From Elusimicrobiota bacterium (GTDB lineage Bacteria > Elusimicrobiota > Elusimicrobia > UBA1565), in NCBI GenBank assembly GCA_043819795.1, contig JBDREN010000140.1, forward strand, positions 1 through 64,000: a stretch of 64,000 nt of DNA, read 5' to 3'. Below, one piece after another: positions 1 through 64,000 of the stretch. The first letter of the stretch is position 1. The number at the start of each line of letters is the position of its first letter. The notes beneath the pieces are model-generated. The model searched no databases. It was not told the DNA's origin and saw only the letters and a list, made by a program, of their open reading frames with translations. The position numbers and the translations under genes were made by a program.

Positions 1-200
1 GGTTGCGGGACGAACGCAGCGCCACGTTCCCGACTCAATTGCGACCTTGCGTTATCTGATCGCCCGCAGGATCGCGCGCGAACTGCCTCGCTGTCCCGGC
101 TGCGGGTTGAGGGCATCCCGTTTATGACACAGTAGTACTAGGACGTCGCGGCCTTTCGGAACTCGGTCGTCAGCTTCAGATAAGTCAATAGCCGGGTGAT

Positions 201-959
201 TTAAGGCGTTGCAGGGCGAGAAGGGCGGGCCCACGAGTAGCGGATGACCTCGTAGCTGGTCTCTTTGTAAAGTAGACGGAGCCGATCAGGCTCCCCCTTC
301 ATGGCGAAGGCTGAAAACGGATTGGCGCCGGCAGAAACAGGAATCAGGCGAAATGGGTGAGCTAGCGTTTCCCGAAGAGCAGGGTCCATCTCTTCCACAT
401 TTTTCAGCGTCTTTAATGAATTGCCAGCGCGGTACTCCGCGAGATTGTCGGCGTCCAGCGCATCCGCCCTCAGAAAAGCGCCGGAAGCCGGGGGCACCCG
501 CTTCGCCCTTGCGGCGAGCGCCTTTGCCCGCCGGATCAGTGCAGCAAGCCGGGATGGAACCGCGTCGGGCTGCCCGGCCCACGAGAGCCTCGCGCCGCCG
601 GATTGCCGGGCGATGACGCGCAGGTGGCCGGGATGCGCTTGCGACGGCGGCAGCATGGCCTCGGCAGACTCCTGCTTGGCCGGCAGCGATTCCGATGGAA
701 TGCCGTTCAACGCCCGAAAGACGCCGGCGACGGGAAGAGAGGCTTCTTTCAGCTCCTCTATCAGATAATCCTCGCAGGCATATCGCTGGACAAGGCCCCC
801 ATCCTCAAGATAAAAGGCGACGGATTTCGCCGTCCTATCCTCGCTGGTGAAAGGAGGCTGCTCTTCGATGAAAATGAACGCGCCGGCATGGAAGGCGTTT
901 TCACCCCAACCGGTCGAAACGGCAAGCGCCAGCAGTGCGGCGGCCCAGCCCGCAAACAT
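201..959 (-). CDS. Hypothetical secreted protein
   Basis: 252-aa ORF with hydrophobic signal-like N-terminus; AAGGAG upstream; TATAAT-like hexamer near 1044-1049 on the minus strand. Confidence 0.55.
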   Translation of the reverse strand: MFAGWAAALLALAVSTGWGENAFHAGAFIFIEEQPPFTSEDRTAKSVAFYLEDGGLVQRYACEDYLIEELKEASLPVAGVFRALNGIPSESLPAKQESAEAMLPPSQAHPGHLRVIARQSGGARLSWAGQPDAVPSRLAALIRRAKALAARAKRVPPASGAFLRADALDADNLAEYRAGNSLKTLKNVEEMDPALRETLAHPFRLIPVSAGANPFSAFAMKGEPDRLRLLYKETSYEVIRYSWARPSRPATP

Positions 960-1335
960 GAGGGACTCCTTAACGGCGTAAGGCGCGTTCGTCCGGATGT
1001 CGTCCTCTCGTGCGAATCCCGCACAAAATCGCCGGACCTCTGTTATTATACTTTTGATGGTACGTCCCGAACGAACTGCTCAAGTGAAGGGTCTGTTCGT
1101 AGCCCTCCGCGTTTGGACGGTCGTCAAGGTGTCAAGGCATCGCCAGAACGCCCAATGGACAGGCTGCCGACTCTACGCGGATGAATGAGACCAAAATGGC
1201 ACCAAAGTCTAACGCAAGGCCGCGAAAAATCGGGAAGCTCCGGGAAAAGGCGGGAAAGGGCTTTTCAGGCGCCTCTCGACGAGGATCGTAGTTCTCAACG
1301 GGAGATTTCTACACGCAAGAAAGGCAGGGCAGCAT

Positions 1336-1374
1336 TTTTAAGTCCGCTGCGTCTGCCAGTTCCGCCACCTGCCC
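1336..1374 (-). tRNA. Truncated 5' half of tRNA-Leu(TAA), att-site-like fragment
   Basis: Minus strand reads GGGCAGG TG GCGGAACTGGCAGACGC A GCGGA CTTAAAA (acceptor 5' strand, D arm, anticodon loop with TAA), then diverges; no TCCGC 3' stem follows. Confidence 0.8.
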
Positions 1375-1954
1375 GTCTATATTTTTCCTACGCTTTTTGA
1401 TGCCGGCGGACCGCATGCACCGGCGATGCGGCCAAAATGGGACCAAACATGTCGTCCGTCCAACTGCGCTACATCTCGATTCTACCATTTTCAAACTGCG
1501 GCCACATGCAACGACGACCGGAGGCGGCGTCTCCTCACCTGCCAGCTTCAGTTGCCGAAGGGGCAGCGGAAGGGCGCTGTCTGGCATATCGGCAGCGACC
1601 CTGTTGCCTTCAGCGTTTGTAACCGACTCGGCTTCCGCCACATCCGATATTTCGAGGCTGACTTCCCGCACCCCACACGACCCCTGTCTACGCTTCGGAC
1701 CTCGCGTTAACACGACGCCCGCAAGACTCGGTGCCGACCTGCCTGCTCCGGCTTCGGTCGGACAGGACTTACACCTGCATGTCGACATCAGCTTTTCCCA
1801 GCGCGATACAAATCTTCGGCGCGCCCGGGTGTAGTTGACCGGCGAAGTCGACTAAGCTATAGTGATTACCGAGTCGGAGTTGTTCTCAGCCGATCTCCCG
1901 GCAAGCTGAACTACGCCGGGTTAACTGCACGAGACAACCGAGGAGGTTGCCAGG

Positions 1955-2299
1955 ATGACTGAAAATCGGATTAGGGTTGCGGCCAATACAGTAGCGTATG
2001 CTGACGCGGAGAAACACAAGCTAGTAGTGGAGTTCGCCATCCCAGGAGCGCCAACGGACACCATCGACCTGAAAATCCTGCCAGACAGCGTCCACCTGAC
2101 AGCGCCAGCGGGGGACAGCGAGTATGTTGCAGCACTGGCTTTAGCTTGGCCGGTGAAACCCAACCAAGCCGAAGCGATCTACGAGCACGGCCTGCTCCGA
2201 ATCGAGGTGCCCTTCAAAGATCCAATGGAAGATGCTGTGAAGGTCGCCATCAAAGCAGGTGGCGCGGAAACCAAGATCAAGAAAATCGAAGCCTGCTGA
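1955..2299 (+). CDS. Hsp20/alpha-crystallin family small heat-shock protein
   Basis: VEFAIPG and AEAIYEHGLLRIEVP motifs; GGAGG Shine-Dalgarno (SD). Confidence 0.8.
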   Translation: MTENRIRVAANTVAYADAEKHKLVVEFAIPGAPTDTIDLKILPDSVHLTAPAGDSEYVAALALAWPVKPNQAEAIYEHGLLRIEVPFKDPMEDAVKVAIKAGGAETKIKKIEAC

Positions 2300-2304
2300 C
2301 CCGT

Positions 2305-2720
2305 TATTGAGCTACGCATAAGTAACAGGACATATGCTGCCATGACTGCATGTCACGACCAATGGGCAGTCAGGGGCAACTGGAAAAGCGTCGCCGGCTG
2401 GCCATCGAGCCGTTGAATGCAGGATGGAACGCGCTGGCGGTCGCCCGGAAGGGAGGGTGCGCGCGGAGCGCCGTGTATGCGTGGTGGACGGCGTTCCGCC
2501 AGGGGGGTGCTCGGGGGACTGAAGTCCAAACCGGTCCCGGGCCGCCCCCAGAAGCTGAGGCCTCGCCAGAAACGAGGACTGACCAAGATCCTTTTGGCAG
2601 GAGCCCTGGGCTGCGGCTATTCCACGGACCTATGGACTCAAAAGCGTGTAGCGCGGGTGATCCGGGATCGTTTCGGGATAGACTACCACCCCAACCACAC
2701 GTGGCGCTTCCTTCTCGGTA
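2305..2720 (+). pseudogene. IS630-family transposase remnant (N-terminal HTH part, frameshifted and truncated)
   Basis: Frame 1 gives LEKRRRLAI...AVARKGGCARSAVYAWW; after the G-run near 2502-2508 another frame gives GLKSKPVPGRPQKL...DLWTQKRVARVIRDRFGIDYHPNHTWRFL; no DDE domain; TIR-like TATTGAGCTACGCATAAGTAA at 2305. Confidence 0.75.
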
Positions 2721-2944
2721 AGGGATGCTCTGTGGCAGTCCTGCCGCCGCTGCCAGGGATATTGGTGGTTCGATTGGTCCGGCTATGCGCCCGGTCGGCA
2801 TAAGGCTGCGGCTCGGCTGAGCGCGGCCGACGGAGAAATAGAGCGAGGAGATAAAGTCGGATTCCTGGTGAAGTTCGACGAGCAATAACCCGCTCCAGCG
2901 GAACAAGCCGTGACGCAAATTAGACGAAAACAGGAGGCAGCATA

Positions 2945-3697
2945 ATGTTCGGATTCGCCCCCATCATCGTCATCCTGGTGGTTCTGCTTTTTAGCGTGAT
3001 CAAGATACTTAAGGAGTACGAGCGCGGCGTCATCTTCACCTTGGGGCGCTTCACGGGCGTGAAGGGGCCGGGCCTGATCATCGTGATCCCCGGCATCCAG
3101 CAGATGACCCGGATCAGTCTGCGCACCGTCGTGCTCGACGTCCCGCCCCAGGACGTCATCACTCGCGACAACGTCACGGTAAAAGTCAACGCCGTAATCT
3201 ACTACAGGGTCATGGACGCGAGCAAAGCCGTGCTGCAGGTCGAAAACTACTACTACGCCACCAGCCAGCTCGCGCAGACGACCTTGCGTGGCGTGCTGGG
3301 CAAGATGGAACTAGACGACCTTCTCAGTAATCGCGACAAGATCAACATGGAACTGCAGACGATACTGGATACGGACACCGATCCGTGGGGAGTGAAGGTC
3401 AGCAAGGTCGAGGTCAAGGACGTGGACCTGCCCGAGACCATGCAGCGGTCCATGGCCAAGCAGGCCGAGGCCGAGCGCGAGCGGCGGGCCAAGATCATCC
3501 ATGCCGAGGGCGAACTGCAGGCTTCCGAGAAGCTGGGCCAGGCCGCGGCCGTGCTTTCAAAGAACCCGGCCGGCATCCAGCTGCGTTATCTGCAGACCCT
3601 GACGGAAGTCTCGGTCGACAAGAACTCGACAGTGATCTTTCCCATTCCGATGGATTTCTTTAGGGCGCTAAACAAATTCGCCGACGGCAAGGATTGA
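2945..3697 (+). CDS. SPFH/stomatin (slipin) family membrane protein
   Basis: [28 protein letters not shown] and [15 protein letters not shown] motifs; AGGAGG SD. Confidence 0.92.
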
Positions 3698-3741
3698 GAG
3701 TCCGTTTTTTCCGGTCTTGACCGACGGAGGAGCAGGGAAGA

Positions 3742-4278
3742 ATGGTGAATGGTGACAGTTCGGGCTACGACGAGAGGGGCTTGCCGAAGACGGCGACGGC
3801 TCTTTTGGCCGGCCTCCTCATCCTCGTGGCCGGATGCGCGAGTTTCCGGCATGGATGGCGCCGCTCCATGGACAGTCACTGCACCCAGGGTATCTCGCAA
3901 TTCCAAATCATTCAGCGCAATCCGGATCGATATATGGGCTCTCTGCAGGCCTTTCGCGGCGATATCGCGGAGGCCCGGGAAGTCGGCGGATCACTGATCC
4001 TAAAATTGTTCATACGCGACCGATCCTCCGGATACGACACGAGTCTGTATCACTCGATCATGGTTGTAGCCCCGGATAGTTTCAATATCCCCATCGCAGC
4101 GGGAGACAAGGATGTGTACGTTCTGGGGCGCATAGCCAATTCGCTATCAGGTGATAAGTCCTTCGGACCGCAGGTGGACGCGTTTTCCCTTCAGATGGCG
4201 GCCATAAAGAGCGAGAAAGGGATGTGGTTCGAGCCGAGCGAGAAGGATGCCCACGCCTACTGGCGCGAGTGCGAATAA
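3742..4278 (+). CDS. Hypothetical lipoprotein
   Basis: Hydrophobic stretch ending in lipobox-like LVAGC; exact start uncertain. Confidence 0.5.
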   Translation: MVNGDSSGYDERGLPKTATALLAGLLILVAGCASFRHGWRRSMDSHCTQGISQFQIIQRNPDRYMGSLQAFRGDIAEAREVGGSLILKLFIRDRSSGYDTSLYHSIMVVAPDSFNIPIAAGDKDVYVLGRIANSLSGDKSFGPQVDAFSLQMAAIKSEKGMWFEPSEKDAHAYWRECE

Positions 4279-4532
4279 GACATGACCGCCATGACTCGTG
4301 TTTGGAGCAATCTATTGCGGAAGGACCTTGCAGACAGCCTTCAGTATCTAGAAGTTTCTATTTGCGCGCGTTGACGACCTGAAGCTCAGTAGCGTTATCC
4401 TGAAGCAGACCATCCAACGGGGTCAGAGAGGCGGGAGCCGCTTACGAATCGATTGCTCTGCCAGGCGAGCTACGGCTTCCATTCCCTTGGCGTGGTTTGA
4501 ACGCCGGCCGGGCTGGCCGGGGCGCCGCAGGC

Positions 4533-5336
4533 TCAGGCCTGCTTGGCGCTCCAGGCCATGTCTCGGTTGGACCCGGCCGCTTCCGACCGGCGCCCGAGAA
4601 TCAGGCATCCGAATTCGATCTCCCCGAACCAGTCCCGGACCCGCGAAAGAACCGCCTCGGCCTCCAGTCCTTCTTCGAGCAGCCGGTAGGCGCGGAGCGC
4701 GGCGTGACGCCGCGCAATCTCCTCGCCGATCCCGGTGAAGGCCACCGCCCCCCAAGAACCCGCGTAAAGGCCGCAGCCCGGGAGAGGAACGTCGCCGACT
4801 CTGCCCAGGGGCGAGCGCGTCAGGCCGCCGGAACTCAAAGCCGCGGCGAACCGGGTCCCGTCCGTCGCGACGCAACCGACCGTGTCCGAAACGGGCTCCG
4901 TTTCCTCGAACCGCCGCCGGGCCTCGTCGGTGGACTGATCGCCCTCGGGAAGCCCGCGCGCGCGCGCGAACGATAGGGCTCCGGGGCCGCAGAGTATCCG
5001 CAGGCCTCCTTCGGACAACGCTTCGGCGGCCCGTATCGGGTTCCGGATCCGCTCAAGGCAAACGACGGCGCCGAAATCGGGGGCTCCCGCCTCGCCCGAC
5101 GACATCAGCGCGGCGTCCATCTGGATCGTCTTTCCGTCGGCCCGCAAAGACGAGCCCAAGCCCGCGTTGAAGCGCCGGTCCGCCTCCATGTCCGCGACCG
5201 CGGCCGCGGCCGCCGCGCCGGGCCCTTGGCCTCTCTCCAATATGCGGACACAGGTTTCGGCGGCCGCGAGCGTCCCGTCGGACCACTCCGAGCGCGAACT
5301 CGATCCGCCGTGAGTGAGTACGCGGAAATAAGCCAT
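4533..5336 (-). CDS. iaaA: Isoaspartyl peptidase/L-asparaginase (Ntn hydrolase)
   Basis: THGG, FNAGLGS, QMDAALM, DTVGCVA (Thr nucleophile), GRVGDVPLPGCG, TGIGEEI; start set at MAYFRV (5336) rather than the longer ORF that overlaps cphB. Confidence 0.88.
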   Translation of the reverse strand: MAYFRVLTHGGSSSRSEWSDGTLAAAETCVRILERGQGPGAAAAAAVADMEADRRFNAGLGSSLRADGKTIQMDAALMSSGEAGAPDFGAVVCLERIRNPIRAAEALSEGGLRILCGPGALSFARARGLPEGDQSTDEARRRFEETEPVSDTVGCVATDGTRFAAALSSGGLTRSPLGRVGDVPLPGCGLYAGSWGAVAFTGIGEEIARRHAALRAYRLLEEGLEAEAVLSRVRDWFGEIEFGCLILGRRSEAAGSNRDMAWSAKQA

Positions 5337-5360
5337 CGAAAAGAATATATAATTTCCGCA
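5337..5360. promoter_or_regulatory. Overlapping bidirectional -10 elements for two leaderless mRNAs
   Basis: TATAAT at 5348-5353 (+) is 7 nt before the cphB ATG; TATATT at 5344-5349 (-) is 7 nt before the iaaA ATG; no SD on either side. Confidence 0.7.
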
Positions 5361-6212
5361 ATGGCTGAGAAAGAGCGCGCGAACGAATCCCACAAAAAGC
5401 AGGGGAAGCTCCTCCTCATAGGCGGCAACGAGGACAAGCGAAAGGAGATGGAGCTCTTGAGCCTCTTGGCGGCCGAAGCCGGAGGCAAGGACGCGCGCAT
5501 CGAGATCGTGACGACGGCGTCCAACGAGCCGGCCCGGACCGGAAAGGCTTATGAAAACGCCTTCCAGAAACTCGGGGTCCGCTATGCGAAGTCCCTGAAC
5601 ATCCGGGATCGGAAGGACGCCGACTCCTCCGACTCCTGCAAACGGATCCGGGCGGCGACCGCCATATTCTTTAGCGGAGGCGATCAACTCCGCATCACTG
5701 CGATCATCGAAGCCACCAAGGTCGCCGATGCGATACGGGATCACTACTACGAAGAAGGGAGCATCGTCGCGGGCACCTCGGCGGGAGCCGCCGCGCTGAC
5801 GACGACGATCATTTACGAGGGAGACTCCCCCGACGCCATCCGGAAAGGGACTGTCAAAATGAGCGGGGGACTCGGACTGCTGGACGGAGCCGTCATCGAC
5901 ACCCACTTTGTTTCCCGCGGGCGCATCGCCCGCCTCGTCCAGGCCGTGACCGGAAACCCCCGGCTGATCGGCATCGGCATCGGCGAGGACACGGGGATCC
6001 TTGTCAGCCAAGCGAACAAGTTCGAGGTGATGGGTTCCGGCATCGTGACCATCATCGACGGCAGCGACATCGGCCACTCCAGCGTAACCGAGGTCGAATT
6101 GGACGAGACCTTCTCCGTCGAGAACCTTCGCATGCACGTGCTCAGCGCCGGCACGGGATACGACCTTTCGCAAAGGAAGTTCCTGCGCTCTCCTAAGCCG
6201 GACCGTCGATGA
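5361..6212 (+). CDS. cphB: Cyanophycinase (peptidase S51)
   Basis: IGGNEDK, FFSGGDQLRI, GTSAGA nucleophile motif, IDTHFVSRGR, GIGEDT; overlaps the cphA start (ATGA). Confidence 0.93.
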   Translation: MAEKERANESHKKQGKLLLIGGNEDKRKEMELLSLLAAEAGGKDARIEIVTTASNEPARTGKAYENAFQKLGVRYAKSLNIRDRKDADSSDSCKRIRAATAIFFSGGDQLRITAIIEATKVADAIRDHYYEEGSIVAGTSAGAAALTTTIIYEGDSPDAIRKGTVKMSGGLGLLDGAVIDTHFVSRGRIARLVQAVTGNPRLIGIGIGEDTGILVSQANKFEVMGSGIVTIIDGSDIGHSSVTEVELDETFSVENLRMHVLSAGTGYDLSQRKFLRSPKPDRR

Positions 6213-8866
6213 AAGTCCTCGATCTGCGCGCGCTGCGCGGCCCCAATCTCTGGTCCCGGCACCTGACGATTTATATGCGCCTCGATTTAGAGGATCTGGC
6301 CGAGCTTCCGACCGAAAAGCACCCGGGCTTTACGGACCGGCTGATGAAGCTGCTGCCGTCTTTGATCGAGCACCGGTGCGGTGTCGGATGCCGCGGAGGC
6401 TTCCTCGGGCGCATGCGCGAGGGGACCTATCTCGCCCATGTCGTAGAGCACGTCGCGATCGAACTACAATGCCTCGCCGGCATGGAAGTGGGCTTCGGCA
6501 AGACCCGGGAGACGCATGAGCCCGGCATCTACCGTATCGTATTCCGATACAGGGACGAGAATGCGGGCCTGGAAGCCGGCCGTCTCGCGGTCGAATTGGT
6601 CGAGAATACGATCGCCCGAAAGCCCTTCGACATCGAAGCGGGTCTGCAGCGGCTCCGCGAGATCCGCGAGGAGAGCATGTTCGGCCCCTCGACGAGCTCG
6701 ATCGTCGAGGAAGCTGTGCGGCGGGACATCCCGTTCTTGCGCCTCAACGAAGCCTCACTGGTCCAACTCGGCTGGGGAGCGCAGCAGCGCCGAATCCAGG
6801 CGACGATGACCGGCGCCACTTCGGCGCTCGGCGTCGAGATCGCCGACGACAAGAACCTAGCGAAGCAGCTCCTTTCGGAGATCGGCGTCCCCACCCCCGA
6901 GGGCCGCGTCGTGAACTCGCTGGAAGCGGCTCTCGAGGCGGCGAAGGAGCTGGATTTTCCGGTCACGGTAAAGCCGCTCGTCGGCAACCACGGCAGGGGG
7001 ATCTCCGTGAAGGTCGAGGACGCCGCTCAGATCGAAGACGCTTTCCGGACGGCGCGCGGCATCTTCCACAATGTCCTCGTCGAAAGACATCTGGCCGGAC
7101 GGGATTTCCGGATCCTCGTCGTAGGCCACCGATGCGTCGCCGCAGCCCTCCGTACGCCGGCGCACGTCGTCGGCGACGGACGCCGCACCGTCCGAGAACT
7201 GCTGGATGATGAGAACTCGGACCCACGGCGCGGCTTCGGGCATGAGAAGGTCCTGACTCTCATCGCCTTAGACGAAATGTCGGAGCGCCTCCTTCACGAC
7301 CAGGGCCTGTCGCTGGAGGCCGTTCCCGCCGCGGGCCGGGAAGTCCGCTTGAAGTCCACCGCCAATCTATCCACGGGAGGGACCGCCGAGGACGTCACAG
7401 ACCTCGTTCATCCCGCGAACAAGTTCCTCGCCGAGCGCATCAGCCGATGCGTGGGCCTCGACGTAATGGGAATAGACATCGTCGCTCCGACGCTCGAGAC
7501 TCCACTCGGCGAGAACGGCGGCGGAGTCGTCGAGGTCAACGCAGCGCCCGGCTTCCGCATGCACCTCTCTCCGACCAAGGGAGAGTCCCGGAACGTGGCG
7601 GTCCCGGTCGTCGACGCTCTGTTCGGAGAAAACGGCGCGGGGAGGATTCCCCTGGTCTCCGTCACGGGGACCAACGGCAAGACGACGACGGTGCGCCTGA
7701 TCGCCCACCTTCTGCAGCAAGCCGGCCGCTGCGTCGGGATGACGACCACCGACGGCGTCGTGGTAGGCGGCCATCGCGTCCTCCAGGGCGACTACTCGGG
7801 ACCGGGCGGCGCATCGGTCGTCCTGCGGGACCCCACCGTGGACGTCGCGGTCCTGGAGGTCGCCCGAGGCGGCATCCTCCGCAGGGGCCTAGGATACGAC
7901 CGCGCCGACGTCGCCGTCGTCCTCAATGTGACGGAGGACCACCTCGGGCAAGACGGGATCATGGACCTGGACACGCTAGCCGAGGTCAAGCGCGTCGTCG
8001 CCGACTCCCTATCGCCGGAGGGGCGAATCGTGCTCAACGCCGATGATCCGAAAGTGCTCGGGTTCCAGTCGGAGGCGAAGGTGCCGGTCATCCTGTTCTC
8101 GCTCCACCCCGAGTCCGAGCCCGTACGCCGCCATCTGGAGAACGGCGGGGACGTCATGACCGTCGAGGAGAGACAGATCGTTTTCCGCAGGGCTTCCAAC
8201 CCGGCGATCCCCATCCTATCGGTCCTCGAGGCCCCGATCACGTTCGGGGGCAGGGCGCTGTTCAACATCCAGAACGCGCTGGCCGCCACGGCGGCCGCGC
8301 AGGCCGCGCTGGACATCAAAGTGGAGGATCTGCGGTCCGGTCTCACGACGTTCCATCCCTCGATCAGCCAATCGCGCGGACGTATGAACCTCATCGAGGT
8401 AGGCGGCGTGAATTGTCTCGTCGACTTCGCCCACAACCCGACCGCGGTCAAGGCTCTTGCCGCGACGATCCGAGAGATCGCGAAAGACCAGCCGAAAGGG
8501 GGGAAGAGGATCGGCGTCGTCTCCGGCACCGGCAACCGACGGGCCGAAGACACCCAGGCCCTCGGGCGAATCTTCGCTGAGACTTTCACCGATCTGATTG
8601 TGAAGGACTCGGATTGCCGCGGGATGCCGCCGGGAGAGACCGCGGAGCTCCTGGCCTCGGCCGCGTTCGATGCGGGGTTTTCGAAACGCCGGCTGAAGAT
8701 CGTGATCGAAGAGCGCGCGGCCGTCGAAGCGTCTTTGGAGTCCGCCCGTTCGGGGGACCTCGTCGTCGTCTGTCCGGCCGACGACATCTCAGGCACGATC
8801 GGGACCTTGCTCGAGAAGAAGGAGCTCCACGCCCCGGACCTGAGCCGCCTTCCTCTTCCTTCCTGA
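6209..8866 (+). CDS. cphA: Cyanophycin synthetase CphA1
   Basis: 885 aa; LRGPNLWS, EHRC..GGF and HVVEHVAIELQ N-domain, ATP-grasp (KPLVGNHGRG, EVNAAPGFRMH), Mur-ligase domain (GTNGKTTT, EVARGGILRRGL, DFAHN). Confidence 0.96.
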   Translation: MKVLDLRALRGPNLWSRHLTIYMRLDLEDLAELPTEKHPGFTDRLMKLLPSLIEHRCGVGCRGGFLGRMREGTYLAHVVEHVAIELQCLAGMEVGFGKTRETHEPGIYRIVFRYRDENAGLEAGRLAVELVENTIARKPFDIEAGLQRLREIREESMFGPSTSSIVEEAVRRDIPFLRLNEASLVQLGWGAQQRRIQATMTGATSALGVEIADDKNLAKQLLSEIGVPTPEGRVVNSLEAALEAAKELDFPVTVKPLVGNHGRGISVKVEDAAQIEDAFRTARGIFHNVLVERHLAGRDFRILVVGHRCVAAALRTPAHVVGDGRRTVRELLDDENSDPRRGFGHEKVLTLIALDEMSERLLHDQGLSLEAVPAAGREVRLKSTANLSTGGTAEDVTDLVHPANKFLAERISRCVGLDVMGIDIVAPTLETPLGENGGGVVEVNAAPGFRMHLSPTKGESRNVAVPVVDALFGENGAGRIPLVSVTGTNGKTTTVRLIAHLLQQAGRCVGMTTTDGVVVGGHRVLQGDYSGPGGASVVLRDPTVDVAVLEVARGGILRRGLGYDRADVAVVLNVTEDHLGQDGIMDLDTLAEVKRVVADSLSPEGRIVLNADDPKVLGFQSEAKVPVILFSLHPESEPVRRHLENGGDVMTVEERQIVFRRASNPAIPILSVLEAPITFGGRALFNIQNALAATAAAQAALDIKVEDLRSGLTTFHPSISQSRGRMNLIEVGGVNCLVDFAHNPTAVKALAATIREIAKDQPKGGKRIGVVSGTGNRRAEDTQALGRIFAETFTDLIVKDSDCRGMPPGETAELLASAAFDAGFSKRRLKIVIEERAAVEASLESARSGDLVVVCPADDISGTIGTLLEKKELHAPDLSRLPLPS

Positions 8867-9307
8867 CCGGCATCACAGCCTCCTGCTTGGTGCCATGAGA
8901 GGATACTCCACGGAAACCGGCCGGCCGCGATTCTCAACGGGAACCGACTCCAGCCGACAGGGCATAAAGATCGCCTCCCGTGTGAGGCGAACGCTTTTTC
9001 CCTCACCAAGTGGAGTTCGCGGGCAAGAACTGGAAGGCCGCACTCTAGCGACAGCATGAATGACGTCTCCCCCGAGCAACAGGCGGGTTGGAAGGGCCGG
9101 TGCGCGCCAAAGGCGACGACCCCGGAGGAGCCATTCCGCGGTGTCGGCCTTCAAGAACGCCTTGTCCCTCCGGCTACGGTGCCGGACTTTAGCGTAGTGT
9201 TATCGTAGTGTTTTGGGGTCCAACAGGCAGGATGAGACGTGGGCGCTGTCCAACTCTCTCGACAAGAATTAGGTGGGGGGCAGCCACTCCGAGGGGTCTT
9301 CGTTGGC

Positions 9308-9346
9308 TTTTAAGTCCGCTGCGTCTGCCAGTTCCACCACCGGCCC
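9308..9346 (-). tRNA. Second truncated 5' half of tRNA-Leu(TAA)
   Basis: Minus strand reads GGGCCGGTGGTGGAACTGGCAGACGCAGCGGACTTAAAA; 37/39 identical to 1336-1374 and broken at the same position. Confidence 0.8.
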
Positions 9347-9478
9347 CCTTGTCGCACCCCTCACTGCGCTCGGGGCCTGAAGACCCGCGCGCGTGAGGTC
9401 TCGTGCTCGCGCGGGTGCTCCCGCTGGAGGCTGCCGCCCCCTCGCGCCGGCAAGACCCTTCGGGCCTTGCCGGCCTGG

Positions 9479-10231
9479 TTATGGCATCGGCTTCGGGGAA
9501 GTAGGCGGCTTGTCGCGCAGGCCCACGCGGCCGGCCATGGGCAGCTTGAGGGCCGGTCGCAGGAGGTCGAAGCCGAAGTTCAGGCCGAGCACGTTCACCT
9601 CCAGGCCCTCCGCCGCGCCGAGGCTCAGGCCCAGAAGCCCGAACAGCGAGAGCTGCCATCCCGTCCCGGATTCCGTGATCTCAATCAGGTCGCCCCTGCC
9701 GATCCAGTCCTTGCCCACGGCGTGCGGCGGCAGCTCGACGCGGAGCTCGGGGACGCGCCGCAGGATGAACGAGACGAAGGTATTGCTGTTGGGCCCGGGC
9801 CACGCCCGGTAGCGGCGCGGATAGGGGTACTCCGCCGCGGCCTTCTCGATCTTCGGGATGGCCGACTCGGCCGGAGGCCCGATGAGCTCCGCCACCAGAG
9901 CCGGACGCTTGCCGAACCAGTGCCGGTCGGGCACGTCCTCCGCCACGGCGAGCGCGTCCCGGCCGCGGCGCAGGCGCCACCCGATCACCTGATAGGTCGT
10001 GTAGCGGGCCGCGTCCTTCTTCTTGACCGCGATCCAGGTGTGCACCGCGAAAAGGCCGCGCCAGCGCACGGCGCGGGCGGCGTACACCTGGACCACGGCC
10101 TCCTTCTGCTCTTCGGGCTTGGGCGCGATGCCCGCGCTCTCGCGCGTGGCCGTGCGCCAGTCCGCGGCGCAGGCCGGGATCAGGAGGAGCAGAGATGCGG
10201 CCAGTGAGACGAGCGTTTTCAAGTGCATCAC
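9479..10231 (-). CDS. DUF3750-like secreted protein
   Basis: Signal peptide; WRTATRESAGIAP, VQVYAARAVRWRGLFAVHTWI, YRAWPGPNSNTF motifs. Confidence 0.8.
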   Translation of the reverse strand: MMHLKTLVSLAASLLLLIPACAADWRTATRESAGIAPKPEEQKEAVVQVYAARAVRWRGLFAVHTWIAVKKKDAARYTTYQVIGWRLRRGRDALAVAEDVPDRHWFGKRPALVAELIGPPAESAIPKIEKAAAEYPYPRRYRAWPGPNSNTFVSFILRRVPELRVELPPHAVGKDWIGRGDLIEITESGTGWQLSLFGLLGLSLGAAEGLEVNVLGLNFGFDLLRPALKLPMAGRVGLRDKPPTSPKPMP

Positions 10232-10327
10232 CCTTGCAGCATCTTAATCTTCCCCTTCCATTTTCTCATATTCTGCCCCTCCCCCCTGTGGGTTTCGGCG
10301 TCACTCATTGAGTTCTTTGAGTGTCTA

Positions 10328-11270
10328 GGCGTCAGGCATTGAGTTGTTTGAGTTGTTTGAGTAACTGGAACTCCCAGAGGGGCTCGGTCGTACTAGTGAT
10401 ATGCCGCGCATACCCCGAGTCCACGCTTCCGGCCAGGCCTTCCATGTCGTCTCCCGCGGGAACAAGGGGGCGGACATCTTCACCGACCGTGCCGAGTGGG
10501 CGGCATTCCTGGATACCTTGGCCGCCGTAAAAGGACGCTGGCCCTTCCATCTCCACGCATACTGCCTCATGCCCAACCACTTCCACCTGCTCCTGCGCGT
10601 GTTCGACACCCCCCTGCCTTTCCTGATGCAGCGCGTCTTGTACGCCCATGCGCGGGCCTTCAATCTAAGCCGGGGCGTGGTCGGACACGTATTTCAGGGC
10701 CGCCACAAGGCGATCCTCGTCCGGGACGATCCGCAGTTCCTCGCCACCCTTCGATACATCCATCTGAACCCGGTCCGTGCTGAAATCGCCGAGACACCGG
10801 AGCGGTGGCCTTGGTCGGGCCATCTCGAGCTGATGGGCCGGTCGAGCAGAGACTTGCTGGACACGGCTTTTCCCCTCGCGCTCTTCTCGCCGGACATCGC
10901 CGTCGCCCGACGTGAGTATCGGGATTTTCTCATGCCGGATCGCGAGGAATCGACTCCGATGACGACGCCCTCCACGGACGCTTCGTCACCCCCCTCCGAA
11001 CCCGTCCAGCCCAGCATCGGCGGAGAACCGCTTCCGACTCTGGTTTCGCGAATCGCCCGCGGCACAGGAGTGTCCGCCGAGTCGATCGTCGGGTCCACGC
11101 GAAGAAGGGTCGTGGTTCTTGCAAGGAAGGATTTCGTGCGGGAGGCCGTGCGTCAAGGCCACAGCTGGACCGACCTTGCCCGCTTCCTTAACAGGACTCC
11201 AAGCGGCGTATTCAGGCTCAGCGAGGCCTGAAGTTACTCAAACAACTCAAACAACTCAATGCCTGACGCC
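10328..11270. mobile_element. RAYT/Y1 transposase element with perfect 39-bp terminal inverted repeats
   Basis: 10328-10366 GGCGTCAGGCATTGAGTTGTTTGAGTTGTTTGAGTAACT is the exact reverse complement of 11232-11270; a degenerate direct copy lies at 10297-10326. Confidence 0.85.
10401..11231 (+). CDS. REP-associated (Y1/HUH) tyrosine transposase with C-terminal HTH
   Basis: FHVVSRGN, AYCLMPNHFHLL (HUH), GHVFQGR, YIHLNPVRA (catalytic Tyr), WPWS; C-terminal ARKDF...WTDLARFLNRTPSGV helix-turn-helix. Confidence 0.9.
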   Translation: MPRIPRVHASGQAFHVVSRGNKGADIFTDRAEWAAFLDTLAAVKGRWPFHLHAYCLMPNHFHLLLRVFDTPLPFLMQRVLYAHARAFNLSRGVVGHVFQGRHKAILVRDDPQFLATLRYIHLNPVRAEIAETPERWPWSGHLELMGRSSRDLLDTAFPLALFSPDIAVARREYRDFLMPDREESTPMTTPSTDASSPPSEPVQPSIGGEPLPTLVSRIARGTGVSAESIVGSTRRRVVVLARKDFVREAVRQGHSWTDLARFLNRTPSGVFRLSEA

Positions 11271-11272
11271 GG

Positions 11273-12499
11273 TCAGTCGCCTCTCTGGGGCGGGATGTAT
11301 TCCTTCTGGGGCTCGATGAAATACGTGTAGGGGCCCATCCATCCGGTGAAGAAGAACTTCCGCAGGATGGAAACGACGGCCTCCCCCTCCACGATCACGC
11401 CGAGGTTGCGCGAGCTGTGGAAGTAGCCCTTGCTCCAGTTGCTGCTGCCGATCCAGGCCGCGGACTTGTCGGCCACGAGCATCTTCAGATGCTCCATGCG
11501 GGCGAACGGCACGTAGCCCTGGCTCCACATGGGGATGGTGTTCAGCTTCACCTCGATGTCGGGAAGGACCGCCAGGCTCTTGAGGTGATGGATCCTCGGA
11601 GGGCGCGTGTTCCAGTCGGAGGCGATCATCTTGACCTTGACGCCGCGGGCGGCCGCCCGCCTCAGCGCGTTGTCCAAGGCCGGGTAGAACTCCCCGTTCC
11701 GCTCGACCGGGTTGTAGCCCGGGACCTGGACCAGGATCTCCTTCTTGGCGCCGTCCAACAGCCGCAGGATGTGCTTCTCGGCGAACAGCTCCTCATCGGG
11801 GATGAGGCCCGTGGGGCTGAAGACCGGCGTGAGCTCCACGGGCTGGCCTCCCGGCCCGGAGACCTTGAACGGAGCCTTGTATGCCTTGCTCTTCACCCTC
11901 TTCTTCGCGGATTCCGGGTCTTCGGCCTCGCATAGGGCCCAGTCCAGATCGAACAGGTCCGAGACGACGCGGGCGAACGCCGCGTGGTCCACGCGCACCC
12001 CCAGCTCGCGGATGTGCTTCAGGGCGCGCCAGTCGAAGTTCGCGCTTCCCAGGAACACCCGCTCGCCGTCCACGATGAAGTACTTCGCGTGCATGACGCC
12101 CTTGGTCAGGGCGTCCATGTCGATGGTCCGCATGGAGACGTTCTTGTCCTTGCCCAGAAGGTCCAGGGTCTCCGGATAGATCTTTTGGTACTTCGCGTCC
12201 GCGATGATCCGGACCTTGACTCCGCGCGCGGCCGCGGCTTGGACGGCGCGGATGATCTTTTCCAGCGGCTCTCCGGGCTCGTTGGCCACGTAGAACTGCG
12301 CGATATCAAGGGTCTTTCTCGCGCCCTCGATCATCTCCAGCCATACGGCCGGGGTGTTCCGTATGTCCGGATGGTCCAGCATGGTCTCCACCGGGACGCT
12401 CTCCACGATCTCGATCGCGGGATCCGCGGCCCGGGCTCGAGACGCGGCCGAGGCAAGGACGGCGATCGCCGCGATCCGCAGGATGGCTGAAAGGTTCAT
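11273..12499 (-). CDS. Secreted phospholipase D family protein (PLD3/K4-like)
   Basis: Signal peptide; IVESVP, two HKD motifs (HAKYFIVD, HLKMLVAD), GSANFDWR; AAGGAGG SD before MNLSAIL. Confidence 0.88.
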   Translation of the reverse strand: MNLSAILRIAAIAVLASAASRARAADPAIEIVESVPVETMLDHPDIRNTPAVWLEMIEGARKTLDIAQFYVANEPGEPLEKIIRAVQAAAARGVKVRIIADAKYQKIYPETLDLLGKDKNVSMRTIDMDALTKGVMHAKYFIVDGERVFLGSANFDWRALKHIRELGVRVDHAAFARVVSDLFDLDWALCEAEDPESAKKRVKSKAYKAPFKVSGPGGQPVELTPVFSPTGLIPDEELFAEKHILRLLDGAKKEILVQVPGYNPVERNGEFYPALDNALRRAAARGVKVKMIASDWNTRPPRIHHLKSLAVLPDIEVKLNTIPMWSQGYVPFARMEHLKMLVADKSAAWIGSSNWSKGYFHSSRNLGVIVEGEAVVSILRKFFFTGWMGPYTYFIEPQKEYIPPQRGD

Positions 12500-12513
12500 A
12501 GATTCCTCCTTGG

Positions 12514-13491
12514 TCAGGTTGCTCCGACACGGTCCCGGCCGCGCATGCGCCGGTAGGACCTGTTGAGAAGGCTGTCGCTCCCGCAGACGAGGAGCGACTC
12601 CGCCAGAAGCCAGTTGGTCTGCGCCTGGGGCACCATGATGACCCGCTCCGGATCCAGGGGATTGCCCTCGCGAAGAAGGGCGACGGTCTTGACCCCGATC
12701 CAGACGGGCCAGATGCAGGCGAGGCGGAGCCTCCACAACCCGGACGGGATGCTCAGGGTGTAGCGCCAGGCGGCGTCAAGGTGGTCCGACGCGATGTCGA
12801 GCCAGCGCGCGTACTCCCCGCGGACGCGGGGAAAGTTCCCGGGATCCAGGAGAGAGCGCGGATCGGCGACCGGCAGGTAGCAGCGTCCGATCCTCAGGTC
12901 CCGGGGGATGTCCCGCAGGACGTTGACGAGCTGCAGCCCCTTGCCGAAACGGATCCCCAGCCGGGCCATGGCCTCGACGTCCCAGGAGCTCAGCCCCGGA
13001 AGATGCGCCGCGCACATCCTGGTCCAGAACTCCCCCACGCAGCCGGCCACCATGAAGGCGTAGCGGTCGAGCTCCGCGTCGTCCGACAAGGCCGTGACCT
13101 CTCCCGCGTCCTCCCCCGGGAAACGCTCGAGGTCGAAGATCTGCCCGCCGATGACGGTGTCGAGCAGCCCGTCGATCAGCTCCCTGTCCGCGGCGGAGAA
13201 GGACGCCTTGAGCTCCATGCATTCGTCGAGCCTTTCCAGCAGCTCGCGCTCGGCGGGCAGGCCCTGGTCGGCGGCCAGCTCGCGGACCGGCTTCGTCCGC
13301 CCTTCTCTCATCCGGCGCAGGAGCTCGAGCCGCTTCTCGCGCGGCGCGACCTTGGTGTCCGCCACCGTGTCGCTGGCCCGCGCCAGCAGATAGGCGAGCG
13401 AGATCTGCGGACGCAGCTCACGCGGCAGCACGCGAAGGGTGAGGTAGAAGGAGCGCGAGACGCCCTTGAGCAGGGGATATAAGGGATCCAT
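12514..13491 (-). CDS. Squalene/phytoene synthase family protein
   Basis: LKGVSRSFYLT, YLLARASDTVAD, YAFMVAGCVGEFW, GLQLVNVLRD, GRCYLP. Confidence 0.88.
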   Translation of the reverse strand: MDPLYPLLKGVSRSFYLTLRVLPRELRPQISLAYLLARASDTVADTKVAPREKRLELLRRMREGRTKPVRELAADQGLPAERELLERLDECMELKASFSAADRELIDGLLDTVIGGQIFDLERFPGEDAGEVTALSDDAELDRYAFMVAGCVGEFWTRMCAAHLPGLSSWDVEAMARLGIRFGKGLQLVNVLRDIPRDLRIGRCYLPVADPRSLLDPGNFPRVRGEYARWLDIASDHLDAAWRYTLSIPSGLWRLRLACIWPVWIGVKTVALLREGNPLDPERVIMVPQAQTNWLLAESLLVCGSDSLLNRSYRRMRGRDRVGAT

Positions 13492-13602
13492 GAGCCGGCG
13501 GCTTCCAGATGGTAAGCATAGCTCTTTGGAGACCGCGGGGACAACGGACCGCATTTTGCCTATAATATCCTCCGGCGGTCGCGCCGACCGGAGGAGCATG
13601 TC

Positions 13603-15111
13603 ATGGCCAAACAAGGGTTCACCCCCCAGGAAAAAAATTTCCCCGAGTGGTACCAAGAGGTCATCGCCGCCGCCGACGGGATGATCTACGAGGCCCCGGT
13701 GAGGGGCTGCTACACTCTGGGGCCCCTGGCGACCGAGCTCTGGTTCCACCGCATCGTTCCGGTGATGGACTCCTGGATCAAGCGGCTGGGGGTGCAGAAC
13801 ATCACGCTGCCGTTATTCATCCCCAACAGCTACCTGGAGAGCGAGAAGGAGCACGTCGAGGGTTTCAAGCCCGAATGCGCGGTGGTGACCCACGCCGGAG
13901 GCGAGAAGCTCGCGGAGCCCTACGTCGTCCGTCCCACGAGCGAGACCCTCTTCGTCGACCTTTTCGGCAAGATCCTGCATACCTACCGGGACCTGCCCAT
14001 CCTGTTCAACCAGTGGTGCAACATCTGCCGCTGGGAGAAGCGCCCGCGCGCGTTCCTCCGGACCGCGGAGTTCTTCTGGCAGGAAGGGCACACGATCCAC
14101 GAGACCTGGGACGAGGCGACGGGCTTCGCCCACCGGATACTGACGGACGTGTACGCCCGCTTCGCGCGGGAGATGCTGGCCATCCCGGTCGTCACGGGCG
14201 AGAAGCCCCCCTCGGAGCGCTTCGCCGGGGCGGAGCACACCTACTCCATCGAGGCGATGATGAGCAACGGCTGGGCTCTGCAGGCGGGCACCACCCACGT
14301 CCTGAGCCAGAGGTTCTTCGGCGACCCCGCCAATCCCGCCAAGTGCCGCGTAAAATTCGCGGGCAGGGACGGAACGCTCCAGGTGCCCTTCTACACCTCC
14401 TGGGGGGTCTCCACCAGGATGATCGGGGGCATCATCATGGTCCACGGCGACAACCAGGGCATCGTGCTCCCGCCCCGGATCGCGCCCACCCAGGCGGCCG
14501 TCCTCACGCTGCAGGCCGACAAGAACCCGGCCGTGATGGAGGCGGCGACCGAAGCGGCCAGGCGGATCGCGGGCGTCCTGGAAGAGCCCGCGCGCACGGG
14601 GAAGTTCCTGCGCCTAAGCGGGGAGCGCCGCGTGCTGATCGACGACAGGACCGCCACTCTGGGAGAGAAGCACTACTACCACGAAAAGCAGGGGACCCCG
14701 ATCCGCATCGAGATCGGGCCCAAGGACGCGGAGAAGAAGCAGTGCGTCGTGGTGGACAGGATCGCCGGCAGGGCGGGCAAGGAGTTCGTCCCGTTCGGCG
14801 GCCTCAAGGAGCACGTCGCCGCGCGCCTGGAGAAGATCCACGAAGGCCTCTACCGGAGAGCCCTGGACCGGATGAAGGCGAAGACGAGGCCCGTGGGCAG
14901 CTGGGGCGAGCTGGCGGAGGGCATCAACGGCGGGTTCTTCTGCGAGGGCTACATAGACACGGGCACGCCGGAGGCCGAGGACAGGCTCAAGCGGGAGCTC
15001 AAAGCCACGCTCCGCGTCCATCCCTTCGACGGCGAGGAGCCGAAGCCGGGCGTGTGCCTCGTCACCGGCAAGCCGGTCCCGAAGCCCGTCATCATCGCCA
15101 GGAACTACTGA
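13603..15111 (+). CDS. proS: Proline--tRNA ligase (archaeal/eukaryotic type)
   Basis: EKEHVEGF, VRPTSET, NQWCNICRWE, FLRTAEFFWQEGHT, LQAGTTH, TSWGVSTR, C-terminal ARNY. Confidence 0.95.
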   Translation: MAKQGFTPQEKNFPEWYQEVIAAADGMIYEAPVRGCYTLGPLATELWFHRIVPVMDSWIKRLGVQNITLPLFIPNSYLESEKEHVEGFKPECAVVTHAGGEKLAEPYVVRPTSETLFVDLFGKILHTYRDLPILFNQWCNICRWEKRPRAFLRTAEFFWQEGHTIHETWDEATGFAHRILTDVYARFAREMLAIPVVTGEKPPSERFAGAEHTYSIEAMMSNGWALQAGTTHVLSQRFFGDPANPAKCRVKFAGRDGTLQVPFYTSWGVSTRMIGGIIMVHGDNQGIVLPPRIAPTQAAVLTLQADKNPAVMEAATEAARRIAGVLEEPARTGKFLRLSGERRVLIDDRTATLGEKHYYHEKQGTPIRIEIGPKDAEKKQCVVVDRIAGRAGKEFVPFGGLKEHVAARLEKIHEGLYRRALDRMKAKTRPVGSWGELAEGINGGFFCEGYIDTGTPEAEDRLKRELKATLRVHPFDGEEPKPGVCLVTGKPVPKPVIIARNY

Positions 15112-15169
15112 GCGGCCTAGCAGCCCGTGGCAAAAGTATTTCGGATGGCGAACTAGCGAGGAACGGCGC

Positions 15170-15604
15170 GTGACAGGCGGCAAGAGATCACCGGCCGGCC
15201 CCCGCCGGCGGCGCGGGCCCTCCCCGGGGGCGCGGGTCTCCCGTGAAGAGTTCCTCCGGCTCGCCGAGCGCGCCTTCGCCGAGATCCCCCCCTCCTTCCG
15301 GGACAGCCTGGTCAACGTCGAGCTCGCCGTCCGCGCCGCTCCCGGCCCGGAGGCCGGCCGCTGGCGCGGCTCGCGGGACCTCCTCGGCCTCTACGAGGGC
15401 CCCACGCGCGAGGAGATGCTCTACCCCGACGCCGGCGCGCACCTTCCTGCGCGCGTCGTGCTCTATCAGCGCAACATCGAGGCCGCCTGCCGGACGCGCC
15501 CGGAGCTCATCGGCGAGATACGCACGACGCTGCGCCACGAGCTCGCCCACCACTTCGGCTTCAGCGACGAGGACCTACGGGAGCGCTGGCCGGAGGGAGC
15601 GTGA
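15170..15604 (+). CDS. Zincin-like metallopeptidase
   Basis: LLGLYEG, VVLYQRNIE, HELAHHFG (HExxH). Confidence 0.85.
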   Translation: MTGGKRSPAGPRRRRGPSPGARVSREEFLRLAERAFAEIPPSFRDSLVNVELAVRAAPGPEAGRWRGSRDLLGLYEGPTREEMLYPDAGAHLPARVVLYQRNIEAACRTRPELIGEIRTTLRHELAHHFGFSDEDLRERWPEGA

Positions 15605-15960
15605 GGCGTTCCGTCGCGGGCCTGGCGCTGCTGGCGGGAGGGCTGCTCCTCGGCGGCTGCGCCGGGGCGGGGACGCGCAAAGCCTCGTTAGGAGAGCGGT
15701 TCTCCGTCTCGCTAGAGTCCAACCCCACCACCGGATACGGCTGGCGCCTGGCCCGCCCCCTGGACGGCACGGTCCTGGAGCTGGTCGACTCCGGCTACGA
15801 GGATCCGCCGCCGGGCCTCGTAGGACGGGGCGGCAGGGAGATCTGGACCTTCAAGGCGGTCGGCCGCGGCCGGGCGACGATCGAGCTCGAATACACGCGC
15901 CCCTGGGAGAAAGGAAAGCCCCCCGTTCGAAGGGAGCTTGTCCCGGTCAAGGTGCGCTGA
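15601..15960 (+). CDS. Chagasin-like (I42) protease inhibitor lipoprotein
   Basis: Lipobox LGGC; LESNPTTGYGW, GLVGRGG, YTRPWE motifs. Confidence 0.88.
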   Translation: MRRSVAGLALLAGGLLLGGCAGAGTRKASLGERFSVSLESNPTTGYGWRLARPLDGTVLELVDSGYEDPPPGLVGRGGREIWTFKAVGRGRATIELEYTRPWEKGKPPVRRELVPVKVR

Positions 15961-15971
15961 AGAGAAGGCTC

Positions 15972-16475
15972 CTACGCCTCCGAGGAGAATCCCACGAGGC
16001 CGCTGACGAAGAGCGACAGGATGAAGATGGAGCAGGCCTTCACGCCCGCCACGGCCCAAGACATAGCGGTGTACTCGCCCAACACCCCGTGCGCCACGAG
16101 CAGGAACACGCCCACGGCCGCGCCGGTGATGCTCGCGTCGCGCCGGGACTGGTAGAGGGCCGGCCCGATCGCCATCAGCAGCAGAAGCAGCCAGATCGGG
16201 GGCCACGCGGCGTAAAGCAGCCAGATCAGGCAGATGTTCACCACGTAGTTGGACACCACGCGGATCTTCCCGATGAGACCGATGTTCCGCTGCAGCATGA
16301 AGATGGACATGTAGTTCATGAAGACGGAGTAGCCGATCAGCGCCGCGCAGACGATGACCGCGAACTTCGAGAGGGACGCGACGAACAGGCCGGGCACGAC
16401 CACCAGGATGGCGAGCGGGGTCAGATGGTTGTTTACGTGCTTGAACCTCTCGTAAGACGCCTTTTCTTTTTCCAC
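15972..16475 (-). CDS. Multi-TM membrane protein, paralog of 17208-17744 and 21580-22614
   Basis: About 5-6 hydrophobic segments; HVNNHLTPLAILVVVPGLFVA; GTG start after GGGAGG. Confidence 0.75.
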   Translation of the reverse strand: MEKEKASYERFKHVNNHLTPLAILVVVPGLFVASLSKFAVIVCAALIGYSVFMNYMSIFMLQRNIGLIGKIRVVSNYVVNICLIWLLYAAWPPIWLLLLLMAIGPALYQSRRDASITGAAVGVFLLVAHGVLGEYTAMSWAVAGVKACSIFILSLFVSGLVGFSSEA

Positions 16476-16706
16476 GTGGACCTCCCGAGACTTCTCCTCC
16501 GCCGTTTCTTGCGGTCCCATTCTACCATACATGCGGAGTCCCCGGTCAACGGAAGAAGCCCGGCGCCTTCCATGTGACCAAAGTCTTATTGAAAAGCCCG
16601 GAAATCCCGGGTATCACATGGGGAGCCTGGACGGGGCCCTCGGCGCCGCCGCGCGAGGGGGCGGATGCCGCTTATCCCGGGAGACGCTCACGAACAGAAA
16701 GTGCCG

Positions 16707-17174
16707 ATGAGGAGCAAGGCCCGGGCCGGGCGCGGCTTCACTTTGGTCGAGATGATGATCGTCATCACGACCATGGGGATTCTCGCGTCCGTCTTCGCCC
16801 CGAAATTCGGGGACATCCTCGAGAAATCCCAGGAAGGGGCGACCAAGGGAAAACTGGGCTCCATCCGGTCCGCGGTCACGATCTACTACGCCGACAACGA
16901 GGGCCGGTTCCCGTCCGCCGAGAAGAGCAAGAAGGGCTCCCCCGTCCTCCAGGATGCCCTGGTCCCCAAATACCTGAGCGACATCCCCGAGGCCCGCGTC
17001 GCGTCCCACCACCCCCCCTCCAGGCTCGTCCACGCCATGGAGAAGGCCCCCGACAAGAAGCACGACAACGGCTACTGGGGATACGGCAGCGTGGAGACGG
17101 GAGCCGGATGGGGCAACGTCTGGGTCCTGTGCAATCACACCGACAGCAAAGGGACCCTCTGGACCACCTACTAG
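16707..17174 (+). CDS. Type IV pilin/pseudopilin-like protein
   Basis: Prepilin cleavage motif RG|FTLVEMMIVI, then APKF and GATKGKLGSIRSAVTIYY. Confidence 0.88.
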   Translation: MRSKARAGRGFTLVEMMIVITTMGILASVFAPKFGDILEKSQEGATKGKLGSIRSAVTIYYADNEGRFPSAEKSKKGSPVLQDALVPKYLSDIPEARVASHHPPSRLVHAMEKAPDKKHDNGYWGYGSVETGAGWGNVWVLCNHTDSKGTLWTTY

Positions 17175-17207
17175 AGGGATGCGGCCGGGAACCTCTCGCC
17201 GACCAGG

Positions 17208-17744
17208 CTAGCCGGCGGCCGCCTCTTCCGCGGCGGGCTTGGCGGACTCCGAGGCGATCTGCAGCAACCCGTTGACGAACAGGTTGAACAGGACGATCAC
17301 GCAGGCCTTCACGCACGCGTTGGTCCAGTCGATGAGGGTCGACCCCCCGTAGGCCCAGTGCACCGCGAGCAGCAGGATGGAGATCGCGATCCCGGTGCGC
17401 AGGGAGTCCCGCCGGTTCTGGTAGACGGCCACGCCGATCGACATCAGGACCAGGAGGACCCACACCAGGGGCCAGACCGAATAAAGCAGCCAGAGCAGGC
17501 AGATGTTGACCACGTAGTTCGAGCCCACCCTGAGGCCGCTGGCGAGGGTGATGTCGCGCTTCATGAGGTAGAGAGAGAGGTAGTTGAAGATCACGGAATA
17601 GGTGATGAGCACCGCGCTGGGGATCAAGACGAGCTTCGAGAGCGGCGCCACGAACAGGCCCGGCACCACGATCAGGACGGCGAGCGGCGTCAAGTGATCG
17701 TTCACATGACGGATCTTCTCGGTGGACAGAAGGTCTCTAGGCAT
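17208..17744 (-). CDS. Multi-TM membrane protein (same family)
   Basis: HVNDHLTPLAVLIVVPGLFVA...SNYVVNICLLWLLY; close paralog of 15972-16475. Confidence 0.75.
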   Translation of the reverse strand: MPRDLLSTEKIRHVNDHLTPLAVLIVVPGLFVAPLSKLVLIPSAVLITYSVIFNYLSLYLMKRDITLASGLRVGSNYVVNICLLWLLYSVWPLVWVLLVLMSIGVAVYQNRRDSLRTGIAISILLLAVHWAYGGSTLIDWTNACVKACVIVLFNLFVNGLLQIASESAKPAAEEAAAG

Positions 17745-17867
17745 GGCACCCCCTACGGCGGATTCGCGATCGGCCGGCCCCCGTGATCGCCGCGCGGCGG
17801 GCCGGCCCGCCATCACGACAGAGTATTATAACTCAAAAAAACCGCATTCAAACGCTAACGCTCGGCG

Positions 17868-18176
17868 TCATCCCCGCGACCGGCCGGCCGGATCCTCGAT
17901 CCACCGGCCGTAGCACGCGGCGCACAGGCACAAGAACAGCCGGCGATAGACCTGATCGACCAGCTCCTGGTCGGACTTATCCCGCATGAGGGCCGTGAGG
18001 CGCTCGACCTCCTTGCCCACGTCCCGGGAAAGCTCCTCCTCGGTGATTACCGGGGGCGTCGGATCCGACACGGCGTCGATCCGGATCACGTAGAAGTTCC
18101 CTCTGCCCGGCTCGATCGGCTTTTCGCAGCGGGCGCACGCCAAAGGCCGCTCATCGCCAGGCTCCGGCCGCTCCAT
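17868..18176 (-). CDS. Small putative zinc-binding protein
   Basis: CARC...CAAC pairs; GGGA upstream. Confidence 0.6.
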   Translation of the reverse strand: MERPEPGDERPLACARCEKPIEPGRGNFYVIRIDAVSDPTPPVITEEELSRDVGKEVERLTALMRDKSDQELVDQVYRRLFLCLCAACYGRWIEDPAGRSRG

Positions 18177-18179
18177 CCC

Positions 18180-18914
18180 TTAATGAGGCCCGGAGGCCCC
18201 GTCCTCCATTGAAGACGGCCCCGGCGCCGCTTTCCTCTCGGCGGCCTCGACCATGACTTCGCGGAAGACCGGGGACGCGAGGAGCTTGCTCAAAGCGTCC
18301 TCGATGGACTTCTCCACGGTGGGCGCCGGAGGTCTCGGCTCGACGGGCTCGGCGCTCCGCCAATCCGCCGGGCTGTCGTAGATCTTCTTGGCGTAGGCCC
18401 CCTTCAGCCTCAGGGGCTCCGGCATCAGCGGCCTTCCCGTCCGGTCGCGCAGGCGGACCACGAGGTGCGTGGCGCCGCGGTACTTGGTGAAGGTGGCGCT
18501 CACCGCGCAGCGGGTGATCTCCCCGCTGATGACCACGTCCGCGTCCCTGCCGCCGGCGGAGTCATCGGCCGAGACCGGGCGGACGTTCTCCATGCGCCCG
18601 AGACCGTAGAGCAGCCCCCGGTGCAGGACGCCGCGGATCTCGCGCGGCTGGGCGTGGCGGCCCAAACCCTCGGCCTCGCGGCTCCAGACGCGGTCCACCG
18701 AAGGATACTTGATCTCACGCCTGTCCTTGAAGCGCAGGACCATCACCCGGACCGGCCGCGCCAGGGGAAGGTGCGGGGCGGAAGGCTCCGGACGGTACGT
18801 GCCCAGCTGCGGTTCGGTGAACGGCTTGGGAGTGCTCTTGCGCACGCCGACGCCGGGAGGCGCGCTGCATCCGGCCGCGAGGACGAGCAGCGCGAGGAGC
18901 GCTACTGACGGCAT
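18180..18914 (-). CDS. Hypothetical lipoprotein
   Basis: MPSVALLALLVLAAGC lipobox; GAGGGGG SD; overlaps the upstream stop. Confidence 0.7.
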   Translation of the reverse strand: MPSVALLALLVLAAGCSAPPGVGVRKSTPKPFTEPQLGTYRPEPSAPHLPLARPVRVMVLRFKDRREIKYPSVDRVWSREAEGLGRHAQPREIRGVLHRGLLYGLGRMENVRPVSADDSAGGRDADVVISGEITRCAVSATFTKYRGATHLVVRLRDRTGRPLMPEPLRLKGAYAKKIYDSPADWRSAEPVEPRPPAPTVEKSIEDALSKLLASPVFREVMVEAAERKAAPGPSSMEDGASGPH

Positions 18915-20572
18915 TGCACCCCCCTCTCCAGGACGACGATGTCGTCGCGGTAGCGACCGGAATATCCGATGAGCGGACGGTTCTTGATCTCGGAGAGGCC
19001 GGGGCATATCCACGCGAGCGCCGCGTCCCCGGAGTCAAAGCGGCTCTTGGTCAGCAAGTCTTTCAGCTCCGCTTCGGCTTCGCCATAGACAGCCTCGGGA
19101 GTCACCCTGATCCTGAGGGGCTCCCACATCAGCTCCTTGAAGCCCCAGACGACCCAGGCCTCCCCGGCTTCGCCGGGATCCCGGCCGCCGACATCCCGTG
19201 CCGGAGCCCCGCTATCAGGAAGCCGGCCGGCGGAAGCGCCGGCGGCAGGCGGGGCCGCCGTCTCCTCGCCTCTCGTCCCGGCATCGCTCTCCGGCGCGCG
19301 CCGCCGCTTGTCGACCACGCGCGCCCGGCGGCGGCGGCGCATGGTCTCGGCCGTGCGGCGCTGAACCTCCACGGCGCGGCGCTCGGCGGCGTGGATGACC
19401 TCCCATTCCTTGAGGTCGCGCTCCAGGTCCCGCAGGCGGACGCTCTCGTATTCCCGCTCGCGAAGGAGGACCGCGGCCGCGACGCGCGCCTCGTCGGCCA
19501 CCTCCTCGTCGATGGAGCGGGCCGCGCTCCGCGCGCACGCGGCCCGGCTCCCTTCCAGGCTCCGCAGGGCGACGGCCGCCCCGTCATGAGCCCGCTCGAC
19601 GGCCGAAAGATAGGACGTCGTTCCCGCCGGGAGCTCGCATCCGAGCGACCCGAGAACGCCCAAGACGCCTTCGAGCTCCTCCGAAAGATCACCCTCCAAG
19701 GCGGCGTAGTCCCGCGTCCGCTCCGGCGTTTGGACGGAGACAGCCGCGAGGTCCCGGCCCAGCTTCTCGTATCGAGGCTTGAAATCGGCGAAGGTCGCGG
19801 GAGAGGTCCTTTGATGCCTCCTGCTCGCCGACTCGACGCGCGCGTCGAGCGCCTCCTTTTTGTCGGAAAAGCCGCGCCGGCTCGTCTCGACGCCCGCGGA
19901 TTTCTCCCGGGTCAGCTCCAGGAGCTTCCCAAGCGCGGCGCGCTCCGTTGCGAGCCATTGCAGGATGTCGCCGCTCTCCTTCCAGGGCTCGGCGATCGTC
20001 TCGACCCGCTCCGCCAGCGACGCGGCCTCCCGATGGGAATCGCGCGCCTCGTCGAGAGAGCCCTCGATCGACGCGAGGACAGGACCCGAATCCCGCAGAA
20101 AAGCCTCGATGCGCAGGAGATCGGGACCCGCGCAGGCCCCGCCCTCCACCGCGGCCGCGGCGGCCCGCTCGGCCCACCGGACGCCCTCCTCCCGCTCCGC
20201 GGCCGTCGCGGCGAGAGCCTCCATCTCCGTCCGGAGCTCGACGATCCGCCCGCAGGCCGTCCGCGAGCCGTCCGCGGCGCCCGCCAACCGGGAACGGATG
20301 GAGGCGAGGTCCTCTTTGAACTTGCGGACCTGCCCCATGAGCCGCTCGTCGAGCTCCAGGGCGCCCGCGTGCGCCCGGAGCACGTCGTCCCGGAACCGGG
20401 CCAGGCCCTCGATCTCAGCTTGGAGGTGGGCGATCCCCTCCTCCCGGATCTCGGCCTGGAGACGGTCCGCCTCCCCTGCCCGGGCTTGCGCGGCGAGCCC
20501 CGCGGGAAGGAGCCAGACGGCCGCGCACAAGAGCGGCGTCCGGAACGGGCCGACGGGCGTCTGACGGCTCAT
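18902..20572 (-). CDS. Secreted coiled-coil hypothetical protein
   Basis: Signal peptide and long helical E/R-rich region; TAGCAT 7 nt upstream of the ATG. Confidence 0.6.
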   Translation of the reverse strand: MSRQTPVGPFRTPLLCAAVWLLPAGLAAQARAGEADRLQAEIREEGIAHLQAEIEGLARFRDDVLRAHAGALELDERLMGQVRKFKEDLASIRSRLAGAADGSRTACGRIVELRTEMEALAATAAEREEGVRWAERAAAAAVEGGACAGPDLLRIEAFLRDSGPVLASIEGSLDEARDSHREAASLAERVETIAEPWKESGDILQWLATERAALGKLLELTREKSAGVETSRRGFSDKKEALDARVESASRRHQRTSPATFADFKPRYEKLGRDLAAVSVQTPERTRDYAALEGDLSEELEGVLGVLGSLGCELPAGTTSYLSAVERAHDGAAVALRSLEGSRAACARSAARSIDEEVADEARVAAAVLLREREYESVRLRDLERDLKEWEVIHAAERRAVEVQRRTAETMRRRRRARVVDKRRRAPESDAGTRGEETAAPPAAGASAGRLPDSGAPARDVGGRDPGEAGEAWVVWGFKELMWEPLRIRVTPEAVYGEAEAELKDLLTKSRFDSGDAALAWICPGLSEIKNRPLIGYSGRYRDDIVVLERGVQCRQ

Positions 20573-20669
20573 GGGCAGGATGCTACTAAATTTTCGCTCG
20601 GGCCGGGCCGGGAGGCCCTTTATAGCTTGACCGGAGGCCGCCACTCTTTCTAAAGTCTCGCACCGGACC

Positions 20670-21083
20670 ATGTTCTTCGCCCTGCTCTTAGTCACCCTCT
20701 GCATCGCGGTCGGGACGTGCTATTGCGTCACGAGGCTCTTCGATAACCCCATCGAGGCGATCCTCCGGCGTATCGTCCGCGAGGACCTCAGCCGGGCCTG
20801 GAAGCGCTACATCCAGTTCGCGATCTACGTGGCCGGGGTGTCGGCGGGGGTGCGCATCCACACCCTGGAGCGCTACGTGACGGGGACGTTGCAGCACGGC
20901 CGCCCGATCGTCCTCGACTCCGCGCGCTGGACCCTGGAGGTCTACCGCGCCCTGATCGGGACCCTGCAGGGCCTGGCCTGGCTGCTGCTGGTCTTCTTCG
21001 CCGTGGCCATGATCGCCTACGTCATCGTGCGCTGCGGCGAGATCAAGCGGGCCAGGCGCCGCGACTGGAGGCGGGGCCCTTAG
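20670..21083 (+). CDS. Hypothetical membrane protein
   Basis: Three hydrophobic segments; host-like codon usage. Confidence 0.65.
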   Translation: MFFALLLVTLCIAVGTCYCVTRLFDNPIEAILRRIVREDLSRAWKRYIQFAIYVAGVSAGVRIHTLERYVTGTLQHGRPIVLDSARWTLEVYRALIGTLQGLAWLLLVFFAVAMIAYVIVRCGEIKRARRRDWRRGP

Positions 21084-21102
21084 GCGTCCCCCACGCGACG
21101 CG

Positions 21103-21552
21103 ATGAGAGCGCCCTTCCCCGGCCGGACCGAGCCGAGCCGCGCCGGCTACACTATGGTGGAGCTGATGATCGTTCTGGCGATCATCGCGATCCTGATGTC
21201 GATCATGGCCCCGAAGTTCGGGACGATGATCCGCCGGGCCAACGAAGGGGCGACCCGCGGGAAGCTCGGCTCGATCCGCTCCGCTTTGACCGTGTACTAC
21301 GCCGACATGGAAGGGGTCTTTCCCTTCGACCTCAACCCGCTCATGCAGCCGGGGAGCAAGTACCTGACCAAGGTCGTCCCTCTTTACACCGCCGAGCACG
21401 GCTCGGCCATCACGATCAACTACAGCGACGACATCGACTTCTCGATCGATAACGGAGGATGGGGCTACGTGAACTCCGGCGGAAGATGGGGCACGCTCTG
21501 GGTCGCATGCACCCATACCGACCTCAAGGGGAACGAATGGACCTCATACTGA
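21103..21552 (+). CDS. Type IV pilin/pseudopilin-like protein (paralog of 16707)
   Basis: AG|YTMVELMIVL, APKF, EGATRGKLGSIRSALTVYYAD, C-terminal WVACTHTD. Confidence 0.88.
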   Translation: MRAPFPGRTEPSRAGYTMVELMIVLAIIAILMSIMAPKFGTMIRRANEGATRGKLGSIRSALTVYYADMEGVFPFDLNPLMQPGSKYLTKVVPLYTAEHGSAITINYSDDIDFSIDNGGWGYVNSGGRWGTLWVACTHTDLKGNEWTSY

Positions 21553-21579
21553 TGAAATCCGCGGACCGGGAGTCTCGCC

Positions 21580-22614
21580 ATGGCCTCCTCTGAAGAGAAA
21601 AAGAAGAAGACCGTGGACCTCGCCGTCCTCGTCAGCCGGTACGCCACGCCGTTCGCCGTTGTGCTGGTGACGGGCGGGCTGATCCTGTCGCGGCCCTTGA
21701 GCCCGGTGCTCGAGCTCTCGATCGGGCTCATCATATTCGGCTTTGTGTTCAACATGTACGGGATCCGCCTCATCCAGGCGGCGACCGGGAGCCCGAAGTA
21801 CCTGATCCATGTGCGCGTGACCGTCAACCTCACGACGAACGTGCTGCTCATCTACTACCTCGGGCTCCACTGGCACCCGATGTGGCTGCTGCTGGCCCTG
21901 ACTCCGATCGCCACCGCCATCTACGATAAGCGAGGAAGAGTGATCTATGTCTCGGCCACGGTGTGCATGCTCCTGATCGCCATCCACGCGGCGCACGGCT
22001 CCATCTCCCCCCTGGAATGGGGCGAGCAGCTGGCCCAGGTCGCCTTCATCTTCCTCATGACCCTGATGATCAACGACCTCTCGCAGATGGCCAAGGGCAG
22101 CAAGACGTTCATCGCCACGGTCTACCCCTACGCCACGCCGCTGGCCGTCATCCTGGTCGCCTTGGGCGTCATCCTTTCGCAGCCCATCAGCCCCGTCCGG
22201 GAGATCTCGCTCGGGCTTCTCGCGTTCAGCGTGCTGTTCAATACGGTCGGCTTCCGCCTCCTCCAAGCTTTCAACGGGGACCAGTCCTTCCTGATCCCGA
22301 CGCGGCTGGCGGCAAACCTCACCGTCAACGTGATGCTCGTCTATTTCCTGGGAGGGTACTGGCGGCCGATGTGGCTGCTGCTGGTCCTGACTCCCTTCGC
22401 CACGGCCATCTACGACACGCGCGGCAAGACCATGTTCTCCGCGGTCAGCGTGTCGCTGCTGCTTCTGGTCATCCACGCGGCGCGGGGCCTGGGATCCGTG
22501 CTCGAATGGGGCGAGCAGACGGCGCAGATCCTATTCATCATCCTGATGAGCCTCATGATCAACGAGCTTTCGCGGATGGCGAAGAGCCTGAAAGCGCCGG
22601 CCGGATCGGAGTAG
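21580..22614 (+). CDS. Membrane protein with two tandem copies of the multi-TM domain
   Basis: YATP...NLTxNV...WxPMWLLL.LTP.ATAIYD...LEWGEQ occurs twice. Confidence 0.8.
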   Translation: MASSEEKKKKTVDLAVLVSRYATPFAVVLVTGGLILSRPLSPVLELSIGLIIFGFVFNMYGIRLIQAATGSPKYLIHVRVTVNLTTNVLLIYYLGLHWHPMWLLLALTPIATAIYDKRGRVIYVSATVCMLLIAIHAAHGSISPLEWGEQLAQVAFIFLMTLMINDLSQMAKGSKTFIATVYPYATPLAVILVALGVILSQPISPVREISLGLLAFSVLFNTVGFRLLQAFNGDQSFLIPTRLAANLTVNVMLVYFLGGYWRPMWLLLVLTPFATAIYDTRGKTMFSAVSVSLLLLVIHAARGLGSVLEWGEQTAQILFIILMSLMINELSRMAKSLKAPAGSE

Positions 22615-22625
22615 GCGGCGGCGCC

Positions 22626-22808
22626 CTATTTGGGCTCGGGCGCGTCCAGCTCGCGCATCTTCCGCCGCTCGAGCCAGTACCACAGCCCCCCGAAGAGGAA
22701 GAACAGAGCCAAAGCCGGGATGGAGTCGCTGTCCACGAACACGAAATACACGAAGCAGACGATAGCGAGCGCGAAAAGGGCCCAACGGTAGGCGCGTCTC
22801 TGCTTCAT
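22626..22808 (-). CDS. Small two-TM protein
   Basis: 60 aa with two hydrophobic segments, downstream of the co-oriented 22821 ORF. Confidence 0.55.
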   Translation of the reverse strand: MKQRRAYRWALFALAIVCFVYFVFVDSDSIPALALFFLFGGLWYWLERRKMRELDAPEPK

Positions 22809-22820
22809 ACCCGAAGACCG

Positions 22821-23354
22821 CTATTGGCCGGCGGGAGGCCGCTCGGGAACGGCGCCGCCGGACCGCATCGAGGCGTCCTCTTCGCCGGAGCCTCCGTCTC
22901 CCACGGAGGGGACGGTCCCCGCCGTCCCGCCGTCGTCGAGACTCACGGCCCCGTAGTCGAAGCCTTCGCTGGGCTCCTCCTCCTGAGGACCGTCCTCGCC
23001 GTCCAGCTCCGGCTCCTCAGGGGAGGCCTCCCCGGGCGCCGCATCCTCCGGCGCAGGGGCCTCCTTCTTGGACTGCCCGGGGCGCCGCTTGCCGGGCTTG
23101 CGGGTGAGCTTCTTGCTCCCGGCGCGCTCGGGCTTCTTCTTCTTTCCCTTGGCTTCTTCCTTCTTGTCCTCTCCGCGGAGGGGATTGCCCTCCTTGTCGA
23201 AACGGTAGGAGCTCTCTTTCTCCCGGGACGGGGCGATGTACTTCGAGCTTTCGTAATCCGTCTCTTTCGGTTTCTCCGCGGCGTCATCCCCCTGCGGCAG
23301 CGCGGGAGCCGCGAAGAGGGCGAAGACGAACGCTATGCCGGGCAACATCGCCAT
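22821..23354 (-). CDS. Secreted low-complexity hypothetical protein
   Basis: Signal peptide; K-rich then acidic tail; TATACT 6 nt upstream of the ATG. Confidence 0.6.
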   Translation of the reverse strand: MAMLPGIAFVFALFAAPALPQGDDAAEKPKETDYESSKYIAPSREKESSYRFDKEGNPLRGEDKKEEAKGKKKKPERAGSKKLTRKPGKRRPGQSKKEAPAPEDAAPGEASPEEPELDGEDGPQEEEPSEGFDYGAVSLDDGGTAGTVPSVGDGGSGEEDASMRSGGAVPERPPAGQ

Positions 23355-23537
23355 ATTCCCAGTATAACCGGAGCCGGTCGCGGATTCAAGCCCGCAATCA
23401 GCGCCGCAGGCTTGCCCTGCGGCGCTTACACCGTCCAGTCATAGGGAACTCCGTCGCAAGAATGCCGTTCATCCGGGCGTCAGCACGGATTTCCCGCGGA
23501 CTCGATCGGAGCGGCGAGAACCCGTGCGGCGCCGCGC

Positions 23538-24338
23538 TTACCGCTTGCCGGATTTTGTTCGGCCGATGCGGATGCGCATGAGGTCTTCGGCCTTCCGGAA
23601 GCGGCGGTCGCGGGCGATGCGCCGGGAAAGCCCTTTCTCGGAGGCGGGCGAGAAATGGGTCAGCAGGACGCGCCGCGCTCCCGACATCCGGCCCAGGCGG
23701 ATCGCCTCGGAAACGCGAAGGTGCCCCGCCGTCCGCGCCCGGTCGGCCAGCGAGCATTCGACCACGAGCAGGTCCGTCCCCGCCGCGAAGCGCGCGAGGC
23801 CGGAGTCCCACTCCGTGTCCCCCGTGTAGCAGACGCTGCCGCCCCGGCACTCGAAACGGTAGGCCAGCGACTCGGTCGTGTGCGGGACCTCCCGGCAGGC
23901 CACCCGCCAGCCCTCGCCCCGGACGACGGCCGGCTCTTCGAGCTCCTCCACGCTCATCCGGAACCCCCGAGGACGCAGCCACGGATGGTGCGCGCGAGTC
24001 AGACGCTCGAGAAAATTCCGGAAGCCCCGCGGGCCGTAGAGACGCAGCCTGCCGCGGCGCGGCCTGCCGTCGTAGCGATAGTAGAACAGCAGCGCGGGCA
24101 GATCGCCGATATGATCCGGATGCCGGTGGGTCACGAAGACGTGGCTGACCTCGTCGGGCCTCAGGCCGGCGCGCACCAGCTGGCGCAGATTCCCGAATCC
24201 GAGGTCGAAAAGAAGCACCTGATCGCCGCGCCGCACCGCGTAGCCGGCGGGATTGCGCACCTTACCCGGGCCCGGCAGGCCCGGCTCGTAGCAACCGGAG
24301 CCCAGCACGACGAAGTCGAACGCCTCCGAGCCTTTCAC
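23538..24338 (-). CDS. MBL-fold metallo-hydrolase (RNase Z/BN-like)
   Basis: VLGSG, FDLGFG, THRHPDHIGD, YTGDT, VVECS, GHL, LLTHF. Confidence 0.88.
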   Translation of the reverse strand: MKGSEAFDFVVLGSGCYEPGLPGPGKVRNPAGYAVRRGDQVLLFDLGFGNLRQLVRAGLRPDEVSHVFVTHRHPDHIGDLPALLFYYRYDGRPRRGRLRLYGPRGFRNFLERLTRAHHPWLRPRGFRMSVEELEEPAVVRGEGWRVACREVPHTTESLAYRFECRGGSVCYTGDTEWDSGLARFAAGTDLLVVECSLADRARTAGHLRVSEAIRLGRMSGARRVLLTHFSPASEKGLSRRIARDRRFRKAEDLMRIRIGRTKSGKR

Positions 24339-25378
24339 GGGATCGCGCGCAGCCAGGCGTTGACCTCCTTGCTCAGTTCCCGCTGCGCCACGGTGCGGAA
24401 GAGCCCCAGGCCCTCCGTCAGGCGGGAGAGGCCCTCCCGGTCTCGGACCACGCGGGCCGCCCGCGCCACGCGCCCGGGGTAGGGGCGCCCCTCCACGAGC
24501 GCGTAGCGCCCGCCCGCGCGGAATTGGATCCGGTCGAGACGCGGAGCGTGCAGCTCGAGAAAATCGCCGACCTCGCTGAACGTCACGGCCCCGGGCGGCG
24601 GCCCCGGCGACTCCACGGCCGCCGCGTAGAACACGTAGGGATCCTCACTGAAGAGATACAGGTCGAAGGCGATGCGCGAGAGCGTGCCCTTGGGCGGCGG
24701 GCCAGGGAACAGCAATGGATCGCCCTTCCCTCCCCGCTTGGCCCAGTCGTCCATCTTCCGGCGCTCCTCGAGCCTCTCGCGCTCCCGGACCGTGGCCATG
24801 CGGAGCCTGCGCGCGAAGTCCGGCCTGACGGCCGCCTTCTGCAGGGCGTACTCCAGGACGGCCTGCCGCGCGGCCATCTCGGCGTCGATCAGGTCGATCG
24901 GAAGACGTGCCGCGGCCTTCCAGCGCTCACGGACGAAAAGCGCCTCGAAGTCCAGACGCGTGAGGCCGGCGGACCGGCCGGGATCCACCACGAAGAGGTT
25001 CTCATCCCTGCAATAGCGCACGGCGGCTCCGGGCTGGCGCGCCCGCTCGACGACCGGCGTCTCGCCCGTCAGCGCCAGCAGGCGCCGGCCGGACTCGGTG
25101 GCCGAAAGCTCCCGGGCGATGCTGCTCAACGCGTCGCGCATCCGCTTCGACAGCTTGGCATCGCCCGGGCGCACGGCGGCGGGGGCGGCGAGCTCGCTGT
25201 CGGACAATCGGTCGGCGGCGGCGGCTCCCGCGGGCGCGGCGTCGACCCCGGCAGGGGCGCCGTGCCGGCCGCCCTCGGGAAAGGCGTCGGCGGCCAGTGC
25301 ATCCTGACAGCGTGCGAACTCCCCGAAGAGCACGGACAGAAGGACGGCGAGCGGAAGCGAGCGCGGCCGGGCGGTCAA
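24335..25378 (-). CDS. Secreted hypothetical protein carrying an in-frame palindromic-element insertion
   Basis: TTG start overlaps the upstream TGA; signal-like N-terminus; stop overlaps the MBL start; repeat at 25236-25294. Confidence 0.65.
   Translation of the reverse strand: MTARPRSLPLAVLLSVLFGEFARCQDALAADAFPEGGRHGAPAGVDAAPAGAAAADRLSDSELAAPAAVRPGDAKLSKRMRDALSSIARELSATESGRRLLALTGETPVVERARQPGAAVRYCRDENLFVVDPGRSAGLTRLDFEALFVRERWKAAARLPIDLIDAEMAARQAVLEYALQKAAVRPDFARRLRMATVRERERLEERRKMDDWAKRGGKGDPLLFPGPPPKGTLSRIAFDLYLFSEDPYVFYAAAVESPGPPPGAVTFSEVGDFLELHAPRLDRIQFRAGGRYALVEGRPYPGRVARAARVVRDREGLSRLTEGLGLFRTVAQRELSKEVNAWLRAIP
25236..25294 (+). repeat. 63-nt palindromic element copy
   Basis: GCGGCGTCGACCCCGGCAGGGGCGCCGTGCCGGCCGCCCTCGGGAAAGGCGTCGGCGGC. 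Confidence 0.9.
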
Positions 25379-26271
25379 TAGAGGTTCATCTTCAGAGAGA
25401 AGATCGACGCCCCGGACTTGATGAACTCGGAAGTGTCCACCTCGCTTTCCACGAGCCCCACCGCCCGAATGTGGCGGATGGCGGCGTCGGCCCCGCGCTG
25501 GATGACGGCCGTCGAGTCCACCACGCTCGCGCTGCAGGGCATCTTGGCCATCGCCTCCTTCTCCTCGACGGCGAGGACGACCGGAAAGAACTTCAGGATG
25601 AGCTCGAGGCTGACGGGATCGAACGCCGGCGGATAGATGAGCGCCGCTTCCGGGGTCAGCGGGCAGAAGCAGGTGGCCAGGTGATAGAACCGCTCGTTGA
25701 CGAGCTTCAGCAATACGACGGGGGTCTCGAAGATCTCGGCCACCTCCTGGTAGACCTCCGGGTCCGTCCGGAACCCGTAGCCGCCCCAGAGCAGCCGCTT
25801 GCCGGGATGCCACAGGGAGTCGCCCATCCCCTCGAAAGTCAGAGAAGGATCCTTGAGACGCACGATCCGGTATCCCTCGGCGCGGAACCACTTCTCGAAG
25901 TGGCCGACCTCGCCTCGCCGGACCGGATGGCGCATCTGGCCCAGCATGCAGACCTTCTGCATGCGGCTCGTGAGGCCGGTGAGCGTCTGGTTCGCCGCGA
26001 ACACCATGTCGACGAGGCCCTTCACGGGAGCGATCGTGCGCACCGGGCGATCGAGCTTCTCGAAAGCCGCCTTCACCTCCTCCCACTGCCGCCGGGCGAG
26101 CCCCCGGTCGATCTTGCCGAGGTTGCCGGACATGTAGGGGTTGCGGATGTCGGTCACGTCGTAGTACTCCGGCGGACACATCAGGATGCCGCTCGGAGGC
26201 GGCATGGAGGGGCAGTTTTTGACGGAGAAGCCCTTGAGGTCGGAGGCGTGGGCGTAGATCTTTTTGTTCAT
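25375..26271 (-). CDS. Amidinotransferase/arginine dihydrolase (DDAH-like) family protein with degenerate active site
   Basis: LMCPPEYYDV..NPYM, DMVFAAN, FEGMGD, FYHLATCF, EFIKSGASIFSL. Confidence 0.85.
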   Translation of the reverse strand: MNKKIYAHASDLKGFSVKNCPSMPPPSGILMCPPEYYDVTDIRNPYMSGNLGKIDRGLARRQWEEVKAAFEKLDRPVRTIAPVKGLVDMVFAANQTLTGLTSRMQKVCMLGQMRHPVRRGEVGHFEKWFRAEGYRIVRLKDPSLTFEGMGDSLWHPGKRLLWGGYGFRTDPEVYQEVAEIFETPVVLLKLVNERFYHLATCFCPLTPEAALIYPPAFDPVSLELILKFFPVVLAVEEKEAMAKMPCSASVVDSTAVIQRGADAAIRHIRAVGLVESEVDTSEFIKSGASIFSLKMNLY

Positions 26272-26403
26272 CCTCGTCGCTTCGAGTGTACAAAATTATC
26301 CGCGGGACGCGGCGGCGAATTCAGGCCGCCCCGCCTCCGCGCAATCAATCCGCAATCTTGCTCTGGCATCACATCGGCGGCGACGCAACGAACGCACCCC
26401 CAC

Positions 26404-27759
26404 ATGAACCGGGATATCCTTGTCGCGGAGGAGGACGCGCTCCTGCGGTCCGTGCTGAAGCGGGCCCTGGAATCCCGCTCCTACCCGGTCCTGTGCGGTT
26501 CCGACGAAGCGGAGACGATCCGGCTGTCGGAAAGCCGCAGGGCGGGCCTCATCCTGCTGGGCATCGACATGGCCAAGAGGAACGGCTGGCGGGTATTGCG
26601 GGCGCTCCGGGCGGACATCCACGCTCAGATGACCCCCGTCGTCCTCGTGTCGCAGCGGACCGGCGGCTTGGAGAAGATCGAAGGCTACGAGCTCGGGGCC
26701 GACGATTACCTGGCCGGCCCCCTCGACCCGGGCGAGCTGCTGGCCCGGGTCGAGAGCATCCTGCGGCGCAACGAGACGTTCCTCTCCGCCAACCCGCTCA
26801 CGCGCCTGCCCGGCGGCCTCATGATCGAGAGCGAGGTGAACCGCAGGATCCGGGGACAAAGGGCCTTAGCCGTGCTCTATATCGACATCGACCATTTCAA
26901 GAGCTTCAACGACGCCTACGGATACGCGCGCGGAGATCGGGTGATCCGTGAAACGGCCGCCGCCCTCCTGGACAGCGTGCGGCGCGCCGGAAGCCGCGAC
27001 GATCTCGTGGGCCACGTCGGGGGCGACGACTTCGTGATACTGACCCGTCCGCGGCGTGCGGAGCGGATCGCCCACGAGATCATCGCCCGCTTCGACTCCC
27101 GATCCCCCTCCCACTACGGCCCCATGGACCGCGCCAAGGGATACGTGGCGACGCGGGACCGCAGAGGGATCGAGCGCCGCTTCCCCCTGATGACCCTGTC
27201 CATCGCGATCGCCACCGATGAGAGACGGAGCCTGGACTGCTACGCGAAGGTCGCGGACATCACCGCCGAGATCAAGCGCCACCTCAAATCCCGCAAGGAC
27301 CACGCCGCAAGCGCCTTCTTGATGGACCGGAGGACCGACGGCAGGCCGCCTCGGCCGCCGGGGCCCCCTCGGGACCGCGCCAGAGCCAGGATACTGGTGG
27401 TCGACGACGACGACGCGACCCGCGCCGTCCTGTCGTCGTTCCTGAAGGCCGAGGGCTACGACGTGAGCCTGGCGGAGGACGGCCGCAGGGCGCTCGAGAT
27501 GATCCGCCGCGATCCGCGGGACCTGGTGCTGCTCGATATCCTCATGCCCGAGCTCGGCGGGATCGGTTTTCTCAAGGCCGCCAAGACGATCCATCCGGAC
27601 CTGCCCGTCATCATGGTGACCGGCATAAAGGACGAGAAGGCCACCAGGAAGGTCCTCGAGCTGGGCGCCTGCGCCTGCGTCGCCAAACCTTTCGATCTAA
27701 ACGACCTGCGCGCGCACATCAGGTCCCGGCTCGCTCTAGGACAATCCGCGAAAGGCTAA
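26404..27759 (+). CDS. REC-GGDEF-REC signalling protein
   Basis: N-terminal receiver-like domain (GADDYL); NPLTRLPG, DIDHFKSFND, HVGGDDF; C-terminal receiver ILVVDDD...LLDILMP...KPF. Confidence 0.88.
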   Translation: MNRDILVAEEDALLRSVLKRALESRSYPVLCGSDEAETIRLSESRRAGLILLGIDMAKRNGWRVLRALRADIHAQMTPVVLVSQRTGGLEKIEGYELGADDYLAGPLDPGELLARVESILRRNETFLSANPLTRLPGGLMIESEVNRRIRGQRALAVLYIDIDHFKSFNDAYGYARGDRVIRETAAALLDSVRRAGSRDDLVGHVGGDDFVILTRPRRAERIAHEIIARFDSRSPSHYGPMDRAKGYVATRDRRGIERRFPLMTLSIAIATDERRSLDCYAKVADITAEIKRHLKSRKDHAASAFLMDRRTDGRPPRPPGPPRDRARARILVVDDDDATRAVLSSFLKAEGYDVSLAEDGRRALEMIRRDPRDLVLLDILMPELGGIGFLKAAKTIHPDLPVIMVTGIKDEKATRKVLELGACACVAKPFDLNDLRAHIRSRLALGQSAKG

Positions 27760-29096
27760 GTCCAACCCGCGCCCACGAACTCGCGACACACCCGGCCGAC
27801 CGGAAGCTCGCAAGGCGTCGTCCCGGGCCTTAATAGCCGGACCGAACGCCCCCGCGCGGCGTCGACCCCGGCAGGGGCGCCGTGCCGGGCGCCTTCGGGA
27901 AGGGCGTGGGCGACAGGTGCGGCGGCCAGGGCCAACGGCGAGCCGAAGGCGATCCGGACCGATTCGGGCGACCCGCACTTGAGCGGCAGCACGACGACCG
28001 GAGTCCCGCGCGCGACCACCCGAGCGACAATGAACTCGAAGAAGCGCTCCCGGTAGGGGTTCTCCCGGGCGAACTCGGCCTCGAAGCTCCCGACGATCCG
28101 GTCCGCCTCCTCCGGCGGCCGGCCGATCGCCAGCGCGCACAGGCGCAACGCCCGGCGCCCACCCTCCGAGAGCGATCCCCGCTGAGCGCAGTCCAGGCCG
28201 TCGCCCTCCATGAGGCGAGAGAGCACCCAGGCCTCCAGCAACCTCCAGAGGCTCCGGCCGAGCCGGGGGCCCACGGCCCCCGACCAGAGAAACGCCTCGA
28301 AGCCGGGCTCCTCCCGCTCCATCCATGCCCGGACGCGCCCCGGATCCGCGGCGTACGGTCCCCGCCGGCAGAGGCGGCCCACGAACTCCCGCGCGCAGTA
28401 GAAGATGCGCGCGGTGCTCGGAACCCCCCCGGCGGGGACGATGATGGCCTCCCCGCCGCCCGAGAGCTGCCGCCGGATGCGCGCGGCCACCGAGGGCCAG
28501 GCGTTGCGTCCCAGAAGCAGCCGCCCCGGCCACGAACGCTCCGACGGCATCCTGTCGAAGCCGAGATGCAGCGTCCCCATGATCCCCGAGTAGGCCCCTT
28601 CCTCATGGAGGGGCAGCATGTCGAGAGCGAAGGCGTCGATCGCGTTGACGAGCCGCGGCCGGCACGGGCGGCCGCGAACGGCCCGCAAGCCCAGGAGCCC
28701 GTGGCGGAAGAGCTCGATGTTCAGATAGAGCAGATCCTCCTCCACCGGGGCGTGGGCCAGCGTGCAGAGCAGGGCCGCCGGCCGGCCCGTCTCGCGCTCG
28801 ACCTCGCGTGAGAGAGCGGCGGCCTCCCGCAACCCCGGGGAGTCCGGATCGAAGGGATAGCTCGGCTTGCCGCCCTCGAGAAACAGGTTGAGACGGTCCA
28901 ACGCCGCGAGCATCATGTCGGGAGGAAGGAGCCGCAGGAGCAGCCCGGACCCCATGCCGAACAGATGGAACCACGGCTCCCACAGCAGACGCCACAGCGG
29001 CGGCTTCCTCCGCCTGGACCCGCCGTTGCGATGGCGCAAAGCGCGGGCCAGCAGCATCAGCAGGTCATCGTAGCGCCCGACGGGTCTATAGGGCAT
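27756..29096 (-). CDS. Hypothetical protein (possibly acyltransferase-like)
   Basis: 447-codon ORF; TACAAT upstream; repeat insertion near the C-terminus. Confidence 0.55.
   Translation of the reverse strand: MPYRPVGRYDDLLMLLARALRHRNGGSRRRKPPLWRLLWEPWFHLFGMGSGLLLRLLPPDMMLAALDRLNLFLEGGKPSYPFDPDSPGLREAAALSREVERETGRPAALLCTLAHAPVEEDLLYLNIELFRHGLLGLRAVRGRPCRPRLVNAIDAFALDMLPLHEEGAYSGIMGTLHLGFDRMPSERSWPGRLLLGRNAWPSVAARIRRQLSGGGEAIIVPAGGVPSTARIFYCAREFVGRLCRRGPYAADPGRVRAWMEREEPGFEAFLWSGAVGPRLGRSLWRLLEAWVLSRLMEGDGLDCAQRGSLSEGGRRALRLCALAIGRPPEEADRIVGSFEAEFARENPYRERFFEFIVARVVARGTPVVVLPLKCGSPESVRIAFGSPLALAAAPVAHALPEGARHGAPAGVDAARGRSVRLLRPGTTPCELPVGRVCREFVGAGWT
27856..27923 (+). repeat. 63-nt palindromic element copy
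   Basis: GCGGCGTCGACCCCGGCAGGGGCGCCGTGCCGGGCGCCTTCGGGAAGGGCGTGGGCGACAGGTGCGGC. Confidence 0.9.
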
Positions 29097-29169
29097 GAAG
29101 GCCTGATTGTAGATTATTTTCCCGTATGAATTGGCCAGATTTTCACGGAAAATGGTATCCTTCCTCACC

Positions 29170-30591
29170 ATGAATCGCAAGACTTTCAACGCTATCATGA
29201 TCGTCGCGTGCGCCTTGGGCTTGCTCGGCGCGGCGGCCTCGTCATCGCCGGGCTTCGGCGCGTCGGCCGCCGCCGCAAAGGCGGCTGAGACGACGCTGAA
29301 GGGCTATGTCGTCAAGGTCGAGGGCGCGAAAGTCTATATCGACCTGGGCCTGAGCTCCGGAGCGGCCCGAGGGCAGCGCTTCGAGGTCTACCGGGAGGGC
29401 GAGGAGCTGAGACACCCCGTCACAGGGGACTCGCTGGGCCCCGTCATCGAGACCGTCGTCTCCGGCAGCCTCCTCGAGGTGCGCGAGACGTATTCGGTCG
29501 GACGCATCGAGAATGCCCCGGGCGAGGCGGCGCCCGGGCTCAGGGCCCGGATCGACCTCCTAGACGCACCGCCCTCCGAGGTCCCGGCCGCGGCCGACGC
29601 CGCCCCGGAGAGACCGGGGAAGTCCGGGCTGCGCTCCTCGGACGCCCGCAGCCCCTTTGTGGCGATGGAGGCCGTCGACATCGCGGTCGGCGACGTCGAC
29701 GCCGACGGCGAGCCCGAGATCATGCTCGCGGACCAGCGCAGCGTCCGCGTCTTCTCGTTCTGGGGCTCGGAGAATACCTGGAAGCCCCTCGGCACGTTCG
29801 AGGAGAATACCACCGGCGTACGCCTGGTCTCCCTGGAGGCGGCCGACCTCGACCAAGACGGACGCGCGGAGATCTTCGCGACCGCCCACAACAAGCTCTT
29901 CCAGAACGTGGAGTCATTCGTGCTCGACTGGGCGGACGGCTCGCTGAAGAAGCGGACGACGCTGCCGTGGATGGTGCGCTCCTATCAGACCGCCGGCCCC
30001 GAGCGGGCTCTGGCCGTCCAGCGTCTCGAGGCCGACCGGAGCTTCCCCACGTCCCGGGTCTACGGGCTCGAATACGTCGACGGCAAGTACCGGCGCTCGA
30101 AGCGGTCGCTCAAGCACAAGCGCCTCGAGTGGGTCTACGGCTTCGGCCTGGCTCCGCGCGAGGACGGCGCGCTCCTGCTGAGCTATAACCACGTGAACCG
30201 CATACGCATCCGGTTCCCCAAAGGCTCCTGGACGTCCCCGGAGACCTACGGCCAGACCGCCGAACGCCTCGAGTGGCAGGGGAAGACGCTGCACTTCCAT
30301 CCCGGGCTATACGTCGAGAGCGGCGGCCCGGAGGGCCTCTCCGGCGTCTATACGCTCAGGAACGTCGCTCGGTTCTTCGGTCTCGCCTCGTCTTTCGGCA
30401 TGTTCAGCCGCTCGGAGCTCCACCACCTGCGGTGGAACGGGCTCAGTCTGGAGCCGGATTGGAAGGCCGAGCTGGGCGGCTACGCCTCGGGGCTCGCGGA
30501 GGTCCCCGGCGCCCCGGGGCACCCGGAGAGCCTGCTCGTCTCCGTGGTCGGAGCCGACGGCCGGACCTCCGTCTGGAGGTTCCGTAAGTAG
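29170..30591 (+). CDS. Secreted protein with FlgT-C-like N-domain and FG-GAP/VCBS repeats
   Basis: Signal peptide; VYIDLG...G.RF.VYREGEELRHPVTG; GDVDADGEPEI, ADLDQDGRAEI. Confidence 0.75.
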   Translation: MNRKTFNAIMIVACALGLLGAAASSSPGFGASAAAAKAAETTLKGYVVKVEGAKVYIDLGLSSGAARGQRFEVYREGEELRHPVTGDSLGPVIETVVSGSLLEVRETYSVGRIENAPGEAAPGLRARIDLLDAPPSEVPAAADAAPERPGKSGLRSSDARSPFVAMEAVDIAVGDVDADGEPEIMLADQRSVRVFSFWGSENTWKPLGTFEENTTGVRLVSLEAADLDQDGRAEIFATAHNKLFQNVESFVLDWADGSLKKRTTLPWMVRSYQTAGPERALAVQRLEADRSFPTSRVYGLEYVDGKYRRSKRSLKHKRLEWVYGFGLAPREDGALLLSYNHVNRIRIRFPKGSWTSPETYGQTAERLEWQGKTLHFHPGLYVESGGPEGLSGVYTLRNVARFFGLASSFGMFSRSELHHLRWNGLSLEPDWKAELGGYASGLAEVPGAPGHPESLLVSVVGADGRTSVWRFRK

Positions 30592-30595
30592 CGCC

Positions 30596-30720
30596 GGCGC
30601 CGTGGTGCAGCGCTCCGGCAGGAGCGCAGTGCCCGGCCCCCTTGGGAATGGCATGGGGCGCCGTGGCACAGCCGCTCCGGCAGGAGCGCAGTGCCCGGTC
30701 CCCTTGGGAAAGGTGTAGGG
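30596..30720 (+). repeat. Tandem pair (~62-nt period) of a divergent variant of the palindromic element
   Basis: CGCTCCGGCAGGAGCGCAGTGCCCGGYCCC(C)TTGGGAAWGG twice, intergenic. Confidence 0.8.
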
Positions 30721-30724
30721 ATCC

Positions 30725-31108
30725 GTGGCAAAGCGTAAGAAAGCCCTCATCGCGGAGCAGGACGCGGGGGTAGGCGCGCTCCTGAAGGCCCATCTCGAGC
30801 GGCTGGGCTGGAAGGCCCTGCTCGCCGCGGACGGAGAGCAAGCCCTGCGGATGTTCAAAGACGCGCGCCCCGACCTAGTCCTTCTCGAAGTGAGGCTGCC
30901 CGAGCTCGACGGCTTCGCGGTCTGCCGCAGGATCCGCACGCTGCGGGACGTACCTGTCCTGTTCCTGACGGAGCGCGACGCCGCGCATGACGCCCGCGGC
31001 GCCCGGATCCACGGCGGCAGCGGCTTCGTGACCAAGCCGGTGCGCCTCGCTGAGCTCCGGCTCCGCCTCGACGAGATCCGCAATAGTCCCGAAAAGCCAA
31101 TTTGTTAA
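30725..31108 (+). CDS. Single-domain atypical response regulator
   Basis: PDLVLLEVRLPELDGFAVCRRIR, FVTKP; Glu at the phospho-Asp position. Confidence 0.8.
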   Translation: MAKRKKALIAEQDAGVGALLKAHLERLGWKALLAADGEQALRMFKDARPDLVLLEVRLPELDGFAVCRRIRTLRDVPVLFLTERDAAHDARGARIHGGSGFVTKPVRLAELRLRLDEIRNSPEKPIC

Positions 31109-31121
31109 AATAAGGCCACCG

Positions 31122-32075
31122 ATGATCTACCGAGCTATTGGGGGGCTTCTGGCCGCTTGGCTCGTTGCTCTCCCTGCCTGGTCTCAATCCCCCTGGGGAG
31201 AGAAGGCCCTGGGCGTACTCGTCATCGCCGAAAGCGGAGGCGCCGAATGGAGCGCCTTCGTGCGAGACCTGCGAAAGTCCCTGGGCAATCAATACCCGCT
31301 CGAGACCTCCGTCGGCCCGGTCGCGCCGCGCGCCATGCAGCGGGCGATAGACCGCCTGCAGGCCGCGAAGATCCGCAAGATCGTGGTCGTACCGCTCCAC
31401 CTGCACTCCCAATCGCCGGAGATCGAGCAGATCCGATACATCCTCGGGCTGCGGAAATACCCGTCCGAGGCCTTCCTCGATGCGTGGGGGATGCGGGGGC
31501 GGGTCGTGCCGCGGGCCAAGCTCAAGGTGCCCCTCGTGATGAGCGACGCGCTGGACGACGCTCCGCTCGCCGCCGAGGTGCTCCTCAGCAGGGCCCGGGA
31601 GATGAGCAGGGAGCCCGAGGGCGAGTCGGTCGTCATCATCGGCAACGGAGCGCCGGCCGATGAGGACAACGAGATCGTCGAGCGGCACCTGGGCTCGCTG
31701 GCGCGCAAGATCGAGGCGGAGGGGCTCTTCCGCACGGTGCGCGGCGTCGCGCTCCGCCCCCAGACGAAGGACGATCCGCGGCAGGCCGCCGAGTCCGAGC
31801 GGCGCCTGCAGGCGCTGATCCGGAACCTCAGCAGGGTCAGCCGGGTGATCGTCGTACCCCACCTTCTCGCCCGGGACGGGACCGAACGCGCCTGGCTCAA
31901 GAAGCTGAACTCTCTCTTCTACCGCTGGCGGGGCAAGGCGCTCCTGCCGGACGCCCGCCTGGTGCGATGGGTCCGGGACCGGGTCGACGCCTCTCGGGAC
32001 CTGCCCGACATGGTGCGCTTCAAGGACGCGGGACAGGGCCTGCCTCCCAAGCCGCGCAAAAGAATCGTACAATAG
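31122..32075 (+). CDS. Exported CbiX/SirB chelatase-like protein
   Basis: Signal peptide; MQRAIDRL...IVVVPLHL, ALDDAPL, VIVVPHLLA; His positions appear replaced. Confidence 0.6.
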   Translation: MIYRAIGGLLAAWLVALPAWSQSPWGEKALGVLVIAESGGAEWSAFVRDLRKSLGNQYPLETSVGPVAPRAMQRAIDRLQAAKIRKIVVVPLHLHSQSPEIEQIRYILGLRKYPSEAFLDAWGMRGRVVPRAKLKVPLVMSDALDDAPLAAEVLLSRAREMSREPEGESVVIIGNGAPADEDNEIVERHLGSLARKIEAEGLFRTVRGVALRPQTKDDPRQAAESERRLQALIRNLSRVSRVIVVPHLLARDGTERAWLKKLNSLFYRWRGKALLPDARLVRWVRDRVDASRDLPDMVRFKDAGQGLPPKPRKRIVQ

Positions 32076-32089
32076 CGGAGGAGGACGAG

Positions 32090-32815
32090 ATGGCCGAGAT
32101 CAGGGTGCTCGACAAGGGCTTCGTCCGCCTTGTCGGATCGATGGGAGGGGACGCCGGCGTCGTCGAGGCGGCCCGGGTCTGCTACGGCGGAGCCTCGAAG
32201 GGAGAGGAGCGCGACCGAAAGCTCATCGGATACCTTCTCGAGCACCGCCACCTGACCCCCTTCGAGCACGCCGTCCTGAAATTCCACGTAAAATGCCCGA
32301 TCTTCGTCGCGCGGCAATGGTTCCGGCACCGCTTCGCGGCGTACAACGAGATCAGCTACCGTTACACGAAGACCTCCGACGAGTTCTACGTACCCGAGGC
32401 TTGGCGCGCCCAGGACAAGAAGAACAAGCAGGGCTCGGTGGAAAGCCCGAGCCTGGACCAGCGGCGGATCCATGAGGCCTTCTCCCGCTCGGTCGACCTG
32501 GCCCGCAGGACCTATCAGGAGATGATCGAAGCCGGCGTGGCGCGGGAGATGGCCCGCATGGTGCTGCCGGTCAACGTCTACACGGAGTTCTACTGGACCG
32601 TGAACCTCCGCAGCCTGATGAACTTCCTCTCGCTGCGCGCCGACGCGCACGCTCAGGCCGAGATCCGGCGCTACGCCGAGGCCCTCGCCCGGATGTTCTC
32701 CGAGACATGCCCGTGGTCCTACGCCGCCTTCCTCGGCCACGCGTGGCAAGGAGTCAACCCGAAGCTGGACGCGGAGAAGGAGCGCCTGTGCGCGCCACGG
32801 GCCACGGCCTGTTAG
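32090..32815 (+). CDS. thyX: FAD-dependent thymidylate synthase
   Basis: AARVCY, HLTPFEH, PIFVARQWFRHR, NEISYRY, REMARMVLP, HAQAEIR; GGAGG SD. Confidence 0.95.
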   Translation: MAEIRVLDKGFVRLVGSMGGDAGVVEAARVCYGGASKGEERDRKLIGYLLEHRHLTPFEHAVLKFHVKCPIFVARQWFRHRFAAYNEISYRYTKTSDEFYVPEAWRAQDKKNKQGSVESPSLDQRRIHEAFSRSVDLARRTYQEMIEAGVAREMARMVLPVNVYTEFYWTVNLRSLMNFLSLRADAHAQAEIRRYAEALARMFSETCPWSYAAFLGHAWQGVNPKLDAEKERLCAPRATAC

Positions 32816-34545
32816 CGCTCGCGGGGGCGGCCGCCGTATTCCTGGCCGCCTCCGGCCCCCGCGCCGCGGCCGAGCAGCCCGCCCCCGCTCCCTCCGCCGC
32901 GCCGGGGCCGTCCGGCGACGTCGAGGCGGGGCCGCTCAGGCTCTTGGTCCGGACGCGCGGGACCGTCCTGGCGGAGGACGTCTTCCGCATCGAATCGCCG
33001 ATCGAGGGCCGGATCGAGAATCTGGAGGCCGCGCCGAACTCCTGGGCCGACGGCCGCATGGAGCTCTGCAACGTCGTGAGCAAAGAGTTCGCGGCCATGA
33101 TGGCTACCCGGGGGACGACGGCATCCGACACCCTCGTGCAGCGCTGGAAGCGGGTCTACAAGCCGACGCCGGTCCGCTGCCCGGACGGCTGCTTCATCAT
33201 GAACGTCTACGCCCTGCCCACAAAGTGGGTCGACAAGGAGACCCCGCTGTTCGAAGCGGCCCGCGGCCTGCGACTCGTCGGGCGCGTCAGCGCCGACGAC
33301 GCCCACTGGCTCAGAGAAGGCCAGCCGCTGGCCTACTGGGACAGGAAGAACCCCAAACGCAGGATCCGGGGGCGAGTGGAACGCCTCAACATGGAGACGG
33401 AGGGCGGGCAGTCCGGGCGCGGCGGCGCCTTCACGCTCACCCTCGACGAGGAGCACTACCTCCCCCCCGGGACCCAGTGGGAAGGCCTGCTGGAGGCGGA
33501 CGTCCACAGAAGCGCCCTTCTGGTCCGGACGCACGGGACGGTCCGGGCCGACGAGATCTTCCACATCAAATCGACGATCGATGGCCGGATAGCGAACGTG
33601 ACGGCCAAGCCGAACGCCTGGGCGGCCAGGCGCGCGGACATGGGGCTCGTGCTGACCAAGGAGTTCGCGGCCATCATGGACGCGCGGGGGACCACCCCCG
33701 CGGAGACCATCATCGAACGCTGGCGGCGGGTCTACCAGCCGATGGCGGTCCGCTGTCAGGACGCCTGCTTCGTCCTCAAGGTCTTCGCGCGCGAGGATAA
33801 GTGGGTCAAGGCCGGGGCTCTGATGGTGGAGGCCGCCCGCAAGCTGAGGCTCGTCGGACATGTCCGGCCCGGCGACACCCGCTGGATCGAGAAGGGCCAG
33901 CTCCTGACCTATTGGGACAAGAAGGAACCCGGCCGCAGGATCGAGGGCGGCGTCGAGCGCGCGACACCCGAAGCCCGGGACGAAGAGGATGAGCCGGGCG
34001 GTGACTACACGGTCCTGCTCGACGAGGACGGCTACCTCGTCCCGGGCACGGAGTGGGAGGGCATGCTCGAGTTCCTGGTGGGCAACACCACCCTGGCGCT
34101 CCCGGCCGGGGACCCCGTCCGCCAAGGCGGCGACCTGCTGCTGCCGGTCCGCGTATTGACCGGGCTCGCCGGCTTCGACGAGGCGGAGGAGCCCCCCGCG
34201 TGGCCGGACCTCCCGGGCGACACGACGTTCGTGAGGCTCACGCGACCGGAGCCCGGCGCCTCGGGGCGGCGCGAGCAGGCGCGGCCGCCCCGCAAGCCGC
34301 CGGCGACTCCGGAGCTGCGCGAGCGCGGGGCCGGGCCGTCCGCTCGGCCGCCCAATCCCCGGGAAGGACGCCGGCGCGAGACCGCGTCCCCGGACCGGCC
34401 CCGCAAGCCTCCGAAGCGGCGCCAGCGCGAGACCGGTCCCTCCCGCCGCCCACGCCGCCGCTACCAGAAGCCGTCTCCGATCGACGTATTCCCCAGCGAC
34501 AAGGAGGACCGGGACGATGAACCCTATCCCAGCGATCTCGACTAA
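32788..34545 (+). CDS. Secreted protein with two tandem membrane-fusion/HlyD-like domains and a low-complexity tail
   Basis: LLVRTxGTVxAxxxFxIxSxIxGRI...KEFAA...RWxRVY..RC..xCF...PGTxWEG repeated twice; GAAGGAG SD before GTG. Confidence 0.6.
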   Translation: MRATGHGLLALAGAAAVFLAASGPRAAAEQPAPAPSAAPGPSGDVEAGPLRLLVRTRGTVLAEDVFRIESPIEGRIENLEAAPNSWADGRMELCNVVSKEFAAMMATRGTTASDTLVQRWKRVYKPTPVRCPDGCFIMNVYALPTKWVDKETPLFEAARGLRLVGRVSADDAHWLREGQPLAYWDRKNPKRRIRGRVERLNMETEGGQSGRGGAFTLTLDEEHYLPPGTQWEGLLEADVHRSALLVRTHGTVRADEIFHIKSTIDGRIANVTAKPNAWAARRADMGLVLTKEFAAIMDARGTTPAETIIERWRRVYQPMAVRCQDACFVLKVFAREDKWVKAGALMVEAARKLRLVGHVRPGDTRWIEKGQLLTYWDKKEPGRRIEGGVERATPEARDEEDEPGGDYTVLLDEDGYLVPGTEWEGMLEFLVGNTTLALPAGDPVRQGGDLLLPVRVLTGLAGFDEAEEPPAWPDLPGDTTFVRLTRPEPGASGRREQARPPRKPPATPELRERGAGPSARPPNPREGRRRETASPDRPRKPPKRRQRETGPSRRPRRRYQKPSPIDVFPSDKEDRDDEPYPSDLD

Positions 34546-34555
34546 GGAGGACACG

Positions 34556-35188
34556 ATGGGCGAACGCGGAAAAGCGCACCTATACATGGATCTCCTGTTC
34601 CTGCGGCTCGAAGCGCGCTATCGCGCGCTGATGGCCAACGAAAAAGTCGTGTGCAAGCAGGAGTTCCTCGCCGCCTATGACAGGTCCTGCGAACAGCTTT
34701 CCGTCGCGGCCTACGCGCTGACCGGACTGCGCGCGGACTGCGACGTGCTGCTGCTCCGGCTCAGTCCCCACCTAGAGAATTTCCAGGCCATGTCCTGCCA
34801 CCTCCAGGAGTCCGGCCTCGGCAAGTACCTGGTCCCGGTCCGGTCTTTCCTCGGCACGGTGCGCGCGGCCGAATACGCGCCGCCGCAGGAGCCGGAGCGC
34901 GAGGACGCGAAGGCGCCCGGCGCGGTCGGCAACGGCAAGTACCTATTCGTGACCCCGGCGCCGGCGGACGCGGCGGCGGCCCTCGAGGGCGCGAAGCGGC
35001 CGGCCGGCGGGCGCGTCCACGTCCTGGACGGGCGGGGCCTGGGCGAGGAGCCCTTCGTGGTCGCTTTCGAGACCGACGACCCCGCCGCCTTCCGGGAGCT
35101 GCTTTCCGGTTGGGATAAGGCGCCCCAGGGCCCGACCTACGTCTGCCTGCTCAAGGACATACACGACATCGTCGACGGTCTCGGGTGA
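34556..35188 (+). CDS. Chlorite dismutase/coproheme decarboxylase-like protein, degenerate
   Basis: YALTGLRADCDVLL, LGKYL, KYLFV, FVVAFETDDP; C-terminal domain shortened; AAGGAGG SD. Confidence 0.6.
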   Translation: MGERGKAHLYMDLLFLRLEARYRALMANEKVVCKQEFLAAYDRSCEQLSVAAYALTGLRADCDVLLLRLSPHLENFQAMSCHLQESGLGKYLVPVRSFLGTVRAAEYAPPQEPEREDAKAPGAVGNGKYLFVTPAPADAAAALEGAKRPAGGRVHVLDGRGLGEEPFVVAFETDDPAAFRELLSGWDKAPQGPTYVCLLKDIHDIVDGLG

Positions 35189-37872
35189 GAAACAAGTATT
35201 TCTGCCTCCACGCCCACTTCGACCTCCCCCCCCGGGAGAACCCATGGCTGGAGGAAACGGAGCCCGATCCGTCGGCGCTCCCCTACCGCGACGCTTTCGA
35301 GCGGGCCTTCCATGAATGCTACGGCCCGAACTCCGCCGCGGCGCTGCTCGACACCGAAGGGCGCGCCCTCGGCCACGTCAACAACTACGGGCGGATAAGC
35401 TTCGACTTCGGCCCGGAACTATTGGCCTGGATCGAACGGCACCAGAAGCGCGTCTACGCGCGGATCCTCGACGCCGACCGCGCAGGCCTGCGCGAGCACG
35501 GCGGCCACGGCAACGCCCTCGCCGCGCCTTACCCCTCTCTGATCCTTCCGCTGGCCTCGCTCGCGGACAAACGCGCGGCGGTCCGCTGGGGGCTCGACGA
35601 CTTCCAGCGGCGCTTCAGGCGGCGGCCCGAGGGCCTGTGGCTGCCGGAGAACGCCGTCGACGCCGAGACCCTCGAGGTGCTCATCGAGGCGGGTGTCCGC
35701 TTCACGCTCCTGCGCCCGGACCAAGCGGCCCGGGTCCGACCGGTCGGCTCCGACTCCGAGGCCGACTGGCTGGACGTGGCCCCTGAGACCTTGGACTCCA
35801 CGCGGCCTTACCGCTGGCGCTCCCGGGCCCGGAAGAAGCGCCATATCGACATCTTCTTCTATCGGACCGACCTCTCCCCGGCCGCCCTGCTGGGGCGGCT
35901 GCCCACGGCCGCCTCCCCGGGCCCGCCGGACACGAGGCAGGCCGCCTCAAGCCCTTCCGAGCGAGCCTTCGACCACGTGATCGAGGCGGGCCACAGGTTC
36001 GCGACCCGGATCGTCGACTCCTATACGGCCAACGACGCGGCCGAGCTTACGCACATCGCGCCGGACGGCGAATGGTTCGGGCTCCTCGCTCCGCGCGGCG
36101 AGCGGGCGCTCGCGGCCGCTCTCGACGCTCTCGAACGCGAAGGCCCGGCTCGCCGCGTCAGCTACGGCGAGTTCCTCGACCTCTTCCCGTCGCCCCAAGA
36201 AGTCGAGCTCAGGACCCTCAGCTCGCGCAGCTGCCCGCACGGGGTCGGCCGATGGAGCAACGACTGCGACTGCCGCTTCGCCCCCCCTCCCGCGCGCCCG
36301 GCAGGCTGGCGGGAGCCGTTGCGCGCCGCGCTCGATTGGCTCTCCGCCCGGCTCGACGAGCGCTTCGAGGCGCACGGCTCAAAGCTGTTCTCCTCGCCCG
36401 CGCGGGCCCGCGAGGCCTGCGGGGCGCTGGCCTTCACGACCGAGACCGGCGCGACCCAGCCATTCCTGGACGCCGAGTCGCTCCGCCATCCGCGGCCCGA
36501 CGAGGCGCGGCGGGCCATCGCCCTCTGCGAGATGCAGCGCTCGCGCCTCAAGATGTTCTGCCATTGGGGATGGGAGGACAACGACGTCTCCGGCCTCGGC
36601 CCGGTCCAGTCCCTGCTGGCCGCCGCCCGAGCATTGGACGTTCTCGGGGGGCTGGACGGGGAGCGCCGGCGAGCGGAGGACCTTGAGAAAGAGTTCCTAA
36701 AGCGACTCTCGAAATGCCCCTCCGACGGGTCTCCTTACCCGGACGCGGCCGCGGTCTATACCCGGGCCGTCGCGGCGGCGCGCGTCGACCTCGTGCGCGC
36801 CGCCGCGCACTACGCCGTGGCCGACCACCTCGCGCAGGCGCCCGCTCCGAGCCCGTTGGAGTCCCCGCCTCGCTTCCGGAGCATGCGGCACTCGGTGACG
36901 CCGCTGTGCCGCCGCGTCGTGAGGCCGGCGCGAAGCGCGGACCGCCGGAGCGAAGCGCTCAGCCTCTCGGTCAGCCGCGTCGCGATCCGCCGCCTCCGGA
37001 CCTTCGAGACGATCCACGCCTGCGCGGCGGTCCTGCACCGCGGGGGCACCGACATCGAATGCCGCGTGCTGCCCGGCGCGGAGACGGCCCGCTGCCGGGA
37101 TATCGCCGCGCGGCTCGATGCCGCTCTCCTTCGCGGAGCGGCCGAGGACGAGGCGGAGAGTTTCCGCGCCGTCGCCGACGAAGTCTTCGGACCGCGCCAC
37201 TTCACGCTGGACGCCCTGTTCCCGGCCGCGCGCCGCCAAGCGGCGCGCGGCCTGCTGCCGCGAGGCTCGGAGCCCCGGCGCAGGATCGATGAGAGATGGC
37301 GGGGAACTCTCCGGCGGCTCGCCCGCCTTCCGGCCGGGGAGGTCGCCAGCCGCCTGCGGGAGGCCGCGGACGCCGGGATCTCCCCGGACATGCTGCCCGG
37401 CGCCCATCTCGTGCGGGAATACGTCAAATTCTCGGCGTCCGCCTTCGCGGGCGACCCGGGGCCCGAGAAGCTGTCGATACTGCTGACGCTGCTGGAGGCC
37501 GCCGGTCGCTCGGGCCTCCGCCTCAACGTCTGGGAGCTGCAGGATCTCGGCCGGCAAGGGCTTGAACGCCTGCGCCCGGACGAGGACCCGGCGTCGACCC
37601 CGGCAGGGGAGCCGTGCCGGACGCCCTCGGGAGAGGCGCGGGCCGGCGCGGCGAAGCCCGGAGACGGACCCCGGCGCCTCGCCTCCGTCCTGGGCCTTTC
37701 GGAAGGCGTCTTCCTCCGGGCCCCCACACACGCGCAGGCGGACGAGGCTTCGACCCCGGCAGGGGCGCCGTGCCGGACGCCCTCAGGAGAGGCGCCGGCG
37801 GCAGGTGCGGCGTCGACCCCGGCTCGCCGTCAGGAGCCGGCCGGCGACGATACGGAGGGAAATCCATGGTGA
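35185..37872 (+). CDS. GH57/DUF3536-like glycoside hydrolase
   Basis: HAHFDLPPRENPW, ISFDFGPELL, GLWLPENAVD, DGEWFG, SCPHGVGRWSNDC; repeat insertions in the C-terminal tail. Confidence 0.8.
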   Translation: MRNKYFCLHAHFDLPPRENPWLEETEPDPSALPYRDAFERAFHECYGPNSAAALLDTEGRALGHVNNYGRISFDFGPELLAWIERHQKRVYARILDADRAGLREHGGHGNALAAPYPSLILPLASLADKRAAVRWGLDDFQRRFRRRPEGLWLPENAVDAETLEVLIEAGVRFTLLRPDQAARVRPVGSDSEADWLDVAPETLDSTRPYRWRSRARKKRHIDIFFYRTDLSPAALLGRLPTAASPGPPDTRQAASSPSERAFDHVIEAGHRFATRIVDSYTANDAAELTHIAPDGEWFGLLAPRGERALAAALDALEREGPARRVSYGEFLDLFPSPQEVELRTLSSRSCPHGVGRWSNDCDCRFAPPPARPAGWREPLRAALDWLSARLDERFEAHGSKLFSSPARAREACGALAFTTETGATQPFLDAESLRHPRPDEARRAIALCEMQRSRLKMFCHWGWEDNDVSGLGPVQSLLAAARALDVLGGLDGERRRAEDLEKEFLKRLSKCPSDGSPYPDAAAVYTRAVAAARVDLVRAAAHYAVADHLAQAPAPSPLESPPRFRSMRHSVTPLCRRVVRPARSADRRSEALSLSVSRVAIRRLRTFETIHACAAVLHRGGTDIECRVLPGAETARCRDIAARLDAALLRGAAEDEAESFRAVADEVFGPRHFTLDALFPAARRQAARGLLPRGSEPRRRIDERWRGTLRRLARLPAGEVASRLREAADAGISPDMLPGAHLVREYVKFSASAFAGDPGPEKLSILLTLLEAAGRSGLRLNVWELQDLGRQGLERLRPDEDPASTPAGEPCRTPSGEARAGAAKPGDGPRRLASVLGLSEGVFLRAPTHAQADEASTPAGAPCRTPSGEAPAAGAASTPARRQEPAGDDTEGNPW
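37589..37640 (+). repeat. 63-nt palindromic element copy (in frame)
   Basis: Encodes ASTPAGEPCRTPSGEA. Confidence 0.85.
37747..37823 (+). repeat. 63-nt palindromic element, ~1.2 units (in frame)
   Basis: Encodes ASTPAGAPCRTPSGEAPAAGAASTPA. Confidence 0.85.
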
Positions 37873-38822
37873 CCCGAAAACTCAAGCTCGCTAACGATCA
37901 GGAGGCGCTGCTGCTCCTTGGAGAGCAGGACAGCTACCTTCGCCGCCTCGAGCGGGAGCACGGCGTCGAGGTGTTCGTCCGCCACGAGCCCGAGGGGAAG
38001 CAGCTCCACCTCTCGGTCCGCGGGACGTCGTCGAAGGTCGTGAAGGCCCTCAAGATGCTCAAGGAACGCCTCGATCAGATCCGCTCGGGCGCGGGCCCGG
38101 TCGACGAAGCCGCCGGCCCGCTCCCATTTCCGGTGGAAAGCGCGCCGCCGCCCCGGGACGCCGTCTTCGTGACCTCCTACGGAAAGGCGATCCAGCCCCG
38201 CGGCCCCCGTCAGAGGCAGTACATCGAGTCGATCACGGCCGGGGACATGACCATCGCGATCGGGCCGGCCGGCACCGGCAAGACGTTCCTGGCCGTCGCC
38301 TGCGCGCTGCGCGCGCTCAAGGCCCGCGAGGTCTCGAGGATCATCCTGACCCGGCCGGTGGTGGAAGCCGGGGAGAAGCTGGGATTCCTGCCCGGAGACT
38401 TCTACGAGAAGGTCAGCCCCTACCTCAAGCCGCTCTACGACTCGTTCTACACGTGCCTCGGCCCCGACAAGTTCCGCATGTGGCGCGACGACGAGATCAT
38501 CGAGGTCGTGCCGCTCGCCTACATGCGCGGCCGCACGCTCGACAACGCCTTCATCATCCTCGACGAGGCCCAGAACACGTCTATCGGGCAAATGAAGATG
38601 TTCCTGACGCGCATGGGCACCGGTTCGCGCGTCGTGGTGACGGGCGACGTCACCCAGATCGATTTGGAGAACCCCCGGCGCTCGGGCCTGGTAATCGTCG
38701 AAAAGATCTTCCGGAACGTGAAGCCGGTGTCGTTCATTCACTTCCTCGACGAGGACGTCGTCCGGCATCCCCTCGTCCGGCAGATCATAAAAGCCTTCGA
38801 CCAATGGGAGAAGCACCGGTGA
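37866..38822 (+). CDS. phoH: PhoH family ATPase (YbeZ)
   Basis: GPAGTGKT, RPVVEAGEKLGFLPG, PLAYMRGRTL, DEAQN, VVRHPLV. Confidence 0.95.
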   Translation: MVTRKLKLANDQEALLLLGEQDSYLRRLEREHGVEVFVRHEPEGKQLHLSVRGTSSKVVKALKMLKERLDQIRSGAGPVDEAAGPLPFPVESAPPPRDAVFVTSYGKAIQPRGPRQRQYIESITAGDMTIAIGPAGTGKTFLAVACALRALKAREVSRIILTRPVVEAGEKLGFLPGDFYEKVSPYLKPLYDSFYTCLGPDKFRMWRDDEIIEVVPLAYMRGRTLDNAFIILDEAQNTSIGQMKMFLTRMGTGSRVVVTGDVTQIDLENPRRSGLVIVEKIFRNVKPVSFIHFLDEDVVRHPLVRQIIKAFDQWEKHR

Positions 38823-38995
38823 TCCCTTCCGCTTCGGGGGGTTCAGCGAGGCGTCGCCCGCAGGGCGAAAGCCGAGCGCCGACGAAACGGGGGGAGAGCA
38901 GCCCCCCTTGGAGAGCGCCGAGCGGAGGGAGGAACCTTTCGCAGCGAGGGGCATGTTCGCCGAAGGCGAACGTAACCTCCGGCCTCATGGCCGGA
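38823..38995. repeat. Multi-hairpin structured intergenic element (MITE/REP-like)
   Basis: Outer stem 38823-38837 with 38918-38930; hairpins TCGCCC-GCA-GGGCGA, G6...C6, GTTCGCC-GAA-GGCGAAC, TCCGGCC-TCAT-GGCCGGA. Confidence 0.6.
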
Positions 38996-39018
38996 CGCGA
39001 CAAAGGGGAAAAGCACCG

Positions 39019-39624
39019 ATGAACATTCTCCTGTCAGGCGCCGACCGCATGAAACCGGCCGAGCGCCGCCTCATCGAGCGGGCGGTTCGCGCGGCGCTCG
39101 GGCCTCGGGGGCGTCGCCGCGGAGAGCTCTGCGTGATCCTCATCGACGACCGCGGCATCCGCCGGATCAACAAGCGCTTCCTGGGCCGCGACAGCGTCAC
39201 CGACGTGATCTCTTTTCCTTACACGGACGACCGCCCCAAACAAACGCGCGCGCGATCCGGCGGGGGCAGGTCCCGCATGAAGGATTCGCCCCCCCAATTC
39301 ATCGCGCCCCCCCGCGGGGGGGGCGCGGACATGCCTTTCGGCGACATCTTCATCGCGCGGGGCGCGGCGCGGCGCCAAGCGCGCGCGATGGGCCATTCGC
39401 CGCTCACGGAGATCCTGACCCTTGCGGTCCACGGCGCGCTCCACCTCGTCGGCTACGACCACCGCCGGCCGGCCGACGCGCGCCGGATGCTCGCCCGCCA
39501 GGAGCGGATCGTGCGGAGATTGTCGCCCGACCCGGCGTCGACCCCGGCAGGGGCGCCGTGCCGGACGCCCTCGGGAAAGGCGTCGGCGGCAGGTGCGGCC
39601 CATGGGAAGAAGAAAAAGACATAA
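39019..39624 (+). CDS. ybeY: rRNA maturation endoribonuclease YbeY
   Basis: INKRFLGRDSVTDVISFP, GDIFI, HGALHLVGYDH; follows phoH. Confidence 0.93.
   Translation: MNILLSGADRMKPAERRLIERAVRAALGPRGRRRGELCVILIDDRGIRRINKRFLGRDSVTDVISFPYTDDRPKQTRARSGGGRSRMKDSPPQFIAPPRGGGADMPFGDIFIARGAARRQARAMGHSPLTEILTLAVHGALHLVGYDHRRPADARRMLARQERIVRRLSPDPASTPAGAPCRTPSGKASAAGAAHGKKKKT
39535..39599 (+). repeat. 63-nt palindromic element copy in the ybeY 3' end
   Basis: Encodes ASTPAGAPCRTPSGKASAAGAA. Confidence 0.9.
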
Positions 39625-41572
39625 GGGGCCGCCCCCAGACGAGCAAGCCGGTACGGCGTCGGCGGCAGGTGCGGCGTCGACCCCGGCAGGGGCGCCGTGC
39701 CGGACGCCCTCAGGAAAGGCGTCGGCGGCAGGTGCGGCGTCGACCCCGGCAGGGGCGCCGTGCCGGACGCCCTCAGGAAAGGCGTCGGCGGCAGGTGCGG
39801 CCGCGCCGGATACGGACGCTATCGGCCCGGCGCATCCCCTCGCGGACGCGGCATGGACCGTACTCTGGTGCCTGACCTTCCTGGCGCTGGCCGTCGTCCC
39901 GGACCAGAAGATCCTGCGTTACAAGATGCTGGCCGTCGAGGCCGGCCTCGCGGCGGTCATGGCGGCGGTGCTGTCCTCCTGGATCGCCGCGCGCCGCCCG
40001 TCGTGGATCCGCACCCCGCTCGACCTCCCGATGGCGCTCTTCGCCGCCGGAGGGATCCTCTTCTACTGGCTTTCGCCCGAGCGGGGCGCCTCCTCCCTGG
40101 AGCTGACGCGGATCCTCTTTTCGGCGGCCGCGTTCTTCACGGCCTCGCAGACCATTCCGCGACTGAGAGCGCCCGAGCGCGTCACGGCCTTCTGGGGAGT
40201 GACGGCGGGACTCCTGGGCCTCTACACCCTCCTCCAGGTCCGCGGGGGCGTCTGGATACTCATGGTCCCCAAGCTCGAGCGCCCGATCGCCACGTTCGGC
40301 AACCCCATCTTCCTCGCCGCGTACCTCTCCGCGTCGCTCGTCGCCCTCATCGGCCTTGCGGCGTCGACCCCGGCAGGGGCGCCTCGCGGCAAGCTCAGGC
40401 CCCTGCTCTGGCTGTGCGCCGCGCTCGCGGCCGCCGGCCTTCTGGCCACGCAGACACGCGCCGCGCTGGCCGGGCTCGGCGCCGCGGCCGGGCTCGCCGT
40501 CGTGCTCGTGCTGCCCGGGCGCAGGCGCTGGCTCGCGATGGGCGCCGTCGTCGCCCTGCTGGCTCTGGCGGCTTGGGGGTTCCGGGGCCGCCAGTGGACG
40601 CACGGGCTCATATGGAAGGATACGCTGTCTTTGTGGCTGGCCCATCCCTGGCTCGGATGCGGCTTGGGGCGCTTCCACATCGAGTTCCCGGCCCACGCTT
40701 CCGAGGCTTTGCGCGCGCTCTGGCCCGAGCGGAAGGTCATCATCAATTTCGCCCACAACGAATACCTGCAGGTCCTCGCCGAGACCGGGATCGTCGGCTT
40801 CGCGCTGCTGGCCGGCGTCTTCGTAACCGCCCTACTCTGGCTCGCCCGGACCTGGAAGCGGACGGCCGGCAGGGCTCGCATGGACCTCCACGCGGGGGGG
40901 CTCGCCTTCGCGGCGATCGCGCTGCTCGCCCAGAACGTGTTCTCTCCGGACATCCGCTTCGGCGTCTCGTCCTTCGTCGTGTTCTTCTGCCTCGGCGCGG
41001 CCACCGGCGGCGGCGGGAGGCAGGTCCCGCTGCCGGCCTTCCCCGGACGATTCGGCTGCGCCGCGGCGGGCGCCGCGTTCCTCTTCGTCTGGGGTCGGAT
41101 GGCCGTCCAGCCGATGCTGGCTTACCGCCGGCTCAGCCGCGAGCCCGGCTTCCACGTCCAAAGCTCGGGGCAGCTCGGCAAGGCCCTCCGCGACCTGGAG
41201 GCGAAGCTCGTCGCCCACCCGGACGACGCCGATATCGCGGAGAACCTGGCCTACCTCTACGCAAAGAAGAAGAGCTGGCCCCAGGCGATCTCCCGCTTCG
41301 AGGTGGCCGCACGCCTCGCTCCGGAGCGTCCGGGCCCCCTCAACAACCTCGGCAATATCCACTACTCGCTCGGCGACCGGGAGAAGGCGATCGTCCACTG
41401 GCAGCGGTCGCTCGTGATCGACCCGGGACAGATAGACGCCCATTTGAACCTGGGGAAGGCGCTCTACGAGGTCGGCAGGCTCAAGGGATCCGCCGAGCAC
41501 ATCCAGCACGTCCTCGAGCGGGAGCCGGCCAACGAGAAGGCGCAGATACTGCTCAAGAAGATGATAGAATAG
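39602..41572 (+). CDS. O-antigen ligase-family membrane protein with C-terminal TPRs
   Basis: ATFGNPIFLA, TQTRAA, PWLGCGLGRF, AHNEYLQVLAETGIVG; TPR motifs (LNNLGNIHY, AHLNLGKALY). Confidence 0.85.
   Translation: MGRRKRHKGPPPDEQAGTASAAGAASTPAGAPCRTPSGKASAAGAASTPAGAPCRTPSGKASAAGAAAPDTDAIGPAHPLADAAWTVLWCLTFLALAVVPDQKILRYKMLAVEAGLAAVMAAVLSSWIAARRPSWIRTPLDLPMALFAAGGILFYWLSPERGASSLELTRILFSAAAFFTASQTIPRLRAPERVTAFWGVTAGLLGLYTLLQVRGGVWILMVPKLERPIATFGNPIFLAAYLSASLVALIGLAASTPAGAPRGKLRPLLWLCAALAAAGLLATQTRAALAGLGAAAGLAVVLVLPGRRRWLAMGAVVALLALAAWGFRGRQWTHGLIWKDTLSLWLAHPWLGCGLGRFHIEFPAHASEALRALWPERKVIINFAHNEYLQVLAETGIVGFALLAGVFVTALLWLARTWKRTAGRARMDLHAGGLAFAAIALLAQNVFSPDIRFGVSSFVVFFCLGAATGGGGRQVPLPAFPGRFGCAAAGAAFLFVWGRMAVQPMLAYRRLSREPGFHVQSSGQLGKALRDLEAKLVAHPDDADIAENLAYLYAKKKSWPQAISRFEVAARLAPERPGPLNNLGNIHYSLGDREKAIVHWQRSLVIDPGQIDAHLNLGKALYEVGRLKGSAEHIQHVLEREPANEKAQILLKKMIE
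39655..39801 (+). repeat. Tandem 63-nt palindromic element (~2.3 units, in frame)
   Basis: GCGTCGA at 39674 and 39737 (period 63 nt = 21 aa). Confidence 0.92.
40357..40383 (+). repeat. Partial palindromic element (first hairpin) inside the ligase gene
   Basis: TGCGGCGTCGACCCCGGCAGGGGCGCC, encodes AASTPAGAP between TM helices. Confidence 0.8.
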
Positions 41573-41655
41573 GCTGACCCTGACCGCCCCCCCACCCGTA
41601 AGGACCGCGCTTGGGCGGGTCGAATGGGTCAAAATGTTATAATCGGAAATCTCCG

Positions 41656-44184
41656 ATGACCGACGAGCTAATTCCCTTTTCCGACATCGAGACCAAATGG
41701 CAGGAACGCTGGCGCGAGGCGGGCGTCTTCAAGACGCCCGAAGAGCCGTCCCGCGAAAAGAAGTTCTACTGCCTCGACATGTTCCCCTATCCCTCGGCAG
41801 ACGGCCTCCACGTGGGGCACCCGGAGGGCTACACGGCCACCGACATCCTCTGCCGCTACAAACGGATGCGCGGCCTCGAGGTCCTGCATCCCATGGGCTG
41901 GGACGCCTTCGGTCTCCCGGCCGAGAATTTCGCGATCCAGACGGGCACGCATCCGCGGGAGGTCACCGAACGGAACGTCAAGAACTTCCGGCGGCAGATC
42001 CAGTCTTTGGGCTTCAGCTACGACTGGGACCGGGAGATCGACACGACGGACCCGGAGTACTACCGCTGGACGCAGTGGATCTTCCTGCAGCTCTACAAGA
42101 AGGGGCTCGCCTACGAGAGCACCATCCCGATCAACTGGTGCCCCTCCTGCAAGACCGGCCTGGCCAACGAGGAGGTCTTCGGGGGCGCCTGCGAGCGCTG
42201 CGGCACTTCGGTCGAGCGCCGCGACATGCGGCAGTGGCTCCTGAAGATCACCGCCTACGCCGAGCGGCTCCTGGCCGATCTCGAGAGTCTCGACTGGCCC
42301 GAGTCCACGCTGGCGATGCAGCGCAACTGGATCGGCCGCTCGGAGGGGGCCGAGGTCGCTTTCACGATAGGGGAGCACAAGGTCACGGTCTTCACGACCC
42401 GGCCCGACACCCTGTACGGCGCCACGTACATGGTGCTCGCTCCGGAGCACCCCCTCGTCGGCAGGATCACCGACCCGTCCTTCAAGCGGAGGGTGGACGC
42501 CTACGTCGAAGAGGCGCGGGTTAAGTCCGATATCGAGCGGACCGAGACCACGCGTACCAAAACGGGGGTCCCGACCGGCGCCATGGCGGTCAACCCGGTC
42601 AACGGCAGGAAGATCCCGGTCTGGATCGCCGACTATGTCCTCGCCAGCTACGGCACCGGCGCGATCATGGCCGTCCCGTCCCACGACCAGCGCGACTTCG
42701 AGTTCGCAACGAAATTCGAGCTCTCGATGCGGAAGGTCGTCGAGCCCCCGAAGGATGCCCTGGAGGCCCGGCCGGACCTCTTCACGGACGCGGCTTTCAC
42801 AGAGGACGGCACGGCCGTGAACTCGGAGGTGATCGACGGCCTGCCCACCCCGAAGGCCAAGGAAAGGATGATCGCCCACCTCGAGGAGAAGGGCATCGGG
42901 CGACGGGCCATCTCCTACCGGCTGCGGGACTGGGTATTCTCCCGCCAGCGCTACTGGGGGGAGCCGATCCCCATCGTCCATTGCGCATGCTGCGGGGAGG
43001 TTCCGGTTCCGGAGACGGAGCTGCCGGTGCTGCTTCCCGACGTCAGGCACTACAAGCCCACGGGCACCGGGGAGTCGCCCCTGGCCGAGGTCCGGGTCTG
43101 GGTCAACACCGACTGCCCGAAGTGCGGCGGCCACGCCCGGCGCGAGACGAACACGATGCCGCAATGGGCCGGCTCGTGCTGGTACTACCTGCGCTTCCTC
43201 GACCCCACGAACAGCGTCGAGCCCTGGGGCTCCGAGGTCGAGAAGGGCTGGATGCCGGTGGACTGCTACGTCGGCGGGGCCGAGCACGCGGTGCTGCATC
43301 TGCTCTACGCCCGGTTTTGGCACAAGGTGCTCTACGATCTGGGATTCGTCTCGACCAAGGAGCCGTTCCAGAAGCTCCGGCACCAGGGGATGATCCTCTC
43401 GCACTCCTATCGCGACAGCCGCGGGGCGTACCACCACTACGACGCCATCGCGCAACGCGAGGACGGGAAGGCTATCCTGCGGACGACCGGCGAGACGCTC
43501 GTCGCCCAGGTCGAGAAGATGTCGAAATCCAAGAAGAACGTCGTCAACCCCGACGAGGTCCTCGCCCGCTACGGGGCCGACGTATTCCGCCTCTACGAGA
43601 TGTTCATGGGGCCCTTCGCGGATTCCAAGCCCTGGGACATGCGCGACATCGTCGGCCGCGTCCGCTTCGTCCGCAGGGTCTGGTCCCTCTTCCAGGACCC
43701 GAAGGCCCTCGCCGACGGGGAGGGCCTCGTCGGCCCGCGCCACCGCACGATCAAGAAGGTGTCGGAGGATATCGAAGGCCTGCGCTTGAACACGGCCATA
43801 AGCGCCCTCGACATTTACCTCAACGAGATCCAGGGCCAGAAGACGCCGGCCCGAGCCGACGCCGAGGCGTTCCTGACCCTGCTCAACCCCTTCGCCCCCC
43901 ACATCACCGAAGAGCTCTGGGAGCGGATCGGCAACAAGCCGTTCCTCTCGGTCCGCCGGTGGCCGGAGCACGACCCGAAGCACCTGCGAGAGGCCTCCGT
44001 GGAGATCGCCGTGCAGGTCAACGGCAAGGTGCGCGGGCGGGTGGAGGTCCCCGCGAACGCCTCGAAAGAGGCTCTGGAGCGGGCCGCGCTCGAGCATCCC
44101 AAGGTGAAGGAAGCCGCCTCGAACCGCAACGTGGTCAAGGTCGTGGTCGTGCCGAAAAGGCTGGTGAACGTGGTGATCAAGTAG
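41656..44184 (+). CDS. leuS: Leucine--tRNA ligase
   Basis: [44 protein letters not shown] upstream. Confidence 0.97.
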
Positions 44185-44207
44185 AAAAACGCGAGAGGAA
44201 GATCCGA

Positions 44208-44840
44208 ATGAAACGACTAGCAGGCCGCCTCCGGATCTTGATCGTCCTCTGCTCCGCCGGCCTGCTGAGCTCCTGCGGCGGATCCGAGGTCATCTACAAG
44301 CCCTCCCATCAGATCCTGCCCGCCCACATCCGCCGGATAGCCGTCCGGCCCGTCGTCAACAAGACCCAGCAGTTCGGGCTGGAGGACAAGCTGACGCTGC
44401 GCATCCGCGACGAGTTCCTGCGCAACGGGCAATACCGCATCCTGCCGGAGAACCTCGCCGACGGCGTCGTGGCCGTGACGGTCACGCGCTATATCCTGAC
44501 GCCCACGCAGTACGACTCGGTCCTAGCCCCCACGGCCTACAAGCTCCTCGTGCTCGCCGACCTCCAGTTCATCAACCGGCACGACAACACCATCCTCTGG
44601 ACCGAGCCCAGCCTCGACGGCATACAGAACTTCACGGCTCCGACCCTGGCGGGCGGCATCACCGAAGAGCAGGCGCGGGAGCTGATCTGGGACACGCTCG
44701 CCCGGGACATCGTCACCCGGACCGTCGATGGGTTCGGCTCCGTGACGGGCGTCTCCCAACGCGAGATCAGCGGCCAGGCGCCGCCGAACCAGCCGGCTCC
44801 GCTGCTCCGGGGCAAGCCGATCAATCCCGCCCCCTACTGA
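44208..44840 (+). CDS. lptE: LPS assembly lipoprotein LptE-like
   Basis: Lipobox LSSC; LPAHIRRIAV..VVNKT; conserved leuS-lptE-holA position. Confidence 0.75.
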   Translation: MKRLAGRLRILIVLCSAGLLSSCGGSEVIYKPSHQILPAHIRRIAVRPVVNKTQQFGLEDKLTLRIRDEFLRNGQYRILPENLADGVVAVTVTRYILTPTQYDSVLAPTAYKLLVLADLQFINRHDNTILWTEPSLDGIQNFTAPTLAGGITEEQARELIWDTLARDIVTRTVDGFGSVTGVSQREISGQAPPNQPAPLLRGKPINPAPY

Positions 44841-44845
44841 TCGGC

Positions 44846-45850
44846 ATGGCCGATCTCACGACCAAGGCTCTCGCGCAGGAGTGGAAGAAAGGAGGGTTCC
44901 GCCCCGTCTACTACCTCTTCGGAGAGGACGCCCCGGCGAAGACCCTGGCCGTCAAGGCTCTCCGGGAGGCCCTCAACCCCGACGCCTTCAATCTGAGCGA
45001 GTTCCAGGGAGACGACGACGCCCGAGCGGGAGAGATCGCGTCCGCCTGCGCGACGCCCCCGATGTTCTCCGAGCGGCGGCTTGTGATCGTCCGCAACGCG
45101 AGATTCGGCGCCGCGGCCCGCCGCGTCCTGGCGGACTACCTGCGCGAGCCGCTCGAATCCACGACCCTCTGCCTCGTGTCCGCGGAGCGCAAGCCCGACG
45201 CCAAAGACGCCCTGGCGGCCGCCGCCCGCTCGCTAGGCGGCATCGTCGTCTTCAAGCCGCTCACGCACGGAGAGGCCGCCGCCCGGCTTTGCGAGGAGGC
45301 CCGGCGCGCGGGATTCCGCCTGGAGCCCCAAGCCGCGGAGTTCATGATCGAGGAGGCCGGCAGCGAATGGGGCATCCTGCGGGCCGAGCTCAAGAAGCTC
45401 GCTCTCTACATCCGGGACCGGAAAGCGGCGGGACTCGAGGATGTGGCCGCCTGTCTCGGCTACCGCCAGCAGGCCAACCCCTTCGACCTTCCCCGGAGTC
45501 TCCAGAAGCGCGACGCGGTCCGGTCCCTCGGGCTGCTGCGGCGCCTGCTCGTGGAGGGCGACGAGCCCTTCCGGCTCCTCTACCAGATCACTCAGACGGT
45601 CAACAAGCAGCTCAAGGCCAAGCGCCTGGCCCAAAGCGGGCTGACGCCGGACCGCATCTTCCGCCAGCTGCGCCTCAACAGCTACTACGACCGCGACTAC
45701 ATGGCCGTGGCCGGGCGCCTGAGCGAGGCGAGCCTGATCCGGGCCCTGAGGGCCTGCGTCCGGACGGAGGCCGATCTCAAGTCCAAGACCTGGCTCTCCC
45801 CGGCGGTCGAACTCGAAGCCCTCGTCCTGAAAGTCTGCGGGAAAGCCTGA
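44846..45850 (+). CDS. holA: DNA polymerase III delta subunit
   Basis: PVYYLFGED, PPMFSERRLVIV, ELKKLALY; synteny. Confidence 0.9.
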   Translation: MADLTTKALAQEWKKGGFRPVYYLFGEDAPAKTLAVKALREALNPDAFNLSEFQGDDDARAGEIASACATPPMFSERRLVIVRNARFGAAARRVLADYLREPLESTTLCLVSAERKPDAKDALAAAARSLGGIVVFKPLTHGEAAARLCEEARRAGFRLEPQAAEFMIEEAGSEWGILRAELKKLALYIRDRKAAGLEDVAACLGYRQQANPFDLPRSLQKRDAVRSLGLLRRLLVEGDEPFRLLYQITQTVNKQLKAKRLAQSGLTPDRIFRQLRLNSYYDRDYMAVAGRLSEASLIRALRACVRTEADLKSKTWLSPAVELEALVLKVCGKA

Positions 45851-46144
45851 CGCCCCGGCAGACCTTCTTGGATTTCTCGAAGGATCCCCGGACCGCAGAT
45901 CTTTCCAACGCCAGAATCCTTCGAGAAATCCGCTTCATGAACGCCGCACGGGTTTACCGCGCGTGTACATGCCCGGTCGGGCGCTTTCCGGCTGACAATA
46001 AAAATTCTTCTTTAAAAACAGGCCCTATTTCTACATCTATGTCAACGCCTTGTCCGTGACATGTCAGTGAATCCCGGTTATAATTATTAGGGAATCGGAT
46101 GACGTGCGCGGACGCGCTCATGCCGGCGTCCCGAGGGGGCTGCG

Positions 46145-49100
46145 ATGATGAAGAATAGAACGCATTTGAAGTCCGCATATATCGCGTTCGCCGCTGCGGC
46201 GGCCGCTATGGCTCTCGTTTTTCCGATGACGGAACCCGCGAACGCGGCGGTCCCGGCCGGATGTCCGGACGGCGTGGTGAGCTATTGGACGTTCGACGCG
46301 GGAGACGCGGCCGACGATTCCGACGCCAACCACGGGACCGTCCACGGCGCGACAGCCGCGCAGGGAAGGTCCGGCCAAGGATTCTATTTCGACGGGGAGG
46401 ACGATTATATCGAGGTTCCTGATTCCCCGAATCTGGATCCCGAACCGACGCATGGCTACGTCGAGATGCCTCACTCGCCGAATCTGGATCCTGAGCTGGC
46501 GCATGACTACGTCGAGGTGGCTCATTCGGCGGATCTGAATCCTGAGCCGACCCACGCGTACGTCGAAGTTCCTCATTCGACGAGTCTCGACCTGGCTGCG
46601 GGCCAGTTCACCCTGGAAGCGTGGATCCGCCCAAGGGCGACCGCCGGCGATTACAGGGCGATCATCGCGAAGATGGGCTGGACCGATACAGGCCGGTGGA
46701 GCTACTACTTGGCGGTCACGGACAGGGGCGCCTTGTACGCCGCCTTTGTGAACGGCCATGGCGCGCATTTCCCGTTGTCCAGCCGGGACGGCTCGATCAA
46801 GACGGGCGTTTGGCAGCATGTGGCGGCCACCTACGACGGCGCCGTGCTGCGCTTGTACATCGACGGCGTCGAGGCCGCGTCCCGGGAGGCCGACGGCAGT
46901 CCCAGGCAAAACGACTATCCCCTGTCCATCGGAAGATGGACCAACGGAGACTCCAACCAGTTCGCCGGCGCCATCGACGACGCGGCGGTCTACGGCGCGG
47001 CGTTGAGCGCCGAGGAGGTCCAGAGCCACTACCTCGCCGGCCCGGCCGGCTATTGCGACGGCGGCTGCCCGGCGGGCATGGTGGGCTATTGGCGCTTCGA
47101 CGAGGGAGCCGGAACGGCCGCCGCCGATGCCATCGGCGGCAACGACGGGACCATCCATGGGGCGGCCTGGACGGCCGGCATGGCCGGCAGCGCCCTGGAC
47201 CTCTCGGGCAATGAGTTCACTTTGGAGGCGTGGATCAAGCCGCGGGCGGTCAACGGCGATTACAGGAGCATCATCGCGAAGATGGGCTGGGACGATACGA
47301 GCCGGTGGAGCTACCACTTGGCGGTCACGGACAGGGGCGGTCTGCACGTCAACTTCGCGAACGAGCACGGCTGGAGCTTCGCCTTGTCCAGCCGGGAGGC
47401 CTCGATCCAGGCGGGCGTCTGGCAGCACGTGGCGGCCACCTACGACGGCGGCATCCTGCGGTTGTATATAGACGGCGTCGAGGCCGCGTCCCGGGAGGCC
47501 GGCGGCGGTCCCAGGCAAAACGACTATCCGGTGTCCATCGGAAGATGGTATGCGGGGGATCCCAACCAGTTCGCCGGCGCCATCGACGACGCGGCGGTCT
47601 ACGGCGCGGCGCTGAGCGCTGAAGAACTCCGGAGCCACCACCTCGCGGGCCCGGCCGGCTATTGCGACGGCGGCTGCCCGGCGGGCATGGTGAGCTATTG
47701 GCGCTTCGACGAGGGAGCCGGAACGGCCGCCGCCGATGCCATCGGCGGCAACGACGGGACCATCCATGGGGCAGCCTGGACGGCCGGCATGGCCGGTAGC
47801 GCCCTGGACTTCTCGGGCAACGAGTTCACTTTGGAAGCGTGGATCAACCCGCGGGCGACCAACGGCGATTACAGGAGCATCATCGCGAAGATGGGCTGGG
47901 ACGATACGAGCCGGTGGAGCTACCACTTGGCGGTCACGGACAGGGGCGGTCTGCACGCCAACTTCGCGAACGAGCACGGCTGGAGCTTCGCCTTGTCCAG
48001 CCGGGAGGCCTCGATCCAGGCGGGCGTCTGGCAGCATGTGGCGGCCACCTACGACGGCGCCATCCTGCGCTTGTATATCGACGGCGTCGAGGCCGCGTCC
48101 CGGGAGGCCGGCGGCGGTCCCAGGCAAAACGACTATCCGGTGTCCATCGGAAGATGGACGTCGGGGGATCCCAACCAGTTCGCCGGCGCCATCGACGACG
48201 CGGCGGTCTATAACGCGGTGCTGAGCGCCGATGAGATCCAAAGCCACTACCTCGCGGGCCCGGCCGGCTATTGCGACGGCGGCTGCCCGGCGGGCATGGT
48301 GAGCTATTGGCGCTTCGACGAGGGCGCCGGAGCGGCCGTTTCCGATTCGGTCGGCGGCAACGACGGGACCATCCATGGGGCGGTCTGGACGGACGGCATG
48401 GCCGGAAGCGCCCTGGACTTCTCTGGCAACGGGTTCACTTTGGAGGCGTGGATCAAACCGACAGAGATCATCGGCGACTGGCGGACGATCATCGCAAAGA
48501 TGGGATGGGAAGACACGAGCCGGTGGAGCTACACTTTGCAGGTCACGTATCATGGCGCCTTGTACGCCAGCTTCGCCAACGAGCACGGCTGGGGCTTCTC
48601 GTTGTACAGCCCCAACGGCTCGCTCGGGACCGGCATCTGGCAGCATGTGGCGGCCGCCTACGACGGCGGCTTGCTCCGCTTGTACATCGACGGCGCCGAG
48701 GTGGCGTCCCGGGAGGCCGGCGGCGCTCCCAGGCAGAACGACTATCCCCTGTCCATCGGGAGATGGTATTCGGAAGACCCCAACCCGTTCGCCGGCGCCA
48801 TCGACGAGGCCGCGGTCTACGACGCGACGTTGAGCCCTGAGGAGATCCAGGACCACTACATCGCGGGCCTGGCGGACAAGGGCTATTGCTGGACCTGCGG
48901 CACCGCCGCCGATTGCGACGATCAGAACCCCTGCACGAGCGACATCTGCGCGGACGGGCTCTGCTCCCATGACGCGGCCGCCATGGACGGCGCCCAATGC
49001 GACGACGGCAGCTCCTGCACGGCCGGCGACGTATGCGACGACGCCTCCTGCGCGGGAGCGCCGGCGCCCGACGCCGAAGGCATGGCGGGCTATTGGACCT

Positions 49101-52100
49101 TCGACGCGGGAGACGCGACCGACGATTTCGGCGACAATGACGGGATCGTCCAGGGGGCGACGCCCGCGCAGGGGAAGACCGGACTGGGATTCGATCTCGA
49201 CGGGCAGGACGATCATATCGAGGTCCCGCCCTCCCCCGAGTTGAACCTGGACGGACCCGAGGCGATGCCGGAACACGTCGAAGTGCCGCACTCGACAGCC
49301 CTGAATCCCAAGCCCTCGTATGAGTACGTCGAGGTGGCGCATTCGGCGGACCTGAATCTTGAGCCGACGCACGAGTACGTTGAAGTGCCTTTCGCGCCGA
49401 GCCTGGACCTGGACGAAGGCCAGTTCACCCTCGAGTCGTGGATCAACCCGAGGGCGGCCTACGGCGATTACAGGACGATCATGGCGAAGATCGGCTGGAC
49501 CGATACGGGGCGGTGGAGCTACAACCTGCAGGTCACCGACAGGGGCGCCTTGTACGCCGCCTTTGTGAACGACCAAGGCGCGCATTTCCCGTTGTCCAGC
49601 GAGGAGGGCTCGATCCAGGCGGGCGTTTGGCAGCATGTGGCGGCCACCTACGACGGCGCCACGCTGCGCCTGTATATCGACGGCGCTGAGGCCGCGTCCC
49701 GGGACGCCGACGGCGTTCCCAGGCAGAATCCCTATCCCCTGTCCATCGGGAGATGGACCAAGGGAGACGCCAATCAGCTCGCCGGCGCCATCGACGCGGC
49801 GGCGGTCTATGACGCAGCATTGACCGCCGAAGAGCTCCAGAGCCACTACCTGGCCGGCCCGGCCGGCTATTGCGACGGCGGCTGCCCGGCGGGCATGGTG
49901 AGCTATTGGCGCTTCGACGAGGGCACCGGAGCGGCCGCCACCGATTCCATCGGCGGCAACCACGGGGCCATCCATGGGGCGGCCTGGACGGACGGCGTGG
50001 CCGGAAACGCGCTGGACTTCTCGGGCAATGAGTTCAGTTTGGAGGCGTGGATCAACCCGAAGGCGACCTACGGCGATTACAGGACCATCATCGCGAAGAT
50101 GGGCTGGGACGACACGAGCCGGTGGAGCTACCACTTGGCGGTCGCGGACAGGGGCGGTCTGCACGCCAACTTCGCCAACGAGCACGGCTGGAGCTTCGGC
50201 TTGTCCAGCCCCGACGGCTCGCTCCAGGCGGGCGTCTGGCAGCATGTGGCGGCCACCTACGACGGCGGCCTGCTGCGGTTGTATATCGACGGCATCGAGG
50301 TGGCGTCCCGGGAGGCCGGCGGCGCTCCCAGGCGAAACGACTATCCCGTGTCCTTCGGGAGATGGTATTCGGGGGATCCCAACCAGTTCGCCGGCGCCAT
50401 CGATGATGCGGCGGTCTACGACGCGGCGCTGACCCCCGAAGAGATCCAGAGCCACCACCTCGCCGGCGCGGCCGGCTATTGCGACGGCGGCTGCCCGGCG
50501 GGGATGGTGAGCTATTGGCGCTTCGACGAGGGCGCCGGCGCGGCCGTTTCCGATTCCGTCGGCGGCAACCACGGGGTCATCCATGGGGCGGCCTGGGCGG
50601 ACGGCATGGCCGGTGGCGCCCTGGACTTCTCGGGCAATGAGTTCTCTTTGGAGGCGTGGATCAACCCGAGCGCGACCTATGGCGATTACAAGACGATCAT
50701 CACGAAGACCGCCTGGGACGACACAAGCCGGTGGAGCTACAACCTGCAGGTCACCGACAGGGGCGGTCTGCACGCCAACTTCGTCAACGAGCACGGCTGG
50801 AGCTTCGCATTGTCCAGCCCGAACGGCTCGCTTGCGACCGGCGTCTGGCAGCACGTGGCGGCCACCTACGACGGCGGCATCCTGCGCTTGTATATCGATG
50901 GGGCCGAGGCCGCGTCCCGGGAAGCCGGCGGCGGTCCCAGGCGAAACGACTATCCGGTGTCCATGGGGAGATGGTATGCGGGAGATCCCAACCATTTCAC
51001 CGGCGCCATCGACGAGGCGGCGGTATACGGCGCGGCGCTGACCCCCGAAGAGGTCCAGAGCCACCACCTCGCCGGCGCGGCCGGCTATTGCGAAGGCGGC
51101 TGCCCGGCCGGGATGGTAAGCTATTGGCGCTTCGACGAGGGAGCCGGCACGGCCGTATCCGATTCCATCGGCGGCAACCACGGGACCATCCATGGGCCGG
51201 AGTGGACGGCCGGCATGGCCGGCAGCGCCCTGGACTTCTCGGGCAATGGGTTCACTTTGGAGGCGTGGATCAACCCGAGCGCGATCACCGGCGATTGGAG
51301 GGCGGTCATCGCGAAAACCGGCTGGGACGACACAAGCCGGTGGAGCTACAACCTGCAGGTCACGTATCATGGCGCCTTGCACTCCACCTTCGTCAACGAG
51401 CACGGCTGGGGCTTCTCGTTGTACAGCCCCAACGACTCCATCCAGACGGGGATCTGGCAGCATGTGGCGGCCGCCTACGACGGAGCCATGCTGCGTCTGT
51501 ACATCGACGGCGCCGAGGTGGCGTCCCGGGAGGCCGGCGGCGTTCTGCGGCGCAACGCCTATCCGCTGTCTATCGGGAGATGGTATTCGCCAGACCCCAA
51601 CCCGTTCGCCGGCGGCATCGACGAGGTGGCGGTCTACGAGAGGGCGCTAACCCCCGCCGAGATCCAGGCCCACTACGGCTCGGCCGGCGGAAGTCATTGC
51701 GAGGATTCCGCCTCCTGCGCGGACGCCGACGGTGATGACTACGGCGCGGCCGGCACCGACACGAGCGCCTGCCCCAACGCCGGCTATGACTGCGACGATG
51801 GCGATCCCTCCGTCATCCCGGGCGCCGTCATCGAGACGGACGTCTTCGGCTACGACAACGTGGGAGAATGCCGGACAAGGAAGGAAGAATGCGACGGGGC
51901 GACCGGCGCTTTCGAGAGCATTCAGACCGCGGTCGGCCCTTCGGCGGAAGCCTGCGACGGCCTGGACAACGACTGCGACGGCTCCACGGACGAGGGATTC
52001 CAGGACTTCGACGGCGACGGGACCGCGGACTGCGTGGATCCGGACGACGACGATGACGGCCTGCCGGACGCGGGCGACGCCTGCCCGTTCGAGCATCCAC

Positions 52101-52378
52101 AGGGAGCCGACGCCGACGCGGACGGCTGCATCGACAGGCTCGAGGACGCCCCCGAGGTCGTGCAGGAGCTGGACCTGCCGGCCGGGACGTCCAACGAGCT
52201 TGAATCCAAGCTCGACGGGGCAATCGCGGCCCAGGAAGACGGGAACACCGGGGCCGCGACCAACAAGCTGAAGGCGCTCATCAACAGCGTGAAGGCGCAG
52301 CGGGGCAAGAAGATCTCGGAGGAGGACGCGGACCTCCTCATCGACTTCGCGAACAACGCCATAAACGGCATGGAGTGA
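46145..52378 (+). CDS. Giant secreted protein with 8 LamG/pentraxin-like jellyroll units, Cys-rich linker, MopE/TSP3-like metal-binding motifs and a C-terminal FIMAH-like helical domain
   Basis: Signal peptide; YWxFD, FTLEAW, WQHVAATYDG..LRLYIDG, FAGAIDD repeated 8 times (609-nt period); EACDGLDNDCDG, DFDGDG..DC.D. Confidence 0.9.
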   Translation: MMKNRTHLKSAYIAFAAAAAAMALVFPMTEPANAAVPAGCPDGVVSYWTFDAGDAADDSDANHGTVHGATAAQGRSGQGFYFDGEDDYIEVPDSPNLDPEPTHGYVEMPHSPNLDPELAHDYVEVAHSADLNPEPTHAYVEVPHSTSLDLAAGQFTLEAWIRPRATAGDYRAIIAKMGWTDTGRWSYYLAVTDRGALYAAFVNGHGAHFPLSSRDGSIKTGVWQHVAATYDGAVLRLYIDGVEAASREADGSPRQNDYPLSIGRWTNGDSNQFAGAIDDAAVYGAALSAEEVQSHYLAGPAGYCDGGCPAGMVGYWRFDEGAGTAAADAIGGNDGTIHGAAWTAGMAGSALDLSGNEFTLEAWIKPRAVNGDYRSIIAKMGWDDTSRWSYHLAVTDRGGLHVNFANEHGWSFALSSREASIQAGVWQHVAATYDGGILRLYIDGVEAASREAGGGPRQNDYPVSIGRWYAGDPNQFAGAIDDAAVYGAALSAEELRSHHLAGPAGYCDGGCPAGMVSYWRFDEGAGTAAADAIGGNDGTIHGAAWTAGMAGSALDFSGNEFTLEAWINPRATNGDYRSIIAKMGWDDTSRWSYHLAVTDRGGLHANFANEHGWSFALSSREASIQAGVWQHVAATYDGAILRLYIDGVEAASREAGGGPRQNDYPVSIGRWTSGDPNQFAGAIDDAAVYNAVLSADEIQSHYLAGPAGYCDGGCPAGMVSYWRFDEGAGAAVSDSVGGNDGTIHGAVWTDGMAGSALDFSGNGFTLEAWIKPTEIIGDWRTIIAKMGWEDTSRWSYTLQVTYHGALYASFANEHGWGFSLYSPNGSLGTGIWQHVAAAYDGGLLRLYIDGAEVASREAGGAPRQNDYPLSIGRWYSEDPNPFAGAIDEAAVYDATLSPEEIQDHYIAGLADKGYCWTCGTAADCDDQNPCTSDICADGLCSHDAAAMDGAQCDDGSSCTAGDVCDDASCAGAPAPDAEGMAGYWTFDAGDATDDFGDNDGIVQGATPAQGKTGLGFDLDGQDDHIEVPPSPELNLDGPEAMPEHVEVPHSTALNPKPSYEYVEVAHSADLNLEPTHEYVEVPFAPSLDLDEGQFTLESWINPRAAYGDYRTIMAKIGWTDTGRWSYNLQVTDRGALYAAFVNDQGAHFPLSSEEGSIQAGVWQHVAATYDGATLRLYIDGAEAASRDADGVPRQNPYPLSIGRWTKGDANQLAGAIDAAAVYDAALTAEELQSHYLAGPAGYCDGGCPAGMVSYWRFDEGTGAAATDSIGGNHGAIHGAAWTDGVAGNALDFSGNEFSLEAWINPKATYGDYRTIIAKMGWDDTSRWSYHLAVADRGGLHANFANEHGWSFGLSSPDGSLQAGVWQHVAATYDGGLLRLYIDGIEVASREAGGAPRRNDYPVSFGRWYSGDPNQFAGAIDDAAVYDAALTPEEIQSHHLAGAAGYCDGGCPAGMVSYWRFDEGAGAAVSDSVGGNHGVIHGAAWADGMAGGALDFSGNEFSLEAWINPSATYGDYKTIITKTAWDDTSRWSYNLQVTDRGGLHANFVNEHGWSFALSSPNGSLATGVWQHVAATYDGGILRLYIDGAEAASREAGGGPRRNDYPVSMGRWYAGDPNHFTGAIDEAAVYGAALTPEEVQSHHLAGAAGYCEGGCPAGMVSYWRFDEGAGTAVSDSIGGNHGTIHGPEWTAGMAGSALDFSGNGFTLEAWINPSAITGDWRAVIAKTGWDDTSRWSYNLQVTYHGALHSTFVNEHGWGFSLYSPNDSIQTGIWQHVAAAYDGAMLRLYIDGAEVASREAGGVLRRNAYPLSIGRWYSPDPNPFAGGIDEVAVYERALTPAEIQAHYGSAGGSHCEDSASCADADGDDYGAAGTDTSACPNAGYDCDDGDPSVIPGAVIETDVFGYDNVGECRTRKEECDGATGAFESIQTAVGPSAEACDGLDNDCDGSTDEGFQDFDGDGTADCVDPDDDDDGLPDAGDACPFEHPQGADADADGCIDRLEDAPEVVQELDLPAGTSNELESKLDGAIAAQEDGNTGAATNKLKALINSVKAQRGKKISEEDADLLIDFANNAINGME

Positions 52379-52543
52379 CCCGCTCAGCGGCTCCCGTCCC
52401 AGCGAGACGAAAGTCGCATCGGGCGGCCGCCGTCAAAGGTCCGCGGGAAGGGGGCGAACCGGCGATTGAAACGGATAGAGGGATGACGCACAGCGGCCCC
52501 CGCGGCCGTTTACGTCCTTCATCCGGGGAGGGAGTCTGAGCGG

Positions 52544-52822
52544 TTACGCCTTAGGCGCGAGCTTCCCGACGTGCGCGGCGAGGCGGGCTTTGCGGCGGGC
52601 GGCGGTCTTCCAGTGGATGCTGCCCTTCTTGACCGCCTTGTCCCATGCGCTCGCGGCAGGCGGCAGCAGCTTGGCCGCCTGGTCCGCCTCCTGGGCCGCG
52701 AGGACGGCCTTCGTCGCCGCACGGCCCTTCTTCTTGAGGGCGCGGCTGCGCGCCGCCCTCCGCAGGGACTGCCGATTCGCCTTCAACGCGCTGGTGTGTC
52801 TTCCGGTACTCAGCTTAGCCAT
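52544..52822 (-). CDS. rpsT: 30S ribosomal protein S20
   Basis: SALKANRQS, DKAVKKGSIHWKTAARRKARL. Confidence 0.95.
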   Translation of the reverse strand: MAKLSTGRHTSALKANRQSLRRAARSRALKKKGRAATKAVLAAQEADQAAKLLPPAASAWDKAVKKGSIHWKTAARRKARLAAHVGKLAPKA

Positions 52823-52875
52823 ATGCCGGATTATAGCTTTCCCGTCGGAGTCCCGTCAATTGTTACAATAGAGGC
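52823..52875. promoter_or_regulatory. Divergent leaderless promoters for rpsT and uvrC
   Basis: Minus strand: TTGACG-18-TATAAT-7-ATG; plus strand: TGtTACAAT-6-ATG. Confidence 0.7.
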
Positions 52876-54192
52876 ATGCCCGAGCGCCCCCCCTCCCGGG
52901 AGCACCTGCCGCACGCCTGCGGGGTCTACATCATGCGCGACGCGTCCATGGACGTCCTCTACGTCGGCAAAGCGGTGGACCTCGCCAAGCGCGTGGCCCA
53001 TTACTTCAACCCCAGGAGGCCCGACCCCAAGACCCGGCAGCTCGCGCCCCTGGTGCGAAAGATCGACTACATCCACTGCTCCTCCGAGCGCGAAGCCCTG
53101 ATCTGGGAGCGGCGTCTCATAAGGAAATATCAGCCGTTCTTCAACTCCATGTGGAAGGACGACAAGTCCTATCCCTACGTGAAGATCACCATGGGCGAGG
53201 ACTTCCCGAGGCTGCGCATCGTGCGCAGGAGGCGGCGCGACGGCGCGCTCTACTTCGGCCCCTACCCCAAGGTGACGCCGGTCCGGAGCCTCGCGCGGAG
53301 CCTCTGGAAGCGCCGGCTCTTCCCGCTGCGCCCCTGCGACCACGAGTTCTCGAGACGGAAGCCCCTCGATCAGAGGAGGATCAAGGCCTGCCTTTACTAC
53401 CACACCGGCGAGTGCCCCGCCCCCTGCGCCGGGCGCGTCAAACCCGCGGCCTACCGGCGCATCGCCGAGAACGCCGCGCTGTTCTTCCAGGGGCGCTACG
53501 CGCGCCTGCGTCGCTCGTTCGAGCGCCGGATGCGGGCCGCGGCGAAGGCGCTCGATTTCGAGACCGCCGCGCAGATGCGCGACAACGTGGCGGCCCTGGA
53601 GCATATGGGCGAGCGCGTCCGGTACAGGGAGGTGCGTCCCGGACGGATCGCCGAGCGCATCGACGCGTCGAGGGAGGTCACCGACCTCCAGGGGGCCCTC
53701 GGGCTGCGGCGCCCGCCGCATCACATCGAGTGCTTCGACGTCTCTCACCTGTTCGGACGCCAGGCGGTCGGCTCGATGGTCTGCTTCTCCGGGGGCGAGC
53801 CCAACCGCGACCACTACCGACGCTTCCGCATCCAGACAGTCCCGGGGATCGACGACTTCGCGGCCATGGCGGAGATCGTCCGGCGGCGCTACCGCGACGT
53901 TCTCGAGACGGGGTCCCCGCTGCCCGACCTCGTCGTGGTCGACGGAGGCAAGGGCCAGCTCTCGGCCGCGGCCGAGGCTCTGGCCGGGGTCAAGGCATCG
54001 GTGCCGCTCGCCTCGCTCGCCAAGAGAAATGAGGAGGTCTTCCTGCCCGGGAAGCGGACGCCCATCCGCCTCGAGCGCGGCCGAGCGGCCCTGCGCCTGC
54101 TGCAGCGCGTGCGCGACGAGGCGCACCGCTTCGCCGTGAGCTTCCACCGGCTGCGCCGGAAGAAGAGCCTCTTCGGCGAGGGGGCTTCGTGA
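52876..54192 (+). CDS. uvrC: Excinuclease ABC subunit C (short form)
   Basis: GIY-YIG (GVYIM..LYVGKA), KDDKSYPY, UVR domain, IECFDVSH, VDGGKGQL, RDEAHRFA. Confidence 0.92.
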   Translation: MPERPPSREHLPHACGVYIMRDASMDVLYVGKAVDLAKRVAHYFNPRRPDPKTRQLAPLVRKIDYIHCSSEREALIWERRLIRKYQPFFNSMWKDDKSYPYVKITMGEDFPRLRIVRRRRRDGALYFGPYPKVTPVRSLARSLWKRRLFPLRPCDHEFSRRKPLDQRRIKACLYYHTGECPAPCAGRVKPAAYRRIAENAALFFQGRYARLRRSFERRMRAAAKALDFETAAQMRDNVAALEHMGERVRYREVRPGRIAERIDASREVTDLQGALGLRRPPHHIECFDVSHLFGRQAVGSMVCFSGGEPNRDHYRRFRIQTVPGIDDFAAMAEIVRRRYRDVLETGSPLPDLVVVDGGKGQLSAAAEALAGVKASVPLASLAKRNEEVFLPGKRTPIRLERGRAALRLLQRVRDEAHRFAVSFHRLRRKKSLFGEGAS

Positions 54193-54563
54193 GCGGCCGG
54201 CAAGCGCTTCCCGCCCGCGTCCTCGAGCGGATGCGCGCCTATCCCCCGTTCTACCGGAAAGTCTGGATGGCCTGCGCCCGGATACCCCGCGGCCAGGTGC
54301 GGACCTACGGCTGGATCGCGCGCCGGATAGGAAATCCCGGAGCGGCGCGCGCCGTGGGCCGGGCGCTCGCCAAGAACCCCTTCGCGCCCCACGTCCCCTG
54401 TCACCGGGTCGTGGGGGCCGACGGACGGCTCACCGGCTTCTCCGCCCCCGGCGGGATCGAGGCGAAGCGCAGGCTCCTGGAGAAGGAAGGCGCGCTTCAG
54501 CCGCGCCCGCGGCCCGCTAAGAGCGAATCCGGAGAATTCCGGCGGAATTCTCCGGATTCGTGA
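54189..54563 (+). CDS. ogt: Methylated-DNA--protein-cysteine methyltransferase (C-terminal domain only)
   Basis: IPRGQVRTYG, ARAVG, PCHRVV. Confidence 0.88.
   Translation: MSGRQALPARVLERMRAYPPFYRKVWMACARIPRGQVRTYGWIARRIGNPGAARAVGRALAKNPFAPHVPCHRVVGADGRLTGFSAPGGIEAKRRLLEKEGALQPRPRPAKSESGEFRRNSPDS
54524..54560. terminator. Perfect 17-bp hairpin at the ogt/pilC convergence
   Basis: CGAATCCGGAGAATTCC-GGC-GGAATTCTCCGGATTCG; no U-tract, so terminator function is uncertain. Confidence 0.45.
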
Positions 54564-54584
54564 TACCCCCGGCCGTCCCGCCCG

Positions 54585-55805
54585 CTACTCCACCATGCTG
54601 CCCATCTCGAACATGGGCATGAACATCGCGATGACGATGCTCCCGATCACGACGCCCATGACCACGATGACGATGGGTTCGATCATCGAGGTGAGGCCCT
54701 TGACGGCCGTGTCCACCTCCTGGTCGTAGAAATCGGCGATCTTGCTCAGCATCTGGTCGAGGCTCCCGGTCTCCTCGCCCACGCCGATCATCTGAGTGAC
54801 CATCGCCGGGAAGAGCCCGCTCTTCTTGAGCGGATCGGCCAGGCGCCCGCCTTCCCGGATGGACTCGCGCGCGTCGAGCACGGCCGCCTCGATGATGACG
54901 TTGCCCGCGGTCGCGGCCACGGTCTCCAGGCCCTGCATGATCGGAACGCCCGACTTGATCAGGGTCCCCAGCGTCCGGCAGAACTTGGCCACGGCGACCT
55001 TCTTAAGCAGGATGCCGAAGATCGGGGCGTTGAGCACCTTCGAGTCCACGAGCTTCCTGCCGTTCGGGGTCCTGTAGAACTTCTTGAACCCGAAGAAGAG
55101 GGCGACCGGCGTGATGAAGATCATGTACCACTTGGAGATCAAGGCGTCCGAGATGTCCATCAGCACCTGCGTCGGCATCGGCAGCTCCTTGCCGAAGCTC
55201 TCAAAGATGGTCTTGAAGGTCGGGATGACGCAAGTCAGGAGGAATATCGTCACCACGCCGCAGATCGTCAGGACGATCGCCGGGTACATCATCGCGGACT
55301 TGACCTTCGCCTTGAGCGCCTCGGCCGACTCGAGGAAGCCCGACAGGCGCTCCAAGATGGTGTCGAGGATGCCGCCCAGCTCTCCGGCCCGGATCATCGC
55401 CGTGTAGACCTCCGGGAACGCGTCCGGGTGCTTCTTCAGGGCGTCCGATATCGACAGGCCGGCCTCGATGTCGCCGCGGACCTCGCCGAGGACCGAGCGG
55501 AAGGTCGGGTTCTCTTGCTGCTCCTCGAGGATGGTGAGGCTCTGGACGATCGGGACGCCAGCCGACACGAGCGTGGAGAGCTGCCGCGAGAAGAGGACCA
55601 GGTCCTTCGACCCCACCGCCGGCTTGCCCAGCCCGATGGCGTTCTTGATCTTATCGATCGGGCTCTCGGTCTGCTCGCCGATCTCGATGACCACCAGCGC
55701 CTGGGACTTAAGCTTCCTGACCGCCTCATCCTGCTTGGGCGCGTCGAGAACCCCGGTGATCTCCTTCCCGCTGGACTCTCTGGCCCTGTAGGCGAATGTG
55801 GGCAT
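54585..55805 (-). CDS. pilC: Type IV pilus platform protein PilC
   Basis: FSRQLSTLVSAGVP, AGELGGILD, SAMMYP, GEETGSLDQML. Confidence 0.95.
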   Translation of the reverse strand: MPTFAYRARESSGKEITGVLDAPKQDEAVRKLKSQALVVIEIGEQTESPIDKIKNAIGLGKPAVGSKDLVLFSRQLSTLVSAGVPIVQSLTILEEQQENPTFRSVLGEVRGDIEAGLSISDALKKHPDAFPEVYTAMIRAGELGGILDTILERLSGFLESAEALKAKVKSAMMYPAIVLTICGVVTIFLLTCVIPTFKTIFESFGKELPMPTQVLMDISDALISKWYMIFITPVALFFGFKKFYRTPNGRKLVDSKVLNAPIFGILLKKVAVAKFCRTLGTLIKSGVPIMQGLETVAATAGNVIIEAAVLDARESIREGGRLADPLKKSGLFPAMVTQMIGVGEETGSLDQMLSKIADFYDQEVDTAVKGLTSMIEPIVIVVMGVVIGSIVIAMFMPMFEMGSMVE

Positions 55806-55827
55806 GGTCTCTCTCCCTTGGCTCCCT

Positions 55828-56904
55828 TCAGCGCGTCGCCGTCATCCCGCGCTGGATCAGGCGCTTGAGGTCCTCCGGATCGGTCGAGCGCAGCAGCGCC
55901 TCCTGGTAGGCCACCAGGCCCTTCTTGTAGAGCTGCGCCAGCGACTGGTTCATCGTCTGCATACCGTACTTGCCGCCGGTCTGGATCGTCATCAGGATCT
56001 GCTCGATCTTCTGCTCGCGCACCAGGTTCCGGATCGCCGGGGTGACCATCAGCACCTCGCAGGCCATCGCCCGGCCGGTGCCGCTCGCGGCGGGGACGAG
56101 GACCTGGCAGAAGATCGCCTGCAGGACGAACGACAGCTGGACGCGGACCTGCTCCTGCTGGTGCGGCGGGAACACGTCGATCATGCGGTTGATCGTCTGC
56201 CCGCTGTCGTTGGTGTGGAGCGTGGCGAAGACCAGGTGGCCCGTCTCGGCGATGGTCAGCGCCGCCTGGATCGTCTCGAGGTCGCGCAGCTCGCCGACCA
56301 GGATCACGTCCGGGTCCTGCCGCAGGATGTGCCGGAGGGCCGCCCCGAACGTGCCCGTATCCTGCCCCACCTCACGCTGGTTGACGAGGCTCTTCTTGTG
56401 AGTATGCACGTACTCGATCGGGTCCTCGACCGTCACGATGTGCAGGCTCCTGCGCTCGTTGAGGAAATCGATGATGCTGGCCAGTGTCGTGGACTTTCCG
56501 CTCCCCGTGGGGCCCGTGACGAGGACCAGGCCCTTCTGGATCTTGACGACATCGTAGATCACCTGGGGCAGCCCGAGCTCCTGGAAGGTCATGAAGGACT
56601 GGGGGATGGCGCGTATCACGGACCCGACGGCTCCGCGCTGGCGGAAGACGTTCATGCGCAGCCGCCCGATGCCCTTGAGCCCGAACGCCAGGTCGAGCTC
56701 GTTGGTGGCCTCGAAGCGCTGGCGCTGGTCGTCGGTCATCATCGAGAAGATCATCCTCTGGGTCATCTCGCCATTGAGCTTCTCGAAGGGGGTCGGGACG
56801 AGCTCCCCGTCGACGCGCAACGTGGGCGGGGCGCCCGAGGTGATGTGGAGGTCGGACGCGTTGCGCTCGTGCATCATCATGAAAAGCTCGCTCATCGATA
56901 TCAT
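55828..56904 (-). CDS. pilT: Twitching motility ATPase PilT
   Basis: ASDLH, GPTGSGKSTT, LRQDPDVILVGELRD, TPAIRNLVRE, GMQTM. Confidence 0.95.
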   Translation of the reverse strand: MISMSELFMMMHERNASDLHITSGAPPTLRVDGELVPTPFEKLNGEMTQRMIFSMMTDDQRQRFEATNELDLAFGLKGIGRLRMNVFRQRGAVGSVIRAIPQSFMTFQELGLPQVIYDVVKIQKGLVLVTGPTGSGKSTTLASIIDFLNERRSLHIVTVEDPIEYVHTHKKSLVNQREVGQDTGTFGAALRHILRQDPDVILVGELRDLETIQAALTIAETGHLVFATLHTNDSGQTINRMIDVFPPHQQEQVRVQLSFVLQAIFCQVLVPAASGTGRAMACEVLMVTPAIRNLVREQKIEQILMTIQTGGKYGMQTMNQSLAQLYKKGLVAYQEALLRSTDPEDLKRLIQRGMTATR

Positions 56905-56962
56905 GTTGCTTTCTCCTCGTGCCCTGTCCTTTCTCTCCCCCGACGCGGCCGCTCCGCCCGGC

Positions 56963-58777
56963 TCACTCGGAGGCCGTGACCCGGATCATCTCCTCCACGG
57001 TGGTCTCCCCGGAGAGCAGCTTCCGGGTCGCGCACACACGCAGGCTCAGCATCCCCTGCTTGAGCGCCAGGTCCCTGAGCTGCGAGGCCGGCGCCCGGTC
57101 CATGATGAGCTGGCGCATGGGGTCGCTCACCTCGAGGACCTCGTAGAGTCCCCGCCGCCCCCGGTAGCCGGTGCCCGCGCAGTTCTCGCAGCCCTTGCCG
57201 CGCGCGAGGGCCACCTTCCCCTCGGAGACCTGCATCTGCTGCTTCCTGATGCCGAACTTGACGAGCCAGTCCGGGTCGACCTCGTAGGTCTCCCGGCAGT
57301 TCTTGCAGACGCCGCGGGTCAGGCGCTGGGCCACCACCATGAGCAAAGACGAGCTCATGAGGAAGGGCTCGATCCCCATCATGCCCATGCGCGTGATCGC
57401 GCCGGGGGCGTCGTTGGTATGAAGCGTGGAGAAGACGAGGTGCCCGGTCAAAGCGGCGTTGATCGCGACCGAGAGCGTCTCGATGTCGCGGACCTCGCCG
57501 ACCATGATGATGTCCGGATCCTGCCGGAGGAACGACCGCAGCCCGTGAGAGAAGGTGAGGCCCAGCTCGGCGTTGACCTGCACCTGGTTGATCCCGGCGA
57601 CCTGGTACTCGACGGGGTCCTCCACCGTCGAGATGTTCACGCCGGGCTGGTTGAGGATGGAAAGCGCGGAGTAGAGGGTCGTGGACTTTCCGCTCCCGGT
57701 CGGCCCGGTGATGAGGTTGATGCCGTAGGGGGCCTTGATGCATTTATTGAAGACCGCGAGGGACTCCGGCTCGAAGCCCAGCTGATTGAGGTTGACGTCG
57801 AGCGCCGAGGTGTCGAGCACGCGCATGACGATCTTCTCGCCGTGGACGCAGGGCAAGCAGGAGACGCGCAGCGCGTACTCCTTCTTCGCGATCTTGAGCT
57901 TGATGCGCCCGTCCTGCGGGAGGCGCTTCTCGGCGATGTCGAGGTTGGCCATGATCTTGATGCGGGAGACCAGGGCGTTCTGGAAGCGCTTCGGCGGGGT
58001 GGGCTGCTGGCTGAGCACCCCGTCGATGCGGAAGCGCACCGCCAGGGCCTTGGCGAAGGGCTCGATGTGGATGTCCGAGGCCTTGGCCTTGATCGCCGAG
58101 GAGATGATGAGGTTGGCCATCTGGATGACCGGCGACTCCGCCCCGGACCTCTCCAGGCTGAGGATGTCCTCGCCGCCCGCATCTTCCTCCATCTCCTTGT
58201 CGATGACGTCGACCCCTTTGGCGTCCGCCTCGGAACCGCCGCTCATCTTGAGGATGTCCTCGAGGACGTCCTCGGCCGACTCCTGTTTGTAGTACTTGTC
58301 GATGGCCGCCAGGATGTCCCTCTCCGCGGCCAGGACAGAGATGATCTCGAAGCCCGTCATCGCCTTGAGGTCGTCGAAGATCAGGACGTTGAGGGGGTCC
58401 GCGACCGCTATCGTGAGCGTCGTGCCCTCCTTCGCGCTCTCCTCGATGTCGATGGGGATCAGCACGTACTGCCTCGCGATGCTCTCGGGAACCTTCGCCA
58501 CGATCTCTTCGGAAATCTCGCCGGCCTCGGCCAGCCTCACGTAGCGGATGCCGCACTGCTCGGCGAGGAACTGCAGGAGCGTCTCCTCCTGGAGGTGGCC
58601 GTGCTGGACCAGGATGGCGCCCAGCTTGCCGCCGGTCCTGCGCTGGGCCTCTAGGGCCTCGTCAAGCTGCTCCTGGTTGATGACGCCTGTATCGACCATC
58701 ATGTCGCCCAGGCGCTTGGGCAGACTCAGCGAAATCGAATGTATCTCAGGTGATGGCATAGCCTCTGTCGGGGGCAT
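56963..58777 (-). CDS. pilB: Type IV pilus assembly ATPase PilB
   Basis: MshEN-like RLGDMMV...KLGAILV, ASDIHIEP, RLPQDGR, GPTGSGKST, CxxC...CxxC, GYRGR. Confidence 0.95.
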   Translation of the reverse strand: MPPTEAMPSPEIHSISLSLPKRLGDMMVDTGVINQEQLDEALEAQRRTGGKLGAILVQHGHLQEETLLQFLAEQCGIRYVRLAEAGEISEEIVAKVPESIARQYVLIPIDIEESAKEGTTLTIAVADPLNVLIFDDLKAMTGFEIISVLAAERDILAAIDKYYKQESAEDVLEDILKMSGGSEADAKGVDVIDKEMEEDAGGEDILSLERSGAESPVIQMANLIISSAIKAKASDIHIEPFAKALAVRFRIDGVLSQQPTPPKRFQNALVSRIKIMANLDIAEKRLPQDGRIKLKIAKKEYALRVSCLPCVHGEKIVMRVLDTSALDVNLNQLGFEPESLAVFNKCIKAPYGINLITGPTGSGKSTTLYSALSILNQPGVNISTVEDPVEYQVAGINQVQVNAELGLTFSHGLRSFLRQDPDIIMVGEVRDIETLSVAINAALTGHLVFSTLHTNDAPGAITRMGMMGIEPFLMSSSLLMVVAQRLTRGVCKNCRETYEVDPDWLVKFGIRKQQMQVSEGKVALARGKGCENCAGTGYRGRRGLYEVLEVSDPMRQLIMDRAPASQLRDLALKQGMLSLRVCATRKLLSGETTVEEMIRVTASE

Positions 58778-58987
58778 CGCTCGGCGGGGAACACTCCGAC
58801 AAGCATTAGTTAACAGCTAAATATGCTTTTGTCAATATGGCTTTTGGCCGGTCCATCGACTCCCCGGCCCGAAGGACGACGGTCGCCCCTGAGCGAGCCC
58901 CGGGGCCCTTGCCCCCGGGACCCAGGCGTTGAAGGCTTCCGCCCCGCGTCCCTCGCCGCAATGCGGTTCTTGGGCGAACGCAACGGG

Positions 58988-61777
58988 TCAGGGCCGGAGC
59001 TCCAGGTTGTCCGCTCCCGGGTTGTTGAAGCCCCCGGCGGTCCGCCCGCCCGCCTCGCCCAGGTCCTCCTCATCGGGGAGGGGCAGCTGAGCCTCCCCTT
59101 GCGACGAGCGGGGGGACCGGGTCCTCTTCCGGGCGCCGCCCGAGGAGCCTTGCGAGCCCCGGCGAGAGCGGGAGACGCCGCCCCGCAGAAGGTCCGCTGC
59201 CTCGGCATTGAGTCCCTTCAACGCCTTGCGGGCGAGATCGACCTCGAACCGGTAGGCGGCGGTGGGCTTTTTGCTTTGAGCCCCCTTGAACACCTTGAAC
59301 TCGACCAGCCAGACGTTAGCGCCCACGGCGCCGGCCGACCATTCCGGCGTGCTGCCGGGGATGAGGAAGGAGTACTGCAGCCACTGCCCGACCGAACCCC
59401 GCCGCTCGTCGAGGAAATAGTTCTTCACGAACTCGATCGCTTCCACCCGCTGGTCCTGTATGTAATCGGGGCCCGGCGGGGCGGCCTGGGTGGGCTGCGC
59501 GGCCGGGACGGCGGCCGGCGGGAGGCCCGGCTCCGGACTCCGCTCGGGGGATTGAGCCTCCGGCTCCTCCTCGAGGCCCGTGGCGGCGTCCTCCTGGAAA
59601 ACGCCGCCCGCGCCCTGCACACCGGTCCCGAACTCCTCTTGCGGCGACGTCTCCGGAGCCATGTCCACCAGCTGCACCACCTGCTTCGGGTTCTTCAGGA
59701 ACAGGAACATGACCACCACGAGACCGACCAGGGCGGCGCCCAGCCCGATCAGGAACTTCTTCGGCGGCACCCGCTTGGACTTCGAGAGCGCCGGCGTGGG
59801 TCCCTTCTTCCCCGATGGAAGGGCCGGTCCGCCGATCGTGACCGGGGACTTCGTGGCCGTCGTCGGCTGGATGGCCGGCGCGCCTCCGCCCAACATGTCC
59901 TCGAAAGACTGCATCCCCGGCGCGGGCGGGAACGCTCCGGCCTCAGGGCCGCCCGCCTCGACTCCCGTCAAGGGCGGAGTGGCGCCGGGAAACGGAATCT
60001 GCCGGCCCGGCCCGGTCAGCGGGATCTCGGGCCCCTTCAATATGGTGTGAGGCAGCCCCAGCTGCTGCGCCTGGCCCGGCTCCGAGAGCGGGATCGGCAT
60101 CGGCGTAGGGGCCTGCCCGGGCATCCCCTGGATGAGCTCGACGCCCTCAGGGGGCTGTCCGGCGCCGAACCCGCCTGTCTGCCAGGCTTCCGGCTCCGGC
60201 GGCGTCAGACTGAGGGACTCCAATCCCGACGTATCGTCCGGAGGCTGCCCCGGCACCCCCATGAGCATCGTCTTCGGCTGCTCGAAAGAGCCCGACATCG
60301 CGGGCTGGTCGACGGCCCCGGCTTCGCCGGGACCCGGCAGCGGCGGAGGCTCCAGGGGAAACTCGGGGACATCCGGCGTCGGGCCGCCTTCGGGCAGCGG
60401 CGGCGGAGCCTGAAGGCCGGGCTCGGACGCCGAAGGGTGGTGAATCGTTGCGGCGTCTTGCGTCGGCCCCCAGGAAGGCGGGGCTCCGGGCAGATCGGGA
60501 CCGGAAGATGCTTCGCCCGCTTCCGGGATGGGAACCCCGGCAAGAGGGGCTTGCGCGGCGGGACCGGCGTATTCCTCTGAGGCGGCCATGGGTGGCGCCT
60601 CCAACTCCGGGGGCGCCTCATCGGCGCCCGCCGCGGGCGCCGGAAACCCGCCCAAAGGAGCTTCCACCGCCGGACCACCGGCCGCCTCTTCGCCGGCGAC
60701 CATGGGTCCGGCCGCTTCCGGAGGCGGAAGCATGGTCTCATCGGGGACGGGAGGCACGAACTCCAACGGCGCCGCCATTTCAGAAACCGATTTGAGGGCC
60801 GTCGCCTCGGGGACTCCGGTATCGAGCGGCGGCGACGTCTCCGCCCCCTCTGGTGGAGCGGCCTCCGCCGGCGCCTTCGCCCGCTCCGGGGCCGCCTCCG
60901 GGACATGGATATCCGGGATATCCGGGATATCCAACTCGGGAACGCTCTCGGGGCGGGCGGGGCCATCGATCGTCCCGGGGCCGGGCACGGTGGCAGCCTC
61001 GTCCGCGGCTCTAAAGGCATCCGAAATCGGGGACGCGCCTTCGATTGGAGACTCGGGGAAAGGCGCTGCCTCTCCCGCGGGCGCGGGGTTCTCGGCGCGC
61101 GCCTCGTCCGCGACCTTGGGCGCCTCCGATGTCGGGAAGACGATTCCCTTTTGAGATCCGGGGATAAACGCGGCGCCTGCCGCGGACGCGGCGGCCCCGG
61201 CGGCGCCGGGAGGCCGCGCCTCGATCTCGGCTACCCGGGCGCGGAGGTTCTCGAGAGCCCGGTCTTTTTCGGCCAGCAGGCGGTCCTTCTCGTTGAGCTT
61301 GTCGAGGATCTCGTTCTGGCGCTTCTCGTTGCTTTCAAGCTGGTCCTTGAGCTCGCAGAGCCGCGCCTCCAGCTCCCGCGTCTCGCGCTCCGCGGATTGC
61401 GCTCCGGAACGGAGATGCCCCGGCAGGACGCCCCAGAGCGGGGACAGCCGGGGGTCCCTCTGGATCTCGGCGGCCCATTCCTCGGACACGCCGATGCTCT
61501 CGAGCGCGGCGTGGGCCTCGTCCTGGAAGCTCTCGAAAGCCTCCGAAACGACGCCCGGCGCGAGCGACGCGGAGGGCGCGCCCCCCCCTTCCGCCCCGCC
61601 GAGCGACGTCTCCGCCGGCTCCAGCACGCTCTGCAAGGGCTGCCAATCCTGCTCCTTGGTGCCGAGCGCCCCTTCTCCGCAGACGAGGCTGTCCCCGTGA
61701 AGACCGGGGACCGAAGCGATCTCCTCGGCGCCGAAAGGACCGAGGATGCGGGAGTCCTGGTAGACCCAGTAGCGCAT
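58988..61777 (-). CDS. Membrane-anchored protein: N-terminal GYF-like domain, coiled coil, Pro-rich linker, TM helix, periplasmic domain
   Basis: MRYWVYQDSRILGPF...WQPL; long P/A/E-rich stretch; FLIGLGAALVGLVVVMFLFL. Confidence 0.7.
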   Translation of the reverse strand: MRYWVYQDSRILGPFGAEEIASVPGLHGDSLVCGEGALGTKEQDWQPLQSVLEPAETSLGGAEGGGAPSASLAPGVVSEAFESFQDEAHAALESIGVSEEWAAEIQRDPRLSPLWGVLPGHLRSGAQSAERETRELEARLCELKDQLESNEKRQNEILDKLNEKDRLLAEKDRALENLRARVAEIEARPPGAAGAAASAAGAAFIPGSQKGIVFPTSEAPKVADEARAENPAPAGEAAPFPESPIEGASPISDAFRAADEAATVPGPGTIDGPARPESVPELDIPDIPDIHVPEAAPERAKAPAEAAPPEGAETSPPLDTGVPEATALKSVSEMAAPLEFVPPVPDETMLPPPEAAGPMVAGEEAAGGPAVEAPLGGFPAPAAGADEAPPELEAPPMAASEEYAGPAAQAPLAGVPIPEAGEASSGPDLPGAPPSWGPTQDAATIHHPSASEPGLQAPPPLPEGGPTPDVPEFPLEPPPLPGPGEAGAVDQPAMSGSFEQPKTMLMGVPGQPPDDTSGLESLSLTPPEPEAWQTGGFGAGQPPEGVELIQGMPGQAPTPMPIPLSEPGQAQQLGLPHTILKGPEIPLTGPGRQIPFPGATPPLTGVEAGGPEAGAFPPAPGMQSFEDMLGGGAPAIQPTTATKSPVTIGGPALPSGKKGPTPALSKSKRVPPKKFLIGLGAALVGLVVVMFLFLKNPKQVVQLVDMAPETSPQEEFGTGVQGAGGVFQEDAATGLEEEPEAQSPERSPEPGLPPAAVPAAQPTQAAPPGPDYIQDQRVEAIEFVKNYFLDERRGSVGQWLQYSFLIPGSTPEWSAGAVGANVWLVEFKVFKGAQSKKPTAAYRFEVDLARKALKGLNAEAADLLRGGVSRSRRGSQGSSGGARKRTRSPRSSQGEAQLPLPDEEDLGEAGGRTAGGFNNPGADNLELRP

Positions 61778-61854
61778 CCTTAATAGTGTTGCGCAAGATT
61801 GTTAAGAATTCAATACGCCGGGGTCGGACGGTTTCGCGTAAGGCGCTAGCAGGA

Positions 61855-63843
61855 CTACTTCTGGAACCCCAATATCTTGCCGAGGCACTCGATCACGGCG
61901 GGGTCGAACTTGCCCTGCCGGGTGTCCTTCTCCATCTCCGAGAAGGCTGCCCGATAGTCCCAGCGGTCCCGGTACGGACGCCAGGAGGTGAGGGCGTCGT
62001 AGGAGTCGGCCACGGCCAGGATCCGGGCGCCTATGGGAATCTTGTCCCCGGCCAGGCCCTGCGGATACCCGGAGCCGTTGAAGGCCTCGTGGTGCGACCG
62101 GATCATGTCGAACATGGACTCCTTCCGGTAGCCCAGCTTCCGGAGGATGCTCACGCTCTCCTCGGAATGCTTCGTGACCTCGGCGTACTCCTCCTTGTTG
62201 AGGCTTCCGGCCCGATTGAGGATGTGGTGCGGGACGATGGCCTTGCCCACGTCGAGCAGATAGCCGCCCTCGAGGACGTCCCTCTTCTCGTCTTCGGAGA
62301 GCTTCAGCGCGTCCGCCAGAGCGTAGGCCACGAAGCCGGTCCCCCGGGAATGGCCGACGCAGCCGTCGAGCGCCTCCGTCGGCAGGATGCTGTCCTCCGG
62401 ATACGCGACCAGCTTCCCGGTCACCCGGCAGTAACGGTCGCAGAGCTCCTTGGGGATCTTCTCGCGGTCTTCCAGCGGGTTCCTGATGCCGTCCACCTCG
62501 TAGAGGCGTATGCGGGTCTTGCGTCCGCGGATCGCGATCGCCTCCATCTGGGCCATCTTCATTGAGGTGTCCGCGTAGGCGACTTTCGTCTTGTCGTCCT
62601 TGGGGTCGAGGTCCAGGGCCCGCTTGAAGTAGTCGTTGGCCTGGACGTGATCGTTCGCGTCGACGAGCAGATACCCGAGCGTCTTGAGCAGCTCCGCGTC
62701 GTCCGGCTTCTTGTCCAGCGCCTCGACGGCCTCCGTGATGCTCTTGACGAGCTCCGGGGAGGTGAACTTGTCGTAGGAGAAGAGCGTCTTCCTCGTCGCC
62801 GTTATGAATACCTTGACGTCCTCGTAGGTGGCCTCGTCGATCGTGACCTTGCCGGGCGCGCCGGTCTCCTCGATCCGCTCGGCGAGGTTGACCGCGTCGC
62901 CGATGGCGGTATAGGTCTGCCGCTTGTGGCCGATCAGCCCGATGATGGGCTCCCCCGAGGCGATCCCGACCCGCATCTGCCAGGGGAAGTTCCCCTTCGC
63001 CAGCCTTTCCTGCATCTTGAGCCCGGTAAGGACCGCGAGCAGGGCGTGCCGCTCGTAGTCGATCGGGGCGCCGAACTCGGCCATGATCCCGTCGCCGATG
63101 TACTTGTCGATGTGGGCCCGGTACTCCAGGAGGACGCCCTCCATCTCGCGCAGGAACTTGTTGAGGTCGGTGATCACCACCTCGGCCCGCCTCTCCTCCG
63201 AGTAGTGGGTGAAGCCCTTGAGGTCCGAGAACAGAACGCTGATCTTCCTCTTCTCGGTCCGCAGCCGCTTCTCGATGATAAGCCGGACGACGGAGGCGTC
63301 CATGGTGGAGTAGAGCGCGTCCTCCACCTTCTTCTTGAGGTCCTCGATGGCCTCTTTGGACTTCTCCAGGCTCTCGGTCCGCTCGCGGACGTTCACCTCG
63401 AGGTTCTCCGCGTAGTCGCGCAGCTCCTTGTCGGCGGTCTCCAGCCTGTCCTTGCTGCCCTTCAAATCCTCGTTGAGGCCGCGGACCTGCTCGACCTCCA
63501 GCTTGAGCTTCTCGTTGAGGCCGCCGACCACGACCCCGGTCAGGACCAGGAAGCTCGCCCAGGTCACGATGTTCATCGCCAGATCCAAGAGCTCGGAGCC
63601 GGGCACGAAGGTCTCCGGGAACAGGTATGCGTAGATGCAGACCATCAGGATGCCGAAGAAGGCGCCCAGCAGGGCCCTGCGCAGGTCCAAGTAGTAAGCC
63701 GCCAGCAGGACGGGGATGAAGTAGAAGTTCAGAAAGGCCAGCTTGTAAGGAATGAAGTAGTTAATGATGACGGCGCTGATGAGGATCAGCAGGACGAAGG
63801 ACTGCTCGAAATGCTTGAGGAAATACTCTTTTATGGATTGCAT
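61855..63843 (-). CDS. Membrane class III adenylate cyclase-TPR-HD-GYP fusion protein
   Basis: About 4 TM helices; FSDLKGFT, DKYIGDGIMAEFG, YTAIGDAVNLAERIE; TPR; LDVGK...HHEAFNGSGYP...ADSYDALTSWRPYR. Confidence 0.88.
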   Translation of the reverse strand: MQSIKEYFLKHFEQSFVLLILISAVIINYFIPYKLAFLNFYFIPVLLAAYYLDLRRALLGAFFGILMVCIYAYLFPETFVPGSELLDLAMNIVTWASFLVLTGVVVGGLNEKLKLEVEQVRGLNEDLKGSKDRLETADKELRDYAENLEVNVRERTESLEKSKEAIEDLKKKVEDALYSTMDASVVRLIIEKRLRTEKRKISVLFSDLKGFTHYSEERRAEVVITDLNKFLREMEGVLLEYRAHIDKYIGDGIMAEFGAPIDYERHALLAVLTGLKMQERLAKGNFPWQMRVGIASGEPIIGLIGHKRQTYTAIGDAVNLAERIEETGAPGKVTIDEATYEDVKVFITATRKTLFSYDKFTSPELVKSITEAVEALDKKPDDAELLKTLGYLLVDANDHVQANDYFKRALDLDPKDDKTKVAYADTSMKMAQMEAIAIRGRKTRIRLYEVDGIRNPLEDREKIPKELCDRYCRVTGKLVAYPEDSILPTEALDGCVGHSRGTGFVAYALADALKLSEDEKRDVLEGGYLLDVGKAIVPHHILNRAGSLNKEEYAEVTKHSEESVSILRKLGYRKESMFDMIRSHHEAFNGSGYPQGLAGDKIPIGARILAVADSYDALTSWRPYRDRWDYRAAFSEMEKDTRQGKFDPAVIECLGKILGFQK

Positions 63844-64000
63844 AGGCCCCGAAACCGCGCCGCCGTCTCCGCGCGAGACGAGTCGCACGGTATCGAGAGT
63901 ATCCTACTTTGCGCGCGTTTTTGCAACAGGATCGATGTCAGTGTTGATGTCAGCGCCGGGTTACCAGGAAGGGCCGTCCGCCGCCGGCGGACGGCAGGTC

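Follow-up and report, generated by a model that had tools for sequence, protein, structure and literature searches.

Each of the two repeat blocks of P0001, a 2077-residue protein encoded by a single open frame without stops in the window (the 64,000 nucleotides of DNA analysed here), most probably forms a nest of four LamG domains, each set inside the one before. No other arrangement completes every domain as simply, and we give it a probability of about 80%. A LamG domain is divided here into a first segment A, which ends in ALD[FL], a short strand B and a core C that begins with F[TS]LEAW. The chain would run outward via four B strands, with one B for each domain, and then back through permuted C-linker-A units. 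From the tip to the base, the predicted domains would be B4-C1-A2, B3-C2-A3, B2-C3-A4 and A1-B1-C4. The B strands would dock in mirror order, A1 would close on C4 with a Cys40-Cys915 bond, and neighbouring domains would be joined by two short links. Since each block starts and ends in its base domain, the arms are expected to branch sideways.

Order of the domain pieces

A motif parse of the open reading frame (46145-52378, + strand) reads A-B-B-B-B-C-L-A-C-L-A-C-L-A-C two times, with L for the linker, and bears out the order A-B-B-B-B-C-A-C-A-C-A-C, twice, given in the initial annotation. The gene and its parts are as follows.

46056..46084, + strand: sigma-70-like promoter match with 11 of 12 consensus bases (0.1 expected in shuffles), predicted by consensus only
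46145..52378, + strand: whole open reading frame of P0001, with holA and the convergent rpsT as neighbours
46145..46246, + strand: likely signal peptide, residues 1-34, with a basic start, a hydrophobic core and A-N-A, read by eye from the translation
46262..46390, + strand: A1 of block 1 with Cys40 (motif parse); would supply the first half of the outermost domain
46406..46606, + strand: four tandem B strands of block 1, period 17 aa (51 nt), spanned by one contig; predicted outward leg
46607..47203, + strand: C1-linker-A2; would form the innermost domain together with B4, although the model placed A1 here instead
47204..47215, + strand: first B-less junction, four residues long (motif parse); later units hold five more at the equivalent place
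47216..47812, + strand: C2-linker-A3 permuted domain, matched at model residues 322-517/518 by single domains of pentraxin order; putative acceptor of B3
47825..48421, + strand: C3-linker-A4 permuted domain, matched at model residues 524-719/720 by 4dqa and 1gyk as one domain; putative acceptor of B2
48434..48889, + strand: C4 with Cys915; would supply the second half of the outermost domain and close on A1-B1
48890..49069, + strand: Cys-rich spacer joining blocks 1 and 2, without a Pfam match
49049..51700, + strand: block 2, with Cys969, A1', the B array, three C-linker-A units and C4' with Cys1852 (motif parse)
51701..52378, + strand: acidic Cys-rich tail with a MopE-like motif (PF11617, 27.1 bits, cut-off 27) and a C-terminal FIMAH-like domain (PF22888, 24.3 bits, slightly below the cut-off of 24.8)

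The cysteine parity of the protein fits nested and collinear orders equally and lends support to neither. At the tail domain the paralogue P0002 scores 24.5 bits, against 24.3 for PF22888 in P0001. Laminin_G_3 (PF13385) matches P0001 in eight stretches with 763.6 bits (cut-off 27.6). An assignment as TafC family fimbrial protein (NF052521) was rejected, as its 339.7 bits lie below the cut-off of 410 and stem solely from the LamG stretches. P0001 is probably a secreted surface adhesin or lectin. This putative role is suggested by the LamG fold, by the probable signal peptide and by 5hon, the structure that matches best, which was solved with an arabino-oligosaccharide.

Four B strands per block are confirmed, but each start first reported lies one codon upstream of the measured positions, which are 46406, 46457, 46508 and 46559 in block 1 and 49214, 49274, 49325 and 49376 in block 2. 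The second array (49214-49423) has periods of 20, 17 and 17 aa. Block 2 is 77% identical to block 1, and the C cores within the gene share 77-94% DNA identity, that is, the units are not identical. Because the repeat units differ in their DNA, and because 46257-46608, with the entire first B array, is covered with zero differences by a low-depth contig from run X1, which may be the source sample, an assembly artefact is unlikely. The listed read pieces cover parts of the gene, and none of them bridges a B-less junction.

These junctions set P0001 apart from other LamG proteins. Three units per block had been described as lacking B, with ALDF joined to SGNEFTLEAW, and the six junction sequences agree, reading ALD[FL]-SGN[EG]-F[TS]LEAW. 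A degenerate version of the pattern matches six times in the window and never in 100 shuffles. The gap between the end of A and the start of C is four residues at all 16 junctions of the family (P0001 and its two paralogues), versus at least 15 residues in 902 of 902 measurable domains from 381 other LamG proteins. Judged by sequence, a four-residue junction is too short for an ordinary LamG domain. Whereas every unit of an ordinary tandem array has its own B between A and C, six of the eight units of P0001 lack one, and the B strands are pooled upstream.

Matched repeat counts in three paralogues

The same genome encodes two paralogues of P0001, each with a block of three B and three C and a block of four B and four C. 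Across all three proteins the B and C counts are equal in six of six related, non-independent blocks (4/4, 4/4, 3/3, 4/4, 3/3, 4/4). The number of A segments is the same as well in each of these related blocks, that is, first and second halves balance. The proposal that surplus B strands equal the B-less units in number thus holds in every block. In the suggested check in homologues, the counts match in the two paralogues; no relative outside the genome was found in the sets searched. The difference between three and four repeats may be a single event, since the blocks are related and the two in the window are products of a block-level duplication. Among the three paralogues, the 22 C cores share 67-95% DNA identity, and the unit proposed to be inserted is a copy of its host domain.

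The ten internal B repeats keep the strand motif, with Leu in 10/10, Val in 9/10 at two places and Glu in 9/10. Uncorrected pN/pS is 0.46 for internal B, compared with 0.37 in terminal B and 0.58 in C. When similarities among B strands are compared with those among C cores in mirror order, rho is 0.32, a value reached in 0.043 of 5000 permutations within blocks and 0.003 within genes; collinear order gives no signal (-0.09, -0.04). The mirror signal, computed on non-independent pairs, stems from the paralogues: the window blocks tie (mirror/collinear r 0.74/0.75 and 0.96/0.97), and in one paralogue block both correlations are negative.

The nest probably originated when a B-C-linker-A unit, taken from a tandem array, was inserted with a register shift of one strand, behind B rather than ahead of it. 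Growth of an arm would then take a tandem duplication of B (51-60 nt) and another of C-linker-A (609-612 nt), both small, and complete domains would arise only where the two are paired. On balance, we lean slightly towards a wider reading in which P0001 is a length-tunable, self-zipping lectin arm. It would thread its single strands in reverse order through a row of permuted LamG domains and extend by paired but separate 51-60-nt and ~610-nt duplications, with counts held equal by selection, and its register would be one of a broader, undescribed habit of LamG self-nesting in cellular surface proteins.

Structure model and alternative pairings

Block 1 was modelled with AlphaFold2 on an alignment of the six family blocks and 28 other tandem LamG proteins, which favours collinear pairing as in a string of beads, holds four to five rows across B2-B3 and tied A1-B1 to C1. 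A single-sequence run (pLDDT 32.3) was set aside. The alignment-based model (pLDDT 81.8, pTM 0.49) predicts a LamG beta-sandwich that matches AbnA with Z 24.4 and rmsd 2.3 over 194 aligned residues, and Foldseek and ESM Atlas searches returned LamG-type families as their only matches. Pairings were derived from the first and last aligned residues of structural matches, not from coordinates. Read in this way, B1 is modelled as a strand that shares a domain with A1 and C1 (matches of canonical targets span model residues 7-265, Z 24.4). Residues 94-143, which hold the B2, B3 and B4 strands, are disordered (pLDDT ~33), and most of C2-C4 is modelled at pLDDT 80-95.

C2 and A3 are matched together by solved domains in which the C core comes first, namely 8hgh (model 322-517, 179 aligned, Z 18.8, rmsd 2.5), 3flp (322-517) and 4pbp (322-518). 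C3 and A4 are matched by further domains of this kind, 4dqa (524-719, 175 aligned, Z 19.6, rmsd 2.5) and 1gyk (524-720). The first ~30 residues of the pentraxins are left unmatched in the model alignments, and dimethylformamidase, with the sequence order B-C-A, matches from residue 524 onwards (202-203 aligned, Z 23). In the model the C core folds with the following A, as in a permuted LamG domain, over the aligned ranges 322-517 and 524-719. The permuted inner domains C2-A3 and C3-A4 are supported by the model, as it paired them despite an alignment that favours the collinear order. A2 has a pLDDT of 54-71 and the C1-A2 linker one below 50, versus 79-89 for the near-identical A3 and A4, which is expected if A1 occupies the place of A2.

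Taken at face value, the model describes an ordinary A1-B1-C1 domain, permuted C2-A3 and C3-A4 with an empty B groove, and B2-B4 as a disordered loop. This is exactly what AlphaFold2 returned, with high pLDDT across most of C2-C4, but we regard it as unlikely: A2 would be partnerless and C4 would have no A, three domains would lack a strand for which all 902 ordinary domains keep the space, neither the matched counts in six of six blocks nor the conserved internal B motif would be accounted for, and the few rows over B2-B3 came with an alignment that tied A1-B1 to C1. Somewhat less probable still, the B strands might complete the inner domains in another way, either swapped between the chains of an oligomer or in a closed C2-C4 ring with A1-B1 on C1. 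Strand donation between chains is established in pilins, which offers a precedent for the swap, and an A1-B1-C1 domain agrees with the model. However, C1 and A2 are joined by the same CxxxC linker that is found within a single domain in C2-A3 and C3-A4, one chain accounts more simply for the exact count match within the chain and for the mirror-order signal, and the B-to-B links exceed the usual B-to-C loop by just 1-4 residues. Least probable of all is a bead string in which B-less A2-C2, A3-C3 and A4-C4 fold alone: ALD[FL]-x4-FT is similar to the end of a natural B, (S/A)LDL-x4-FT, and a short-homology deletion of B could therefore create the junction and slippage the B repeats, and the Cys counts suit collinear as well as nested order, but 0/902 ordinary domains have a junction shorter than 15 residues, the collinear similarity signal is absent, and the model joined C to the next A although its alignment favoured the opposite.

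The nested topology had been put forward together with structure prediction as a check of the B/C pairing. Permuted C-linker-A units in the model, short junctions, matched counts and the mirror signal argue for it, and C2-A3 and C3-A4 came out as permuted domains; the placement of A1-B1 on C1 and the disorder of B2-B4 did not follow the proposal.

Relatives and known nested systems

In word-index searches that listed the best 120 of 526 and of 377 matches, the two paralogues alone share this register. Among the best 150 of 3017 matches of an HMM search against 1.84 billion representatives, a list crowded by ordinary multi-LamG proteins through summed scores, the only whole-profile match was P0002 (12 long matches were inspected). 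None of 400 other genomes of the phylum has a match at E 1e-25, and 3 of 40 relatives have matches, all weak and partial. A scan of 8 of 64 metagenome parts gave 78 loci, in which all 55 measurable domains are ordinary, and the junction pattern matched a single non-LamG sequence in genome_contigs and, in viral_contigs, a single LamG domain of ordinary type. Among the sets searched, this nesting register occurs in one genome only. Another protein, P0356, carries a differently permuted LamG inside the same B/C loop, which favours the nested reading. A second nesting register, two to four deep, is present in other LamG proteins.

Ordinary tandem Laminin_G_3 surface proteins, domain 4 of AbnA (5hon) and 4qvs belong to the same family and fold as P0001. 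Pentraxins, pappalysin and the large subunit of dimethylformamidase have A after the C core within a domain, like the predicted inner domains, but their B adjoins C in sequence and they are un-nested. In the tandem beta-zipper and in donor-strand complementation, a row of short strands gives one strand to each domain in reverse order, between chains. P0001 would add its strands in the same reverse order, but within one chain and with the strand as part of the fold.

In cyanobacterial RNA polymerase, Si3 of the beta' subunit is a six-level recursive insertion of copies of one domain, as described in PMC10895346 and PMC13114784. Both systems would have copies of one domain, drawn from distant parts of the chain, that fold back into an elongated arm. 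Si3 is cytoplasmic, built on a sandwich-barrel hybrid motif and solved in structure, whereas the nest of P0001 is predicted, with the LamG fold, permuted inner copies and one 17-20-residue strand per domain on the way out. The word 'laminin' or 'concanavalin' does not occur in the main text or three supplementary files of PMC13114784, whose tables may use family codes. In dysferlin, a DysF domain was inserted by duplication into its own copy, giving a two-part outer domain (accessible text of PMC3898210); it is two deep, eukaryotic and of another fold, and that text describes no permutation or copy-number change.

A full-text search, with subscription papers thinly covered, had no paper on nested LamG domains among the matches listed. 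The architecture had been called unfamiliar at the outset, which is too broad, since other folds with recursive nesting have been published and other proteins contain LamG domains within LamG domains; likely new is the regular four-deep permuted nest with an outward leg of one strand per domain.

If true, recursive self-nesting, previously seen in cyanobacterial RNA polymerase and DysF, would extend to a cellular protein with an adhesion fold that is very common. The nest would be unusually lopsided, with one strand out versus ~200 residues back. Similar cases have likely been missed, because annotation shows a plain string of eight LamG domains and AlphaFold2 would half-misfold the nest. The family would also offer a clean test of compensatory repeat evolution, with two separate duplications that are useful only jointly, as well as a naturally occurring design of a branch-like arm with two strands.

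Piece order and counts in P0001 and its paralogues

The LamG protein P0001 is encoded between holA on one side and a convergent rpsT on the other, and can be read in pieces of the LamG domain: A, which ends in ALDF, the single strand B and the core C. The initial annotation had proposed the order A-BBBB-C-A-C-A-C-A-C, occurring twice, and this is borne out by the motif parse, one intact frame and eight Laminin_G_3 stretches (Pfam). Keeping that domain split and writing out the CxxxC linkers (L), each of the two blocks reads A-B-B-B-B-C-L-A-C-L-A-C-L-A-C. The B strands recur with a period of 17 or 20 residues, and at all six junctions without B, ALD[FL] is followed by four residues and then F[TS]LEAW.

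Features in the window and elsewhere in the same genome (G000)
46145-52378, + strand: P0001, single open frame of 2077 residues
L001:7204-12795 = G000:C197:40203-45794: P0002, same architecture as P0001
L002:1477-7962 = G000:C80:1477-7962: P0003, same architecture as P0001
52830-52859, - strand: sigma-70-like promoter match (11/12) in front of rpsT, the second of its kind
58988-61777, - strand: 929-residue Pro/Ala/Glu-rich frame beside type II/IV secretion-type genes

Judged by eye, the N-terminus of P0001 resembles a signal peptide. Between the two blocks lies a Cys-rich spacer; in the tail there is a motif similar to MopE, and a match to FIMAH falls slightly below the Pfam cut-off. The repeat units are not identical in DNA, and one low-depth contig, possibly from the source sample, covers the first B array end to end with zero differences. 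Upstream of the gene lies a consensus match to a sigma-70-like promoter; the stretch from rpsT to the LamG gene showed no terminator-like site.

P0001 has two close homologues, carried by contigs C197 and C80 of the same genome, and each combines a block of three B and three C with one of four B and four C; the P0003 tail differs, with thrombospondin type 3 and Cys-rich repeats. The proposed covariation of B and C counts holds insofar as A, B and C are equally numerous in 6/6 blocks of the three proteins, but these blocks are related and from one genome, so that as few as one change may underlie the match. The two blocks of P0001 share a block-level duplication, and in several paralogue blocks the C cores are 84-95% identical, a sign in the sequences of recent duplication or conversion inside blocks. 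Outside the genome, the P0001-type register was found neither among the best 120 of 526 and the best 120 of 377 matches of two sequence searches nor among the best 150 of 3017 profile hits. It was likewise not found in 400 other genomes of the phylum (E 1e-25), in 40 relatives, of which three gave weak partial matches, or in the 8 of 64 metagenome parts covered, where the 55 measurable domains at 78 loci were ordinary. The junction pattern gave one hit in genome contigs, not a LamG, and one in viral contigs, an ordinary LamG domain.

The genome is very LamG-rich: the C-core profile picks out 54 open frames, one of them a frame of about 10,000 codons on contig C15, and additional LamG genes adjoin P0002. 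In a relative, an open frame of 17,912 codons on G144:C12 (L091, L094) shows LamG-like matches.

Junctions, proposed strand docking and predicted structure

Ordinary LamG domains do not drop B. Among 381 other LamG proteins, picked by likeness to the query and not at random, the distance from A-end to C-start is at least 15 residues in 902/902 measurable domains (mode 20), whereas it is 4 in 16/16 junctions of the P0001 family. Because of this difference, the short junction likely passes from one domain into the next, and would set the domains of C1 to C4 side by side in a row. B4 would be tied to C1 via an ordinary loop. The B-to-B links exceed the ordinary B-C loop by only 1-4 residues, which suggests that successive B strands lie in neighbouring domains. 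Docking would proceed in mirror order (B3/C2, B2/C3, B1/C4), with A1 held to B1 by an ordinary turn and C4 as the sole core without a following A. This arrangement would use each piece once and is the topology first proposed. We regard full nesting of the blocks as likely, with a probability of roughly 0.8.

The internal B repeats retain their motif (pN/pS 0.46, uncorrected). B similarity tracks C similarity in mirror order (rho 0.32) rather than collinearly (-0.09), a signal that comes from the paralogues, with a tie in the window's blocks and dependent pairs. A Cys precedes every A by 7-14 residues (22/22) and another follows the last strand of every C by 27-29 (22/22), which is compatible with both the nested and the collinear order.

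The alignment used to model block 1 combined six blocks of the family with 28 other tandem LamG proteins and had only 4-5 rows over B2-B3, a make-up that couples A1-B1 to C1 and biases the result towards a bead string. The model has pLDDT 81.8 and pTM 0.49, and its numbering is residue number minus 34. It reflects two of the C-A pairings in the topology first proposed. Reading domain pairings from aligned ranges rather than coordinates, C2 goes with A3, matched by 8hgh, 3flp, 4pbp and 9k6n from 320-322 to 513-518, and C3 with A4, matched by 4dqa and 1gyk from 524 to 719-720. These solved domains start at the C core and align over 165-179 residues, exceeding the core's capacity of about 145; the first ~30 residues of the pentraxins are unmatched. 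Dimethylformamidase, whose sequence order is B-C-A, matches from 524 at Z 23. Also in favour of the nest, confidence for A2 and the C1-A2 linker is far below that of their twins. Sequence statistics and model support permuted inner domains. Contrary to the nest, the model places strand B1 together with A1 and C1 in one domain, and residues 94-143 are disordered.

Published and apparent self-nesting in other proteins

Self-nesting as such is already known from Si3 of cyanobacterial RNA polymerase (PMC10895346), with six levels (PMC13114784), and from the two-deep DysF pair (PMC3898210). Full-text literature searches found no paper on nested LamG domains.

By their sequences, other proteins put the P0001 gene among several putative cases of LamG-in-LamG nesting. 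In P0356 (residues ~496-930) a permuted LamG is inserted one deep in another's B/C loop, the same insertion site as proposed for P0001 but with a different cut point of the permutation. A second register, cut mid-A, strings first halves together ahead of second halves that are set close to one another. It occurs in large unnamed proteins, apparently as LamG self-nesting with a depth of two to four, and was recognised by eye in P0247, P0253, P0023 and P0045.

Proteins with the second register
P0247, 2090-2800
P0253, 3450-4163
P0023, P0045, P0241, P0246, P0257, P0264 and P0254

In 21 hand-picked proteins, 53/54 tight core runs have no first half between cores; the first-half count agrees in 16 of these 54 runs and is too low in 38, a shortfall due in part to halves that are visible by eye but not caught by the pattern.

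Proposed origin and function

The P0001 junction sequence resembles a natural B tail, and an out-of-register event fits for this reason: the nest would have arisen by insertion or recombination displaced by one strand. Later, B and C-L-A would each have been duplicated on their own, and the arm would lengthen only when the two events were paired. Since each block would start and finish in its own base domain, two arms would branch off the main chain, bearing four lectin-type surfaces apiece, and the two short links between neighbouring domains would restrict motion. The putative function of P0001 is likely adhesion.
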